A DNA stretch of 64,000 nt from Bradymonadia bacterium (lineage in GTDB: Bacteria > Myxococcota_A > Bradymonadia > UBA7976 > UBA1532). Under the pieces are notes generated by a model. That model ran no database searches. It had not been told where the DNA came from and saw only the letters and a list, made by a program, of their open reading frames with translations. This document shows positions 1-64,000 of the stretch, in pieces. A program made the translations under genes and the position numbers. Numbering within the stretch: position 1 is the stretch's first letter; each line of letters opens with the position of its first letter. The stretch spans positions 320,001 through 384,000 of the forward strand of contig JBKAGE010000035.1 of assembly GCA_046290225.1 (NCBI GenBank), written 5' to 3'.

Positions 1-289
1 TCCCCGGCCGGCTCGTGCTGCGATAACCCACGCAGTGAGCCGCGGTGATGGCCACGTCAGGGGCCACGAGGGTGGCGGTACATCCCGTGGACAGAGTGCC
101 CACCTCCGGGCGCTCTTCAGTGAGCTGGCCCCGCCTGATCTTGTCATCGAGGCTCTCGGTGAAGCCCTCGGGAGTGGCAGGAATCTCGACCACCTCGCCC
201 AAGGCGGTGGACTGGGTGCTCTCCCCACACCCGGTGAAGATGCCTGCGAGGATCACGACCGAGGTCGTGCCGGTGACGTATCGCAACAT
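1..289 (-). CDS. Trypsin-like (S1) serine protease lipoprotein, N-terminal part (runs off window edge)
   Basis: Not in ORF track. Manual translation gives MLRYVTGTTSVVILAGIFTGC (lipobox-like) ... GCTATLVAPDVAITAAHCVGY with the S1 TAAHC motif; GGAGG RBS upstream of ATG 289. Confidence 0.8.
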   Translation of the reverse strand, partial: MLRYVTGTTSVVILAGIFTGCGESTQSTALGEVVEIPATPEGFTESLDDKIRRGQLTEERPEVGTLSTGCTATLVAPDVAITAAHCVGYRSTSRPG

Positions 290-336
290 CGTGCTGTGCC
301 TCCAAGCCATGTCAAATGTACGGCCAGTGGCTTGAC

Positions 337-353
337 AGCAATGTGGATGCCAG
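337..353 (-). promoter_or_regulatory. Putative sigma54 (-24/-12) promoter of the protease gene
   Basis: Minus strand CTGGCATCCACATTGCT = TGGCA-N6-TTGC with exact GG-N10-GC spacing, 48 nt upstream of the ATG. Confidence 0.65.
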
Positions 354-466
354 GGTGTCAGGCACCTGTTTTCAACGTTTTAGCCCCCAACGTGAGACAC
401 AACAGCTCACCCACACGAACAACGTGTGCCATACACAGCACACACTCATACCTGCAAGATGTCTCG

Positions 467-1267
467 TCAGCCTTGTTGAATCAGCCGCTCGGGTCGTAGA
501 CGGCCCGCCTCGTCGAAGAGCGCCCGGGTCGTCGCCAGCACTGCGCCAAGCACCCCGACGGCTGTAGCACCCGCGATCAAACAGATGATGGCGATCTGAT
601 ACCGCGCGGCGAGACCAGGCGGTGTGCCGCCGAGCAGCTGGCCCGTCATCATGCCGGGGATGCTCACCACCCCCACCACAGTCATGGTGTTCATGATGGG
701 GATCAGCCCTGTACGGATCGACTCCGCGGCGACTGGGCGAGCCGCTTCCCATGGCGTTGCGCCATAGGCCAGCAGCGACTCGACCCGATCGCGGTGCTCG
801 TCGAAGAGGGCCAGACAACGGTCGAGACCGAGGCTGATCCCCGTGAGACCGTTCCCGAGGATCATGCCCAGGACCGGGATCAGGAAGCGGGGGCTCCACC
901 ACGGATCTGGCTGGATCACCAGGGTGGTGCCGATGAGGGCCGAGACCCCAGCGCCGAGGGCCAGAGATCCGAAGGTGGCCGGGCCCATGCCCCGCCAGCG
1001 ACGGCTCGGACGCTTGATCGCCGCTCGGGTGGCCATGAGCAGCATGGCCAGACACACCGCGAGGATCGGCAGAGGATGGCCCCACTGGAACACCGGCACC
1101 AGCACATAGCCCAGCAACAACAGTTGCACCACCATGCGGGTGACGGCGATGGCCAGCCGTTTGGTGAGGCCGAGGCGCAACCACACAGAGAGGCCGCCGT
1201 GCACCAACACCAGCGCGCCGGCGATGAGCAGGCTCGCCGGGCCGAGATCAGGTGCAGCTTCACCCAC
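467..1267 (-). CDS. fetB: ABC transporter permease, UPF0014/FetB (YbbM) family
   Basis: Multi-TM protein; R..VQL.L.GY, IPVLGMILGN, GATPWEA, GVVSIPGMMTGQLLGG..P..AARYQI motifs. Confidence 0.9.
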   Translation of the reverse strand: MGEAAPDLGPASLLIAGALVLVHGGLSVWLRLGLTKRLAIAVTRMVVQLLLLGYVLVPVFQWGHPLPILAVCLAMLLMATRAAIKRPSRRWRGMGPATFGSLALGAGVSALIGTTLVIQPDPWWSPRFLIPVLGMILGNGLTGISLGLDRCLALFDEHRDRVESLLAYGATPWEAARPVAAESIRTGLIPIMNTMTVVGVVSIPGMMTGQLLGGTPPGLAARYQIAIICLIAGATAVGVLGAVLATTRALFDEAGRLRPERLIQQG

Positions 1268-1898
1268 GGTAGTCTCCCAAGTTCAGATGACGCTCGCTCA
1301 CTCGAGCGCCTTGTTCCGGAGAATGAGTGACCCACACCAGCCGGCGTCCGATCAGATCCCGCTCCACAGCGAGGGTGGCCTCGGGGTCGAGGGCGCTCGT
1401 GGGCTCGTCGAGCAGCAACACCGACGGCTGTCGAGCGATGGCGATGGCCAGCGCAGCCCGTTGGCGCTCCCCTCCAGACAAGATGTGCCAGGGCTGATGC
1501 CACCGATCAGCAGCGAGCCCCCAATTCGACCCGAGCTTCACGGGATCACCCGCAGGCCACTCGGCTGAGCGCTGTTGTTGAACTTTGAGGACGTTGATCT
1601 GATCCACGAGCTCCGCGGGTGTGCCTGGATGGATCGCCGGGCTCTGAGGCACGTAGACCACCTCGGCCCGCCAACGCTGATGACCCCAGGATTCCGCGGC
1701 GCGGCCATCGAGGAGAATCTGCCCTGCAGCCTCTGGGATCAGGCCCGCGAGCATACGCAACAGCTGGCTCTTGCCCGAGCCCGAGGGGCCCTGGACCACC
1801 AGCACTTCGCCCTCGTCGAGGGCAAAATCAACCTCGCGAAAGAGAGGCCGATCGTCGATGACTCGTGACAACGCTCGCGCTTCGAACCGCACGCTCAC
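1260..1898 (-). CDS. fetA: ABC transporter ATP-binding protein, FetA (YbbL)-like
   Basis: Walker A GPSGSGKS, signature LSGGERQR, Walker B LLLDEPTSALD, VTH; overlaps fetB start; start moved to GTG 1898 (inferred). Confidence 0.85.
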   Translation of the reverse strand: MSVRFEARALSRVIDDRPLFREVDFALDEGEVLVVQGPSGSGKSQLLRMLAGLIPEAAGQILLDGRAAESWGHQRWRAEVVYVPQSPAIHPGTPAELVDQINVLKVQQQRSAEWPAGDPVKLGSNWGLAADRWHQPWHILSGGERQRAALAIAIARQPSVLLLDEPTSALDPEATLAVERDLIGRRLVWVTHSPEQGARVSERHLNLGDYRG

Positions 1899-1995
1899 TC
1901 CAGGGCTGCAGATGCGATCAACGATCTCAGGTGCTACTCTGCCAGGCCTCGAACCGCCAGCTTGGTATCGCTCTCGGGTCCACACAGGAGACTTC

Positions 1996-2982
1996 ATGAC
2001 CGCCACGGGTCCCAGCATCCGCCCCCGCCGCAACCGCAAATCCGCCCCTGTTCGTGCCTATCATCGCGAGACCCACCTGGGGCCGGAGCACTTCGTATAC
2101 CCGGTCTTCATCCACGACGGTGAAGGGGTCGAGGCCATCGGCAGCATGCCGGGCTGCAGTCGATTGTCCCTCGACGCGCTGATGGAAGAGGTGGGCGGCG
2201 CCATCGGCGAAGGCATCAACTCCGTGGTGTTGTTCCCCGCCATCGACGAGTCACTCAAGAGCTCTCGTGGCGAAGAGGCCTACAACCCCGAGGGGCTGGT
2301 ACAGCGAGCCATCAAGCGGCTCAAGGCCCAGTGGCCCGATCTCGTGGTGATGACCGATGTGGCCCTGGACCCCTACAGCAGCGATGGCCACGACGGCATC
2401 GTGTACGAGGGCCGCATCCTCAACGACGAGACGGTGGAGATCCTCTGCCGGCAGGCTCTGTCTCACGCCATGGCCGGCGCCGACGTCATCGCCCCGAGCG
2501 ACATGATGGATGGTCGGGTGGGCGCGATCCGCAGCACCCTCGACGCCGCGGGCTTCGAGGAGGTGTCGATCCTGTCGTACACCGCCAAGTACGCCTCGGC
2601 CTTCTACGGGCCCTTCCGAGATGCCCTCGACTCGGCGCCGAAGTTCGGTGACAAGAAGACCTATCAGATGGATCCCGCCAATAGCCGCGAGGCGCTGCGG
2701 GAGCTCGAGCTCGACGAGCTTGAAGGCGCCGACATCGTTATGGTGAAGCCCGCAGGGCCTTATCTCGATGTCATCCGCCGTCTGCGGGAGAACACCGCCC
2801 TGCCCATCGCCGCCTATCAGGTGAGCGGTGAGTTCGCCATGATCAAGGCCGCCTGCGAGCGCGGCTGGCTCGATGAGGACAAGGTGGTCCTCGAGAGCCT
2901 GCTGGCCATTCGCCGCGCCGGCGCCGACATCATCTTCACCTACTTTGCCCGTCAGGCCGCCCGCCTGCTCAAGGGCCAATGA
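1996..2982 (+). CDS. hemB: Porphobilinogen synthase (delta-aminolevulinate dehydratase)
   Basis: RPRRNR N-terminus, DVALDPYSSDGHDG (Asp-rich, non-Cys metal site), APSDMMDGR, SAFYGPFRDA, MVKPAGPYLD, AYQVSGE; AGGAG RBS before ATG 1996. Confidence 0.97.
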   Translation: MTATGPSIRPRRNRKSAPVRAYHRETHLGPEHFVYPVFIHDGEGVEAIGSMPGCSRLSLDALMEEVGGAIGEGINSVVLFPAIDESLKSSRGEEAYNPEGLVQRAIKRLKAQWPDLVVMTDVALDPYSSDGHDGIVYEGRILNDETVEILCRQALSHAMAGADVIAPSDMMDGRVGAIRSTLDAAGFEEVSILSYTAKYASAFYGPFRDALDSAPKFGDKKTYQMDPANSREALRELELDELEGADIVMVKPAGPYLDVIRRLRENTALPIAAYQVSGEFAMIKAACERGWLDEDKVVLESLLAIRRAGADIIFTYFARQAARLLKGQ

Positions 2983-3115
2983 CATCGACCTCTGAAAAGA
3001 CTTCTGGCCACAGCGTGTATCAACACTCTGTGTCGTACACTCTGCTCACGCGTCGCCACCCCACTGATCGTACACGGTCGAACGCTGTTCGCTGATCGCT
3101 CAGAAAGGAACCCCC

Positions 3116-4168
3116 ATGTGGATGAGAAACGCTCTGTTCTCGATGCTCGCCTTTGCCTTCATCGTGCCCTCCATGGGCTGCGGTGACGACAAGAAGCCCC
3201 CTGTCCGGCCGGTGGAAGGCCAGAGTTTCTTGATCGACGCCGAGGCCTTCGATCTCGAGACGGTGGTGGGCCTGGTCAAAGAGAACAAGGTGGCCAACGC
3301 CAAGGCCCTCGAAGAGACGATCAACGCCGACAACGGCATCAACAACGTCGATCTCGATAACGACAACCAGATCGATTACGTGCTGGTGCACGAGGAGCGC
3401 GAGAACAAAGACACCGTGCTCAACTTCAAGGCGGTGCCCTCGTCGAAGGGCAACGTCGCCGACGCGGTGAGCGTAGCCACGCTGAGGGTGGGTCCCAACA
3501 CCGCCGGCGATGGCCAGGTGCACGTGCGCGGCGGCTACCCGAACTACGTGCGGGGCTACAACAACTACTACTACAGCTACCATTCGCCCATGGCCACCGT
3601 CGGCACTGCCGCCTTCATGGTCTGGGCCCTCAACCACAGCCGCCCTGTGTACTACGCACCCATGGTGCCCTCGTACTACAGCTACCGGCCCATCTACAGC
3701 CGGTCGGTGCGCACCACCAAGCGCACCACCTACCGCACCCAGACCAGGGTGAGCCCCGTCAGCAAGGCCAGCCGGCCCTCGAGCTTCAAGCCCGCCACCA
3801 GCACCAAGACCGCCCAGCGCGTGAAGCAGAACCGGGTGAACCGCCCGAGCACCAGCACCACCAGCGGCAAGGGGCTCTCGAGCCGCTCCGGCAAGGCCAC
3901 CTCGTTCAGCAAGCAGACCGCCCCCAAGAGCACCGCCACGGGCTTCGGCTCCGGCAGCCGCTCTACCACCAGCGGTAGCCGCTCTACCACCAGCGGCAGT
4001 CGCTCCACCACCAGCGGATTCGGCTCTGGCAGCCGCAGCACCACCAGCGGCAGCCGCAGCAGCTTCGGGCGCTCGTCATCGAGCGGCAGCCGCAGCAGCT
4101 TCGGTCGTTCCTCTTCGAGCAGCAGCAGTCGTCGCAGCAGCTTCGGCGGCAGCCGGCGTCGGCGCTGA
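3116..4168 (+). CDS. Lipoprotein with Tyr-rich segment and long Ser/Arg/Thr low-complexity tail
   Basis: Signal ending PSMGC; INNVDLDNDNQIDY Ca-loop-like motif; C-terminal SGSRSTT repeats; AAGGA RBS. Confidence 0.75.
   Translation: MWMRNALFSMLAFAFIVPSMGCGDDKKPPVRPVEGQSFLIDAEAFDLETVVGLVKENKVANAKALEETINADNGINNVDLDNDNQIDYVLVHEERENKDTVLNFKAVPSSKGNVADAVSVATLRVGPNTAGDGQVHVRGGYPNYVRGYNNYYYSYHSPMATVGTAAFMVWALNHSRPVYYAPMVPSYYSYRPIYSRSVRTTKRTTYRTQTRVSPVSKASRPSSFKPATSTKTAQRVKQNRVNRPSTSTTSGKGLSSRSGKATSFSKQTAPKSTATGFGSGSRSTTSGSRSTTSGSRSTTSGFGSGSRSTTSGSRSSFGRSSSSGSRSSFGRSSSSSSSRRSSFGGSRRRR
3950..4060 (+). repeat. Coding tandem repeat of about 21 bp (SGSRSTT, about 4 copies)
   Basis: ggcagccgctctaccaccagc-like units seen directly. 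Confidence 0.8.
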
Positions 4169-4178
4169 GGAGAACCGC

Positions 4179-5267
4179 ATGAGCGCACAGAGCACCCGCC
4201 CCGAGTGGCAGCGGGAGATGATCTACATGACGGTGATCTATCGCCTCATGGAGCGCGGCGAGAAGCTGCACATCGTCGACATCGGCGAAGGTCATCAACA
4301 CATCGAAAAAGAGCTCACCGAGATGCTGGCCAAAGATCTGCTCCAGCACGAGGGTGAGCACTGGGCCCCCACCGAAAAGGGTCGCGAGTTCCGCGACAAG
4401 ATGGTGGCCATGTACGATCAGGTGCTGCACTTCGAGGTCTTCGCCCACGTCGATCTCACCCGGCAGCTCAGCGAAGAAGAGGGTGAGCGAGACGAAGAGG
4501 GTTTGATCCTCCACGTCTTCGATCACATCCACGATCCGCGCTTCGAGCCTTCGCCCAACGCCGCGGACATGCGACTGGCCATGCTCACGTTCTTGTCGGA
4601 GCGCATGGTGAGCGAGGGGCTCATCCAAGGGCAGATCGACCCCTACCGCATCGTGTTCCTGCAGAAGCTCGCCGACGGTGAGCTCAAGAGCGACGACTTC
4701 TGGCTGATGATGCGCACGGGGAAGTTCTTCCGCGAGGTGCAGGAGATCGCTGACTCGCAATACCGCTGGACCGACGTCTCCGACGACGAAGAAGAGGCGG
4801 CCTGGGTGATGGAGAACATCTACACCGCGGGCATGCTCGAGCAGCGCAAGCGTGACGGCTACCACTGCAGCAAGTGCGACAGCCCACTGGCCATCTTCGA
4901 AGCCCACGCCAAGGCCGACGGCGAGGCCTTCGATCACTGCTTCCACTGCGGCGCCGACTTCAGCCCCCCACCGCCTCCGCCGAACACTGCGGAGTTCGAA
5001 TGCCCCAATTGCGGCGGTGACGTGCACTCGGGGCAGCACCGCTGCACTTCGTGCGGCGCCCTGCTCGACTTCAGCCTGCCCGAGGGCACGGTGCATCAGA
5101 ACACCGTGAAGGAGACCACCTACGAGACCGAGACCTACGGGGGCTGGGGCCACGGGGGTTACGACTACTATGGCGGGTACGGCTACCAGCCGGTGGGCTA
5201 CTACGATCCGTGGAACCCCTTTGTCGCCGCTGTGGGCTTCGGAGTGCTCTGCGCGGTGATCTTCTGA
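4179..5267 (+). CDS. Hypothetical protein with double zinc-ribbon (four CxxC) and C-terminal Gly/Tyr-rich hydrophobic tail
   Basis: CSKC, CFHC, CPNC, CTSC; GAGGAG RBS; 10 nt after upstream stop. Confidence 0.75.
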   Translation: MSAQSTRPEWQREMIYMTVIYRLMERGEKLHIVDIGEGHQHIEKELTEMLAKDLLQHEGEHWAPTEKGREFRDKMVAMYDQVLHFEVFAHVDLTRQLSEEEGERDEEGLILHVFDHIHDPRFEPSPNAADMRLAMLTFLSERMVSEGLIQGQIDPYRIVFLQKLADGELKSDDFWLMMRTGKFFREVQEIADSQYRWTDVSDDEEEAAWVMENIYTAGMLEQRKRDGYHCSKCDSPLAIFEAHAKADGEAFDHCFHCGADFSPPPPPPNTAEFECPNCGGDVHSGQHRCTSCGALLDFSLPEGTVHQNTVKETTYETETYGGWGHGGYDYYGGYGYQPVGYYDPWNPFVAAVGFGVLCAVIF

Positions 5268-5303
5268 GCGGACGACCGTGCTGAAGGCACGGTCGTCCGC
5301 TCA
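5265..5303. terminator. Perfect 17-bp hairpin between convergent genes (likely bidirectional terminator)
   Basis: tgagcggacgaccgtgc-tgaag-gcacggtcgtccgctca; the stem contains both stop codons; no U-tract. Confidence 0.7.
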
Positions 5304-6107
5304 AGGCGACTCCCCCAGCTGCTTGTTCAGATCGCTGATGACCTGCTTCAACTGAGTGGCGTTCACCTCGGGGTTGCTCCGGGGCTTGAACTTCGGGTCG
5401 ATCTCCAGCGCCTTCACCCACGCATCCCGCATCCCGATGGCCGTCTGCGGCGTACGACGGCTCATGCGGGCATACGCCATGCCGATCTCGAAGTAGATGT
5501 CGGCGGTGGTGGCCCCCTCAGGGCCCCGGAAGCTCGGGGCGATTTCGAGGGTTTTGCCGAAGACCTCGATGCTCTTGCGCAACAGCGCGTCGTCATAGGG
5601 GCGCTTCTCGAGATATGCCCGGGCCAGGGTGAAGTGCGCCTCTGCAGAGGCGGGCATCAACTCGACCGCCTTCTCCAGAGCCTTGATGGCCCCTGGGCGC
5701 TGTCCGAGGGCGAGCAGCACGCGGCCGTGGCTCAGCTGCATCTGGCCATCTTCTGGGGCCATCTTCACCCCCTGAGCCAGCATGTTCTCCGCCTCGAAGG
5801 CACGATCAGCCTGCAACAACATCGGCGCCAGGATGCGGACCACATCTACCGGCACACCACCGCCGCGGAACTTGTCGGGGTGGGCCTCGACGAAGCGGAT
5901 CAGCAGTTCGGGCTGCTGCATGCCCTTCTCCACAACATCTTCGAGCTTCGGCGGTGGCAGTGGAGCCTTGAACGGCACCCGATCTGCCTTGGGTGGCGCT
6001 GCCATCTTCGGGCCCACCATGCCGTCGCCGTCTTTGGCAAACGCCTGGGAGGCGAGCGTCGGTGAGATCAGGGCGACCAGCGCGAGACCTCTGACCCATC
6101 GGGGCAA
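5301..6107 (-). CDS. Secreted tetratricopeptide-repeat protein
   Basis: C-terminal part of the 731-aa ORF; signal peptide-like PRWVRGLALVALISPTLASQAFA; TPR-like helices (AIKALEKAVELMPASAEAHFTLARAY); TTG start inferred. Confidence 0.7.
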   Translation of the reverse strand: MPRWVRGLALVALISPTLASQAFAKDGDGMVGPKMAAPPKADRVPFKAPLPPPKLEDVVEKGMQQPELLIRFVEAHPDKFRGGGVPVDVVRILAPMLLQADRAFEAENMLAQGVKMAPEDGQMQLSHGRVLLALGQRPGAIKALEKAVELMPASAEAHFTLARAYLEKRPYDDALLRKSIEVFGKTLEIAPSFRGPEGATTADIYFEIGMAYARMSRRTPQTAIGMRDAWVKALEIDPKFKPRSNPEVNATQLKQVISDLNKQLGESP

Positions 6108-6574
6108 GCGGCGAGCAGCTCCGCCACCGTCTGCTCGTGACCCGGCACCTGCACTTGTGGCGCCACATCGGCCCACGGCTGCAACACGAAGCGCCGTTGC
6201 GCCAGTAGAGGGTGAGGCAGCGTCAGCCGATCGTGCTGCACCACGTGCTGACCCAACATGAGCAGATCGAGATCGAGGGTGCGAGGGCCCCAGCGGACCA
6301 CTCTTTCTCGACCATGGTCCAACTCGATGGCCTGCAGCGCGTCGAGGATCTCGAGCGCCCCCACCTGGGTCTGAAAGCCCACGACCTGATTGAGAAATTC
6401 GGGCTGCGGCACTCCGCCCCAGGGCGGCGTCACGTACCGCGGGCTCTGCACCAGAGGCCCCGTGGCCAGCGGCGCCATCGCATAGATCGACGACTCCAGC
6501 CGTCGAGCCACCACCAGCAGAGTTTCGCCTTTGTTTCCACCGATGCTGATCCACGCCCATGTACTCCTCGACAT
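6068..6574 (-). CDS. folK: 2-amino-4-hydroxy-6-hydroxymethyldihydropteridine diphosphokinase
   Basis: AWISIGGN, QPEFLNQV, IELDHGRER..RWGPRTLDLDLL, LTLPHP....RRFVLQP. Confidence 0.92.
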   Translation of the reverse strand: MSRSTWAWISIGGNKGETLLVVARRLESSIYAMAPLATGPLVQSPRYVTPPWGGVPQPEFLNQVVGFQTQVGALEILDALQAIELDHGRERVVRWGPRTLDLDLLMLGQHVVQHDRLTLPHPLLAQRRFVLQPWADVAPQVQVPGHEQTVAELLAACPDGSEVSRWSP

Positions 6575-6613
6575 CGAACAATTCTCCGGGAAGGTACAGG
6601 GCCCTTCCCCGTG

Positions 6614-6643
6614 TTGACAACGCTGGGAGGCGCTGCGTACCGT
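6614..6643 (+). promoter_or_regulatory. Putative sigma70 promoter
   Basis: TTGACA-18 nt-TACCGT upstream of the DsbA-like gene. Confidence 0.45.
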
Positions 6644-6674
6644 GGCGCCCCTTGCATCGCACCCAGGGTAAGCC

Positions 6675-7529
6675 ATGCGCGCCGCTCCGACATTCTTCAA
6701 GATGCTTCTCACCGCTCTCATCGGCACCGGGCTGCTCGTCAGCAGCGCCGCCGCCCAGGGGCCAGCGCTGCCTGGCGTCGACCTGAAGGACATGGAAGCC
6801 GACGAGATCACCGCCCTCGCAGCACTGCTCAGCGAGGGCGCCTGCCCGTGCAACGCCAAGCTCAGCATCACCGAGTGTGTACAGCAGAAGAGCTGCGAGC
6901 GGGCCACCAACCTCGCCACCTACGGCGCTGACAAGTTCCGCGAGGGCTTCAGCACCGAAGAGGTCCGCGAGGCCGTGGTGAAGAAGTACCTCGACGACAA
7001 CGTGACCTTCACCTTCGACTTCAAGGGCAGCTACAAGAAGGGGGCCGACAACGGCCGGGTGGTCATCGTCGAGTACGCCGACTTCGAATGCCCCTTCTGC
7101 GGCATCATGAGCCGGGTGCTCAGCGACATCGTCAAAGCCCACCCCAAAGATGTCACGGTCTACTTCAAGCACTTCCCCCTGCCCATGCACCCCTACGGCG
7201 AGAAGGCCTCCAAGGCTGCCGTCGCCGCGGGCCTGCAGGGGCAGTTCTGGCCCATGCACGATCTCATCTTCGAGCATCAGGGCATGCTGAACGACCAGAA
7301 GTTCGTCGAGCTCGCGGGCAAGCTCGGCCTCAACGCCGAGCGGTTCAAGGTCGACATGGCGAGCCCTGCCGTCGCCCAGATCATCGAGCGCGATCGCAAT
7401 GAGGGCATCAAGAACCAGCTGACCGGCACCCCCACCATCTACATCAACGGGAAGCTGTACCACGAAGACAAAGCCCCCGACGCCTTCAAGAAGCATGTCG
7501 AGGGCCTGCTCAAGCGCTCCACCAAGTAG
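6675..7529 (+). CDS. DsbA/thioredoxin-fold oxidoreductase, secreted
   Basis: Signal peptide; EYADFECPFC, KHFPLPMH, QGQFWPMHD, GTPTIYING. Confidence 0.9.
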   Translation: MRAAPTFFKMLLTALIGTGLLVSSAAAQGPALPGVDLKDMEADEITALAALLSEGACPCNAKLSITECVQQKSCERATNLATYGADKFREGFSTEEVREAVVKKYLDDNVTFTFDFKGSYKKGADNGRVVIVEYADFECPFCGIMSRVLSDIVKAHPKDVTVYFKHFPLPMHPYGEKASKAAVAAGLQGQFWPMHDLIFEHQGMLNDQKFVELAGKLGLNAERFKVDMASPAVAQIIERDRNEGIKNQLTGTPTIYINGKLYHEDKAPDAFKKHVEGLLKRSTK

Positions 7530-7592
7530 CGCGCTGCTGGCTGCAGAAGCAGCGGCGATGCCGGGGCTGAAGACACGCCCTGGCGCTCCGGC

Positions 7593-8543
7593 TCAGCTGT
7601 TTTGGGCCCGGAACCATTCCACGAAACGCTTGATGCCTTCTTGCACCGTCACCTGTGGGTGGTAGTCCAACTCCGTCTTCGCCAGGCTCACGTCGGCGAA
7701 GGTGCGGCTCACGTCGCCAGGCTGTGAGGGCAGCTGATCAATGACGGGGGACTTGCCCAGGGCCTTGCCGATCTCGTCGATGAGGGCCTTGAGGGTGATC
7801 GTCTTCGACTCGCCGAGGTTGTAGATGCGATAGCCTTCGACCCGCTCGATGGCCGCCACCACGCCGTCGACGATGTCTTGCACGAAGGTGTAGTCCCGCG
7901 ACGAAGAGCCATCGCCGAACATGGGCACCGACTCACCGTTCTCGATGATGCGGGTGAACTTGTGGATCGCCATCTCCGGGCGCTGGCGGGGTCCGTACAC
8001 CGTGAAGAAGCGCAAGCAGCTCACGTGCATGTTGAAGAGGTGATGGTAGGTGTAGCAGAGCAGCTCGCCGGCCTTCTTCGTCGCCGCATAGGGCGAGATC
8101 GGGAAGTCGACGCGATCTGCCTCGCTGAAGGGCACCTTGTCCCGATCACCGTAAACCGACGAAGAAGAGGCGAAGACGAAGCGGTTCACGCCATCGGCGC
8201 GGCAACGCTCGAGCAGGTTGGTGGTGCCCTCGACGTTCACCTGCTGGTAGAGGCCCGGGCGCTCGATGCTCGGGCGCACGCCGGCCCAGGCTGCGAGGTG
8301 CATCACCCGCTCGGGCTTGAACCGCGCGAAGACCTGCTCGAGCAGATCGCGATCGAGGATGTCACCACGAACCAGCTCGAAGGCGTCATGCTGCAGCGCC
8401 GAGGCGATGTTGGCCTCTTTGATGGCCGGATCGTAAAACTCGTTGAAGTTGTCCAGGCCGAGGACCGAGTGGCCCATGGCCAGCAGTCGATCGACTAGGT
8501 TCGATCCGATGAATCCGGCGGCGCCGGTGACCAAAATGCGCAT
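7593..8543 (-). CDS. NAD-dependent epimerase (UDP-glucuronate 4-epimerase-like)
   Basis: ILVTGAAGFIGS, HLAAWAGVR, ASSSSVYG, SPYAATKK, LRFFTVYGPRQRPEMA. Confidence 0.92.
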   Translation of the reverse strand: MRILVTGAAGFIGSNLVDRLLAMGHSVLGLDNFNEFYDPAIKEANIASALQHDAFELVRGDILDRDLLEQVFARFKPERVMHLAAWAGVRPSIERPGLYQQVNVEGTTNLLERCRADGVNRFVFASSSSVYGDRDKVPFSEADRVDFPISPYAATKKAGELLCYTYHHLFNMHVSCLRFFTVYGPRQRPEMAIHKFTRIIENGESVPMFGDGSSSRDYTFVQDIVDGVVAAIERVEGYRIYNLGESKTITLKALIDEIGKALGKSPVIDQLPSQPGDVSRTFADVSLAKTELDYHPQVTVQEGIKRFVEWFRAQNS

Positions 8544-8866
8544 CTGACCTCCAATCAGGTCGCGATCTACCACGGAGTCGTGGCGTGATTAAGGGCTCTG
8601 ATTCTATTGCGCAAAAAACCCGCGCGCGCCGCTCGGCCTACAAAGTAGTCCACTTGACTACATACAACAACCCTCATCGATATCCGACGGATGATTTCAC
8701 CCTCGAAACCCTTTCGGGCCAATTCTCAGGCCAAAATTTGGACGTGAGCGCGATCTGGGCGCACACTCCGGATGTGAGGTCGAACACGGGGATTTTTCGG
8801 AGACCAATGGCCCTCGGGACCGCATGAAAAAAGGCCCTGCGCGGCCTTGGCCCCCTGCCTTTTTTA

Positions 8867-8896
8867 TTGACACTCCGGAAAATCCGCGATTAACCT
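8867..8896 (+). promoter_or_regulatory. Putative sigma70 promoter of the HU genes
   Basis: T-tract followed by TTGACA-18 nt-TAACCT. Confidence 0.55.
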
Positions 8897-8969
8897 CCGC
8901 CGCATTGCTCGTAACCCAGTTGTTTTACAGGTTTACTACCTAAACCAGAGGCCGTAGAAGGGGTGACCC

Positions 8970-9251
8970 ATGAAGAAGGCGGAACTCATTGCAGAGGTTC
9001 ATCAGTCCATTGACGGTGAGCTGACCAAGAAGAAGGTGGGCGAGATCATCAACGCGTTGTTCGACGCTGTTGGTGGCTCCATCGTCAAAGACGGCCGTTT
9101 CTCCGCGCCTGGCTTTGGCACTTTCACCGTGAAGACCCGTGCTGCTCGCACTGGCCGTAACCCCCGGACCAAGGAGACCATCCAGATCCCCGAGTCCAAG
9201 AACGTGGGTTTCAAGCCGGCGCCTGAGCTGAAGAACAAGGTCAACCAGTAA
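8970..9251 (+). CDS. hup: HU family DNA-binding protein
   Basis: MKKAELI, GFGTF, RAARTGRNPRTKETIQIP, FKP. Confidence 0.95.
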   Translation: MKKAELIAEVHQSIDGELTKKKVGEIINALFDAVGGSIVKDGRFSAPGFGTFTVKTRAARTGRNPRTKETIQIPESKNVGFKPAPELKNKVNQ

Positions 9252-9295
9252 TTGATCGGCCCTCTTCGGGTCTAAAAACTCAACGGAGAAGCAAA

Positions 9296-9574
9296 ATGAC
9301 CAAGCATGAGCTGATCGATGCAGTCCACGAGGCTGTCGGCGGTGACGTCTCCAAGCGCATCACCGGCGAGGTGATCGACGCCACTTTCAAGGCCCTCACC
9401 ACCGGTCTGGTGGGCGAGGAAGGCCGCGTGTTCATCCCCGGCTTCGGCACCTTCCAGGTGAAGTCCCGCGCCGCACGCACCGGCCGCAACCCCCGCACCG
9501 GCGAGGAGATCCAGATCCCCGCCAGCAAGACCGTGGGTTTCAAGGTCGCTGCCGGCCTCAAGGGCAACCTGTAA
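9296..9574 (+). CDS. hup: HU family DNA-binding protein (second paralog)
   Basis: MTKHELI, GFGTF, RAARTGRNPRTGEEIQIPA, GFK. Confidence 0.95.
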   Translation: MTKHELIDAVHEAVGGDVSKRITGEVIDATFKALTTGLVGEEGRVFIPGFGTFQVKSRAARTGRNPRTGEEIQIPASKTVGFKVAAGLKGNL

Positions 9575-9675
9575 GTCTCGGTGCCCTGGTGGCGTCGGCC
9601 AGCGGCTGGCGCCGCCTCCACACCTCCACCTGGCCGCCTCTCGTGGGCTTTGCCTGGTGATGTGACGAGGTGTTG

Positions 9676-9748
9676 ATCCCTCTGCAATGATTTGTAGGGG
9701 GATTTTTGATTTGTAGAGGGTGATGACAGATAGAGGTCTGTCATTTTT
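9676..9748 (+). terminator. Two consecutive intrinsic terminator-like hairpins after the HU genes
   Basis: atccctctgcaa/ttgtagggggat followed by tttt; atgacagat/gtctgtcat followed by tttt. Confidence 0.6.
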
Positions 9749-9830
9749 GCCATCTTTGACTCCCGATGGCTCCCCCTCCCTGGCTCTCTGACAGTCTGTT
9801 GCTCGGCGTTGATCAAGCCTTTGGGGGCCG

Positions 9831-9859
9831 TTGACACCTATACCCCCCTGTGCTAGAAG
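9831..9859 (+). promoter_or_regulatory. Putative sigma70 promoter of the tRNA-Gln-prs operon
   Basis: TTGACA-17 nt-TAGAAG with TG upstream of the -10. Confidence 0.55.
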
Positions 9860-9912
9860 GCCGCGTCCAAAGCCATGCCCGTGCCGGGGATGGTTGTGGT
9901 CGAAACCCCTGA

Positions 9913-9984
9913 TGGGGCGTGGGCTAGTGGTAAGCCTCCGGACTTTGAATCCGGCTATCGCAGGTTCGAATCCTGCCGCCCCAG
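9913..9984 (+). tRNA. tRNA-Gln (anticodon TTG), CCA not encoded
   Basis: Acceptor tggggcg/cgcccca, D arm ggct/agcc, anticodon arm ccgga-ctttgaa-tccgg, T arm gcagg-ttcgaat-cctgc; typical position upstream of prs. Confidence 0.96.
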
Positions 9985-10010
9985 CTCTTTCGCTCGAAAG
10001 GCGCGAAAAC

Positions 10011-10949
10011 ATGGCTCCGGTGAAGATCTTCACGGGCAACTCGAACCCAGAGATGGCACGGGAGATCTGCGCCTACCTCGACACCCCCCTGGGCAACGCC
10101 CGGGTGGGGCGGTTCTCCGACGGTGAGATCAACATCGAGATCAACGAGTCGGTCCGTGGGGCCGACGTCTACGTGATCCAAAGCACCTGCGCCCCGGGCA
10201 ACGACAACCTGATGGAGCTGCTCATCATGCTCGACGCCCTCAAGCGGGCCTCGGCGGGCAGCATCTCAGCGGTCATCCCCTATTATGGTTACGCTCGGCA
10301 GGACCGTAAGGTCTCGCCCCGGGCGCCCATCTCCGCTCGACTCGTCGCCGATCTCGTCTCGGTGGCCGGCGTCGGGCGCATCATCACCATGGAGCTGCAC
10401 GCCGGTCAGATTCAGGGCTACTTCAACGGCCCCGTCGACCACCTCTACAGCTCCCCGGTCATGATGGACTATCTGCGCACGCTCGATCTCAAAGACACCG
10501 TGATCGTCAGCCCCGACGCGGGCGGTGTCGAGCGGGCCCGCATCTATGCCAAGCGCCTCAATGCGCAGCTCGCCATCGTCGACAAGCGCCGCAGCGGCCC
10601 CAACGTCGCCGAGGTCATGAACCTCATCGGTGACGTCGACGGCAAAGACGCGGTCATCATCGACGACATGATCGACACCGCGGGCACGCTCTGCCAGGCC
10701 GCCGAGGCTCTCAAGAAGTTCGGCGCCCGGCGGGTGTACGCCGTGTCGACGCACCCGGTGCTCTCCGGGCCGGCGATCAAGCGCATCTCTGAGAGCGTGA
10801 TCGAAGAGGTGGTGGTGTCGAACACCATCCCCTTGACCGAGGCCGGCAAGGCCTGCCCCAAAATCAAAGTCCTTTCGGTGGCCTACCTGTTCGGTGAGGC
10901 CATCAAGCGTATCCAGGATCGCTCCTCGGTGAGCAGCCTGTTCGAGTGA
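10011..10949 (+). CDS. prs: Ribose-phosphate pyrophosphokinase
   Basis: FSDGEI, PYYGYARQDRK, VSPDAGGVERA, IIDDMIDTAGT. Confidence 0.98.
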   Translation: MAPVKIFTGNSNPEMAREICAYLDTPLGNARVGRFSDGEINIEINESVRGADVYVIQSTCAPGNDNLMELLIMLDALKRASAGSISAVIPYYGYARQDRKVSPRAPISARLVADLVSVAGVGRIITMELHAGQIQGYFNGPVDHLYSSPVMMDYLRTLDLKDTVIVSPDAGGVERARIYAKRLNAQLAIVDKRRSGPNVAEVMNLIGDVDGKDAVIIDDMIDTAGTLCQAAEALKKFGARRVYAVSTHPVLSGPAIKRISESVIEEVVVSNTIPLTEAGKACPKIKVLSVAYLFGEAIKRIQDRSSVSSLFE

Positions 10950-11001
10950 TTTAAAGCTTTTGTCCACCCGCAATGGTGCGGGCTCTATTGAAGAGGAAAC
11001 C

Positions 11002-11595
11002 ATGGAAACGACAGCCATCCAGACCAGTCTCCGCGAAGGCACCGGCAAGGGTACGAACCGCCGCCTTCGGGCCGAGGGCAAGATGCCCGCGGTGCTGTAC
11101 GGACACGGCATCGAAGCCCCGGTGAACGTCGTCGTCGACCCCCGGAACCTTGAGATGGCCCTGCGCCATCCCAAGGGCTTCAACGCTCTGCTCCCCCTGA
11201 ACGTCGAGGGCGCCGGCGCCCACGAGGTGCTCGTCCGCGAGGTGCAGCGTCACCCCGTCTCCCGCCGTATTCAGCACGTCGACTTCGTCGCCCCTGATCC
11301 GGCCAAGGAGATCGTGTCGGTGGTGCCCCTGAAGATCACCGGTAAGTCCATCGGTGTCTCCCTCGGTGGCCGCCTGCGCACCCCCTACAAGACCGTCAAG
11401 GTGGTGAGCCTGCCCAAGGACATCCCCGCCTCCATCGACATCGACATCACCGAGCTCAACATCATGGACGAGACGAAGGCCAGCGAGCTCAACGTGGCCG
11501 AGGGCGCCAGGGTGCTCTTCGACCGTGATTTCGTGGTGGTGAAGGTCGTCCAGGCCCGCGGCGCCAAGAAGAAAGAAGAGGAAGAAGAGGGCTGA
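11002..11595 (+). CDS. rplY: 50S ribosomal protein L25/CTC
   Basis: GKGTNRRLR.EGKMPAVLYG, VQRHPV...IQHVDF; GAGGA RBS. Confidence 0.95.
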   Translation: METTAIQTSLREGTGKGTNRRLRAEGKMPAVLYGHGIEAPVNVVVDPRNLEMALRHPKGFNALLPLNVEGAGAHEVLVREVQRHPVSRRIQHVDFVAPDPAKEIVSVVPLKITGKSIGVSLGGRLRTPYKTVKVVSLPKDIPASIDIDITELNIMDETKASELNVAEGARVLFDRDFVVVKVVQARGAKKKEEEEEG

Positions 11596-11691
11596 TCTGC
11601 TGCCCGGCGCGCTGTGTGACAACATCGTCCGGGCACAGCCTCTCTCGCGCTCGAAACCCCACAACAGGAACCCCTACACCAGGATCCCACC

Positions 11692-12261
11692 ATGTCTCGT
11701 CGACTTGTGGTCGGTCTGGGCAACCCCGGTGCCCAGTATGCCGGCAACCGCCACAACATCGGCTTCATGCTGATCGATCAGCTTGCCGACGACGCAGGGA
11801 TTCAGGCCTCTCGTTCGAAGTTCAAGGGGCTCTACGGCACAGGCAGCATCAGCGGCGAATCTGTCGCGCTGCTCAAGCCGCAGACCTTCATGAACCTCAG
11901 CGGGCAGTCGGTGTCGCCGGCACGCTCGTTCTTCGATGTGGAATTCGACGACATCCTGGTGATCCACGACGAGCTCGATCTGCCGTATGGCACGGTTCGC
12001 TTGAAGCTCGGTGGGGGTCACGCCGGCCACAACGGCCTGAAATCGATCATCGCTCAGCTCGGCACTCGGGACTTCGCCCGGCTGCGCATGGGCATCGGCC
12101 GCCCCGAGAAGGGCGCGGTCAACCGATACGTGCTGGGGGATTTTGCCTCCGGCGAAGAGCGCGAGTCACTGCCGGCCTTCCTCGACGAGGGCGGCCGGGC
12201 GGTGAAGGCGTGGCTCACCGAGGGCATGCGCAAGGCCATGAACTCGGTCAACGCAAGTTAA
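11692..12261 (+). CDS. pth: Peptidyl-tRNA hydrolase
   Basis: VGLGNPG..Y..NRHNIGF, KPQTFMNLSG, HDELDL, GGHAGHNGLKS. Confidence 0.97.
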   Translation: MSRRLVVGLGNPGAQYAGNRHNIGFMLIDQLADDAGIQASRSKFKGLYGTGSISGESVALLKPQTFMNLSGQSVSPARSFFDVEFDDILVIHDELDLPYGTVRLKLGGGHAGHNGLKSIIAQLGTRDFARLRMGIGRPEKGAVNRYVLGDFASGEERESLPAFLDEGGRAVKAWLTEGMRKAMNSVNAS

Positions 12262-12336
12262 TGTAATTTCTCAGGAACCTGAACAAACACAGGGGCCTGG
12301 AAGCCCCACCCAAGTTGGGGAGAGGAGTCGGGACTC

Positions 12337-14499
<2,163 letters not shown>

Positions 14500-14547
14500 G
14501 GCGGCCGTTCTGGGCAGAGATGTTTTGGTCAGGGGGGTAATCACCCC

Positions 14548-14576
14548 TTGATCGGCGAGCAGGGATCCCATACCTT
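14548..14576 (+). promoter_or_regulatory. Putative sigma70 promoter of the rpsF operon
   Basis: TTGATC-17 nt-TACCTT. Confidence 0.45.
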
Positions 14577-14667
14577 GCTCGCCCGTTCGCGTAAGGGCCT
14601 CCGTTTCGGGGGCCTTTTCACGAGCGTCCTATTTCATCACTGGGTCAGCACCGCGAGGTGTATGACC

Positions 14668-14723
14668 TGCTCCCTGCTCGTGACAGTGCGTCACGGGCTG
14701 CTCAACCCATGGGGAGAAGCACT
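14668..14723 (+). promoter_or_regulatory. S6:S18-like ribosomal protein leader RNA
   Basis: CTCCC can pair with the GGGAG RBS; inner stem gctcgtgac/gtcacgggc followed by a CTG-containing loop (CCG in the canonical motif); directly upstream of rpsF. Confidence 0.55.
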
Positions 14724-15149
14724 ATGGCATCGTCCACGCAGTCTTTCCGACTGCCGAAGATCGAGAAGCTCCGCAAGTACGAGCTGATCTACATCCTTCA
14801 GCCTGAGGTCACCGACGAAGGTCGTGCGAAGCTCGAGGGTCGAATCAACGAGGTCTACGAGTCCGAGAAGATTCAGATCGTCAAGCGTGAAGAGTGGGGC
14901 AAGCGCAAGCTCGCCTACGAAATCAAGCACACCCCCAGCGGCACCGACTGCTCCAAGGGTATCTACTTCTACACCGTCTTCGCCGCCCTGCCTGGGGTCA
15001 CCCAGGAGATCGAGCGTCGCCTGCGGTTGAACGATGACTGCATTCGTTTCATGACCATCAAGCTCGACGAGGACTACTCCCTCGAGGCCGCCCTCGCCGA
15101 GGCCGGTGCCCCTGAGAGCGATGCCAAGGAGGCTGCAGCCAATGCGTGA
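14724..15149 (+). CDS. rpsF: 30S ribosomal protein S6
   Basis: [38 protein letters not shown]. Confidence 0.95.
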
Positions 15150-15387
15150 TGCACGTTTTGATCGTCGTCGTAGCCGCCGCAAGGTCGATCGGTTCCTCGC
15201 CGACAAGACCCTGGTGATCGATTACAAGGATCCCTCGATCCTCAAGTACTTCATCACCGAGCGCGGCAAGATCGTGCCCCGCCGTGTCTCTGGCCTCACC
15301 GCCAAGAACCAGCGGAAGATCACTCAGGCCATCAAGCGCGCCCGCATGGTCGCCCTGATGCCCTTCACCACCGCCAAGGCCCACTGA
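15142..15387 (+). CDS. rpsR: 30S ribosomal protein S18 (Cys-less form)
   Basis: [37 protein letters not shown]; overlaps rpsF stop. Confidence 0.96.
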
Positions 15388-15404
15388 GCCCAAAGGAGTC
15401 GATC

Positions 15405-15932
15405 ATGAAGGTCATTCTGCGGGAGAACGTGTCCAACCTCGGTCACATCGGTGACGTCGTGGCCGTGAAAGATGGCTACGCCCGTAACTTCCTCTTGCCC
15501 CGTAACCTCGCTGTGCCGGCGAACGATCGCCAGCTCAAGCGGGTCGAGCACGAGAAGCGCATCATCGAGCGCAAGTCCGCCACCATGAAGGTGGAGGCCG
15601 AGGGCCGCAAGGCCAAGCTCGACAAGGTCACCCTCACCATCTCCAAGGCCGTCGGCGAGAACGAGAAGCTCTTCGGCTCGGTCACCTCCATGGAGATCCA
15701 GGCCCGTCTCAAGGACGAGGGCTTCGAGGTGGATCGCCGCAACATCCAGCTCACCGAGAACATCAAGCACGCTGGTGTCTTCGAGGTCTCCGTGAAGCTG
15801 TTCCGCGACGTCGTGGCCACCATCAAGGTGCACGTCGTGGCCAAGAACCCGCCCCCCGTCAAGGCCGAGGAGGCCCCCGCTGAGGAGGCACCCGCCGCCG
15901 AGGCTGCCGCCGAAGAGGCCGTCGAGGCCTGA
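15405..15932 (+). CDS. rplI: 50S ribosomal protein L9
   Basis: MKVIL...V.NLG..GDVV.VKDGYARNFLLP, KLFGSVT. Confidence 0.97.
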   Translation: MKVILRENVSNLGHIGDVVAVKDGYARNFLLPRNLAVPANDRQLKRVEHEKRIIERKSATMKVEAEGRKAKLDKVTLTISKAVGENEKLFGSVTSMEIQARLKDEGFEVDRRNIQLTENIKHAGVFEVSVKLFRDVVATIKVHVVAKNPPPVKAEEAPAEEAPAAEAAAEEAVEA

Positions 15933-15954
15933 TACCCCCCTGACCTACCCCACT

Positions 15955-15980
15955 CGACCTGAGGCTCAAGCCTCGGGTCG
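15955..15980 (+). terminator. GC-rich hairpin after rplI
   Basis: cgacctgaggct/agcctcgggtcg; no U-tract. Confidence 0.45.
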
Positions 15981-16000
15981 GCTGCTCCGTTCACCGGAGC

Positions 16001-16984
16001 ATGCATCTTCAGCCTCCCACATCCGGTTTCGTCATCGATGGTCGTTATCAGATCGTCGATCACATCGCCTCCGGTGGTGTCGGCGCCATCTACCGCGCCG
16101 TACAGCAGCCCATCGGGCGGGTGGTGGCCGTCAAGCTGCTCTCACAGGAGATCCCACCACACAGCAATGGGTGGGATCGATTCCGTCGGGAAGCTCAGGT
16201 GCTCAGTCTGTTGCGTCACCCGCACATCGTCAGTTGCCTCGACGCCGGCGCCATGCCCAACGGTCAGCCCTACTTGATCATGGAGTACGTACCTGGCCAG
16301 ACCTTGAGCGATCTGCTCGAGGGAGAGCCTCTATCCATCGACGAGATCATGGCCATCAGTCGGCAGATCGCCCTGGCCCTCGCCGGGGCCCACGCTGCCG
16401 GCATCACCCATCGAGATCTCAGCCCTGACAACGTGCTCATCGATGCCCAGCCGGGCATGCCGCGTCATGTGCGGCTCATCGACTTCGGCCTCGCTGGCCT
16501 GACCCGAGCGATGCAGAGTCACCTGGGTGGACCTGATTTGACGGCGCCGGGCACGCGCATGGGCACACCCTGGTACACCCCACCAGAGCAATCCCCAGGG
16601 CCCAAGGGTGACCTCTACAGCCTGGGGGTGATCATGTTCGAGATGCTCACGGGTCAGGTCCCCTTCTCTGATCGAGATCCTGTGGCATTGCGCATGGCTC
16701 ACACCTGGTCGGCCCCACCAGAGCCCCAGAGCGTGTCCACACGGGCCCTACCGCCAGCACTTTGCGCTCTGACTCTGGCATTGCTGGCCAAGAAGCCCGC
16801 AAATCGACCTCATGACGCGGTCATGGTCGCCGAGAGCATTCGCCAGCTGACGCACGCACACCAACCCGTTGATGAGGAGCAGACCATTGTCGAGCACGTG
16901 GTGAAGGGGGAGCTCACCGAAGCGCCATCAACAGAGTTTCAGGGGCTGAAGGGGTTGTTGGCCCGAATCATGGGCAAGGCGTGA
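16001..16984 (+). CDS. Hanks-type Ser/Thr protein kinase (soluble)
   Basis: SGGVGAIY, VAVK, HRDLSPDN, DFG, GTPWY, DLYSLG. Confidence 0.9.
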   Translation: MHLQPPTSGFVIDGRYQIVDHIASGGVGAIYRAVQQPIGRVVAVKLLSQEIPPHSNGWDRFRREAQVLSLLRHPHIVSCLDAGAMPNGQPYLIMEYVPGQTLSDLLEGEPLSIDEIMAISRQIALALAGAHAAGITHRDLSPDNVLIDAQPGMPRHVRLIDFGLAGLTRAMQSHLGGPDLTAPGTRMGTPWYTPPEQSPGPKGDLYSLGVIMFEMLTGQVPFSDRDPVALRMAHTWSAPPEPQSVSTRALPPALCALTLALLAKKPANRPHDAVMVAESIRQLTHAHQPVDEEQTIVEHVVKGELTEAPSTEFQGLKGLLARIMGKA

Positions 16985-16988
16985 CAGC

Positions 16989-17573
16989 TCAGTGGCGGGT
17001 GAGTTTGCTGATCAACTCGAGCTGAGAGTGCACCCCCAGCTTGCGGTACACCGACTTGATGTGATTACGCACCGTGTGCTCGCTGATCTTGTAGTCGAGC
17101 GCGATCTGCTTGGGCGCCAGGCCTGCCCTCAGCGCCTTCACCATGTCCCGCTCTCGAGGAGATAGGCGCTCCAGCTCGTCGAGGGCGGCGCCCTGAGCTT
17201 CTTCGATGGCTTGTTGCACTGTGTGCAGCAGGGTCTGAGCGGTACATGGTTTGGTCAGGTAGGCGCTTGCCTTGGCGTCATTGATCGCCGCCATGGCGGA
17301 ATCGAGATCTGCGTTCCCCGTGATGATCAAGCGCGCGCTGTCAGGATATTGAGCCTTGACCACCTGCAAGAGCTCGAGGCCTGACTTACCCGGTAAACAC
17401 AAGTCGGTGAGCACCGCATCGAAGTCGTCACTGCGCTCGAGCACCTGCTCGGCAGCTTCGGCGTTTGCCACCCACTCGACATCAAACCTCGACTCCAGCA
17501 CTTGCTGCCAGAATCGTCCGACTTGAACATCGTCCTCTACAAGTAGGACCTTTGATCGACCACCTTGGATCAC
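16989..17573 (-). CDS. Response regulator (REC + LuxR HTH)
   Basis: VLLVEDD, LTDL.LPG.SG, YLTKP; LSPRE...KQIA....ISEHTVRNHIKSVYRKLGVHS; GTG start inferred. Confidence 0.9.
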   Translation of the reverse strand: MIQGGRSKVLLVEDDVQVGRFWQQVLESRFDVEWVANAEAAEQVLERSDDFDAVLTDLCLPGKSGLELLQVVKAQYPDSARLIITGNADLDSAMAAINDAKASAYLTKPCTAQTLLHTVQQAIEEAQGAALDELERLSPRERDMVKALRAGLAPKQIALDYKISEHTVRNHIKSVYRKLGVHSQLELISKLTRH

Positions 17574-17664
17574 GTGTTCCCCCAAACAGCTCCACAGCAC
17601 TCATGAACGAATAAACGCATCTCGTCTCGTTCATTCGGAAAATTCATGCAAGGACTATAGCCGC

Positions 17665-18681
17665 ATGTTCTACTTTGGCACACCGCATTTCCGAAAAAGA
17701 GCGTTCCCTCTTAGCTTCTTTTTATTTTTTCTAATCCTATTCAGTACTTCCGCTCGGGCAGACCCTGATCCGGGGCGAATTCTGCTCTATCCCACGATTT
17801 CCCCCGCTGATCGCATCCTGCTCCAGGGCCGGGTGATCGAAGACAAAGGGCACGCGAAGCCTTCGGCGAGCCGCAGCCGGCTCAAGAACCTCTGGAACAC
17901 TGCCCGAACGCTGGAATCCGACGAGATCGAAGATGCACAGGTGGAGCTGGTCATCGGGCGAGAGCGTGTCGTGGCCACCACCGACGACGATGGGGTGTTC
18001 CACGTGGATCAGCCCACGACCCATGGTCCACTGGCCCTCGGCCCACAGGTGGTCAAAGCACGCTTGATCGATGATCGCGGTCACCCCACACCTCCAACCG
18101 AGGATCACATCTTCGTCCTCGGCGAGAGCCCACTGATTCTGGTGAGCGACTTCGACGATACGGTCATGCACAGCGGCGTGACCCGTAAACGCGATTTGCT
18201 CAAGAATGCCCTGTTGAAAAACGCTGCTCAGCTCAAACCAGTGGCCGGCGCTGGGGCAGCGTATACCCGCTCACTTAAGGGATCGGTCGATGCGGTGGTG
18301 TACTTGAGCGGGTCACCTCAGAACTTCATCACCCGTATCCGGGCATTCCTCGAGATCAATGGTCTGCCGCCTGGGGCCATCATCCTGAAGAACTTCGGCA
18401 TCGGTGAGGGCGCTGATCCGATCTTCGATCAGCTCAGTTACAAAGGCGCCCGCCTTGAAGGGCTGGCTCGAGCTTTTCCCAAAGCACGCTTCATCCTGGT
18501 GGGCGATGCTGGGGAGAAAGATCCGGAGATCTACCGAGCCTTCGCGCGCAAACACCCTCAACAGGTGCTGAAGACCGTGATTCGTCGAGTGAAGGGTGCC
18601 GCGATCGCCCCTGATCGAGTGAAAGGCATGCATGTGATCGATGACTTCACTCACATCGATCTGACAGCCATGAGCCACTGA
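17665..18681 (+). CDS. App1/DUF2183 family phosphatidate phosphatase-like protein, secreted
   Basis: LVSDFDDT (HAD-like DxDxT), YLSGSP.N, FILVGDAGEKDPEIY. Confidence 0.8.
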   Translation: MFYFGTPHFRKRAFPLSFFLFFLILFSTSARADPDPGRILLYPTISPADRILLQGRVIEDKGHAKPSASRSRLKNLWNTARTLESDEIEDAQVELVIGRERVVATTDDDGVFHVDQPTTHGPLALGPQVVKARLIDDRGHPTPPTEDHIFVLGESPLILVSDFDDTVMHSGVTRKRDLLKNALLKNAAQLKPVAGAGAAYTRSLKGSVDAVVYLSGSPQNFITRIRAFLEINGLPPGAIILKNFGIGEGADPIFDQLSYKGARLEGLARAFPKARFILVGDAGEKDPEIYRAFARKHPQQVLKTVIRRVKGAAIAPDRVKGMHVIDDFTHIDLTAMSH

Positions 18682-18722
18682 TTTTTTGCCTTCTGACCGG
18701 CCGGGCTTACCATGCTCGTCTG

Positions 18723-20570
18723 ATGAAGTGTCCTCGCTGCGATTTCAAACTGAAGACCGGCGCCCTTTACTGTGGGCGCTGCGGTCTCGCACGCCCACGG
18801 GACGAGCACGCGGTGGATCCCCTGCTCGGCGCCACCCTCGGCGGGCGATATCGCGTGGAGCGCCGAATCGGCGCCGGCGGTATGGGTACGGTGTACCGCG
18901 GCGTGGACACCCGCCTCGGACAGCCTGTGGCCATCAAGGTGCTCCACGAGCGCTTCACTCGGGATCCACAGATCCTGCCCCGCTTCGAGAACGAAGCCCT
19001 GGCCTGCGGTCGCTTGATCCACCCCAACCTGGTGACGCTGCACGATTATGGGCAGGACAAAGGCCTGGCCTACGCGGTGATGGAGTACTGCCAGGGCATC
19101 TCGTTGTCCCACCTGCTCCGGCGCCACGATCGTCTGCCCATGTCCCTGGCGGTGGAGCTCATCATTCAGGTGGCTCAAGCCCTCGAGGTGGTGCACGAGG
19201 GTGAGGTGGTGCACCGGGATCTCAAGCCCGACAACATCTTGCTCGTGGAGGTCCGCCCGGGCCGATACCACGTGAAGCTGCTCGACTTCGGCATCGCCAA
19301 GTACCTCGACGAGGAAGGGCCGGGCCTGACTCAGGCGGGCATGGTCTTCGGTACGCCGGAGTACATGGCCCCAGAGCAGGCCAAGGGAGAGCAGGTCGAC
19401 CGTCGGGCAGACATCTACGCTCTGGGCGTGATTTTGTTCGAGCTTCTGGCGGGTCAGGTGCCCTTCAGCGGCAAGAACCGCATGAACCTCATGCACCAGC
19501 ACGCTCACGATACGCCCCCAGAGCTGGAGGCTGTGGCCCCGGTGAGTCTGCCCGAGGCCCTCACCGAGGTGGCGATGTCCTGCCTTGAGAAGAACCCGGA
19601 GCATCGCCCCCAGACGGCGATGGGTCTGATCGAGCTGCTGGAAGAGGCCCTCGCCGAGGCTGGGGAGGTCTCGAGCCACACCACCGCCGAGCCGGCGATC
19701 TCAACCCAAATCACGCCGCCAGAGGGGCCGGCGGTGGCCATGTCTCCACCGCCGACACGCATCAATGATGCTGGGGCCTCCCTGGCCCCCATGACCACGT
19801 GGGCGCTGCCCGGCCGCGGCTCGCTGGCCGTCGCCGGCGCGTTGCTGTGTGTGTTCGTCGGTACCGCGGCGTGGGTCTGGTCACCTGACGGGCAGGGCAA
19901 GTCGGGGACCACCGATGCGCCCACGCAGACCACCGCGAGCCCCAAAGCACAATCAGAGCAAAAGCCCGCTGGACACACGGGCGCGAGACCTGAAGCTGGC
20001 ACCAAGAGCCAACCCAAGGGCCCGGCTGATTTGATGGTCTGGGTGGGTGAGCCGCAAAAGGCCGACACGGTGGTCAAAGCGCCCAAGGCCGATCCTGAGC
20101 CTCCGAAGCAGAAGCACGCGCAGGCGCCCAAGCCCGTGTCACCCAAGCAGGTGACGCCAAAGCCAGCCGCGCCGCCCAAGCCCGAGATCACGGCAGAGCA
20201 ACGGGCGGCGGAGCGAGCCCGCCGGGCCGCCGAAGCAGAGGCAAAGGCGGAGCGCCAGGCACGAGATCAGGCACAGCGTCTGCTCGGGGAAGCCCGCCGC
20301 TTCTTGAAGCATGGCAAGCTCGATGACGCAGATCGCACGGTGAGTCAGGCGCTGAAGACCGTGCCTGATCAAGCCGAAGCCATCGCCTTCAAGGCGCAGC
20401 TGGGCCAAATCCGCCGTGAACTCGCCGAAGGTCGTCAGCTCTTCGAAGATGGAGACTGCGCCCGGGCGGTGAAGACGCTCAACCCCGTGCTCGAAGTGTC
20501 TCCAGGAGCCCCAGGGGTGAGCCACATCATCAACAACTGCCGTAAGAGCATGCCACCGAAGAAGCTCTGA
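18723..20570 (+). CDS. Ser/Thr kinase with N-terminal zinc ribbon, TM segment and C-terminal TPR-like region
   Basis: CPRC..CGRC; GAGGMGTVY, HRDLKPDN, DFG, GTPEYMAPEQ; hydrophobic LAVAGALLCVFVGTAAWVW. Confidence 0.92.
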   Translation: MKCPRCDFKLKTGALYCGRCGLARPRDEHAVDPLLGATLGGRYRVERRIGAGGMGTVYRGVDTRLGQPVAIKVLHERFTRDPQILPRFENEALACGRLIHPNLVTLHDYGQDKGLAYAVMEYCQGISLSHLLRRHDRLPMSLAVELIIQVAQALEVVHEGEVVHRDLKPDNILLVEVRPGRYHVKLLDFGIAKYLDEEGPGLTQAGMVFGTPEYMAPEQAKGEQVDRRADIYALGVILFELLAGQVPFSGKNRMNLMHQHAHDTPPELEAVAPVSLPEALTEVAMSCLEKNPEHRPQTAMGLIELLEEALAEAGEVSSHTTAEPAISTQITPPEGPAVAMSPPPTRINDAGASLAPMTTWALPGRGSLAVAGALLCVFVGTAAWVWSPDGQGKSGTTDAPTQTTASPKAQSEQKPAGHTGARPEAGTKSQPKGPADLMVWVGEPQKADTVVKAPKADPEPPKQKHAQAPKPVSPKQVTPKPAAPPKPEITAEQRAAERARRAAEAEAKAERQARDQAQRLLGEARRFLKHGKLDDADRTVSQALKTVPDQAEAIAFKAQLGQIRRELAEGRQLFEDGDCARAVKTLNPVLEVSPGAPGVSHIINNCRKSMPPKKL

Positions 20571-20582
20571 TCACGCCTCGCG

Positions 20583-21554
20583 TCAGAGCCCCAAGGCCCG
20601 CTTGAGGGCACCCTTCGCGTCTTGATCGCTGGCACGCTGGGTCCACCCCAACAACCACCACACTTGCGGATCGTCGAGCTGGCGGGTGAGTGCGAGCAGG
20701 ATGGCACTGGCCTCATCGTGTCGGTCGAGGCGGGCGAGGGCGAGGGCCTGAGCGTATCGGATCCGGGCATCGGAGGGGGCCACGGGGCTCAAGGCGTCGA
20801 AGGCCCGCTGATGCTGGCCTTTGCTCAGCTCGAGCAACCCCACCATGGCCGAGGCGCGGCCAGCTTCGACGCCGGTGAGCTTCCGCCGCTCTTTCTGGGC
20901 CTTCCAGCCTGAAACCAGGGCCTGCAGCATGGCCGCAGGGGCCTGAGCTTCAGGGCGCCACCACCGATCGAGGGCGGCATCGCTCTGCTGCTTCAAGAAG
21001 CCGGCAAGCTCTCTTCGGGCAGCGTGAATCTCAGGGCCAATGAACCCAGCCTCGAGGGCATCGTCCATGGCCTTGAAGGCGCCATCGGGGCCAGCGAACC
21101 GGCCCACCCGACCTTTGTCGAGGGCTGACTTGAAGGTGCGCCGGGGTCCGGCGAGTGGATCTTTACCCGCATCACCAGCCTGGCGGGCAGCGAGCTCAGA
21201 CTCGGCCTGCACCTTCTCAAGATCATCGGCGTCAGGGGCCAGCTGTATGTACAGCCTGTACGCGACGACGGCCCCAGCGGGGTTCTTGGCGTACATCCGC
21301 GCCCGGGCGAGATCCCGGTAGAGGGGCGCCTCCTTTGGGTATGCCTGAACCGCCTCTTGGAAGTCGCGGCTGGCAGCCTGATAACGCCCTTCGTTGTAAG
21401 CCGCTCGAGCCGAATTCACGATGGGGCGAGGATCATCCTCGCTCGTGGGGGCCTCGGTGGGTGGCGTCTCGGCAGACTCGTCGGCGAAGGCCGACAGGGA
21501 CACTGAGATCGACAAGGGCACCGAGAGCGAGAGAGACAACATCAACCTGCGCAT
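20583..21554 (-). CDS. Secreted TPR protein
   Basis: Signal MRRLMLSLSLSV...SAFA; TPR-like helices; starts 2 nt after the PEGA gene stop. Confidence 0.7.
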   Translation of the reverse strand: MRRLMLSLSLSVPLSISVSLSAFADESAETPPTEAPTSEDDPRPIVNSARAAYNEGRYQAASRDFQEAVQAYPKEAPLYRDLARARMYAKNPAGAVVAYRLYIQLAPDADDLEKVQAESELAARQAGDAGKDPLAGPRRTFKSALDKGRVGRFAGPDGAFKAMDDALEAGFIGPEIHAARRELAGFLKQQSDAALDRWWRPEAQAPAAMLQALVSGWKAQKERRKLTGVEAGRASAMVGLLELSKGQHQRAFDALSPVAPSDARIRYAQALALARLDRHDEASAILLALTRQLDDPQVWWLLGWTQRASDQDAKGALKRALGL

Positions 21555-21556
21555 GC

Positions 21557-23101
21557 TCACCACCATTTGGGCCAACCTCCAGGCCAGTCGAAGGCGAAGC
21601 CGCCGCCGAGCATGTACGACATCGTGAGTCGATCACCGGGCCACCACTCCATCTCCAGGGCGGTGGCGGCAAACCAGTCTTCGGTGATGTGGTAGCGCAC
21701 CCCCAGCTCCATGCCCAGCGTCAGGGTGGTGCGCCCTGCAGAGGTATCTTTCGGCGCCGTGGCCGGCCCCGCAGCGTCAGGATCAGTGCCCTCGATCTCA
21801 AAGGATTCGAAGCTGAGCACCAGCCCGGCGAGGGCATAGGGCTCGAAGGGGCCAGTGGGCCGCCTCACGCCCACCCAGGCAGGTTTGATCACCCACCGGC
21901 TGAGATCGTTGAGGGTGGCTTCGTCACCGCCGGACAGCCGACCATTTGATGGACCACCGCCCCCAGCGTACATGAGCGACAAGGGCTCAATCATGAGGGT
22001 CTCCCCTCGCCAGCCGACGCCGAGCTCGAGGCCGGTGAAGGTGACCGACTCGTCGAGGCGGCTCAGCTCGAGCCGGTCTCCGCCAACGTCGAAGTCACCA
22101 TCGAGCATGGTGAGCCCCCGCAAGCCAAGGCGCACATAGTAGGGATGCGCAGTGGTCACGGGATCAGGGGGCGGCAGGAAGCCTTCGAGGAACCCGCTCT
22201 TGGCCACGAGGTCGACCTTCACGGGGGTCCGCTGGCCTTCGGCGACCTTGGCGGTGACCTCGTGGGGCTGATAGCCGTCCGCTTGAATGCGCAGCACGTG
22301 CGTGCCGGGCTTCATGGGGTACTCCCCAGGCTTCTCAGCAAAGACATCTTTGCCCAGATAGACGACGGCGTGGGCTGGGGTATAGGCGAGCTTCACGCGT
22401 CCGCCTTCTCCCCTGAGCGTAAAGACCACGGCGACGACCTTGTCCGACTTCAACGTGGCGGGCTGGCTGGCCTCGATGTGGCCGGGGGCTGTCGCCCTGA
22501 GGGTATGATCCCCCACGGGCAGCTCGTACACCCCGCTCCCCTGACCCAGTCGCTGCTCTCCGGCCCAGATCTCCGCAGTCTCGGGGGTGACCTTCACCTC
22601 GACCTGCGCAAAAAACCCGCCCAGCTTCTTGAGAGCCTTCTGCGCCACGGTGGGCAGATCGTCACCCCGAACGGTAAAGGTTTGTGGCGCCCCACCCGCT
22701 GCTGGCGTGCGCACCAGCTTCATCACGAAGGCGCCGCTCTGCTCGTCTCGGGTGACGGCGGCGTCGACCCGTGCGCTGAGGCCGAGCTGTCGACCGATCT
22801 CTCCAAGCGGGGTCTCGCACCGGGCGCTGTCGTCGAGGCAGCCGAGGTTGTCGAACTTTGCAGGGGGCAGCTGGTCGATCCACGCGTCGAGCTGAGTCTC
22901 GGTGATCAAATGCTGTTGAGTGGCTGATCCTTTGGCGGCCTCGGCGACGGCCTCACGTACATCGGGGCCATAGTCTCCAGGGAACCGCCACAGGATCGAG
23001 CCCTCTCCGGGATCGGCAAGGGCTGGCGCTGCCCACAGGCAGAGGGCGAGGGCCCAGACCCACAAGCCTCGGGGGGGTGATGATGGGGTGACTTGATGCA
23101 T
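21557..23101 (-). CDS. PEGA-domain protein with probable C-terminal beta-barrel
   Basis: Signal peptide; PEGA-like repeats (LPVGDHTLRATAPGH, MKPGTHVLRIQADGYQP); amphipathic strands ending in aromatics. Confidence 0.7.
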   Translation of the reverse strand: MHQVTPSSPPRGLWVWALALCLWAAPALADPGEGSILWRFPGDYGPDVREAVAEAAKGSATQQHLITETQLDAWIDQLPPAKFDNLGCLDDSARCETPLGEIGRQLGLSARVDAAVTRDEQSGAFVMKLVRTPAAGGAPQTFTVRGDDLPTVAQKALKKLGGFFAQVEVKVTPETAEIWAGEQRLGQGSGVYELPVGDHTLRATAPGHIEASQPATLKSDKVVAVVFTLRGEGGRVKLAYTPAHAVVYLGKDVFAEKPGEYPMKPGTHVLRIQADGYQPHEVTAKVAEGQRTPVKVDLVAKSGFLEGFLPPPDPVTTAHPYYVRLGLRGLTMLDGDFDVGGDRLELSRLDESVTFTGLELGVGWRGETLMIEPLSLMYAGGGGPSNGRLSGGDEATLNDLSRWVIKPAWVGVRRPTGPFEPYALAGLVLSFESFEIEGTDPDAAGPATAPKDTSAGRTTLTLGMELGVRYHITEDWFAATALEMEWWPGDRLTMSYMLGGGFAFDWPGGWPKWW

Positions 23102-23204
23102 GTGATTCCTCGATCTGAGTCGTCGCCAGCATCAAGGGAGACAGCAGCTGCGGCAAAAAACTTCCGCCGGATTGAGCGGGCGGTGCCCAAGCACGGCCGT
23201 CCGC

Positions 23205-23561
23205 TCAAGCGTCGTCAGGCAACCGCTTGGGATCTTCCGGAATCGGGCGGGGGACCAGCTGGAAGTCTTCCGGGCGCATCGGGATCATCTCCCACTCCGT
23301 CCAGCCGCCGTTCAGCTTCTGTCGTTTGTAGGCGATGGGCAGCACCCCCCGATGCTGACAGACCCGCCAGAAGAGCGGCCAGATGCGCTCTTCGTCGTCG
23401 CAGAACTGCACCTCGAGCAGGATCTTGTTCTGCTGAGGGCTGCTCAAGCGCGTCTGAAGGTTGAACTGCCCGTCTTCGTTTTCGAGACTGCGGCCGCCCA
23501 CCTCTACGGTGCGGCCACGGTACTCGAGGCGAAATCGATACTGGTGCACGGTGTAGTCCAT
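23205..23561 (-). CDS. Hypothetical protein (118 aa)
   Basis: MDYTVHQYRFRLEY... globular-looking, GC3-biased part of the 209-aa ORF. Confidence 0.55.
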   Translation of the reverse strand: MDYTVHQYRFRLEYRGRTVEVGGRSLENEDGQFNLQTRLSSPQQNKILLEVQFCDDEERIWPLFWRVCQHRGVLPIAYKRQKLNGGWTEWEMIPMRPEDFQLVPRPIPEDPKRLPDDA

Positions 23562-23659
23562 GCTCGATGGCTTACAAGAAATGCAGCGGCAGGCCAACGC
23601 TGTTGTATCTGATCTGTGAGCATTGCACGGAAAACAGCGCCTCATGGGCGCTTGTGTTA

Positions 23660-23937
23660 GAGGTGCTAACACAACAGCGGACCGAGTCAGGGTTCGTGAG
23701 GCGCGAGTGAGGAGCACGGAGCACCCGCAGGCAGGCTCATAGGCCCGTCGAGGACAGCTCCGTGCACCTCGCGACGTGCTGATGCCCAGACAGGCGAAGG
23801 TATCTGGCTCTGCCAGACAACTTGTAGTCGACAAAGGCGAAGCCGACGGAGCGAAGAGTTGCCCATCGGGTACCTTCGTCTGGCTGGGCTCGATAACACT
23901 GCCTTCCTGGCGACGGGAGCTGTTTTGTTGGGACCTC
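23660..23937. mobile_element. MITE-like structured repeat, copy 1 (278 bp)
   Basis: 19-bp imperfect terminal inverted repeats (gaggtgctaacacaacagc / gctgttttgttgggacctc, 16/19); flanks TTA / TTG; homologous to 38285-38443. Confidence 0.7.
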
Positions 23938-23951
23938 TTGGAAAGCAGACC

Positions 23952-26390
23952 ATGGCTGGCGCTCGACCCTCATTGATCCGACGGCTGCTCAAGTGGGCTC
24001 TGATCTCGAGCCTGGTGTTGATGCTGCTCGGCGTCGGCACGCTCGTCGGCGGGTACATCTACTTCAGCCGCGACCTGCCCGATCTCGAGACCCTCGACGA
24101 CTACCAGCCCCCTCAGGTCACCCGCATCTACGCCGATGACGGCAAGACCCTCATCGCCGAGCTCTTCACCGAGCGCCGTACCGTCGTGCCCCGCAAGGAC
24201 ATCCCCGACGTGATGGTGAAGGCCATGCTCGCCGCGGAGGACGCCGACTTCTACGAGCACGAAGGCCTCGACTACATGGGCATGGCCCGGGCGTTGTGGA
24301 AGGCGGTGCGATCAGGGCGCATCAAGGGCGGCGGCAGCACCATCACTCAGCAAACGGTGAAGACGTTCCTGCTCAGCCCCGAGAAGACCGTCTCTCGTAA
24401 GGCCAAAGAGCTCATCCTTGCCCGACGCATCGAGGAGAAGCTCACCAAAGACGAGATCTTGTACCTGTACCTGAACCAGATCTACTTCGGTCATGGTCGA
24501 TATGGGGTGCAGGAAGCCGCCCGGTTCTACTTTGGCAAGGACATCGGCCAGGTGAACCTCGAAGAGGCGGCCCTCATCGCCGGGCTGGTGCAGTCTCCGA
24601 ACCGCCTCTCCCCATTCCGCCACCCCGACAGGGCTTTTGCTCGACGCACCTATGTGCTCGATCAGATGGGGCAGAAGGGGTTCGCGCCCAAAGACGCTGT
24701 CGACGCAGCCAAGGGTCGACCCATCAAGCTGGTGCCCTTCACCGAAGTGAACCCCGAAGAGGCCGGGTGGTTCGTCGACGCCATCCGTCGTCAACTCGTC
24801 GATGCCCTGAAGCCCCTGGAGATCGATCTCTACACCGCGGGGCTGCGGGTGGAGACCACGCTGAACCTCGATCGACAAAAAATGGCCATGAAAGCGGTGT
24901 TGAAGGGCCTGCGTGGGGTGGACGCTCGCCAGAAGTATACAGGCAAGCTGAAGCGCCTCGACAAGGCAGGCCGCACACGGTGGCTCGCCAAACGCGCCCA
25001 GGCTCTCGGTGACAAACCGCCGGCCAGGAACAAGGCCACCGAGGGCGTGATCACCCAGGTGAGCAAAGCCGAGCTGGTCGTCTCTTTCGGGGTGGGCACC
25101 GCCACGATCCCCACGAGCACCCTCAACCGCTTCCGAAACGAAGAGAAGGCCTTGCCCTTCCAGGTGGGCCACGTCGTCCCTGTGAAGATCCGCGACGACG
25201 GCCCCAGCCACCCCGAGCAGATGCACGCCTCGCTGCAGGTGGGGCCCCAAGGGGCGCTGGTGGTCATCGATCCGGTGACCCGAGACGTGAAGGCCATGGT
25301 GGGTGGGGATGATCACGGTGGGCAGCCCTTCAACCGGGCCATGTTGGCGAAGCGTCAGCCCGGCAGCGCCTTCAAGCCCTTCGTTTGGGGTGCCGCCTAC
25401 GAGACAGCCCGCTTTACACCCGCCACGGTGATGCTGGACGCCCCCGAGACCTGGCCGATGCACGGCGAGAAGTGGTGGAAGCCCCGCAACTACACCCAGA
25501 AATACCGTGGGCCCATGCGCCTCAAGGAAGCCCTGGCGAAGTCGGTGAACAGCATCGCGGTGAAGCTACTCTACGACGTCAAGGTACCCACGGTGCAGCG
25601 CTTCGCCCGCAACGCCGGCATCGAGTCGCCGCTCACCGACAACCTGACCCTGGCCCTGGGATCCAGCGAGGTCTCCCCCCTCGAGCTGGCCAACGCCTAC
25701 GCCACCATCGCCTCAGGCGGTCGGCGTGGGCCCCCGAGGATGATCACCGCCATCGAAGACGCCGAAGGGCGCCCTGTGGAGACGCCGTTGACGGCGCCCT
25801 GGTCCTCTGAAGAGATGATCGCCCCCGAGGTGGCCTGGCTGCTGCGGGAGACCATGCGAGGTGTGGTCCGCCCCGGAGGCAGCGCCTACCGCGCCTTCAA
25901 GAGCCTCGATCGACCCATCGCGGGCAAGACGGGCACCACCAACGAGGCCCGTGATCTGTGGTTCGTGGGCCTGTTGCCCGAGGCGGTCATGGTGGGTTGG
26001 GTGGGCTTCGACGATCGCACACCGGTGGGTCGTAAAGAGACCGGCGGCAAGGCTGCCGCCCCCATCGTGCGCGCTTACGTCGACGCCGCAGCCTCTGATG
26101 ACGATCTGCCCGGATGGCCTGATGCCCCAGAAGGGGTGGAGCAGGTCACCATCGACAAGGAGAGTGGTCTGCGGGCGCCGCCCGGCGCCAAGGGTGTAGA
26201 CGAGTACTTCCTCGCAGGCACCGCCCCCAAAGAGGTAGCCCACCCCAAGGGCACCATCGACGCCGGCAACTTTTTCATGGAAGACGCCGGCGGCGGCTGG
26301 GATGTACGCCCGGTGAGTCCGACGCCTGTGAAACCCGTGAAGCCCGCGCCGGATCGACCGAGCTTCGACCCAGAAGACCTGCCCCAATAA
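23952..26390 (+). CDS. mrcA: Class A penicillin-binding protein (PBP1A)
   Basis: N-terminal TM; TG motifs EDADFYEH, GGSTITQQ, RKAKE; TP motifs SAFK, SVN, KTG. Confidence 0.95.
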   Translation: MAGARPSLIRRLLKWALISSLVLMLLGVGTLVGGYIYFSRDLPDLETLDDYQPPQVTRIYADDGKTLIAELFTERRTVVPRKDIPDVMVKAMLAAEDADFYEHEGLDYMGMARALWKAVRSGRIKGGGSTITQQTVKTFLLSPEKTVSRKAKELILARRIEEKLTKDEILYLYLNQIYFGHGRYGVQEAARFYFGKDIGQVNLEEAALIAGLVQSPNRLSPFRHPDRAFARRTYVLDQMGQKGFAPKDAVDAAKGRPIKLVPFTEVNPEEAGWFVDAIRRQLVDALKPLEIDLYTAGLRVETTLNLDRQKMAMKAVLKGLRGVDARQKYTGKLKRLDKAGRTRWLAKRAQALGDKPPARNKATEGVITQVSKAELVVSFGVGTATIPTSTLNRFRNEEKALPFQVGHVVPVKIRDDGPSHPEQMHASLQVGPQGALVVIDPVTRDVKAMVGGDDHGGQPFNRAMLAKRQPGSAFKPFVWGAAYETARFTPATVMLDAPETWPMHGEKWWKPRNYTQKYRGPMRLKEALAKSVNSIAVKLLYDVKVPTVQRFARNAGIESPLTDNLTLALGSSEVSPLELANAYATIASGGRRGPPRMITAIEDAEGRPVETPLTAPWSSEEMIAPEVAWLLRETMRGVVRPGGSAYRAFKSLDRPIAGKTGTTNEARDLWFVGLLPEAVMVGWVGFDDRTPVGRKETGGKAAAPIVRAYVDAAASDDDLPGWPDAPEGVEQVTIDKESGLRAPPGAKGVDEYFLAGTAPKEVAHPKGTIDAGNFFMEDAGGGWDVRPVSPTPVKPVKPAPDRPSFDPEDLPQ

Positions 26391-26399
26391 CGCGACCCG

Positions 26400-27275
26400 A
26401 TGCACGCCTTCGATCTCACCACACTCTGGCCACACACTGCCCTCGAGCAGCTCGTGATCGAGATGGACGAGGCGCCCTGCGGGCCTGTGTCCGCGCTGGC
26501 CTTCGACGAGAGCGGCGAGCGACTGGTGGCTTCAGTAGGCCCCGTCGTGCTCGTGCTCGACCGTGATGCCCAGCGTTTGATCTCCAGCGTGGTCACGAAC
26601 AGCGAAGAGGTCACCGCGGAAGAGTTGGACCCTGGGGACGTCGAGCAGGCCGAAGATGTGGATGCAGAGGGGCTGTTTCCCGGGCTCTATGCACATCGAC
26701 TCCACGTCTCTCGAGGCGCCGAATATGTCGCTGTGGAGTGGGTAGGGGATCCGAGCCCGGGCAATATGGTCAGTCGCTTTGGCGTGATCTACGACATGAC
26801 GCGACGACGACGTATCCATCGCACCAATCCTTACGATGGATATGGTGTTGATGCCCTCGATGGGATGTCGATGTGTCACCACAACGAGCATGTGATCGTC
26901 GAGGTGACCCGCTCAGATGTGCCCATGACCGAGCGGGTCGATCTGCGCAGCGGTGAGGTGAGACCCGCTCGAGCACCAGAGGCTCAACAGACGCCCACCC
27001 CACCCCAACCTCGCCTCTCTCTCCTCTGGACAAGTGCAGACGGCCAGTGGCGCGGGTGGTCCCATCGCGACGCTTTTCACAAAGATTGGGGTGATTATGG
27101 AGGCCTTGTGCCGGTGGGCAGAGAGGTGATCCTCGAGCGCACTGACATTGGAGACGTGATCCACCTGTCGCCCCCTGCCCCCCTGCCCTGGCCGAGCCCC
27201 TTTGCGTGCCACAAGGCCATGGGCAGAGTCGCCTGGGCAGTGGGCGCTCAGATCGTCATCGACACCATCGGCTGA
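26400..27275 (+). CDS. Hypothetical protein (possible beta-propeller-like N-terminus)
   Basis: 9 nt after mrcA; PVSALAFDESGERLVAS is WD40-like. Confidence 0.55.
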   Translation: MHAFDLTTLWPHTALEQLVIEMDEAPCGPVSALAFDESGERLVASVGPVVLVLDRDAQRLISSVVTNSEEVTAEELDPGDVEQAEDVDAEGLFPGLYAHRLHVSRGAEYVAVEWVGDPSPGNMVSRFGVIYDMTRRRRIHRTNPYDGYGVDALDGMSMCHHNEHVIVEVTRSDVPMTERVDLRSGEVRPARAPEAQQTPTPPQPRLSLLWTSADGQWRGWSHRDAFHKDWGDYGGLVPVGREVILERTDIGDVIHLSPPAPLPWPSPFACHKAMGRVAWAVGAQIVIDTIG

Positions 27276-27288
27276 GCGCACAGCACGA

Positions 27289-28089
27289 TCAGTCCCAGAG
27301 CCACCACGCCACGCTGAAGGCTGCGGCGCCGACGATCAATCCGGTGTACGCCACGATCGAATAGCCGTGGGCCGTGTCGGCATGATCCTGCCACTCTCGC
27401 ACGCTGCCAGCGTCGTCACGGGCGCTGATCTCACTGGCGGTGAGGCCCCCGAAGATCACAGCAGCGCCGAGGGCGGTACCGCCGCTGGCGACGAGCCACC
27501 AGGGTTTGTCAGGTGATCCTGACTGACCCACGAGCGGGTCTTCAGACCCACCGGGGATCAACGTCACCTCGATGGTCTCCTGCTGGCCACGACGCACGGT
27601 GAAGCTCGGCCGGGCCACGGCATAGCCCTCTCGGGCGATGTGGGCAAAGTGAGGGCCGATGACCAGGCTGGTCTTGAAGGGTGTGCGGCCCATGGTCTGG
27701 GCGTCGCCGTCGAGTCGCACTGATGCGCCCGGTGGATCAGAGATGAAGATCACCTCGGGCTTGAGTTGGGCGATCTTCAGCTCGGCCATCTCTCGGCCAG
27801 AGCGAGGCGGGTTCAAGGCGAGATATTGCTCAAAACGCCCGACAGCCCGGGCGTGCTGCCCCATCTTCTCGAGGACCAGGCCCTGGTTGGCCAGGATGCC
27901 CGGCCTCGGATCTGTGTCGTAGGCCTGCTGCAGTAAACGCAGGGCCTGCATGTATCGGCCTGCGTTGAAGGCGTCGTCTGCAGCGGCCTCGAGATCAACG
28001 GCTCGCTGCCTGCCGTGGGCGGGATCCACCGACACGGCCAGGATACAGAGGCAGAGCGTCACGACACCGCGATTGAAGATCCAGGGCAT
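27289..28089 (-). CDS. TPR + PEGA domain protein with C-terminal TM segments
   Basis: Signal peptide; TPR (AFNAGRY..AL...QQAY); PEGA SDPPGASV.LDG...GRTP. Confidence 0.8.
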   Translation of the reverse strand: MPWIFNRGVVTLCLCILAVSVDPAHGRQRAVDLEAAADDAFNAGRYMQALRLLQQAYDTDPRPGILANQGLVLEKMGQHARAVGRFEQYLALNPPRSGREMAELKIAQLKPEVIFISDPPGASVRLDGDAQTMGRTPFKTSLVIGPHFAHIAREGYAVARPSFTVRRGQQETIEVTLIPGGSEDPLVGQSGSPDKPWWLVASGGTALGAAVIFGGLTASEISARDDAGSVREWQDHADTAHGYSIVAYTGLIVGAAAFSVAWWLWD

Positions 28090-28155
28090 AGAGCCATCTC
28101 CCGCGTCTGCCTGATGGTAGACACCGAGCCGCCAAACTCAAGTTGAAGTCATGCT

Positions 28156-29271
28156 ATGGTCGTGCTGTCGATCGTAGATCGGGAGCCCCTGGTTACAGTG
28201 CAACACACAGCCTTGCTCAACACTGTCATCGAAGGCCGTTACCGCCTTGATGAGATCCTGGGCCACGGGGCCTCCGGAGTGGTGTTCAAGGCGGCACAGA
28301 TCAGACTGCACGATCGGCCCTGCGCGCTGAAGGTGCTGCGCCTCGACAGTGAGCTGCCCCAAGGGCGAGCCCGCTTTGCTCGAGAGCTGAAGATCATCAC
28401 CGAGATGCGCAGCCCCTACATCGTCGACGTCCTTGACTCCGGGGCCCTCGAAGATGGCAGCCCCTTCATCGTGATGCAGCTGCTCAACGGTCAGACTGTC
28501 GATGATTACATCAAGACCGCCGGGCCGCTCTCACCCACCCTGGCGGTCACTCTGGCAGTACAGATCCTCGAGGGTTTGAAGGTGGCTCACCGCTCGGGGG
28601 TGATCCACCGGGATCTCAAGCCCGCCAATGTGTTCTTGAACATGAAAGACGGGGTGATCACCCACGGGAGCATCCTCGACTTCGGCCTGGCCAAGCACAT
28701 CGGCCCCGACGCCGGGCCCGCCCTCACCGAGCAGGGCATGGTGGTGGGCACGCCCACGTACATGGCCCCGGAGCAGTTCCTCCGAGAGCCCGTCGACGCC
28801 CAGGCCGATCTCTACGCAGCAGGCTGTCTGTTGTATTGCATGCTCGCGGGCCGATCGCCCTTTCGCATGGAGGATCCACTCCCACCAGAGGTGGGCCACC
28901 TGCACGGGATCGCCCGAGTGGCCTGGCTGCACATCAACCAGGCGCCGCCGCCCATCGCCGGCCTCTCCCCTGCCCTGTGGTCCCTCGTGGAGAGCCTGCT
29001 CGCCAAACGCCCGATGCGCCGCAGCCCCGACGCCGAGACAGCCCGGCTGGCCCTCATGAACACCCCGGAGTTCCGCCAGGGCCCCCGAGGTGCCTCTACA
29101 GATCCCGACACGACGGTGATGGATCCAGAGCAGATGGCCGAAGTGCTGGGGATGGCCGACCACACCGAGGATGAAGATGACGAGGCGTCGACACCCTGGT
29201 GGGTGCTGGCGTTGACGCTGTGTGCCCTCGCCGCGGTGGGCGTGGGGATCGGGACATGGATCGCATGGTGA
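28156..29271 (+). CDS. Ser/Thr kinase with C-terminal TM
   Basis: GHGASGVVF, HRDLKPAN, DFG, GTPTYMAPEQ; true start may be GTG 28198. Confidence 0.92.
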   Translation: MVVLSIVDREPLVTVQHTALLNTVIEGRYRLDEILGHGASGVVFKAAQIRLHDRPCALKVLRLDSELPQGRARFARELKIITEMRSPYIVDVLDSGALEDGSPFIVMQLLNGQTVDDYIKTAGPLSPTLAVTLAVQILEGLKVAHRSGVIHRDLKPANVFLNMKDGVITHGSILDFGLAKHIGPDAGPALTEQGMVVGTPTYMAPEQFLREPVDAQADLYAAGCLLYCMLAGRSPFRMEDPLPPEVGHLHGIARVAWLHINQAPPPIAGLSPALWSLVESLLAKRPMRRSPDAETARLALMNTPEFRQGPRGASTDPDTTVMDPEQMAEVLGMADHTEDEDDEASTPWWVLALTLCALAAVGVGIGTWIAW

Positions 29272-30674
29272 TCGATCCACTCATCGGCGAGGTGCTCATC
29301 GGCCGATATCGGCTGGACTCGGAGCTGGGCCAGGGCGGGATGGGCGTCGTGTACCGCGCGGTCGACCTCAAACTGCATCAGCGCCCGTGCGCCGTGAAGG
29401 TGCTCACGGGGCTCAACGGCGATCCTCAAGCCCTCGCTCGCTTTGACCAGGAAGCCCAGGTCATCGCCACCCTCACCAGCCCCAACACAGTCCGGGTATA
29501 CGACACGGGCACGCTCGCCGACGGCCGCCCCTTCATCGCCATGGAGCTGCTCTCGGGCACGAGCCTCGAGGCAGCCCTCAAGCGAGAGAAGGTCCTCGAT
29601 CCGGCTCGGGCGCTGAAGATCATCATTGGTGTGCTCTCTGCCCTGGAAGAAGCGCACCAGGCGGAGGTGATCCATCGAGATCTCAAGCCCGCCAACATCT
29701 TCCTGGTACACGACGCCACTGGCCGCGAGCACCCCAAAGTGCTCGACTTCGGTGTGGCCAAGGCGCTCACTGTCGACGACAGCCCCGGCCTCACCACAGG
29801 CGACGGCATCATCGGCACGCCGTTCTACATGGCCCCCGAGCAATTCACTCGAGAGCAACTGTCACCGCAAACAGATCTGTACGCCGTGGGGCTGGTGCTC
29901 TTCGAAATGCTCATCGGACGTACGGCTTTCCTACCGGAAGATCCCGTGCCCGAGTCACTGCAGACCATGCCACCAGAGTATCGACTCGGCTGGCTGCACG
30001 TGAATCGCAGGCCTCCGAAGATCGACGGGGTCGTGCCTGATCTCGGGGCCCTGATCTCGAGCCTGCTGGCGAAGTCGCCTGATGGTCGACCGAGCTCGGC
30101 CATGGAGACGCTGTCACGTGTGGAGCGTCTGCCTCACCCCTGCGCCGAGCAGCCTCGAATCGTCAATGACGAGACCGCCTGGGTGGGCCGCGTACGACGC
30201 AGCAGCGCGCACCGGGCTCGATGGGCCCTCGCTGCAGGGGTGGTCGCGGGCCTCGCAGGGGCAGGCGCCTATCAATGGATGAAGGCACCTGCCGACGCAC
30301 CTGCGCAGCCCGAGCACGTGGTGAACGTCAGAGCTGTGGAGCCTCCGCCAGGCAAGGTGGCGGTGGCACCAGAGCCCGAAGGCTCATCGCCGCTGGTGCA
30401 CCCCGTGCTGGAGATCGACGCAGGTGAGATGGGTGAGGCCAGCAACATGGGTGAATCAAAGGCCGTCGCTGCAGATGAGCCGGCCACCGAGGTGAAGCCC
30501 GCTCCGTCAGAAGCTGACCCTACATCGCCCCGCCCCACCGCCAAATCTTCGAGCCGGCGTCGCAGCCGCCGACGTCGAGCCGACGCCAGGGCAAACACAC
30601 CCACGAGCCCTTCAAAGGGCCGCAAGACATCACCAGACGACACGGGCAAGGGCCGAAAAGGGTTGTACTTTTGA
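29256..30674 (+). CDS. Ser/Thr kinase with TM and disordered C-terminal tail
   Basis: GQGGMGVVY, HRDLKPAN, DFG, GTPFYMAPEQ; overlaps the upstream kinase stop. Confidence 0.92.
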   Translation: MDRMVIDPLIGEVLIGRYRLDSELGQGGMGVVYRAVDLKLHQRPCAVKVLTGLNGDPQALARFDQEAQVIATLTSPNTVRVYDTGTLADGRPFIAMELLSGTSLEAALKREKVLDPARALKIIIGVLSALEEAHQAEVIHRDLKPANIFLVHDATGREHPKVLDFGVAKALTVDDSPGLTTGDGIIGTPFYMAPEQFTREQLSPQTDLYAVGLVLFEMLIGRTAFLPEDPVPESLQTMPPEYRLGWLHVNRRPPKIDGVVPDLGALISSLLAKSPDGRPSSAMETLSRVERLPHPCAEQPRIVNDETAWVGRVRRSSAHRARWALAAGVVAGLAGAGAYQWMKAPADAPAQPEHVVNVRAVEPPPGKVAVAPEPEGSSPLVHPVLEIDAGEMGEASNMGESKAVAADEPATEVKPAPSEADPTSPRPTAKSSSRRRSRRRRADARANTPTSPSKGRKTSPDDTGKGRKGLYF

Positions 30675-31372
30675 TGAAGTGGCTCACCTTTTCAGCGGTG
30701 GTGACGATCTCGGCCGGGTGTGTCGATCGAGAGGCGCCGGAGTGCATCTCCCCTGATGACTGTCCGGTGCAGAGCCCGCTCTGCGTCGACGAAGTGTGCA
30801 CAACGGGCAAGCTGCCTGATCCTGATCAAGGCGTCAGCGGGGGTTCTGGCGGTGGCTTTGGCGGTGGCTTTGGCGGCAGCGGGGGCATGGGTGGCAGCCC
30901 AGGTGGTGGCTTCTTCGATCCATGTATGTCGGCGCTCGACTGTGCTGAAGGTCTGGTGTGCACCGAAGGGCGGTGCACTCAACCATTGCCCGGGCTCCCC
31001 GATGCAGCGCCAAGGCCCGAGCCAGAGGACATGGGCGTCGCTTCACCTGACGCAGCAGTGCGCTACGACTGCCCCGAGATCACCGAGGTGAGAGAAGACT
31101 TCCTCGCTCAGTGCTCTGTCGAGCCCGTCGCCGACATGTGCGGCTACATGCTCTCCGGGCTCCCTGGAGAGCGGGTGGGCCTCTACAACTGTGATGATGT
31201 GTGTACGATCCTCGGGGTGGCGTGTATCGCCGCGTGGCGGGTGTACGACGAAGATGTCTGCGAGCGTGCCCTCGAGGTCACGTGCCAGACCAACCACGAC
31301 GACTTCGAGGGCGGTGGCGGCCTCGAGCTGTTTGCGACCTTGTGTGAATGCACAGCCAGGGTGTTGCCATGA
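30674..31372 (+). CDS. Cys-rich lipoprotein
   Basis: MKWLTFSAVVTISAGC lipobox; C-x4-C-x5/6-C-x4-C repeats; TGATG coupling. Confidence 0.75.
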   Translation: MKWLTFSAVVTISAGCVDREAPECISPDDCPVQSPLCVDEVCTTGKLPDPDQGVSGGSGGGFGGGFGGSGGMGGSPGGGFFDPCMSALDCAEGLVCTEGRCTQPLPGLPDAAPRPEPEDMGVASPDAAVRYDCPEITEVREDFLAQCSVEPVADMCGYMLSGLPGERVGLYNCDDVCTILGVACIAAWRVYDEDVCERALEVTCQTNHDDFEGGGGLELFATLCECTARVLP

Positions 31373-32973
31373 GCCTTCCCCGTATCGCAGTCATCGGCGC
31401 CGGTGCCTGGGGCCGAAACCTGATCCGCAACTTCAATGAGCTCGGAGCCCTGGCTCTGATATGCGACGCACACCCGGATGCGCGCAGCCGTATGGCCGAG
31501 CTCTACCCCGACGTGCCCATCGTCGACAGCCCCGAGGCGGTCTGGCGGGCCAAGGCAGAGGGGTTGATCGACGGTGTCGCGGTGGCAGCGCCGGCGGTGA
31601 CGCACGCACCGCTGTGCCGTGCAGCTCTAGAAGCAGATCTCGACGTCTTCGTGGAGAAGCCCCTGGCCTTGCGGGTCGACGCTGGTCAGAGCCTCGTCGA
31701 CCTCGCCCGCACTCGGGATCGTATTTTGATGGTGGGGCACTTGCTGCGCTATCACCCGGCGGTCACTGCTCTGGAGAAGCTGGTCCGCGGAGGCCAGCTG
31801 GGGCGGCTACGCCACGTGTCGTGCACCCGGCTCAACTTCGGCAAGATCCGAGACGAGGAGAACATCCTCTGGAGCTTTGCCCCCCACGACATCTCGCTCA
31901 TCTTGCACTTCGTGGGGGAGCAGCCTCGGCGCGTACAGGCCATGGGTGGGGCCTATCTGAACCCCAACCTGCCCGACGTCACCCTCACCCACCTCGAGTT
32001 CCCTTCGGGGGTGAACGCCCACGTACACGTGAGCTGGCTGCACCCTTACAAAGAGCAGCGCCTCGTGCTCATCGGCGAGCGGGGCATGGCGGTCTTCGAC
32101 GATCAGGCCCCCTGGGAGAGCAAGCTGGTGCTCTACCCCCACGAGGTGGACTGGGTGGATCAACGCCCCGTGGCCCGCAAAGCCACAGGCGATGTCATCC
32201 CCCTCGATGCCGGCGAGCCCCTCAAGGACGAGTGCGCCCACTTCCTCGCCCGCATCACCGATCGACAGGCCCCCATCACCGACGGGGCCGAAGGCCTGGC
32301 GGTGCTGCAGGTGCTCGAGGCGGCCCAACGCGCTCTCGACGAGGGTCGCCCCATCGAGCTCGAGGGTGAGCAGCCCGTCACCCGATACCCTGGCGTGAAG
32401 ATCCACCCCACGGCGGAGATCGACGGCCCGGTGGAGATCGGTGAAGGCACCCGCATCTGGCACTTCAGCAAGTTGTTGGGCCCGCTGCGCATCGGCGAGC
32501 GGTGCAATCTCGGGCAGAACGTTGTCGTCGAGCGCAACGTCACCCTCGGCAACAACGTGAAAGTGCAGAACAATGTGTCGATCTACCAGGGGGTGATCCT
32601 CGAAGACGACGTCTTCTGTGGGCCCTCGATGGTCTTCACCAATGTGCGTACCCCCCGCAGCCACGTCTCCCGGCGAGATGCCTACGAGATCACCCGTGTG
32701 TGCAAGGGGGCCTCCATCGGCGCCAACGCCACCATCGTCTGTGGTGTACGGCTGGGCCGATTTGCCTTCGTGGGTGCCGGCGCGGTGGTCACAGCCGACG
32801 TGCCCGACCATGGGCTCGTCTATGGTAACCCCGCGAGACTGCACGGCTGGGCCTGTCAGTGTGGTGCCATTCTCGACCTCGGCGTCGACCCCGAGATCTC
32901 CGAGGAGGCCACATGTACAGAATGTGGTGCAACGTACACACGGCAAGGGATGGCGGTTGCGCTCGCCGAATAA
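31369..32973 (+). CDS. Fusion of Gfo/Idh/MocA oxidoreductase and left-handed beta-helix N-acetyltransferase (WbpB/WlbA + WbpD/WlbB-like)
   Basis: IGAGAWG, VEKPLA, VGHLLRYHP, WSFAPHD; then IHPTA, IGEGTRIWHFS, NLGQNV, VFCGPSMVFTN, GASIGANATIVCG, YGNPAR..GWAC.CG. Confidence 0.88.
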   Translation: MSLPRIAVIGAGAWGRNLIRNFNELGALALICDAHPDARSRMAELYPDVPIVDSPEAVWRAKAEGLIDGVAVAAPAVTHAPLCRAALEADLDVFVEKPLALRVDAGQSLVDLARTRDRILMVGHLLRYHPAVTALEKLVRGGQLGRLRHVSCTRLNFGKIRDEENILWSFAPHDISLILHFVGEQPRRVQAMGGAYLNPNLPDVTLTHLEFPSGVNAHVHVSWLHPYKEQRLVLIGERGMAVFDDQAPWESKLVLYPHEVDWVDQRPVARKATGDVIPLDAGEPLKDECAHFLARITDRQAPITDGAEGLAVLQVLEAAQRALDEGRPIELEGEQPVTRYPGVKIHPTAEIDGPVEIGEGTRIWHFSKLLGPLRIGERCNLGQNVVVERNVTLGNNVKVQNNVSIYQGVILEDDVFCGPSMVFTNVRTPRSHVSRRDAYEITRVCKGASIGANATIVCGVRLGRFAFVGAGAVVTADVPDHGLVYGNPARLHGWACQCGAILDLGVDPEISEEATCTECGATYTRQGMAVALAE

Positions 32974-33025
32974 ATGCGCATATTGCTCCCCCTCACCGAG
33001 GGTGTTCACGTCGAGAGGTTGATTC

Positions 33026-33481
33026 ATGGGCCTGGTCGGTCGATTGAGAGCGCGAGGGCGGCAAGTGGCCGAAGCGGCCATGCAGCAGCCGGCGATCCGT
33101 CGACGGGTCGAGCGCCTGAATCAGCTGACTGAGGATCTACGCACAGAGACTCAGACCCGCGTCGAGGCCTGGCTCAAGGAGATGGAGGCCAAAGCCTGGG
33201 CCTACATCCAGCAGAAGCAAGAAGAGCTCGGCAAAGCCCAGCGCCAGATGGACCGCGCTCAAAAACGCCACGAGTACTATCAGTTGCTCGGGCTGCCCGA
33301 CGGCGCCCCCCTCGACGAGGTGAAGAAAGCCTACCGCCGGAAGATGCGAGAGCATCACCCTGATCGCTTTGCCCATGATCCCGATGCAGAGGCCAATGCC
33401 CATGATCAGGCCCAACGCATCAACTCGGCCTATGCCGAGCTCACGGCGCTGCTCACCGGACGCGAGAGCCGCGTCGGCTGA
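33026..33481 (+). CDS. Protein with C-terminal DnaJ domain
   Basis: YYQLLGL..GA..DEVKKAYR.KM..HHPD, IN.AY. Confidence 0.85.
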   Translation: MGLVGRLRARGRQVAEAAMQQPAIRRRVERLNQLTEDLRTETQTRVEAWLKEMEAKAWAYIQQKQEELGKAQRQMDRAQKRHEYYQLLGLPDGAPLDEVKKAYRRKMREHHPDRFAHDPDAEANAHDQAQRINSAYAELTALLTGRESRVG

Positions 33482-33585
33482 GTCGCTTCAACTGAGTCGC
33501 TTCAACCGGGCCGCTTCAGCTGAAACAGCACAGTGACTCAGCACAGTGACTCAGCGCAGTGACTCAGCGCAGTGACTCAGCGCAG
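33478..33585. repeat. Two short tandem arrays (14-bp x3; 13-bp x4.6) between convergent genes
   Basis: ctgagtcgcttcaa x2 plus a variant; cagc(a/g)cagtgact x4 plus a partial copy. Confidence 0.9.
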
Positions 33586-33909
33586 GGCCCGACTGCCTGC
33601 CTGCATGATGTAGTCGCGAGACTCAGCGGTGAGTTCAAGGAACTTCACCCCCATGCCTGCCTCGCGCTGCGGGGGCTGTACCGTGCGCACCACCTCACCG
33701 ACACCTTCGATGATCTCGATGTCCTGGTGGATCAGGCTGAACTTCAAGTTCACCTGAGTGCCCACGGGCAGAGGATGCTTCGACCGGATGAACACCCCCG
33801 TGAGCGAGATGTCGCGGGCGTATTCGGCGACGAACTCCTCGATCGACTCGAAGTCGCGGTTGATGCTCACCCGGGTGGCCGAGCGCTTCTCTTGACGACC
33901 AGCGCTCAT
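33577..33909 (-). CDS. PilZ-like protein (myxobacterial TIGR02266-type)
   Basis: EKRSATR, FVAEYARDISLTGVFIRS..PLPVGT.V.LKF, GMGVKF. Confidence 0.85.
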   Translation of the reverse strand: MSAGRQEKRSATRVSINRDFESIEEFVAEYARDISLTGVFIRSKHPLPVGTQVNLKFSLIHQDIEIIEGVGEVVRTVQPPQREAGMGVKFLELTAESRDYIMQAGSRALR

Positions 33910-35429
33910 GGCGCCCCTCCCGCTGCGGGGATCAGACCGCGCAGCTCGTAGTGTTCCAGGTGGAAGTCAGCCCTGATCTCCACGTGGATGCGTTTCTCCG
34001 TCTGGTTCTCGAGATCTTCGAGCATGGCGTGCTCTTCGTCGAGGAGCACCTTGGCCACTCGGGGGTGCACCGCCACCGTGAGCTCGGGATCGTGCATGAA
34101 GGGGGCCTCACGCACCAACGTGCGATAGATGTCGTAGGCCACCGTGGTCCGGCTCTTGAGCACCCCGGAGCCCTCGCAATAGAAGCACGGCTCCGAGATG
34201 GTGCGCAGCAACGACTCGCGCACGCGCTTGCGGGTCATCTCCACGAGGCCCAGATCGCTGATCTTCAGGATGTTGGTCTTCGCCCGATCGGCCTTCAGGG
34301 CATCGGCGAGGGCGGTGTACACGCGGTTGCGGTTCGCCTCGTCGTCCATGTCGATGAAGTCGATGATGATGATGCCACCGATGTTGCGCAGCCTGAGCTG
34401 GTGCACGATCTCTTCGACGGCCTCGAGGTTGGTGCGCACGATGGTGTCTTCGAGGTTGCGCCGACCCACATAGCGGCCTGTGTTCACGTCGATGGCGGTG
34501 AGGGCCTCGGTCTGATCGATGATCAGATAGCCCCCGCTCTTGAGCCACACCTTCCGGCCCAGGGCGCGGTTCATCTCGATCTCGACGCCGAAGGCCTCGA
34601 AGATCGAGGTCTCACCCTCGTACAGCTGCACCCGGTCGGTGTACCGGGGCATGAAGCGCCGCATGAAGGTCACCAGGCGCTGATGCTCACGGGGGTTGTC
34701 GATGATGACCTCGTCGACGTCGGGGGTGACCATGTCTCGGGCTGATCGCAGCACCAGATCGAGATCTTCATGCAGCGTCGCGGGGGCCGGTGACGACTCG
34801 GTCCGGGCGAGGATGTCGTTCCACACCTGCCGCAGGTACTCGAGATCGGCCCGCAGCTCTTCGGGTGATCGACCCTCGGCGGCGGTGCGTGCCACGAAGC
34901 CGCCCCCCTCAGGCACCAGCTCTTCGAGGATCCCACGCAGGCGTCGACGCTCGTCTTCTTCGGAGATACGCCGGCTGATGCCCAGATGGTCGACGGTGGG
35001 CATGTAGACCAGGTGGCGACCGGCGATGCTCACATGGCTGGTGATGCGAGCCCCTTTGGTACCGATGGCCTCTTTCGCCACCTGCACCATGATCTCCTGC
35101 CCTTCGGTGAGCAGGCTCTGGATCGGCCTCTGGCTGAGATCAGATCGGGCATCGTGCAGTGTCGAGGTGCCCGAGGCAGCCTCTGTTCGAGTGCCCCCTG
35201 TGGGGTCGGCCACGTCGGCCACGTAGAGAAACGCGGCCCGCTCGAGGCCGATGTCGACGAAGGCCGCCTGCATGCCCGGAAGCACCCGGACCACGCGACC
35301 CTTGTAAATATTGCCCACGAGGCTGCTATCCTTGCGGCGCTCTACATATAACTCGGCGACACGGTTGTCTTCGAGCAGCGCCACTCGGATCTCGTGGGGA
35401 GAGCAATCAAGCACGAGAGAAGTCTTCAT
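33906..35429 (-). CDS. rng: Ribonuclease G/E family
   Basis: VGNIYKGRV.RVLPGMQAAFVDIG, KGARIT, LKSGGYLIIDQTEALTAIDVNTG, RLRNIGGIIIIDFIDM, GLVEMTRKR, CxxC. Confidence 0.95.
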   Translation of the reverse strand: MKTSLVLDCSPHEIRVALLEDNRVAELYVERRKDSSLVGNIYKGRVVRVLPGMQAAFVDIGLERAAFLYVADVADPTGGTRTEAASGTSTLHDARSDLSQRPIQSLLTEGQEIMVQVAKEAIGTKGARITSHVSIAGRHLVYMPTVDHLGISRRISEEDERRRLRGILEELVPEGGGFVARTAAEGRSPEELRADLEYLRQVWNDILARTESSPAPATLHEDLDLVLRSARDMVTPDVDEVIIDNPREHQRLVTFMRRFMPRYTDRVQLYEGETSIFEAFGVEIEMNRALGRKVWLKSGGYLIIDQTEALTAIDVNTGRYVGRRNLEDTIVRTNLEAVEEIVHQLRLRNIGGIIIIDFIDMDDEANRNRVYTALADALKADRAKTNILKISDLGLVEMTRKRVRESLLRTISEPCFYCEGSGVLKSRTTVAYDIYRTLVREAPFMHDPELTVAVHPRVAKVLLDEEHAMLEDLENQTEKRIHVEIRADFHLEHYELRGLIPAAGGAP

Positions 35430-35468
35430 GGCGCCATCGTCGTCGATTCCTCGGTGGAGGGAAAGCCC

Positions 35469-36542
35469 TTGGATACATTGAGCCTGATGCAGCGTCATGG
35501 CCTCGAACAGATCGTCAGCGTGCACGATCCTGCGACGGGCCTTCTGGGTTGCATCGTGATCCACGACACCACCCGCGGCCCCGCCATCGGAGGCACACGG
35601 CTCTACCGATATGCCGATCCCTCCATGGCCCTCGACGACGCCATCGAGCTGGCGGTGGCCATGACCCGGAAGTGCGCCCTCGCCGGCCTCGGTGCCGGCG
35701 GCGGCAAAGGCGTGATCATCGATCACCCGGGCATCACTGATCGCGCGGCGATGTTCGCGGCTTATGGCCGATACGTCGACAGCTTGCAGGGCCGCTTCTA
35801 CACCAGCGGTGACTTGGGCGTGACCGCGGATGATCTGCGACACATGCGCAAGAGCACCCGCTTCGTCGCCGTACCCGACGAGCAGGATCTCAACCTCGCC
35901 GGTGCCGAAGCGAAGGGCATCCTCGCAGGCATGAGCGCCACCCTGGAGGTGACCGGGCATGGCGCAGATCTGCAAGGCGCCCGAGTGGTGGTGCAGGGCC
36001 TTGGTGCCATGGGCTACGGCGTGGCCTCGCGCCTCGTAGAGGCAGGGGCAGAGGTGCTCGGGAGCGATCTCAACGAGAAGCGCCTGCAGCGTGCGGTGCA
36101 GCACCTCGGCCTCAAGCCTTTGCCAGCGGCGACGGTGTACACCACCGAAGCAGATGTCTTCTGCCCCTGTGCCACGAGCGCCGTGCTCACCCCCGACGTG
36201 GCCCGCTCGCTCAAGGTGAAGGCCGTAGTGGGGGCCGCGAACAACCAGCTGTTCAACGACGAGGCAGACCACATCATGATGGACCGCGGGGTGCGCTACG
36301 CCCCGGACTTCGCCGTGAACAGTGGCGCGGTGATCCTCGGCGCCACCCACTACCTCGAGCACCGCACCGATTGGATCGAGACCGCACAGCACGCCGCTGG
36401 TCGTATTCGAGAGAGCGTCGCCCGCATCTTCAACGAGTCCGACGCCTCCGGCGAGCCTCCGGGCGCCGTGGCGATGCGCCTCGCCGACGAAGCCCTGGTA
36501 CGTCCCCGAAGCACCGACGTGCAGTGGTGGCCGATTCACTGA
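35469..36542 (+). CDS. Leu/Phe/Val dehydrogenase family
   Basis: IHDTTRGPAIGGTR, MTRKCALAGL..GGGKGVI, VQGLGAMG, GAANNQL, YAPDF.VNSG; TTG start after GGAGG. Confidence 0.88.
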   Translation: MDTLSLMQRHGLEQIVSVHDPATGLLGCIVIHDTTRGPAIGGTRLYRYADPSMALDDAIELAVAMTRKCALAGLGAGGGKGVIIDHPGITDRAAMFAAYGRYVDSLQGRFYTSGDLGVTADDLRHMRKSTRFVAVPDEQDLNLAGAEAKGILAGMSATLEVTGHGADLQGARVVVQGLGAMGYGVASRLVEAGAEVLGSDLNEKRLQRAVQHLGLKPLPAATVYTTEADVFCPCATSAVLTPDVARSLKVKAVVGAANNQLFNDEADHIMMDRGVRYAPDFAVNSGAVILGATHYLEHRTDWIETAQHAAGRIRESVARIFNESDASGEPPGAVAMRLADEALVRPRSTDVQWWPIH

Positions 36543-36552
36543 AAGATCTCTC

Positions 36553-38076
36553 ATGACCACACACTATGCCCTCTGGGCCATGGCGCTGACGTGCCTGGTC
36601 CTTGCCTGTGACGACAGCGCCACGAATGATCCGGCCGACGCAGGTCGCATCGCCCGGGACGCCCAGGCCGCACCCTCAGATATGCGCCCGATGCCCGATC
36701 TCGGTGTGGATGCACCAGACAGCCACGTCGACATGCCCGACATGCCCGATATGGGTGGTGAGGCCATGGCCGATGCAGCCCCGGAAGCGGAATGTCTGAG
36801 AGATGAGCAGTGCGGGCCCGGCCGTGTGTGCTACCGAGAGCGGTGCGTTGATGGTCAGCGATGCGATGATGAGGGCATGTGCCCCGAGGGCCTGCTCTGC
36901 ATCAACGATCTCTGCCTGCCCGATCCCACAGCAGCAGGGGGCCTCGCAGCCGAGCCCAATTTGCTGGTGTACACCTTCTTCGAGGTGGGCAGCACCGCGG
37001 TGAGAAACACCCGCATCACCAATACAGGGGAGGGCGTGCTCACCCTCACCGAGCTGAACCTCGAGGGATCGAACACCTTCGTCATCGAAGATGGCCCCCA
37101 GCTGCCTCTCCGCCTGGTGCCCGAGCAGGGCACCGACGTCTTGATCCGCTACACGGCCGACGACGACCTGCCCGACAATGGTCGGCTCGTCGTGCGCACC
37201 GATCGCGCCCAGGCAGAGCCCGTGATCGTGCAGCTCGGCACTGAGCGCAAGCAGGTGGGTGGTGCTGATCCGTGCCTCGAGGTGGTCCCTGCACGCGTGG
37301 ACTTCGGTCCAGTGGTACGTGGGCAGATCGCCCGCCGTATGGTGGAGCTGGTCTCGTGTGGTCAGGCCCCAGTGCAAATCAACGCCATCCGTCGTGGCCA
37401 GACCTTCTTCGGCACTTTGCCCACCACCTTCGACATCGTGCACCCCGTCTATCCGCTGGTACTCCAGCCTGGGCAGCGTCAGATGGTGGAGCTGAACTAT
37501 GCGCCCCGCCGCGCGGGCCTCGAGGCCGGTTTCTGGAACATCCTCAGCACTGATCCACAAAGCCCCGAGACTCGGGTGGACGTCACCGCCCTCGCCACAC
37601 CCCCACCCATCGAAGAGGTGGCATTGCACGTGCGTTTGTCGTGGGACACTGATCTCAACGACGTCGATCTGCACCTGCTTGGTCCCGGCGGGCAAATCTG
37701 GACCTGCGAAGGTGACTGTTACTTCAGCAACCCCAACCCCAACTGGGGCGATCCGAACCGATTTGAAGATGACCCGTTCCTCGACCTCGACGACGTCGAT
37801 GGCTTCGGCCCCGAGAACATCAACCTCGAAGAGCCACAGCCAGGCACTTACCGGGTGCTGGTGCAGTACTGGGCCGAGCACGAGAGCTTCGAAGCCCCTC
37901 GGGCCACCGTGGAGATATTGCAGTTTGGCAACGTGGTGGCGTCGTATGGCCCTCAACGCCTCAACAGCGTCGGTGATGAATGGCTCGTGGTGGACATCGA
38001 ATGGCCCGCGCTCAACCTGGTGCCCCTCGGTCAGGTCTCGAACAACCCCGTGGGCAACCTCTGCGGTGGCTTCTGA
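36553..38076 (+). CDS. Lipoprotein with Cys-rich repeats, two Ig-like (ASH/choice-of-anchor-D-like) domains and a YfaP/DUF2135-like C-terminus
   Basis: VLAC lipobox; ITNTG..LT, VDFG.V; LSWDTD.NDVDLHL..P, DLDDVDGFGPENI. Confidence 0.8.
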   Translation: MTTHYALWAMALTCLVLACDDSATNDPADAGRIARDAQAAPSDMRPMPDLGVDAPDSHVDMPDMPDMGGEAMADAAPEAECLRDEQCGPGRVCYRERCVDGQRCDDEGMCPEGLLCINDLCLPDPTAAGGLAAEPNLLVYTFFEVGSTAVRNTRITNTGEGVLTLTELNLEGSNTFVIEDGPQLPLRLVPEQGTDVLIRYTADDDLPDNGRLVVRTDRAQAEPVIVQLGTERKQVGGADPCLEVVPARVDFGPVVRGQIARRMVELVSCGQAPVQINAIRRGQTFFGTLPTTFDIVHPVYPLVLQPGQRQMVELNYAPRRAGLEAGFWNILSTDPQSPETRVDVTALATPPPIEEVALHVRLSWDTDLNDVDLHLLGPGGQIWTCEGDCYFSNPNPNWGDPNRFEDDPFLDLDDVDGFGPENINLEEPQPGTYRVLVQYWAEHESFEAPRATVEILQFGNVVASYGPQRLNSVGDEWLVVDIEWPALNLVPLGQVSNNPVGNLCGGF

Positions 38077-38284
38077 TCAGCAAGCTCAATCAGACCAGAG
38101 TCACTGATTACCCACACCATGTTCCTATGATGTAACAGGCTGATACACCCCATGGGTCCCTCGTGACCCATTTGAACGACCTCACCACAAAACCTGCCCA
38201 CCTCCCTCAACCAAGCCATGGTCGACGCCGTATGTCGGAGTCGGTGAGCAACACTCTTGTTGTGATGACGAGACATCAGATTCA

Positions 38285-38443
38285 GAGGTCCTAACACAAC
38301 AGCGGACCGAGTCAGGGTCGTGAGGCGCGAGTGAGGCGTGAGAAACACCCGCAGGCGATGCCAACGCATCGTCGAGGACGGTTTCTCGCGTCTCGCGAAG
38401 TGCATCGCGGCACTGACGACGGGAGCTGTTTTGTGAGGGCCTC
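38285..38443. mobile_element. MITE-like structured repeat, copy 2 (159 bp)
   Basis: TIRs gaggtcctaacacaacagc / gctgttttgtgagggcctc (16/19); TCA on both flanks (3-bp direct repeat). Confidence 0.72.
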
Positions 38444-38459
38444 TCAGTCAGGGCAATCC

Positions 38460-38792
38460 ATGGCACACGGTAAAGACAAGCGACTGGATAATCGACACGG
38501 TGTGCGCCGTGTCGTCATCGAAATCGAGAACGAATCATACCAGGTGAGCGACATCTCGCTCGGCGGGTGCTTCATCGATGGCGCCAGCAACAAGTGGCCT
38601 CCTGGCAAAGTGCTCAAAGCCACTCTGGTCATGCCGTTCAATGAGCAGATCCGGCGCGTCATGGTGAAGATGCAAATCGTCCGTGTGGCCGACAATGGCC
38701 TCGGCGCCCAGTTCCGCTTACCGACCTCTTCGACGGTCATGTACATCCGTCACTATTTGAATTCGTCCTGGGACGAATCCTTCGCCTCATAG
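38460..38792 (+). CDS. PilZ domain protein
   Basis: RLDNR (RxxxR) and DISLGG (DxSxxG) c-di-GMP motifs, G.QF. Confidence 0.8.
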
Positions 38793-38859
38793 GCGACACC
38801 CAGGCGCTCCAGTCCTCACATTCGCTCCATTCAATCGAACCGTCATGAGGGGGAAGCTC

Positions 38860-41361
38860 ATGTGTCGCGGTCATCTCAAGCGTTGGGGGCGTTTTTTGCC
38901 TGCAGCGCTCTGCTTGCTTTTGCCAAGCATCGCCCTGGGTGAAGACGCACCCAAACCCATCACCCAAGAGACCATTGATGGCCTGCAAGGGAACATGAAC
39001 CATGTGTGGACGATGGTGTCCGCAGCGCTGGTGTTCCTGATGCAGTGCGGGTTCCTGTTCATCGAAGCAGGGATGGTGCGGTCGAAGAACGCCATCAACG
39101 TGGCGCAGAAGAACATCGCCGACATGTTGCTGTCGGTGGTCATGTTCTGCCTCGTGGGCTTCATGTTCATGTTCGGCAGCAGCGCCGGCGGTCTCATCGG
39201 CATCGAGGGCAAACTCTTCGCTCTCGATGGCATGGATGACTGGGGCTTTACCTTCTTCGTGTTCCAGGCAGTGTTCTGCGGAACTGCAGCGACCATCGTG
39301 TCAGGTGCTGTGGCAGAGCGCATGAAGTTCGGTGGCTACCTGGTGGTCTCGGTGGTGGTCTCGGTGCTCATTTACCCGGTCTTCGGTCACTGGGCGTGGG
39401 GCAACCTGCTCGACAGCAACAACACGGCCTGGCTGGCTGACATCGGTTTCCTCGACTTCGCAGGCTCCACGGTGGTGCACAGCGTCGGTGGCTGGGTCGC
39501 CCTTGCCATGGTCGTCATCCTCGGCCCCCGCGTCGGTCGCTTCGACGAAGAGGGCAACCCCGTGCGCATTCACGGCCACAGCTCCGTCCTCGCCACCATG
39601 GGCGCACTCATCCTCTGGATCGGCTGGATCGGCTTCAATGGTGGCTCCACGACCACCGGTGACTCCAGCTTTGCCCCCATCGTGGCCAACACCCTCATCG
39701 CCGGCGCCTTTGGCGGCTCTGTATGCATGATGATCGGCCGATACCAGGACGGTCACTATCGGCCGGACCGGTCGATCAACGGTCTGCTCGGTGGCCTCGT
39801 GGGCATCACCGCTGGCTGTAATGCAGTGTCGATTCCCTCTTCGATGGTGATCGGTACTGTGGGTGGCCTGGTGGCGTACTACGGGGCTGAGCTGCTCGAG
39901 CGCAAGTTCAAGCTCGACGACGCTGTGGGTGCTGTGCCCGTACACGGTATGGCTGGTATGTGGGGCACCATCGCCGTGGGCATCTTCGCCCCCGCTGATC
40001 AGCTCGCAGCCGGCGGTCGCTTCGAGCAGATCGCTGTTCAGGCTGGTGGGGCTCTGTTGGCCTTCGTGTGGGCTTTCGGTCTCGGGTATGTGGTGTTCAA
40101 GGCCTTCGACGTCTTCGTGGAGCGGATGCGTGTGTCCACGGAGGACGAGCTCGCTGGTCTCAACCAGATCGAGCACGGGGCGACGCTGGGTACGGGTCAC
40201 CTGCTCAAGCGCATGACCGAACTCTCTTATGGTGAAGGCGACATCAGCATGCGCTTGTCGGAGGACAGCAACGACGAGGCCGGCGAGCTGGGCTTTGCCT
40301 TCAACCGCGTCATGGACAACATCGAGCACCTCGTCCGCACCGTGGCCACTGAAGGTCAGCTGCTGAGCATCTCCGCCGAGAAGATGTCTCGGGTCTCCCA
40401 GAGCCTGTCGGAGCAATCCGAAGCGGCGGTGAGCGAAGCGAGCCGTGCGAAGGGACGGGCGTCTTCAGCGAACGAGGCTTCAGGCCAGGCTGCAGGCTCG
40501 CTGGATTCGGCGAAGCAAAGCGCCACGTCGATCGCAGAGCGTTCGGGACACCTGGCGGGTGCGGTGCATCAGGCGACGAGTGGGGTGCAGACCATCGAGC
40601 ACGAGATTCACAGCATCCAGGACACCACCGCTCAGGTCAGGCGCGTCATCGAAGAGGCCCTCGACCAGAGCACCGCTGCCAAGACCAACGTCAATCAGCT
40701 CAGCTCTGCCATCGATTCCATCTCCGGCATCCTCACCATGATCGAGCAGGTCTCCAACAAGACCCGCATGCTCGCCCTCAACGCCACCATCGAGGCCGCA
40801 CGAGCCGGTGAGGCAGGCCGAGGCTTTGCCGTGGTGGCAGAGGAGGTCAAGGAGCTCGCTGATCAGACCGCCAAGGCCGTGGACGACATCCGCGGGAAGG
40901 TTTCGGGTGTGGTCGATGAGGCGAACCATACGGTGACCATCATCGAGGCCATCACCCACACCACCGAGCAGATGGGCTCCGCTGTGGCTCAGATCGCCGA
41001 CTCCGTGGAGGCCCAGAGCCAGTCTGCATCAACCATCGTCTCGCAGATCAACCAGGCCAACGACGAGACCAACGCCGTGGCCAGCCAGATCCGCACTGTG
41101 AGCACCGATGTCGCCCAGTCTTCTGAGAAAGCACTCTCTGCGGCCCACGACACCCTCAGCGTCATGAACGACATCGAGAGTGTGGAGAACGTGGCCCGCC
41201 AGAACCTCGAGCAGGCCCAGGAGGTCATGATGACCTCACAAGAAGTTGCTGAAGTGGCTCACCGCCTCACCCAGCTCATCGCACGCCTCACCGACGTGCA
41301 GAGCGTGTATCGCGAGGCTCAGCAAGTCATCAACATGGGCGGAACAACCGCCCATTTCTGA
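38860..41361 (+). CDS. Ammonium transporter (Amt) fused to HAMP and methyl-accepting chemotaxis signalling domain
   Basis: [119 protein letters not shown]. Confidence 0.93.
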
Positions 41362-41480
41362 GCGACCCCTTCCGCCCACACCGGCGACTCCACCCCTGGC
41401 TGCACCCACCTTGGGGCTCAATGCAGCTCAGCTTCCCCCTCACATTCTGCTGGTCAGTCACCTGCACGGCCTGAGCATGC

Positions 41481-41933
41481 TCAAGTGCTCTGCCGCTGCA
41501 CGCGATTGCGTATGCGCCGTGCCAGCCCGCCGATCACCGAGACAGCCACAGCATCATAGCGGCCTTGGCGCATCACCCTGCCCTGGCGGCGGAGCGTGAT
41601 CACTCGCCCCAAGATTTGGTGGGCCTCGAACCAACCATCGATGGTCGGCAACGCGTCGCCTTTGACACACACGCGTCCGCCGGGCAGGGCGCAAATCACG
41701 CGGTGGACGATGCCCAGCTCACCGACGTCGAGCAGTACGACTTCACCTAACTTCGGGGGCGCGCTCAAGGGCGCGATGGTGACCTGATCGCCATGACGCA
41801 GATAGGGGCGCATCGAGGCGCCGAGGGCGGTAAAGGTAAAAGGCTGGCCGCGACTCAACGCCTCGCGGGCCATCTCGGCAGCAGCGGTCTGGAGGGCGGG
41901 ATCATCCCGAGTGCTGACAGGTGATCGAATCAC
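41481..41933 (-). CDS. S24/S26 family peptidase (Ser-His type)
   Basis: GASMRP.L..GD, IVHRV, VKGDA, ILGRV; GTG start overlaps the radical SAM stop (GTGA). Confidence 0.8.
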   Translation of the reverse strand: MIRSPVSTRDDPALQTAAAEMAREALSRGQPFTFTALGASMRPYLRHGDQVTIAPLSAPPKLGEVVLLDVGELGIVHRVICALPGGRVCVKGDALPTIDGWFEAHQILGRVITLRRQGRVMRQGRYDAVAVSVIGGLARRIRNRVQRQST

Positions 41934-43171
41934 CGGGCCCGGGGCTCGCCGATCTGCACCAGGGAGACACCATCGTCGCCTCGAGGGCGCAGGCGATGGC
42001 CCGGGCGAGCCATGCCGTGTCGCCGAGCAGCCCACTGACGCTCGGCGAAGGTGGGCCGAGATGCGAAGAGCTCACCTTCGTCGCCGGGGGCCGGCACCGG
42101 CTCGTCGGTCTCGTTGAGGCGGTCCATGTAATCCATGGCAGCCATGGTCAGATGGGTACGCTCGCAGACATAGGCGCTGCGACGATCAGCCTGCTCGGTT
42201 TCGGCGTGGGAGATGCCCGGGCAGTAACCGCACTTGCCGTGGAATCCGCAGCCCTCGCAGTCCTGCAGATAGTTCGCCCGCTTCAGCTCCCGCTGCTTCT
42301 TCACCGTGGGGTGATGCCACCAGAGCTCGGCGAAGCTGTGCTCTCGCAGACCCCCGATGGGCTCCCGCCAGTTGATGCAGGGGTAGAGCTCGCCATCAGG
42401 GGAGATGTAGCCCGCGGTGTGGGCCGCCGAGCAGGTGTTCCCCGAGCTGGGCACGTCGGGCATCTCGTGGGCGGGCCTGATCTCGTCGCGACGACTCTCC
42501 ATGCCCTTCATCACCGCGAGGATACGCTCCGGGTGAGTGAGACCGATGCCCGTGAGGGCGAAGTCGGACTGATCGTCGGGCATGATGTGGCCGTCGATGA
42601 CCCACTCACAATCGTACGTTTTGGCGATGGCCTCGACGGTGTGCCAGTCGGTCCGGTTGTGCACCATGACCGGTGTCTTGAGCTGCACCTTCACCCCACG
42701 CTCTCTGAGGCGGCGGGCGGCGTCGATGGTCTTCTGATGACTGCCGGGAATCCGCGTCACCGCCTCGTGGGCTTCGGGGCCGCCGGAATACAGCGACATG
42801 GCCACGCACGACACCCCCATGTCGGCGAGATCATCGGCGAGGGCATCGTCGATGAAGTTGCCGTGGGTGATGATCTTCACGTCGAACTGACGATCCCGGG
42901 CGGCCCGCAGCACCTTGGCGGCGTCGGGCCTCAGGAAGAGATCACCCCCGCTGAACAACAAGAACATGCACCCGGCTTCGGCGAGCTGGTCGAGCACGTC
43001 GACGCACTCGTCATAGGTCAGCTCGTGCTTGCGCCGATCAGTGAGATAGCAGTGCACGCACTTGTGATCGCAGCGCCAGGTGATGTCCCAGTGGATGCGC
43101 ACGGGGATGTTCAGGTCATAGGCCTGCTTGAAGATATCTGGCGGTACGCCTTCAGCGCCGCAGGCAGCCAT
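41930..43171 (-). CDS. Radical SAM/SPASM domain enzyme (peptide maturase type)
   Basis: CDHKCVHC (CX3CX2C), FSGGD; SPASM C...G-x4-C...CEGC-x5-C-x2-C...C; AAGGAGG RBS. Confidence 0.92.
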   Translation of the reverse strand: MAACGAEGVPPDIFKQAYDLNIPVRIHWDITWRCDHKCVHCYLTDRRKHELTYDECVDVLDQLAEAGCMFLLFSGGDLFLRPDAAKVLRAARDRQFDVKIITHGNFIDDALADDLADMGVSCVAMSLYSGGPEAHEAVTRIPGSHQKTIDAARRLRERGVKVQLKTPVMVHNRTDWHTVEAIAKTYDCEWVIDGHIMPDDQSDFALTGIGLTHPERILAVMKGMESRRDEIRPAHEMPDVPSSGNTCSAAHTAGYISPDGELYPCINWREPIGGLREHSFAELWWHHPTVKKQRELKRANYLQDCEGCGFHGKCGYCPGISHAETEQADRRSAYVCERTHLTMAAMDYMDRLNETDEPVPAPGDEGELFASRPTFAERQWAARRHGMARPGHRLRPRGDDGVSLVQIGEPRAR

Positions 43172-44085
43172 GGGCCCTCCTTGGGGAACTCCAGCCGTAT
43201 GGGGTCGACCCGCGAGACGAGATCACAGGCCAGCCCAAATGCAGCCCCCCGAGTTGCGGGGGCGTTGTCGTAGACTGTCACACAGCGCAACAGCCAGGCC
43301 ACAGCCTCGTCGTCGGCGAGGGGACCGAGGGCCACCTGGGTGGCCTTCACCGGCCGGGTCATCACCGCGATGGGCGCCCCTCTGGGGTTCAAAGGCAATG
43401 TGCGCCCCTGACTCCAGAAGGGTGTACCCCAGGCGATGTAGCCCGCCCCGTCTCCCCGTGGTCTCACCGCCACGATCTCGTCGGCGAGCACGTGATCGAA
43501 GCCCGCCTCTCGAGCGATGGTGCTTTTGCCCGTGCCCGAAGGCCCGGGGTTGAGCCACGCGTGGCCATCGACCACACCTGCTGATCCGTGAATCAGGCCG
43601 CCGCCTTCTCGAAGCAGCAGCGCGCTCAACACCAGCTGGACCACCGCCCAGATCTCACCCCGACTGCCATCCATCCAGGTCACCCCGGTGGTGCCGTCGG
43701 CGCTCAGCTCGAGGCGTACATCCTCTCGCCAGTAGCAAAACTGCGTGCCGTCTATGGAGTTGGAGTCGCCAGCAGCTGTTCGAGTCTCACCAAGTGTGTG
43801 ATTTGAGCTGTTTTTCTGGCTCAGAGCTTCACCCATGGGGACCGGCCAGCACTCGACGACGCGCACCTCCACACAACAGGTCAAGGGCACACAGTGCAGG
43901 GCTCCATGAGATGAATACGCCTGTGCACCCTCTCCGACAGCTTCGGCAAGACCGTTGCCTGACTCAACAAAACAATCGAGGGCCTCGGCACCGAGGGGGG
44001 TGCCGAAGAAGATGTCCGTGAGGCCTTCACCATAGAGGGTGAGAGCGACACCGGCGATGTGGAGGGTGATGGATGTGGGGGGCAA
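43111..44085 (-). CDS. HprK-related P-loop kinase-like protein
   Basis: IHGSAGV.DG, GPSGTGKST, LADE, AWGTPFW; TTG start 1 nt after the precursor stop (inferred). Confidence 0.78.
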   Translation of the reverse strand: MPPTSITLHIAGVALTLYGEGLTDIFFGTPLGAEALDCFVESGNGLAEAVGEGAQAYSSHGALHCVPLTCCVEVRVVECWPVPMGEALSQKNSSNHTLGETRTAAGDSNSIDGTQFCYWREDVRLELSADGTTGVTWMDGSRGEIWAVVQLVLSALLLREGGGLIHGSAGVVDGHAWLNPGPSGTGKSTIAREAGFDHVLADEIVAVRPRGDGAGYIAWGTPFWSQGRTLPLNPRGAPIAVMTRPVKATQVALGPLADDEAVAWLLRCVTVYDNAPATRGAAFGLACDLVSRVDPIRLEFPKEGPWLPAALKAYRQISSSRPMT

Positions 44086-44086
44086 C

Positions 44087-44290
44087 TCAGGACTGCAGGT
44101 TGCAGCCAAAGGGGGGCGGGCCGGGGGTGATGTTGAGGGCGCCACACGACAGGGCCGCGCGCTCGAAGACTACGCTGGTGACGAAGCCAGGCTTCTCGTA
44201 GGCCCGACGGGTCTCGGGGGTGCCGAGATCATCGTCGTGCTGGATCTCGTGATCCTGTTCGAATTCGGGCTGACGCTGCTCGTCGCTCAT
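44087..44290 (-). CDS. Putative RiPP precursor peptide (67 aa)
   Basis: GAGAGGAG RBS; acidic N-terminus, RRAYEKP (YxxP), VFERAALSCG...C; lies between the giant gene and the kinase. Confidence 0.78.
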   Translation of the reverse strand: MSDEQRQPEFEQDHEIQHDDDLGTPETRRAYEKPGFVTSVVFERAALSCGALNITPGPPPFGCNLQS

Positions 44291-44314
44291 GTGTTCGCTC
44301 CTCTCAGGAAGACC

Positions 44315-47300
44315 TTAGTAGAAGATCACCACCCGTAGGGTACCACCGGGCTCTTTATATACGATGCCGAAGTCTGCGTAACCGGTGGCATCGCCGTCAA
44401 AGTTCCCCAGGCCAGCGACCCCGATCTTGTGTCGGGCGGGGCTCGACAGGGTGAAGTCGACGCCGCGAGGCGTCTCCACCGCGTCGGTCCCGAACATACC
44501 GCTGCCGTCGTTGAAGTACACCCACGCGTCGAGATCGGGGTTGTCGATGTAGTTGTTGTGGCTCACCACCAGGTCCACGAAGCCGTCGGCGTTGATGTCG
44601 CCGGCGAGGTCGAAGATGGCGCCGTAGTTCTGCACACCGCGGCCGAAGCAGTCGGTGCTGTTCTGATCCTCGTCCCAGACCGACAAGCGACGTGAGACGC
44701 GATCGCCGACGACGAAGTCACCGCCGCCGTTGGCGTCACCGGTCAGATCGGCCCCACCGACGATGGAGCTGCCGAAGCTGCTCTGCGCTGCAGGACAGGG
44801 ATTGGCGAGGGCGAACGTTGTGGTCTCTGCAACGTTGTAGGCGTAGTTCTCGGGCAGATCGTTGGCGCCGTAGAAGACGTACACCCCAGTCCAGTTGGTG
44901 GGGGAGTCGCCCACGCTCACGGCGACATCGTCGAGACCGTCGTTGTTGAGATCACCCACCGTCGAGGACGAGGCGCCCATGTTCTGAGCCCCCGTTACCG
45001 AGATACGGGTGATGCCGTTGCCTGCGTCGAAGGCGGTGGCGTCAATGGTGGCGGGCCACGCTCCACGGCCAGCGATGACGAAGGCCTCGTCACCGGCCCG
45101 ACCGTCGAAGGCGCTGGAGCCGCCGATGAGGATGTCGTTGTAGGTCACCCCAGCCACCGTGTCGGCGTTGAGCTGGTTGAAGTTGCCCGCAGCGCCCACC
45201 CAGGTGATGTAGCGGCCGGGCACGGTGATCACAGAGTCCACCGTGGCCAGCTCCACAGGATCCGCCGAGCCAAAGTACACACCCACCGTACCGCCGAAGC
45301 CCACGGCGAAGTCCACACCGGTGATGGCGAAGTCGTCGAGACCGTCACCATTGATGTCGCCGAGACCAGTGGTCTGCAGGCCGTACTGGATCACGGGTAC
45401 GGCGCCCACGGTGGCGACGTCGAGCTCCACCGTGGAGATGCCCGCAGGATCAGCGGCACCGAGGACGATGGCGGTCTGGCTGAACTCGAAGGCGAAGGAG
45501 CCGTCGTACTGCACAGCACCCACCAACGCATCACCCCGACCATCGCCGTTCACGTCGCCCACGCTGGTGAGCAACGAAGCGGTGTTCAGGAAGTTGTCGT
45601 TGTCCCAGGCGACGTCGTTGCGGGGCGTCAGCTCCACAACAGCCTGGTTCAAAGTGACGTCCACCTCGATATTGGCCAGGTCACCCATACGGCCCACGTC
45701 GTCCATGGCACGCACGGCCACCTGATGCACCCCGTTGAGGGGGAGCAGGGCGTCGAGGGTGATGCTCTCCGCAGCGCCCGCATCAGCGGTGGCGGCGAAG
45801 GTGCCCAGATCAGTGGCTACATCCCAGGCGCCCTCGTCGGCGATGGCGGCAGCGGCATAGCGCACGGCGTACTGAGACACGCGGTCACCACCGGCGCCGT
45901 CATCACCAGGGGCGGTGAAGTTCAGCTGCACCGTGGGACGGCGGGGGTGAGTGACGGCTGCGGCGAGATCCCCAATGGCCGCAGGGGCCTCGGGGTCGAT
46001 GTTCACGTTCCGCGTGGTGCAGGCCTCGTTGCTGGCGGCGTCGCTCACACAGACCCGCAGCGCCACAGCGCCTGCAGGCACGGTCACACCGGCGAAGGTC
46101 ACGTTGGAGGGGTTCGCAGCGTTCACGGCCACGGGGCCCGCAGTCTGAATGCCGTTCACCTCGAGGTTGGCGGTCCGGTTGCTGCCATCGGTGGCCTCGT
46201 TCACCTGAGCCACGATGGTGATCTGCTGACCGGGGGTGCCGGCATCGTCGTCAGTGAGCACAGCGGCGCCGTCGGCGGGGCTGGTGACGCTCACCTGAGG
46301 GGCCTCGATGTCCACCAAGATGGACTGACCCAGCGACAGGGTGTCGTTGCCGTCGAGGCTGGCCCGCAGCTGCAGGATCGAATCCCCCGCAGGCAGCGCC
46401 ACGTCGGCGAAGCTCACGAAGCCGCCGTTCACAGCCACAGGGCCAGCGATGACCTGGCCATCCGCGAGCAGGTTTACGTCGGCGTTGAGGCAGTTGGGAT
46501 CAAAGAGGTCCACGGCACCCTCGACGGTGCGCACCAGGGTGTTGCCCTGCACATTGCCGTCTGCGGGGCCGAGGATGGCCGGCGCGCCGACGATGCCCTG
46601 GATCTGGCTGAAGCAGCCGTCGATCTCCACCTGTACGTTCACCGGCGTCGAGGCCCCAGGGTTACCGCAGGCGTCTTCGACGCGTGCCACGAGGTCGAGG
46701 CTGCCCGGGGGCAGGGTGAAGGTGGTGTTGATGGCGCCGTTGAGACCTGCAGGCACATCGAGCTGGGCCGGGGTGGTGGTGATCTGCTGCTCACCGTTGA
46801 ACACCCGGATGATCTGCCCCGCCTCGATGGCGTTGCGATCGGCGAAGTCGAGCGAAGCAGCCACCTGGAAGCCGTCGGCGGCGTTGCCGTTCGCGTCGTC
46901 GTCCGCGGTGAAGCTGCTCTGGTCAGCAGGGCTGGCGATGAGCGGCTCCGGCGCCTGCGTGTCGACCTCGAAGGGGATGGCGTTCACGGTGGCGGCGTTG
47001 CCACAATCATCGGCCACGGTGACCTCGACGTTGTAGACGCCATCGGCCACGGTGAAGTTCGGGAAGGTCATCAGACCACCACCGGACTGAGCGTTGATGG
47101 CGTTGCCGCCGTCGATGGTCAACGTGCCGTCGAGGGTCTCGCCAGCCTCACCACCAGGGGTCACCTGCAGCGCGTACTGGAAGGCGTCCTCTGCATCGCC
47201 ATCGGCAGCAGCGTTGAGGCAGCTGTTCGCCGCGAGGTTCACCACAGCGGGGGTGGGCACCACGGTGTTGATGCGCACCGCCTGATCGACGAGCTCGGGG

Positions 47301-50300
47301 GTGCCGAGGGCCGGCAGCAGGTTGCCGGCCTCGTCTGCGCCCGTGACGTAGAGCGTGTACTGACCGGGATCGAGCTCCACAGGAATGCTCACCGAGCCGT
47401 TGGACACCGTACCGCTGCCGAGCAGCGCCTCGGCCCCAGCCTGGCGTACGCGCACCGCACGGCCGTCTTCCATGCCGTCCACCGCCACAGTGACCGAGAA
47501 CTGGGCTCGATCCCCTGCAGAGGCGGCGTTGGTCCGCTCGCCGCGGTTCACACAGGCATCGGCGTTGGCATCTTGATCGATGGTGATGGTCTCCACCGTC
47601 GGCGCGCTGCAGTCTGCCACCACCGTGATGGGATCAGAGACCACCCGCTGACCGAAGACCCCCACCACGGTGAGGGTGTGGGTGCCGTTCCCCAGGTTGA
47701 GGGGGCACTCGAAGACCTCGGCAGAGTTGCCCTGAATCGCGCAGGCACCGTTGAGGGCCGACGACTGACCGTCGCAGGCAGCAGGACCGTCGCCCTGAGC
47801 GAAGTTGGTGCACACGTAGAATTCGGCATCAGCGCCAAGGCCACGGGTCTGACCGAGCAGGTTCAGCTGGCAACCCTCGACCTCGGGCTGAGCGTCCTCG
47901 TTCACCAGGACCGTAGAGCCGTCGCCGGGCGCGTTCACCACGATGGCAGCGCCGGGATCGACCACGAAGTCCACCGGGGTCTGGGTCTGGTTGCCACAGG
48001 TGTCGGAGACCGTAGCGGTGAAGCTGAGATCGCCGAGGGGCATGGTGTAGCGGTCGAGAGAGACCTGGCTGCACTCGCCAGCGCCCACCACCCGGGTCAG
48101 GGGCTCGTCACCCACGAGGGCATCAGGGTTGCTGGTGAAGGCGATGGTCTGACCCGCGGCGCCACAGACGTTCACGCGGGGCGTCACCTGGATACCGGCG
48201 GCATCAGGCACGTCGCGGAGGTCTTCGTCGTCGAAGTCGTTGAGGGTCTGACCAGGCGTAGGCTTGAGGAAGCCCACGAGGGGGGCCACCCGATCCACCT
48301 GAACCGCCGCCTGATCGTTCACGCTCTGGCCCGCAGCGTCGGCCACCGAAGCGACCATCGTGCAGTTGGCCTCGTCGGGCAGCGACAGGGGCTGGAAGTC
48401 GATGAAGCCCAGGTTGTCGACGGTGCCCGTCACCGAGATCGGCTCGCCACCATCACAGGTGGCCTCGAGCGTGGCCACCTGACCAGTATCGACGCGCTCG
48501 GTGATGGCGGTCACCGCGAACTGGAAGCCGGGCTCGGCGCTGGCGTCGGCTACCTGGCCGTTCACGCAGTCACCAAAGGCAGGCAGCTCGATGCTCGGGG
48601 GCACGAGGCGAATCGCCACAGTGATTTGCGGCCCTGCAGAGGTGCCGTCGTCGAGGCGGCCCTGCATGTTGAAGGTGTACTCCGACTCGGCGTCGGGCGG
48701 CACCGTCACCGTCACCGGGAACGACACGTTGCCGTCAGCGTCGACAGCGCGAGCGGGCAACACAGTCTCCTGCTCACCCTCGGTGACGATGAGCTCCACC
48801 CGAGCACCCTCGGGCAGGTTGGAGTCGATGTTGGCCGTAAGCTGGAAGCCTTCGACCTCCGGGTTCAAGTCTGCACCGAGGGCGAGGCTGCTGCCATCGG
48901 CGGGATCGACGATCTGAATACGAGGCGTACCGCACACCGCGGTCACCGTGGTCTCGACCGTCGTCTCGTTGCCCGCGCAGTCCTGAGCCCGCATCGAGAA
49001 GGTGTTCTCACCATCGAGCAAGGTCTCGCTCATGGTGGTGGCCACCCCATCGACGACGGCGGCGCAGCGCTCGGCGGCGCCGTTGAGGCGATAGCACACC
49101 TCGGCGACGTTGGGATCGACCACCGCCAACTCGAAGCCGGTCTGGATGCAGTCGGAGAGATCGCCATTGTCATCGTCACCGATGAGCAGGACCGAGCCAG
49201 GTGCCGGACTCTGCAGGCTCACCTCGGGATCAGTCGTATCCACGGTGAAGGCGATGGGCTCGACAGGATCGATGGGCACAGCGTTGCCACCGATGATGGT
49301 GCCGGCCACAGCCACCGTGTAGTCACCCTCGGGCAACACATCAGTGCCCTCGTCGACGCCGAGGCGGATCGACCAGGCCTCGTTGCCGCCGGCGATCAGA
49401 TCGAGGGTCTCGCTGTCACCGCCACCGGCAGGGGTGAAGGTGGCGGTGAAGGCCGCCTGATTCTCGGCGAGGTTCTGACCGCTGCCGCCCACGAAGACCT
49501 GCCCGTCTGCAAAGCACTGGCTCGCGTTGGGGCTGGTGACTTGGAACGAAGGCGTGTCGAGGACCACGAAGTAATCCTGAGGCACCTCCTGGGTGCCCGC
49601 AGGGTTCGGCGAAGCATCGGCGGTGGCGCGGCAACCGAGGCTGCCAGCGTCGGCGCCGCGGAAGGTGGCCACCACGTTGGCGCCGCCATCAACCAGATCA
49701 GAGCGACGGATGCGATCACCCGGCAAGGTGAAGCGGCTGCTGTAGTTCTGGTTGGGGCGACGACATTCGATGTAGATGTCGTAATCGACCTCAGCGGGCC
49801 GATCGTCCACCACGGTGATGGCCATGGGCACCTGGATGCCCTCATCCTCGGCGGCATCACCAGGGCGAGCATCATTCGCGGTCGTGAAGACCGAGCCACC
49901 TGCAGGGCTCACCAGCCGGATGTCGGGCTGAGTGGAGTCGAAGCAGACCTCGTACTCCACCGAGGTGTTGTTGCCGCAGTCGTCTGCAGCGGTGAGGGTC
50001 AGGGTGCGGCCGCACACATAACCCGCCACCTCCACAGGGATGCTGAAGGCGCCCTCGGCACCCACAGTAAAGTCACCATTGCGGAAGCTGGGCAACGCAG
50101 GCTCGAAGGCCGCGGTGATGTTGGCACCCTCAGGCAGCCCTTCCACGGTGCCTGTGAAGGTCACCCGCATACCGCCTTCGGGCAGCGCCTCACCGTCAGC
50201 GACGGCGAGCACGTTCTCTCGGAGGGGGCTGAGCTGGTCAGAGTTGATGACCGGGGCGCTGGCATCGACATTGTAGGTGATCTCGGCGGCTTCACCGGCG

Positions 50301-51343
50301 AGGCCCGACTGCGTGCTGCCCTGGGCCGAGACCGTGTTGGCCCCCTCGTTCAGGGTGATGAGGGCCGAAGCCGTGCCATCGACGACGTCGATGCCGGGCT
50401 GAGCCTCACCATTCACCATGAAGACCACCCGGCCACAGGTGCTCGAAGCCTGCACGTTCACCTGTACCCCGTCGATGTCGGGATCAGCATCGGCGGTGGC
50501 GTCGAAGTCACAGACCCCCTCAGTGGGCTCGGGGCTCAGGGTCACCGCACATGCGGTGACGTCTACGGTGACCGAGGCCTCGGCGATGACGCGCTCACCC
50601 TCCACAGTCTCTGCAGAGGCGATGAGGGCCACAGCGGTCTCGGCATCACCGGTGATCGGCAGGGCCACATTCTCAAAGGTGGCGTTGCCGTCAGCCAGCT
50701 CAGCGGTCCCTGCAGGGGCCCCGGCGATGGTCAGCTCCACCGTACCTGCAGGGAGATTCTCCGCAGCGACGGTGATGTTGGTCTGCAGACCGTTGTCGAG
50801 GGTGCCATCGAGATCGTCAGCGGCGGTGAACACCGTCTGATCTGCGGGGTTGGCGAAGGCCAGAGTCGGCGTGGGATTCGCCGGCACACATGCTGGATCC
50901 TCAGCATCAAAGCTGGTGTTTACGCTGACTGTAGCCGTGCTCACGACCGCGTCATCGCGCACGAGCTCCGCCACAAGGTTCACACCATCCTGCACCGGCA
51001 GGGGGAATCCTCCGAAGAGCACCCGGCCCGATGCGGGCACGGGCTGCGTCACCGGCTCGGCGTCGCCCTCGGAGATGCTCAACCGCAGCTGCAGGCCCTC
51101 GTTGGAGGCCCCTGAAAGGCGCACCAGCAGCGACACGTTGTATTCGATCGTGTCCTGGGTCTCGAGGTTCTGGTCGTCGGCGCAGGTGATGGCCTGACCA
51201 TTGGTCTCGGGGGTGACGAACTGCGCTTGGAGGCCGTTGCCTCCACTGCTGCTGCCCCCACCGTCATCACAGGCGCCGAGGCCCGCTGTCGCCGCCGCCA
51301 TCCATGCGAGCGGCTGCCAGTATCGTGACTGGAATCTCTTCAT
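44315..51343 (-). CDS. Giant (2342 aa) surface lipoprotein: Ig-like/Big repeats, FN3-like domain, C-terminal FG-GAP repeats
   Basis: LGAC lipobox; at least 11 P.DG...D.D...G.Q repeat motifs; FTAPGDD...Y.VRY; GDVNGDG, GDINGDG, GDLNNDG, GDINADG, GNFDGD. Confidence 0.88.
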   Translation of the reverse strand: MKRFQSRYWQPLAWMAAATAGLGACDDGGGSSSGGNGLQAQFVTPETNGQAITCADDQNLETQDTIEYNVSLLVRLSGASNEGLQLRLSISEGDAEPVTQPVPASGRVLFGGFPLPVQDGVNLVAELVRDDAVVSTATVSVNTSFDAEDPACVPANPTPTLAFANPADQTVFTAADDLDGTLDNGLQTNITVAAENLPAGTVELTIAGAPAGTAELADGNATFENVALPITGDAETAVALIASAETVEGERVIAEASVTVDVTACAVTLSPEPTEGVCDFDATADADPDIDGVQVNVQASSTCGRVVFMVNGEAQPGIDVVDGTASALITLNEGANTVSAQGSTQSGLAGEAAEITYNVDASAPVINSDQLSPLRENVLAVADGEALPEGGMRVTFTGTVEGLPEGANITAAFEPALPSFRNGDFTVGAEGAFSIPVEVAGYVCGRTLTLTAADDCGNNTSVEYEVCFDSTQPDIRLVSPAGGSVFTTANDARPGDAAEDEGIQVPMAITVVDDRPAEVDYDIYIECRRPNQNYSSRFTLPGDRIRRSDLVDGGANVVATFRGADAGSLGCRATADASPNPAGTQEVPQDYFVVLDTPSFQVTSPNASQCFADGQVFVGGSGQNLAENQAAFTATFTPAGGGDSETLDLIAGGNEAWSIRLGVDEGTDVLPEGDYTVAVAGTIIGGNAVPIDPVEPIAFTVDTTDPEVSLQSPAPGSVLLIGDDDNGDLSDCIQTGFELAVVDPNVAEVCYRLNGAAERCAAVVDGVATTMSETLLDGENTFSMRAQDCAGNETTVETTVTAVCGTPRIQIVDPADGSSLALGADLNPEVEGFQLTANIDSNLPEGARVELIVTEGEQETVLPARAVDADGNVSFPVTVTVPPDAESEYTFNMQGRLDDGTSAGPQITVAIRLVPPSIELPAFGDCVNGQVADASAEPGFQFAVTAITERVDTGQVATLEATCDGGEPISVTGTVDNLGFIDFQPLSLPDEANCTMVASVADAAGQSVNDQAAVQVDRVAPLVGFLKPTPGQTLNDFDDEDLRDVPDAAGIQVTPRVNVCGAAGQTIAFTSNPDALVGDEPLTRVVGAGECSQVSLDRYTMPLGDLSFTATVSDTCGNQTQTPVDFVVDPGAAIVVNAPGDGSTVLVNEDAQPEVEGCQLNLLGQTRGLGADAEFYVCTNFAQGDGPAACDGQSSALNGACAIQGNSAEVFECPLNLGNGTHTLTVVGVFGQRVVSDPITVVADCSAPTVETITIDQDANADACVNRGERTNAASAGDRAQFSVTVAVDGMEDGRAVRVRQAGAEALLGSGTVSNGSVSIPVELDPGQYTLYVTGADEAGNLLPALGTPELVDQAVRINTVVPTPAVVNLAANSCLNAAADGDAEDAFQYALQVTPGGEAGETLDGTLTIDGGNAINAQSGGGLMTFPNFTVADGVYNVEVTVADDCGNAATVNAIPFEVDTQAPEPLIASPADQSSFTADDDANGNAADGFQVAASLDFADRNAIEAGQIIRVFNGEQQITTTPAQLDVPAGLNGAINTTFTLPPGSLDLVARVEDACGNPGASTPVNVQVEIDGCFSQIQGIVGAPAILGPADGNVQGNTLVRTVEGAVDLFDPNCLNADVNLLADGQVIAGPVAVNGGFVSFADVALPAGDSILQLRASLDGNDTLSLGQSILVDIEAPQVSVTSPADGAAVLTDDDAGTPGQQITIVAQVNEATDGSNRTANLEVNGIQTAGPVAVNAANPSNVTFAGVTVPAGAVALRVCVSDAASNEACTTRNVNIDPEAPAAIGDLAAAVTHPRRPTVQLNFTAPGDDGAGGDRVSQYAVRYAAAAIADEGAWDVATDLGTFAATADAGAAESITLDALLPLNGVHQVAVRAMDDVGRMGDLANIEVDVTLNQAVVELTPRNDVAWDNDNFLNTASLLTSVGDVNGDGRGDALVGAVQYDGSFAFEFSQTAIVLGAADPAGISTVELDVATVGAVPVIQYGLQTTGLGDINGDGLDDFAITGVDFAVGFGGTVGVYFGSADPVELATVDSVITVPGRYITWVGAAGNFNQLNADTVAGVTYNDILIGGSSAFDGRAGDEAFVIAGRGAWPATIDATAFDAGNGITRISVTGAQNMGASSSTVGDLNNDGLDDVAVSVGDSPTNWTGVYVFYGANDLPENYAYNVAETTTFALANPCPAAQSSFGSSIVGGADLTGDANGGGDFVVGDRVSRRLSVWDEDQNSTDCFGRGVQNYGAIFDLAGDINADGFVDLVVSHNNYIDNPDLDAWVYFNDGSGMFGTDAVETPRGVDFTLSSPARHKIGVAGLGNFDGDATGYADFGIVYKEPGGTLRVVIFY

Positions 51344-51553
51344 GGCCGAGCCCTCCGTGCTGCCCTTGCCGTTATCCGGTGGTTGTGCCGGAATGTGTGA
51401 TCGATCCGAAATTACTCAAATGCGTGGCTGTCCAGAGTGGGTCTGGTACGCCTCACCTTTACGGAGCGATGACCCATGGGCTTGACCCAGTTTGAAGATT
51501 TGCACGGTAACCCTTTTAGATAACTCAAGAACCACATTTACCCCCATCAACCT

Positions 51554-51841
51554 TCACTGAAAGTCGATGAAGCGACGTGTCTGCAGTTCTAAGAGAAAAT
51601 CTTCCACATCCTTGCGTGCAGTTTGCTGATCAATGGCAAACTCTTTCACAACCAGCTCGATGATTTCGCGCACGGTGTTCTTTTTATCTGTAATCAAATT
51701 CCAGACAAAGGTGCCGACACCATTGAGCCGATGGATCGAGTCATCGCTGGCATCGAGCAAAATCGCGCTGCCGGCCATGACTCGAGAGACCGAGGTCTTC
51801 GAAGGAATGGGAACGGCGTTGTGCTGAGGCATGGTCGTCAT
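51554..51841 (-). CDS. PqqD family (RRE) peptide chaperone
   Basis: AILLD....IHRLNGVGTFVWNLI....TVREII..VV.EF.ID..TARKDVEDFLLEL....FI. Confidence 0.85.
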   Translation of the reverse strand: MTTMPQHNAVPIPSKTSVSRVMAGSAILLDASDDSIHRLNGVGTFVWNLITDKKNTVREIIELVVKEFAIDQQTARKDVEDFLLELQTRRFIDFQ

Positions 51842-51996
51842 GGGTCACCTGCTGCGGCATCTCTTCCTTGAGTGCCCTGATCCCGCGGGAATATCTCACT
51901 CTTCACGCTTAAAGACGCTGGAGTGATGGGGTGCAGGTGTACTTGTCCTCTCGCAAGGGGGGTGGCGTCAACGTTATGACAGCAAGGGGAGTTCGC

Positions 51997-52989
51997 TCAG
52001 CGCCAGCGGCGGCGCCGACGCATCAGGGGGAAGGACAAGAAGACACAGGCCCAGGGGATCCACCGCACGGCCCGCTTGATCCACGGGGAGCGCTTCTTGC
52101 GTCGGCCGGTGGCCGCTTCGGCCTCGGGCACGCACCCGCCGCTGCTGTCGTCATCCCAGCTGTCGTCGTCATCTTCCCAATCATCGCCCTCACAGCCGGC
52201 GCTGTCGTCTGATCCGCTGTCGCTCCAGCTGTCGTCGTCATCTTCCCAGTCGTCGCTGTCGCACCCACCGCCGCTGTCATCGTCGCCCCAGTCGTAGCTG
52301 CCACTGTCCATGGCATCACTGTCGTCATCGTCGTCGTCCCAGCCGTCGTCATCGTCCCAGTCGCTGCTGTCACACCCACCGCTGTCTTCACTCGGAGGCG
52401 GCTCGTACTCGTCTATCCACTCGTCGCTGTCGTCATCGTCATCCCAGTCGCTGCCATCGCAGCCGCCGCTGTCGTCGACCGCCACCACGACTCGACCACC
52501 TGATCGATCCTCAGAGGGTGGGGCGGGTCCTCGCTCCAAGCGCGCAGGTGGATGCAAGAGTCCAGTGAGGTTGATGAACTGCCAGCTGGTCCCGTTGAAG
52601 ATCTCCAGGCTGAGTTCGATGGTGGCGGGGGTGTACTTGTGAAACAGGGTGAGGCTGCTGCCCTGAGCCATCTGAGGATCTTCGAAGGCCCCATCACCGC
52701 TCTCGCGGAAGTCCACCTGAGAGGGCTCAAGCTCCACGGTGCCCTGCTCGAGACGCTCTGCAGGTACGGTCAGGGTGATGTTCACGTCGATATCAGGCTC
52801 TCTCTGATATCTGACGCTCACTGTTCGCAATGTGCCGTATGTATGTGTCTTGACGAAGGCCTGGCTGTGGCCATCTCGACGATGACCTTCGATCTCGGTG
52901 GCCCACACCACATCTGCCGAGCCATCACCGGTCCATGCGACACAAAACGGCAAACAGAGCAGCAGAAGCAAGGTGTGAGCGCGGTGCAT
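51997..52989 (-). CDS. Secreted protein with acidic SGGC-D-x-DW repeats and a MYXO-CTERM-like C-terminal anchor
   Basis: Signal MHRAHTLLLLLCLPFCVA; five G/AGC-Asp/Trp repeats; hydrophobic segment followed by RRRRRWR; GGAGG RBS. Confidence 0.72.
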   Translation of the reverse strand: MHRAHTLLLLLCLPFCVAWTGDGSADVVWATEIEGHRRDGHSQAFVKTHTYGTLRTVSVRYQREPDIDVNITLTVPAERLEQGTVELEPSQVDFRESGDGAFEDPQMAQGSSLTLFHKYTPATIELSLEIFNGTSWQFINLTGLLHPPARLERGPAPPSEDRSGGRVVVAVDDSGGCDGSDWDDDDDSDEWIDEYEPPPSEDSGGCDSSDWDDDDGWDDDDDDSDAMDSGSYDWGDDDSGGGCDSDDWEDDDDSWSDSGSDDSAGCEGDDWEDDDDSWDDDSSGGCVPEAEAATGRRKKRSPWIKRAVRWIPWACVFLSFPLMRRRRRWR

Positions 52990-53061
52990 GTGGGCCTCCG
53001 ATGAATGTGGGCAACATCGGCGCGTCAGAGCGAAGTTGCCGTGGTGTTGCATCGGAGCATC

Positions 53062-53077
53062 TGCAGCGACTATGCCA
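53062..53077 (-). promoter_or_regulatory. Putative sigma54 promoter
   Basis: Minus strand TGGCATAGTCGCTGCA (GG-N10-GC), about 70 nt upstream of ATG 52989. Confidence 0.45.
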
Positions 53078-53184
53078 TGAGACGTTCTACTTTAATTTCA
53101 ACAACATACGATTTGGAGGCTGCAAATACTGTGAGGTGGGGCCCACAGAGTGTTGTGGCGATTCACACTCAGCTGGTTGCGGCA

Positions 53185-54681
53185 TCAAGGCTGAGGGATG
53201 TAGTCGAGGGTCAGGCGTACGCCGGGTTCAGGTAACTCGTTCAGCGAGATGAGAAATCCACCAGGGCAAGTGTTGTCTTCAGCGATGTGATATCCACTGA
53301 GCGGCACCTCGGTCCGCTGCCCTTCTGGACCACACTCTGGCTCACATGGGCCACAGATGAGGCCGACGGTGAATCTGTAGTTTCGAGGATCGTTCCATTC
53401 GCCCCCCGAGTCACAACGCGCGCCATCATCAGCAATGCAGGCTGGAGGTCGATCGAGACAGAACCCTCCTCGCCAGCTCAATTTATATTGATAGGCCTCG
53501 AACGGCACCACGTAGGCGTCTTCCATGCAGATCGAGATACATTCCGAAAACTCGTCCTCGATGGGGCAGCCGACCCCATTGACGTCAAAAGACTCGCTCA
53601 ACTGCAGATAGCGCCGCCCGGCGTATGCAGATCCCAGAGGCGATTTGCACGTGGGCTGCACTGCTCCTTCGCATTGACCCTCCGGGCAGCACATCAGCAT
53701 CGCCTCCGGGTCGAAGGCGCTGTTGTCGGGATCACAAACGCCCGGCACCCTGCCTCGAGGGGCGTTGTAGTAGATCTCCTGACCCTTGGCATCGAGTTGC
53801 CGAGGCCCGGTGACGACGCTCACGACGATCTGACGCTCGGGAGACATCTTCAGCTTGTTCAAAACGTCCTGGTACACCGCGACGGGTGTGAGCCGATCGC
53901 GATCCCACTCACATCGCGTAGGGTCAGGCGCCTCGGTGGAGATCCCATCGGCTGCTGAGCAGTCGTTCTTGTCGGTGAGGAAGTAGACCATCAACAGCGA
54001 GCCTGGCCGCGGAAAGACGAGGTCCTCGGGGTTGACCTCAGTGATGCAGCGCTTCTCACCGAGTTCACAGTACGGATCGTACGCCCAGCCCTCGGGATCT
54101 CGATTTGCCTCTTCTACAGTGAGCCCGTCTTTGGGCCGACAGCACGGCCCGAGCCTCGATCGGTTGGGGCCATTGCACGAAAGACTCTGCCGCATCGCTT
54201 CGAGGCCCTGACCGATCGACCCACCACGTGTGCCCACGCTCACCTGGCACTGCAGATCTCGAATCAAGCGCTGAGGATCATCCAGATAATGTCGTGATGC
54301 GATGACTTCGGGGACCGCCTCTGGACAACCCAGCTCAGCCTCGCTCTCAGCACCCTGCTGAAGCTTGCCTCGATGTCCTGAGTTCACCATGTCGGTGGAG
54401 ATGGTGGCGAATTGATGATCCACACTGTCATTCAGCCCGTGCGGGAGCAGCGACTCGAGGGTCTCTCGAAGCACCGCCTGCTCTTCTGCCATGGTCGATG
54501 TGTTGTCGATGACAAAGAGCACATCGAGCTGAGACCTCGGGGGCATCTCGAACTCTTGATGCACCGACGCCTGAGCCACACATGGGCCGTCGTAACAAAA
54601 CTGCGGCTCGTCGTGCAGCTGCGCATGCTGCTCACAGCTCGACAACACTGCGCACATCACCCACAACCAGAGTTTCTTCAC
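53185..54681 (-). CDS. Cys-rich vWA-like lipoprotein (myxobacterial type)
   Basis: VLSSC lipobox; LDVLFVIDNTSTMAEEQ (MIDAS-like), QGLEAM, FLTDKNDCS. Confidence 0.75.
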   Translation of the reverse strand: MKKLWLWVMCAVLSSCEQHAQLHDEPQFCYDGPCVAQASVHQEFEMPPRSQLDVLFVIDNTSTMAEEQAVLRETLESLLPHGLNDSVDHQFATISTDMVNSGHRGKLQQGAESEAELGCPEAVPEVIASRHYLDDPQRLIRDLQCQVSVGTRGGSIGQGLEAMRQSLSCNGPNRSRLGPCCRPKDGLTVEEANRDPEGWAYDPYCELGEKRCITEVNPEDLVFPRPGSLLMVYFLTDKNDCSAADGISTEAPDPTRCEWDRDRLTPVAVYQDVLNKLKMSPERQIVVSVVTGPRQLDAKGQEIYYNAPRGRVPGVCDPDNSAFDPEAMLMCCPEGQCEGAVQPTCKSPLGSAYAGRRYLQLSESFDVNGVGCPIEDEFSECISICMEDAYVVPFEAYQYKLSWRGGFCLDRPPACIADDGARCDSGGEWNDPRNYRFTVGLICGPCEPECGPEGQRTEVPLSGYHIAEDNTCPGGFLISLNELPEPGVRLTLDYIPQP

Positions 54682-54834
54682 GGCACCCCCCCCTGAGAGA
54701 TCCTAGCCAGAATCCATCTTTGCGCGATCAGCCACTCTTCTCAACTGCCAGCAGACCTGGGACACCCATCCGATGTCACAGTGACACTCCATGCCTCCGC
54801 GACGCAGTCATGGGCTTTTCGAGATGCCATCCCA

Positions 54835-54849
54835 TGGCATGCGCTTTGC
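54835..54849 (+). promoter_or_regulatory. Putative sigma54 promoter of the DUF1592/DUF1552 operon
   Basis: TGGCATGCGCTTTGC (GG-N10-GC); palindrome TGTCAC-A-GTGACA at 54774-54786 upstream. Confidence 0.55.
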
Positions 54850-54886
54850 CATTTCAGTCACCCGACACCATCTGCGGGAGATTGAC

Positions 54887-56638
54887 ATGGCAAAGACACC
54901 GCTGAGGCCTCTACTCATCGCCATCGTTCTGAACACCACCTTTGTAGGGTGTGATGCAGGTGAAGGCTCGCTCTCATCGGGCGGTATGCACGCTGATCCA
55001 ACAGGACCTGGGCCAGGGTCCGACACGGACCTGCCCCCAGACACACCCGACCCACCTGATCCCGAAGAGCGCCCAGAGCCCGGCGATGACACAGGCACAC
55101 CCCAAACGTGCGCTGAGGGCATCTGCGCCGTGGCTGCCGATATGCGGCGGCTCACCGGAGTTCAAATTCGAAACAGCGTGCACGACCTGTTCTATGGCCA
55201 GATTCACACTGAAGCGCCGCTCCCTGCGCCGGGCGTGAGCGTCACAGGCTACAGCGGCGAAGCCAACGCCAACGCCGTGAACGACGCCGCCACCGAGCAG
55301 CTACTCCATCTCGCCGAAGAGGTGGCGCTGCAGGTGGCCGAGCGCACTGGAGTTCTGCTTGAGGGCTGTGACGGCCCAGGGCGAGACGACTTCGACTGCG
55401 CGTTGCAGTTCATCGGCCACTACGGCCGCCGGGCGTGGCGTCGCCCCCTCACCGATGACGAGTGGTCCGTCGTGCTCCAGGTCTACCAGGCCGGTGAAGA
55501 GGCCGATCTCCCCTTCGAGGAGCGGATCGCCCTCATGACCGAGGTGCTGCTGCAGGCGCCGCAGTTCCTCTACCAGATCGAGATCGGAGAGCCTGTCGAC
55601 GATCAGCCCCAGCTGCGTCGCCTGACCGACTTCGAACTCGCCTCTCGCATGGCCTATCTGCTCTGGGACACCTTGCCCGACGAGGCCTTGCTCAGCGCTG
55701 CGGAAGACGGGCAGCTGCGCACTCGCACGCAGATCGAGGCTCAAGCCCGGCGCATGCTCGATGATGCCAGGGCCCACGGCGCTGCCCTGCGATTCTTCCG
55801 TGAATGGATGCAGCTCGGCGGCAGCCACCTGCACGACAAAGATTGGGCGCTCGCCGGGTTCGATCCCAGCCTCGCCGACGCAATGGAGGCAGGCCTCGAC
55901 CAGTATCTGCTGCACACCATCTTCGACACCGACGGCACCCTCGAGGATCTGCTCTCGAGCACGACAGGCTTCATCGACGAGCAGCTCGCCGACTTCTACG
56001 ACGTGCCGTTCTCCGGAGAGCCTGTCGATCTGGGCCCTGAGCGCGCCGGGCTCCTCACTCGGCCGGCATTTCTGGCCGAAAAGGCCAGCCCCACAGAGAG
56101 CTCTCCGATCCATCGAGGAGTCTTCGTCATCGAGCGCATGCTCTGTGGCGATTTGGGATCTCCCCCCGACGACGCGCTGGAGCGATTCCAGGCCCTCGAG
56201 CGGGGGGCCAACCCCCGAGCGCAGTCGGAGATCCTCCGCGCAGTGCCCGAGTGTAACGGGTGCCATGCCCGCATCGACTCCGCTGGCCTGGGCTTCGAGG
56301 CGTACGGCCCCCTCGGTGAGCTGCGCGAGGTGTACCGCGACGGCACCCTCATCGACGCCTCCAGCGAGATCTGGGAAGGCAGCGTGCGTGGATCCTTCGA
56401 GGATCTCGGCGAGATGCAGCGCTTCCTGGCAGATCAACCCGAAGTCCTGGACTGCCTGACCCGGCAGTGGTTCCAGTCCATGTTCGGCCGACACGTGCAT
56501 GATTTCACACGCGAAGATCGCCGAGCCATCGCCCACCTGCAGGGCCAGGCACGCCAGAGCGGAGGCCAGATTAGAGCGCTCATGCTCAACCTCGTGACCT
56601 CCGACGCGTTCCGCTACCGCCACATCGAGGAGAACTGA
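54887..56638 (+). CDS. DUF1592/DUF1588/DUF1595 (PSD) lipoprotein with CxxCH heme motif
   Basis: MRRLT..QI.NSV.DL, RRAWRRPLT, LLQAPQFLY, ELASRMAYLLWDTLPD..L, SSPIHRG.F, CNGCH..ID..G.GFE. Confidence 0.88.
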   Translation: MAKTPLRPLLIAIVLNTTFVGCDAGEGSLSSGGMHADPTGPGPGSDTDLPPDTPDPPDPEERPEPGDDTGTPQTCAEGICAVAADMRRLTGVQIRNSVHDLFYGQIHTEAPLPAPGVSVTGYSGEANANAVNDAATEQLLHLAEEVALQVAERTGVLLEGCDGPGRDDFDCALQFIGHYGRRAWRRPLTDDEWSVVLQVYQAGEEADLPFEERIALMTEVLLQAPQFLYQIEIGEPVDDQPQLRRLTDFELASRMAYLLWDTLPDEALLSAAEDGQLRTRTQIEAQARRMLDDARAHGAALRFFREWMQLGGSHLHDKDWALAGFDPSLADAMEAGLDQYLLHTIFDTDGTLEDLLSSTTGFIDEQLADFYDVPFSGEPVDLGPERAGLLTRPAFLAEKASPTESSPIHRGVFVIERMLCGDLGSPPDDALERFQALERGANPRAQSEILRAVPECNGCHARIDSAGLGFEAYGPLGELREVYRDGTLIDASSEIWEGSVRGSFEDLGEMQRFLADQPEVLDCLTRQWFQSMFGRHVHDFTREDRRAIAHLQGQARQSGGQIRALMLNLVTSDAFRYRHIEEN

Positions 56639-56640
56639 AG

Positions 56641-58086
56641 ATGATGTTGAATCGTCGCGCTTTCTTGAGAGGTGTGGGCGGCGCCGCCCTCACTGTACCC
56701 ATGATGGGCCTGCGCCAGCACGCTCGTGCTCAAACGGCCGGTGGGCCCCGACGTCTGATCATCATGGTGCACCCCCAGGGCACCCTCCACGACGCCTGGA
56801 CCCCGAGCGGCGAGGGCCGCGGCTTCGAACTCTCACAGATTCTGCAGCCTCTGGCGCCGCACCGGGATCGACTGCTGGTGCTCTCGCAGATCGACAACGT
56901 GGTGCGCCGGGAGCAGCGCCAGGGCAATGGCCACAATCCACCAGGGCGCACCCTGCTCACGGCCTTCCCCTTCGCGGGAAGCATGGACAATGGTCGCGTG
57001 CGGCCCGAGCACGAGCAGCCCCCAAACGGTGACGCGTATGGCCCCTCGATCGATCACGTGATCGCACAGCGCATCAGCGCCGACACCCGATTTCAGTCGC
57101 TGCACCTCGGCATCGGTGGAGACGAGCTCGGGGAATACACGATGTTCTGGGAAGGCCGAGAGGGCCAGGCGGTCGCTGCGGGGTGCGAGGGTGACCCGGT
57201 GTCACTGTTTCAGAGGCTGGTGCAGGCCGCGCCGGCCCCTGAGCGAGGCCCGATGACCCGCGCCGACCGCCTCACCGCCCAGCGCGGCAGCGTGCTCGAA
57301 GCCGTCCGTGGCAACTTCAACCTGCTCCAGAGCCGGGCAGGGGCGGCAGACCGGCGCCGCCTCGAAGAACACGCCACCCGCATCCGCAACCTGGAGCGCC
57401 GTCTGCGAGCGCCGATGTCTGCTGCGGCGTGCACGATCCCTGGCGGGCACACGCTGTCACCGGGTTATCGACCCTGGAACGCCGACTTCGACAACGAATC
57501 TGCAGAAGCCCACATCGAAAACCTGATCTTCGCGATGTCGTGCGATCTGACTCGGGTGGGCACGTTGCAGTTCACGCGCTACCACGGCCCTCAGTTCCCC
57601 TTCATCGATGATTTGCCGGTCCGCTTCAACGGCATGGCAGGTGATGATGACGACGACTACCGCGGTGAGAGTGGCCTGTGGGGCACCTGGCACCAGATGG
57701 TGCACCTGGGTCGGGAAACGCCCAGCGCCAGGGCGGCCATGGTGATGGTATTCCAGTGGTACATGGCCCAGCTCAACCACCTGCTCGACCGGCTGGCCAA
57801 CACGCCAGAGCCCACAGGTGATGGCTCGATGCTCGACCACACGCTGGTGCTGGCGCTGAGCGAGCTGGGCCACGGCGGATGGCACTCTACGCGCCACCTG
57901 CCGGTCATCCTCGCAGGCAACGCTGGCGCAGGCGTACAGATGGGACGCCACTTGAGCCTGCCCGATCGAACCACAGGCGATCTCTACACCACGCTGTTGC
58001 AGACCTTCGGGGGCAACGAGACCCACTTCGGCTTGCAACGTGGCTTCGAAGGCGATCGCCTGGTTATGGGGGCGCTGCCACTCTGA
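56641..58086 (+). CDS. DUF1552 family protein (Tat signal)
   Basis: NRRAFLRG.GG, L.PLAPHR, SIDHVIA, AMSCDLTRV, GSMLDHT, H....LPVILAG. Confidence 0.88.
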   Translation: MMLNRRAFLRGVGGAALTVPMMGLRQHARAQTAGGPRRLIIMVHPQGTLHDAWTPSGEGRGFELSQILQPLAPHRDRLLVLSQIDNVVRREQRQGNGHNPPGRTLLTAFPFAGSMDNGRVRPEHEQPPNGDAYGPSIDHVIAQRISADTRFQSLHLGIGGDELGEYTMFWEGREGQAVAAGCEGDPVSLFQRLVQAAPAPERGPMTRADRLTAQRGSVLEAVRGNFNLLQSRAGAADRRRLEEHATRIRNLERRLRAPMSAAACTIPGGHTLSPGYRPWNADFDNESAEAHIENLIFAMSCDLTRVGTLQFTRYHGPQFPFIDDLPVRFNGMAGDDDDDYRGESGLWGTWHQMVHLGRETPSARAAMVMVFQWYMAQLNHLLDRLANTPEPTGDGSMLDHTLVLALSELGHGGWHSTRHLPVILAGNAGAGVQMGRHLSLPDRTTGDLYTTLLQTFGGNETHFGLQRGFEGDRLVMGALPL

Positions 58087-58092
58087 GGCAGC

Positions 58093-59466
58093 TCAGAACA
58101 CCCCGATGGCGTGTAGGAACACAGCGCCTACAGCCACCGGCACGACATAGCGCAGCAAGTAGACCCAGCCCCAGAACAACTTGCCGTACTTGCTCCCTGT
58201 CTTGAAGCCCTGCTCTCGGGCCTGATCGCTCACCCGCCATGCCACGAAGAGCGCGATGCCCATGCCGCCGAGGGGCAGCATCCAGTTACTCGCCAGATAG
58301 TCGAACAGGTCGAACCAGTTCTTGCCCTTTTCGAAGACCGCCGTGGTGGCTTCGGCGAAGTCCTTGCCGAAGAAGTCGGTGCCACCACTCAGGGCCGAGG
58401 GCACGCCGAAAACCATGATGGTGAAGCCGGTGACGAGGGTGGCCTTGGCGCGGCTCCAGCCCTTCTCGTCGATGAAGTATGCCGCGGCCACCTCGAGCAA
58501 CGAGATGGCGCTGGTCAACGCAGCAAAGGTGAGCAACACGAAGAACACCGCCGAGAGGACAGTGCCCCCAGGCATCTGAGAGAACGCCACGGGGATGTTG
58601 GCGAAGACCAGCCCCGGCCCGGCGGAGGGCTCCATGCCATAGCTGAAGGTGATGGGGAACAGCACGAGGCAGGCGAGCAGGGCGATGCCTGTGTCGAAGA
58701 CGGCGATGATGCCGGCGCTGGCGACGATGTCTTCTTTGCGGCTGAGGTAGCTGCCGTACGTGAGCATGGCCCCCATGCCCAGGCTCAAGGTGAAGAAGCT
58801 GTGGCCCAAGGCCTCGAGCACCGAGGCGCCGGTCACCTTGTCGGCGTTGAACCCGAAGACGAAGTCGAAGGCGTCACCGAAGCCGTCCATGGTGATGGCC
58901 TTCACCAGCAAGCCCACCATCATGATGAGCAGCAGGGGCATGAGAATACGGCTCCAGCGCTCCACGCCCTTCTTCACACCACCGATGACGATGGCCATGG
59001 TCAGACCCATGAAGACCAGGTGCCAGACGAGGTTGAGATTGGTGTCGCCGTACACGCTCCCGAAGATTTTGCCGATCTCTTCAGGGCTCTGGCCGCTGAA
59101 TGTGTCGGTCACCGAGAGGTAGACGTAGTGCATGGCCCACCCGGCCACCACGCTGTAGTAGCTCAAGATCACGAAGGCGGCGAGCACACCCAGCCAGCCG
59201 ACACCGAGCCAGGGGCTTTTGGGCTTCGACATCTCCCGGAAGGCCCCCACAGGGGACTTTTGAGTGCTCCGACCCACCAGGATCTCAGCGATCAAAATCG
59301 GCAGACCCACGATGGCGATGCAGGCGAGGTAGATGAGCACAAAGAGCCCACCGCCGTTCTCACCGGTGATGTAGGGGAACTTCCACACGTTCCCCAGGCC
59401 CACGGCTGATCCTGCTGCGGCGAGGATGAACCCCAGCCGGCTGTTCCATTCTCCACGCTCTGACAT
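58093..59466 (-). CDS. Sodium-dependent transporter, NSS/SNF family
   Basis: W.SRLGFILAAAGSAVGLGNVWKFPY..GENGGG.F, FFTLSLGMG.M.TYGSY, GPGLVF. Confidence 0.95.
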   Translation of the reverse strand: MSERGEWNSRLGFILAAAGSAVGLGNVWKFPYITGENGGGLFVLIYLACIAIVGLPILIAEILVGRSTQKSPVGAFREMSKPKSPWLGVGWLGVLAAFVILSYYSVVAGWAMHYVYLSVTDTFSGQSPEEIGKIFGSVYGDTNLNLVWHLVFMGLTMAIVIGGVKKGVERWSRILMPLLLIMMVGLLVKAITMDGFGDAFDFVFGFNADKVTGASVLEALGHSFFTLSLGMGAMLTYGSYLSRKEDIVASAGIIAVFDTGIALLACLVLFPITFSYGMEPSAGPGLVFANIPVAFSQMPGGTVLSAVFFVLLTFAALTSAISLLEVAAAYFIDEKGWSRAKATLVTGFTIMVFGVPSALSGGTDFFGKDFAEATTAVFEKGKNWFDLFDYLASNWMLPLGGMGIALFVAWRVSDQAREQGFKTGSKYGKLFWGWVYLLRYVVPVAVGAVFLHAIGVF

Positions 59467-59598
59467 GACGCTCTCTTCACGGTACGGCCACACCACTGGG
59501 GCATGATCTACGGACCGCTCATCAAGTTTTCGAGATGCTGAATGGAATGCCCGACCCGGGGCAAAAGCTCAAGTAGGAGAGGGGAGAAGCATGCTGCT

Positions 59599-60180
59599 CT
59601 AGTCGCAGCACGCTTCTCGGCAACGCCGAGAGGCCCGAATGTTGAGCATGTGTCCGAGGAAGAGCATCAAACCCGCGAGCACGCCCACGGCGGTGCCTGC
59701 CATGTGCGCCATGGATACTTCTCCCGCTTCGTGACCATGCTCTGCATGCCCCTTGTCGTGATGCGCAGCCTCTGCATGGTGATCGTCATGGCCATGATCA
59801 GCGTGCTCTCCAGCGTGAGCATCCGCCTCACCATGGGCAACATGCCCGGACTCCGCAGCATGATCGTGATGATGCTCACCGCTCATCTCGATGACTCGTG
59901 ACGCGAGGAGGCCCATGATGCCCACAGCCAGGACAGCCGCCACCACACGGGATCGATGCTGACGCCACCCCATGACAAGGGCGACACCCGCGAACACGAT
60001 CGCCACCCCTGTGAAGATCCACTCGGTGGTGTGGCCGACAAGAAAGCCAAGCCCCAGCGCCCCGAAAGCAGCAGGTAACAGCGCACAGACAGCACAATGG
60101 ATCGCGCACAACCCGCTGGCGATGGCGCCGAGGCGATCAACGCCCTCGTTCTTCGCTGCCTTCTCTGCGGTGGTCGTCAT
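59599..60180 (-). CDS. MerC-domain membrane protein with His-rich insertion
   Basis: DRLGAIASGLCAIHC, four TMs, GH..N; His-rich loop EHHHDH...HGHDDHH. Confidence 0.8.
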   Translation of the reverse strand: MTTTAEKAAKNEGVDRLGAIASGLCAIHCAVCALLPAAFGALGLGFLVGHTTEWIFTGVAIVFAGVALVMGWRQHRSRVVAAVLAVGIMGLLASRVIEMSGEHHHDHAAESGHVAHGEADAHAGEHADHGHDDHHAEAAHHDKGHAEHGHEAGEVSMAHMAGTAVGVLAGLMLFLGHMLNIRASRRCREACCD

Positions 60181-60217
60181 CGAAATACCTCATCCAACAC
60201 ATGGGCTCTGCATCATA

Positions 60218-60234
60218 ATGCAAGTCGATTGCAA
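60218..60234. promoter_or_regulatory. Palindromic Zur-like operator
   Basis: ATGCAA-GTCGA-TTGCAA, abutting a minus-strand TATGAT -10-like hexamer (60212-60217). Confidence 0.55.
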
Positions 60235-60495
60235 TAAATATACACCTGCATTCGCAGCATCCCCTCCAATGCTGGATTTGGGGCGCTCGGGCAAGGATCA
60301 CGGCCTATCGGGGATGTGATCGTACATGCGATCGATGCGCTCGATGTCAGGGGGCCAGTGGATGCCCACAAGTGGAAGGCGCCGCTCGACTGGATGAGCG
60401 AGTCGTGACAACGTTCGTAGAGTCACGTAGTAGATGCCAGAGTATTGGTTGCCCTAAAGCAAAGGCGCGATCGATGACACAGAAGGGGGTTTCAC

Positions 60496-61878
60496 ATGAG
60501 GACAATGTCGTGGGCGAACGCGCTGCTCGCCTTGTTTATGGCCGGATGCACTCTGCTGGACACAGGTGGCTCCGGTGGATCCAACTGCGAAGATGGATCT
60601 GAGGGCTGCGCGTGTTATGGGAACAACACCTGCGACGAAGGGTTGGCTTGTGACGAGGGGCAATGCGTCGATGTCAACGATCTCGATCCAGAGTTCGAAG
60701 GACGCATCGTCGGCGGTCAGACGTCTCGCTCTTTCGCCGCTACAGGCGTGCTCATGTATCAGGGCCAAAGCTGGTGTACAGCCACACTCACAGATCCAAG
60801 TACCATCTTAACTGCTGCACACTGCGTGGACATGCTCAGCGGCCCGAGAGACGGGAATCTCAGCTTCGTCATTGGCAGTGAGCCTCTACAGCCTTCTGCC
60901 TCATCTGCCATCTCCGCCATTCATATCCATCCAGAGTGGCTGGGGTTTCCTCCGAACGGGGGCGATCTTCGACAGTTTGAGCACGGCCGAGACTTGGCGG
61001 TGCTGCGCTTGACGACCCCGATCAACTCAGTGGCCCCTGTACGACTGTGGTTTGGACCCGCAGAGCAGCTGATCGGTCAAAACATGATCTTGGTGGGCTA
61101 TGGCGCATCTCAGGTCGTCAACGATATGCCGATCGGTGGTGGTATTCGTCGGCGCACGCAGGTCACAATCAGCGCAACCATCGCTCAAGGAATCCGCTAC
61201 GAAGACGCCCGAACTGGCAGTTGCAGGGGAGACAGCGGAGGCCCTGCTTTCATGGAAATTGACGGTGTGTGGCGGCAGGTAGGTGTCACTTCGTACGGCG
61301 ACGCGCAATGCGCCTTTTTAGGCACTTACCAGCGCCTCGATCTTCACCAAGATTGGCTCGCCCAGATGGGGGTGGTGGACAACGGACGCTCGCTGACCTG
61401 CGACGAAGACGAGATGTGCGATGGGCAATGCCCTGATGACCCAGACTGCTGGACTCTACTCTGTCCAGGTGGCAGCTGCGCTGCACCCAGCGGCGAGTGC
61501 CTCTCGGATGGCACATGTGATCCATCCTGCGGTGACATAGATCCCGACTGCGGATATGACCAACCCGCACAAGATCCATGTCAGCTCTACAGCCTGTACG
61601 GCAACGGTTACTGTGATTTGTACTGCCCTCAACCTGATCCAGATTGTCAAACTCAGCCTGGCGGTGCCCAGACTTGCGGGCAGGGAGGGATTGGCTTTCA
61701 CCCGCCAACTCGACAATGTGTGTATCTAGATTTGAACGGACAGCAATGCTGGGCAGAGCCTTACGCTTTTTGGCAGGCCAACCAATTCGCCGGGCGATGT
61801 GAGTACTTTGATCGCAGCGGCAACTTCTGCGGTGCAGCGCCTCCCTGGTGCGATGGCTGGGGCTGTTATTGTCAGTAG
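60496..61878 (+). CDS. Trypsin-like (S1) serine protease lipoprotein with Cys-rich extensions
   Basis: FMAGC lipobox; RIVGG, LTAAHC, DLAVL, GDSGGP; C-terminal DPDC repeats. Confidence 0.92.
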   Translation: MRTMSWANALLALFMAGCTLLDTGGSGGSNCEDGSEGCACYGNNTCDEGLACDEGQCVDVNDLDPEFEGRIVGGQTSRSFAATGVLMYQGQSWCTATLTDPSTILTAAHCVDMLSGPRDGNLSFVIGSEPLQPSASSAISAIHIHPEWLGFPPNGGDLRQFEHGRDLAVLRLTTPINSVAPVRLWFGPAEQLIGQNMILVGYGASQVVNDMPIGGGIRRRTQVTISATIAQGIRYEDARTGSCRGDSGGPAFMEIDGVWRQVGVTSYGDAQCAFLGTYQRLDLHQDWLAQMGVVDNGRSLTCDEDEMCDGQCPDDPDCWTLLCPGGSCAAPSGECLSDGTCDPSCGDIDPDCGYDQPAQDPCQLYSLYGNGYCDLYCPQPDPDCQTQPGGAQTCGQGGIGFHPPTRQCVYLDLNGQQCWAEPYAFWQANQFAGRCEYFDRSGNFCGAAPPWCDGWGCYCQ

Positions 61879-62322
61879 TGACGTGAGGACGACGCTCCCA
61901 CTCTCATGAGCGAGGGCTTCACGACCAGACGACGATCAGTTGTACGATGGCAGTGAGTTGTAATCGAGCTTCGCCGAACGCTGTGGCTATATGAGTGCGG
62001 CGATGGCACGCATCAAGCCGGCGCTGGGTGCTCGCAGCACTTTTTCAGAGCCTGCCCTCCGGCTACGACTGCGCGCCCATCACCACCTTGATACGCACCC
62101 TCACCACCCTTATATCGTCGTATCAACAAAGCTGGAACGGACGTATGAACGTGCCCCCACGGAGGCGCGGAGGGGGCGAAAGTCGTCGTGAGGTCGGTGA
62201 GGTCTCGTCCAGATGCGAGCTTTCACCCGCAGAGGTAGCTGCGCTACCTCGAGGACGGAAAGGTCGGAGCTGGGCAGGAGATCGCCGGCGTCACGGCGGC
62301 TGGCGCCGCCGGAGCGCCGGAG

Positions 62323-62730
62323 TTAGCCGAGTACCGCCTCGGCGAAGCGGGTGTCGGACTCCATCTTCTCGAACTCTTCGTCGGAGATGAAGCCGGCCTC
62401 GAGGAGGGCTTTCTTGGCGTCGTCGAGCAGGGACGACGCGATGGTCTTGGCAGACTCCAGGCTATCACCGCTCTTCACGAAGGCCTCGTCAGCGAGGATG
62501 AGCACCTTCTCGGGGCCCACCTCGGCGACGCCGCCGCGGAGCAGAATCTCACCAGCGCCCTTGGGGCCCTGGTAAGTGAGCGAGCCACCGCCGAGCATGA
62601 TGAGCCCGGGGCGGTGATCGAAGAGAATGCCCAGCTCGCCGGTGGCGCCAGGGGCCACCACCGACGTCACCTCTTCCGAGATGACTGCGCCAGTGGGGGT
62701 GACCACCTCAAGCTTCATCAGGCTCATCAC
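62323..62730 (-). CDS. atpC: F0F1 ATP synthase epsilon subunit
   Basis: LEVVTP.G, APG..GELGIL..H, GGVAEV....V.ILADEA; downstream of atpD. Confidence 0.92.
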   Translation of the reverse strand: MMSLMKLEVVTPTGAVISEEVTSVVAPGATGELGILFDHRPGLIMLGGGSLTYQGPKGAGEILLRGGVAEVGPEKVLILADEAFVKSGDSLESAKTIASSLLDDAKKALLEAGFISDEEFEKMESDTRFAEAVLG

Positions 62731-62778
62731 ACGACTCCTTCGTCAGAAGCCCGAGGGTCGAATTGACCCTCAGACCAC

Positions 62779-64000
<1,222 letters not shown>

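Follow-up and report, generated by a model that had tools for sequence, protein, structure and literature searches.

RiPPs are usually assumed to be antibiotics, signals or cofactors. The nearest described precedent for the locus studied here is LPP, the linear polyphosphorylated peptides, encoded by lppA-K-B-S-D-N in Paenibacillus alginolyticus and described in 2026, whose leader motif YxxPxVLxHQxIxFETxxS is cut after F-3 E-2 T-1 (PMC13381572). When LPP was expressed heterologously, deletion of the nucleotidyltransferase was without effect; by the account of that paper, neither LPPs nor the paeninodin-type lasso peptides have a known role (PMC13381572). Its Supplementary Data 1 also records an SpI homologue next to a kinase-RRE fusion in Chondromyces apiculatus DSM 436. 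In the lasso systems, the phosphate that the paeninodin and pseudomycoidin kinases add sits on the C-terminal Ser, and its decoration with a hexose depends on PsmN (PMC6993621). More distant systems share single elements with our locus. SynChlorMet (TIGR04248-04251) and GeoRSP (TIGR04302-04303), both uncharacterised, have a PqqD-like protein and SPASM radical SAM proteins, and SynChlorMet has in addition the HprK-like ScmC. Sactipeptide and ranthipeptide systems (SkfB, AlbA, CteB, StsB) pair an RRE-dependent SPASM radical SAM enzyme with a Cys-containing precursor, and the qhp operon of quinohemoprotein amine dehydrogenase encodes a small polypeptide, cross-linked by radical SAM chemistry and trimmed by a protease, together with large extracytoplasmic proteins (PMC7876137). 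In the literature available outside subscription papers, we did not find the combination of radical SAM enzyme, kinase and SpI-protease, or the cassette itself, described.

The window, a stretch of 64,000 nucleotides from a Bradymonadia contig, contains a six-gene cassette that an earlier note had proposed as a RiPP system wrapped around a giant surface lipoprotein:

51554..51841, minus strand: RRE (PqqD), 95 aa; PF05402 match, E 8e-17
44315..51343, minus strand: giant lipoprotein, 2342 aa; Big_13 and FG-GAP
44087..44290, minus strand: precursor peptide, 67 aa; conserved motif columns
44090..44158, minus strand: predicted 23-residue core, assuming an LPP-like cut after F-E-R; alternative cut just before Cys49
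43111..44085, minus strand: HprK/PEPCK-fold kinase-like protein, 324 aa; TTG start; invariant His and Walker A
41930..43171, minus strand: radical SAM/SPASM enzyme, 413 aa; PF04055 and PF13186
41481..41933, minus strand: S24/S26 peptidase, 150 aa; GTG start; weak Pfam match, E 0.002-0.004

All six co-oriented ORFs are present on the minus strand at the positions the note had claimed, and the spacing that it gave, gaps of 24 and 1 nt followed by overlaps of 61 and 4 nt, is exact when the kinase starts at the TTG at 44085 and the peptidase at the GTG at 41933. The intergenic gap between the RRE and the giant gene measures 210 nt, and a sequence scan of it found no promoter- or terminator-like sites above those in shuffled sequences. 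The peptide gene is under purifying selection, with a pooled pN of 0.33 against a pS of 0.66 and pN below pS in 280 of 300 pairs. Since the identical gene order recurs in relatives and the peptide gene is selected in this way, the operon is not a chance arrangement.

The precursor carries the motifs Y31-x-x-P34, F42-E43-R44, L47, Cys49, Cys63 and a C-terminal Ser67. Ten columns are invariant in all 18 close homologues, and the Pro of YxxP and the last Cys are invariant in 51 of 51 peptides. In a wider set of 88 peptides, the [Y/W]xxP motif retains Y/W in 87 and P in 87, F, L or Y stands at -3 in 82 and E at -2 in 79; residue -1 is variable (R, T, K, S, P or A), which leaves doubt over where the leader is cut. 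Cores are 14-29 aa long with Cys at both ends; 83 of 88 have at least two Cys and every one has at least one, and neither Trp nor any other cofactor residue is conserved in them. Searching proteins with the peptide profile returned 26 matches, all unnamed or hypothetical, and six family motifs had no match in the 3,421-precursor table of PMC10288494. Seven weak profile matches (L082, L084, L089, L096, L100, L101, L134) were rejected as false, with no cassette around them.

The earlier note had overlooked LPP and the capsule-locus nucleotidyltransferase. With LPP the cassette shares a discrete YxxP-reading RRE, an SpI-like Ser-His-Asp peptidase, an HprK-like kinase, the F-E-x end of the leader and a genomic connection to capsule genes by way of an NTP transferase. 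The leader has YxxP (YEKP in the host) and FE[R/T/K] in common with the LPP consensus but lacks HQ and has L, not S, at +3, and its Y-to-F spacing is 11, compared to 13 in LPP. An intact radical SAM/SPASM gene belongs to the core of the cassette, as does an invariant Cys, whereas LPP is linear and has no cyclising enzyme. In addition, the NTP transferase lies mostly in another locus, the MsbA-like exporter is absent, a giant lipoprotein is part of the operon, and the cassette is kept vertically in Myxococcota while LPP is patchy in Bacillota. The paeninodin/pseudomycoidin lasso systems (PMC6993621) resemble it in the RRE, the HprK-like kinase, the C-terminal Ser (in the host's order) and a PF14907-type, hexose-linked partner; the macrolactam cyclase and B2 peptidase are absent from the six genes, nothing in the host genome exceeded the cut-off for PF13471 (the B2 peptidase family), and the radical SAM enzyme would perform the cyclisation instead. 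The kinship to SynChlorMet raised earlier reduces to a distant likeness, as scores were 17/125 bits for ScmC, 29/100 for ScmD, 76/400 for ScmE and 54/400 for ScmF; the GeoRSP models TIGR04302 (31/100 bits) and TIGR04303 (85/400) were missed too, also by five divergent homologues. Both of these systems have two SPASM genes where the cassette has one radical SAM gene, an identified precursor, an S26 protease and the giant. We conclude that the cassette falls into none of the SynChlorMet, GeoRSP, lasso and strict LPP classes.

The RRE is a discrete one of the lasso/LPP type according to its sequence: the closest solved chains are TbiB1 (E 9e-7) and LppB 9x8z (E 2e-6), and the Asn, Asp and Phe with which LppB grips YxxP seem matched when aligned by eye. 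By the LPP and paeninodin precedent, it would bind the leader at YEKP. The peptidase is predicted to be a soluble, archaeal-type signal-peptidase-like (S26) protease, with no N-terminal membrane helix and a PF10502 score of 18.9 bits (cut-off 22.9). Across 35 sequences its His77 and Asp93 never vary and its Ser40 is kept in 90% or more; the three correspond to the LppS triad S29/H68/D93; following LPP, it would cut after F-E-R. The kinase has no Pfam match and an E value of 0.002 with the ScmC model, it resembles PEP carboxykinase and HPr kinase in fold, and His166 and the Walker A residues G186-K187-T189 are invariant in 43 of 43 sequences. It is the only RiPP-type HprK-like gene in the host genome. 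By analogy with LPP and paeninodin, phosphorylation of the peptide is highly probable, and the kinase would (poly)phosphorylate a Ser, most likely Ser67 in this family or alternatively Ser48 near the cut. All 27 peptides from the host's order have a Ser as the last or second-last residue; phylum-wide only 44 of 88 have a C-terminal Ser, while 83 of 88 carry either a Ser at one of the two final positions or a Ser/Thr between +1 and +6, and five have neither acceptor.

The CxxxCxxC motif and the seven SPASM Cys of the radical SAM enzyme are invariant in 39 of 39 sequences. The enzyme fell under every NCBIfam cut-off, including those of the haem and cofactor models (best NirJ2, 123/500 bits; MftC 94/265; PqqE 77/381), and its family profile found SkfB and PqqE as the nearest solved structures. 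The invariant last Cys of the peptide, together with a SPASM domain of seven Cys, suggests that it forms a Cys thioether, and a thioether in the peptide is probable. The cassette encodes the enzyme and precursor types that mark sactipeptides and ranthipeptides but differs from known members in scoring under the AlbA and StsB cut-offs, in having Cys at the ends of the core, and in its kinase and S26 protease. The conserved precursor, intact catalytic residues in all three enzymes and the LPP precedent, in which RRE, kinase and SpI-peptidase were studied by experiment (PMC13381572), together give good support to the RiPP interpretation advanced earlier, and we consider a RiPP pathway very likely.

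The nearness of the radical SAM profile to the sactisynthase SkfB would also fit a diffusible antimicrobial or predation toxin of the sactipeptide type, and the phylum of the host includes predators. Such a product is very unlikely given the distribution of the genes. The cassette occurs across the phylum Myxococcota and in the genomes of the host's family is single-copy (radical SAM 23/24, peptide 17/17, kinase 26/27); this is near-universal, not patchy, and fits a housekeeping-like role. No receptor, regulator, exporter or immunity family recurred near the cassette in 99 loci, ABC ATPases being nearby in about five, and related phosphorylated lasso peptides showed no antibacterial activity (PMC6993621). 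The earlier remark that the cassette has no dedicated exporter was borne out, and none is conserved across loci. Predation or contact-dependent killing found no support. The peptide is likely a component of the cell surface rather than an antibiotic.

A surface role is suggested by the position of the giant gene, which in most relatives immediately precedes that of the peptide. The giant has a lipoprotein signal (lipobox Cys25), an Ig-like stalk and a C-terminal FG-GAP beta-propeller at about residues 1893-2342. It is acidic (D+E 13.9%, K+R 3.3%), has five DxDGDG-type loops and contains no enzyme domain detectable by Pfam. The structure model of the last 450 aa has a pLDDT of 93.9 and best matches integrin alpha heads (TM about 0.57); ESM Atlas gave just generic FG-GAP clusters. 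By a crude rule, 54 of 63 complete homologues have a lipobox. Tat export was rejected for the giant, as the RRx pattern is found in only 5 of 54.

Of 88 other loci, 69 have the giant immediately upstream of the peptide, and these span 26 families and three gene orders (37 of 50 loci of the first set; 32 of 38 held-out loci, which still include the false match L134). The proposed link to a surface protein thus survives in part, on genomic evidence: this recurrence excludes a one-off insertion, but the giant is not obligatory, being absent from one family clade and three other lineages. Within the host's family it was lost once, in six genomes forming one clade (support 100/99) in which the peptide is kept near-invariant (pN 0-0.07). 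It does not adjoin the cassette in L029, L088, L114, L132, L136 and L137, and family f2 has giant and RRE together, with peptide plus kinase, and the radical SAM gene, on other contigs. We slightly favour a cell-envelope role together with the lipoprotein.

These exceptions bear on the possibility, real though not probable, that the modified peptide serves to signal or regulate surface and biofilm states and the giant is just co-regulated, without contact. The cassette outlives the loss of the giant with its peptide conserved, it is divided over three loci in f2, core sequences differ between families as those of signals might, and core and propeller gave no sign of particular co-divergence (mirror-tree partial r 0.13 in 37 loci, below the protease's 0.19). 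However, the 99 loci have no recurrent receptor, regulator or exporter family, and co-regulation needs no giant-peptide junction, yet the junction is kept in three gene orders. The same adjacency would suit a cross-linked peptide that forms part of the giant as a small structural subunit, with sugars and the capsule locus uninvolved, for which QhpC, thioether-cross-linked, leader-cleaved and encoded with large periplasmic partners, is the precedent (PMC7876137). We regard this as unlikely, since qhp has a dedicated exporter and the cassette none, Trp or other cofactor residues are not conserved in the core, the giant lacks an enzyme domain, and the peptide is kept where the giant is absent. 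The cassette also lacks the haem subunit, Trp-quinone precursor and flavoprotein of qhp, and its protease is of another family. Finally, the enzymes might modify the giant itself, through a stop-codon readthrough fusion or a signal-peptide motif resembling a leader: in the window giant and peptide share a reading frame, YWQP occurs in the signal peptide of the giant, and in f2 the RRE accompanies the giant. This is highly improbable. Readthrough or fusion was rejected on frame counts (the frame is shared in 20 of 70 giant-peptide pairs, where chance alone predicts about 23), with no fused ORF among the loci examined, and the signal-peptide motif was rejected because just 4 of 54 giants have a [YW]xxP ahead of the lipobox.

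The reading that we prefer, at a probability of about 0.4 for the full chain, is that the cassette makes a thioether-bridged phosphopeptide, likely sugar-linked, that resides at the cell surface with the lipoprotein. The LPP part that the cassette lacks is encoded elsewhere. The host genome has one PF14907 (LppN/PsmN-family) nucleotidyltransferase, at G000:C46:36792-37712 within a wza/wzc capsule locus, and the orthologue is present in 22 of 24 family genomes, with capsule genes as neighbours in 22 of 23 loci; PF14907 was not found in G011, G022 and G027. This enzyme might conjugate a sugar-phosphate to the peptide, and the product might be exported along the polysaccharide route. A cytoplasmic peptide would have to cross the inner membrane to reach the lipoprotein. 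The integrin-like propeller head of the giant could then hold the peptide at the cell surface. A bolder and rather doubtful extension is that the radical-SAM-cyclised phosphopeptide is an envelope linker, which the nucleotidyltransferase joins to a polysaccharide, which exits with the polymer and which is captured by the integrin-like head, tethering capsule or matrix. If true, this would be a RiPP-based bacterial counterpart of integrin-matrix binding. An LPP-related pathway, single-copy across a family, phylum-wide and linked to a giant integrin-like lipoprotein as well as to a capsule locus, offers a testable hypothesis as to why kinase/nucleotidyltransferase RiPP clusters adjoin surface-polysaccharide genes.

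Of 99 loci, 9 have a PF14907 family member next to the cassette itself. Among a further 19 cassette genomes, glycan genes lie near the best PF14907 gene in 14 and a kinase in two, and in genome G173 the RRE that is absent from the cassette sits about 2 kb from the PF14907 gene. PF14907 without this cassette is common (262 of 401 genomes; 31 of 35 in family f6 and 27 of 29 in f10). In f6, a sister family of the host's, a lasso cluster carries the kinase and PF14907. A different FG-GAP surface protein faces the cluster in five of the seven lasso loci; these FG-GAP proteins were rejected as orthologues of the giant on their N-terminal repeats, piecewise profile match and C-terminal membrane tail.

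The window DNA bore out the six minus-strand open reading frames as first described, including the tight coupling of the last five, which are spaced by 24 and 1 nt and then overlap by 61 and 4 nt. The RRE and giant lipoprotein genes lie 210 nt apart, and a scan of this gap revealed no promoter-like or terminator-like site. The domain assignments of the earlier note were upheld by Pfam for PqqD and Radical_SAM/SPASM, along with matches to Big_13/FG-GAP and a weak one to S24/S26; the SynChlorMet and GeoRSP models that it proposed as a check scored far under cut-off, as did all NCBIfam models searched (NirJ, MftC, PqqE, AlbA and StsB included). Each cassette gene is present once in the host genome, except for a paralogue of the giant's C-terminal part, a 647-aa lipoprotein consisting of that part only (host contig C40, L033:9917-11860; 46% identity), and no cassette genes lie nearby. 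Convergent with the cassette, the window carries on the plus strand (38845-41361) an 838-aa fusion of an ammonium transporter with HAMP and chemoreceptor signalling domains. On the minus strand, 51997-53052 encodes a secreted 351-aa protein whose GGCD repeats are rich in Asp/Ser and whose tail consists of Cys, hydrophobic residues and poly-Arg; Pfam and NCBIfam searches gave no match for it.

We then turn to the relatives, of which those bearing names are Bradymonadia/Myxococcota MAGs; because kin are not independent, distribution counts are given as ranges rather than tests. The radical SAM gave a single match in 23/24 family genomes and in 3/3 of the sister family f2, and the kinase was found in 26/27 and 3/3, respectively. 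The small peptide, whose absence from homologous loci would have spoken against the RiPP proposal, was kept in 17/17 family and 2/2 f2 genomes; a broader peptide profile (E<=0.01) had matches, false ones among them, in 89 of the 401 phylum genomes searched. Several loci depart from the host's gene content: L126 and L129 carry an additional radical SAM gene ahead of the RRE, L132 a B12-binding radical SAM, and L133, L140 and likewise L138 two kinase genes. The simplest version for expression, in genus g68 (L136, L137), is a compact form without the giant, in the order S26-kinase-RRE-radical SAM-peptide, directly followed by a convergent gene for a PF14907 nucleotidyltransferase. In genome G021, kinase matches spread over several frames (L002:9518-10093), so this gene is frameshifted or mis-assembled.

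Among 18 close homologues of the precursor peptide, 10 columns are invariant, including Y31, P34, F42-E43-R44, L47, C49, C63 and the C-terminal S67, and the P and last Cys are invariant in 51 sequences. For 25 peptide sequences, pooled pN was 0.33 vs a pS of 0.66, with pN<pS in 280/300 pairs. Relative to the predicted leader cut, position -3 is F/L/Y in 82/88 peptides, -2 is E in 79/88 and +3 is L in 79/88; at least two Cys occur in 83/88. The C-terminal residue is Ser in 44/88, and in the host's order all 27 peptides have a Ser within the last two residues. The enzymes keep their catalytic residues: CxxxCxxC and seven SPASM Cys in 39/39 radical SAM proteins, His166 together with Walker A in 43/43 kinases, and Ser40/His77/Asp93 in the protease, which has no N-terminal membrane helix. 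As in CteB, seven SPASM Cys leave an iron site that is open to a substrate thiol. Among solved structures the radical SAM profile is nearest SkfB (E 1e-38) and PqqE (E 1e-35), a match that does not settle its chemistry; the kinase fold resembles PEP carboxykinase/HPr kinase, and the RRE matches TbiB1 and LppB. The genes, their conservation, catalytic residues and linkage are established.

The closest precedent is the linear polyphosphorylated peptides (LPP). According to the sections of PMC13381572 consulted, LPP clusters comprise an RRE, an SpI-like peptidase, an HprK-like kinase, an NTP transferase and an exporter, sit in capsule loci, and yield a peptide whose leader is cut after F-E-T and whose Ser3 is polyphosphorylated. 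Its main text mentions neither radical SAM nor Myxococcota, and in its supplement a few SpI homologues from Myxococcota stand apart from the LPP cluster (3 of 4 rows covered). In the part of PMC6993621 consulted, phosphorylation falls on the C-terminal Ser, hexose addition is PsmN-dependent and antibacterial activity is none. Searches of the PMC10288494 spreadsheet revealed no motif of the cassette family, and our literature searches found no description of the pathway. We conclude that the cassette represents a genuine LPP-like RiPP pathway, as yet uncharacterised, to which a radical SAM step has been added.

By close precedent, the RRE would capture YEKP of the leader, a Ser would be phosphorylated and leader cleavage would depend on the RRE. 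The cut most likely falls after F-E-R; an alternative site, the small-L-small motif directly ahead of the first Cys, also fits a signal-peptidase rule. More tentatively, a thioether may be formed from the last Cys.

The last 450 residues of the giant gave a confident model (pLDDT 93.9) matching integrin alpha heads, and a crude rule called a lipobox in 54/63 complete homologues, several misses having one by eye. The possibility that the giant is a one-off insertion runs against its recurrence directly upstream of the peptide in 37/50 first-set loci and, among 38 loci that the peptide profile picked up without having been built from them, in 32, plus one by eye (four lacked it and one was a false match). 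Two loci chosen by radical SAM alone had both giant and peptide. Counted by handle, the loci span 26 families and three gene orders, in all of which orders the giant-peptide junction is kept. Of the 13 other first-set loci, seven have the RRE in that position and one a different secreted protein; two are split cassettes, and in three a contig end falls at or close to the spot. The giant's C-terminus was found in 17/24 family genomes. Six of the misses, from genomes 67-95% complete, group in a single clade of the radical SAM tree (100/99), and the peptides of these six are still nearly invariant; a giant profile search in five of these six gave partial FG-GAP matches or none. In f2, RRE and giant stand together, with peptide and kinase, and the radical SAM, located elsewhere. 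The genomic link between giant and peptide is strong but not obligatory. Capture of the peptide by the giant's propeller is speculative. Readthrough of the giant into the peptide was ruled out, only 20/70 being in frame. In a co-divergence comparison of peptide core and propeller over 37 loci, the partial r was 0.13, lower than the 0.19 of the protease.

The reported absence of a dedicated exporter was confirmed: neither an exporter nor any other partner family recurs across 99 loci, where genes beyond the cassette are housekeeping neighbours (an ABC ATPase family lies near in 4/99), and a search of the host genome turned up no C39 domain. That genome encodes one PF14907 nucleotidyltransferase (C46:36792-37712), beside wza, wzc, UDP-sugar dehydrogenase, epimerase and glycosyltransferase genes.

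Within this wza/wzc capsule locus (host genome G000, contig C46, 27665-40089; L146), the PF14907 gene is flanked by epimerase and wza and runs on the strand opposite to them, an arrangement conserved in the family.

No separate kinase accompanies the nucleotidyltransferase: in the host genome only the cassette kinase matches the family profile strongly, and the other HprK is canonical. The PF14907 orthologue is present in 22/24 family and 2/3 f2 genomes and adjoins capsule genes in 22/23 loci fetched. With a profile seeded from five of the cassette-adjoining loci, PF14907 directly adjoins the cassette in 9/99 loci and lies 2.7 kb off in a tenth. In 19 further cassette genomes, taking only the best-scoring copy from each, glycan genes were nearby in 14 and a kinase in two. 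The RRE missing from the cassette of genome G173 lies ~2 kb from its PF14907 gene, and in G122 two kinases and the RRE adjoin the PF14907 gene, possibly one locus split by assembly. PF14907 is also common without the cassette (262/401 genomes). The cassette's tie to the capsule locus, in trans, is strong but not obligatory; sugar conjugation of the peptide and its export with polysaccharide are speculative.

In family f6, PF14907 belongs to undescribed-looking lasso clusters with their own kinase (L172-L178, upstream of rpsL-fus), comprising cyclase, YxxPxL precursor, RRE, kinase, B2 and PF14907, with an ABC exporter in some. A non-orthologous FG-GAP surface protein stands head-to-head with the cluster in 5/7 of these loci, which were selected by kinase adjacency, and the pattern may reflect one ancestral event. 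The four complete surface proteins have a MYXO-CTERM-like C-terminal tail. In the host genome, a second PqqD-family gene (in locus L147, C36:435417-444732) directly follows two large Ig-repeat proteins and precedes ATP-grasp, PLP decarboxylase-like and urea-transporter/M23 fusion genes.
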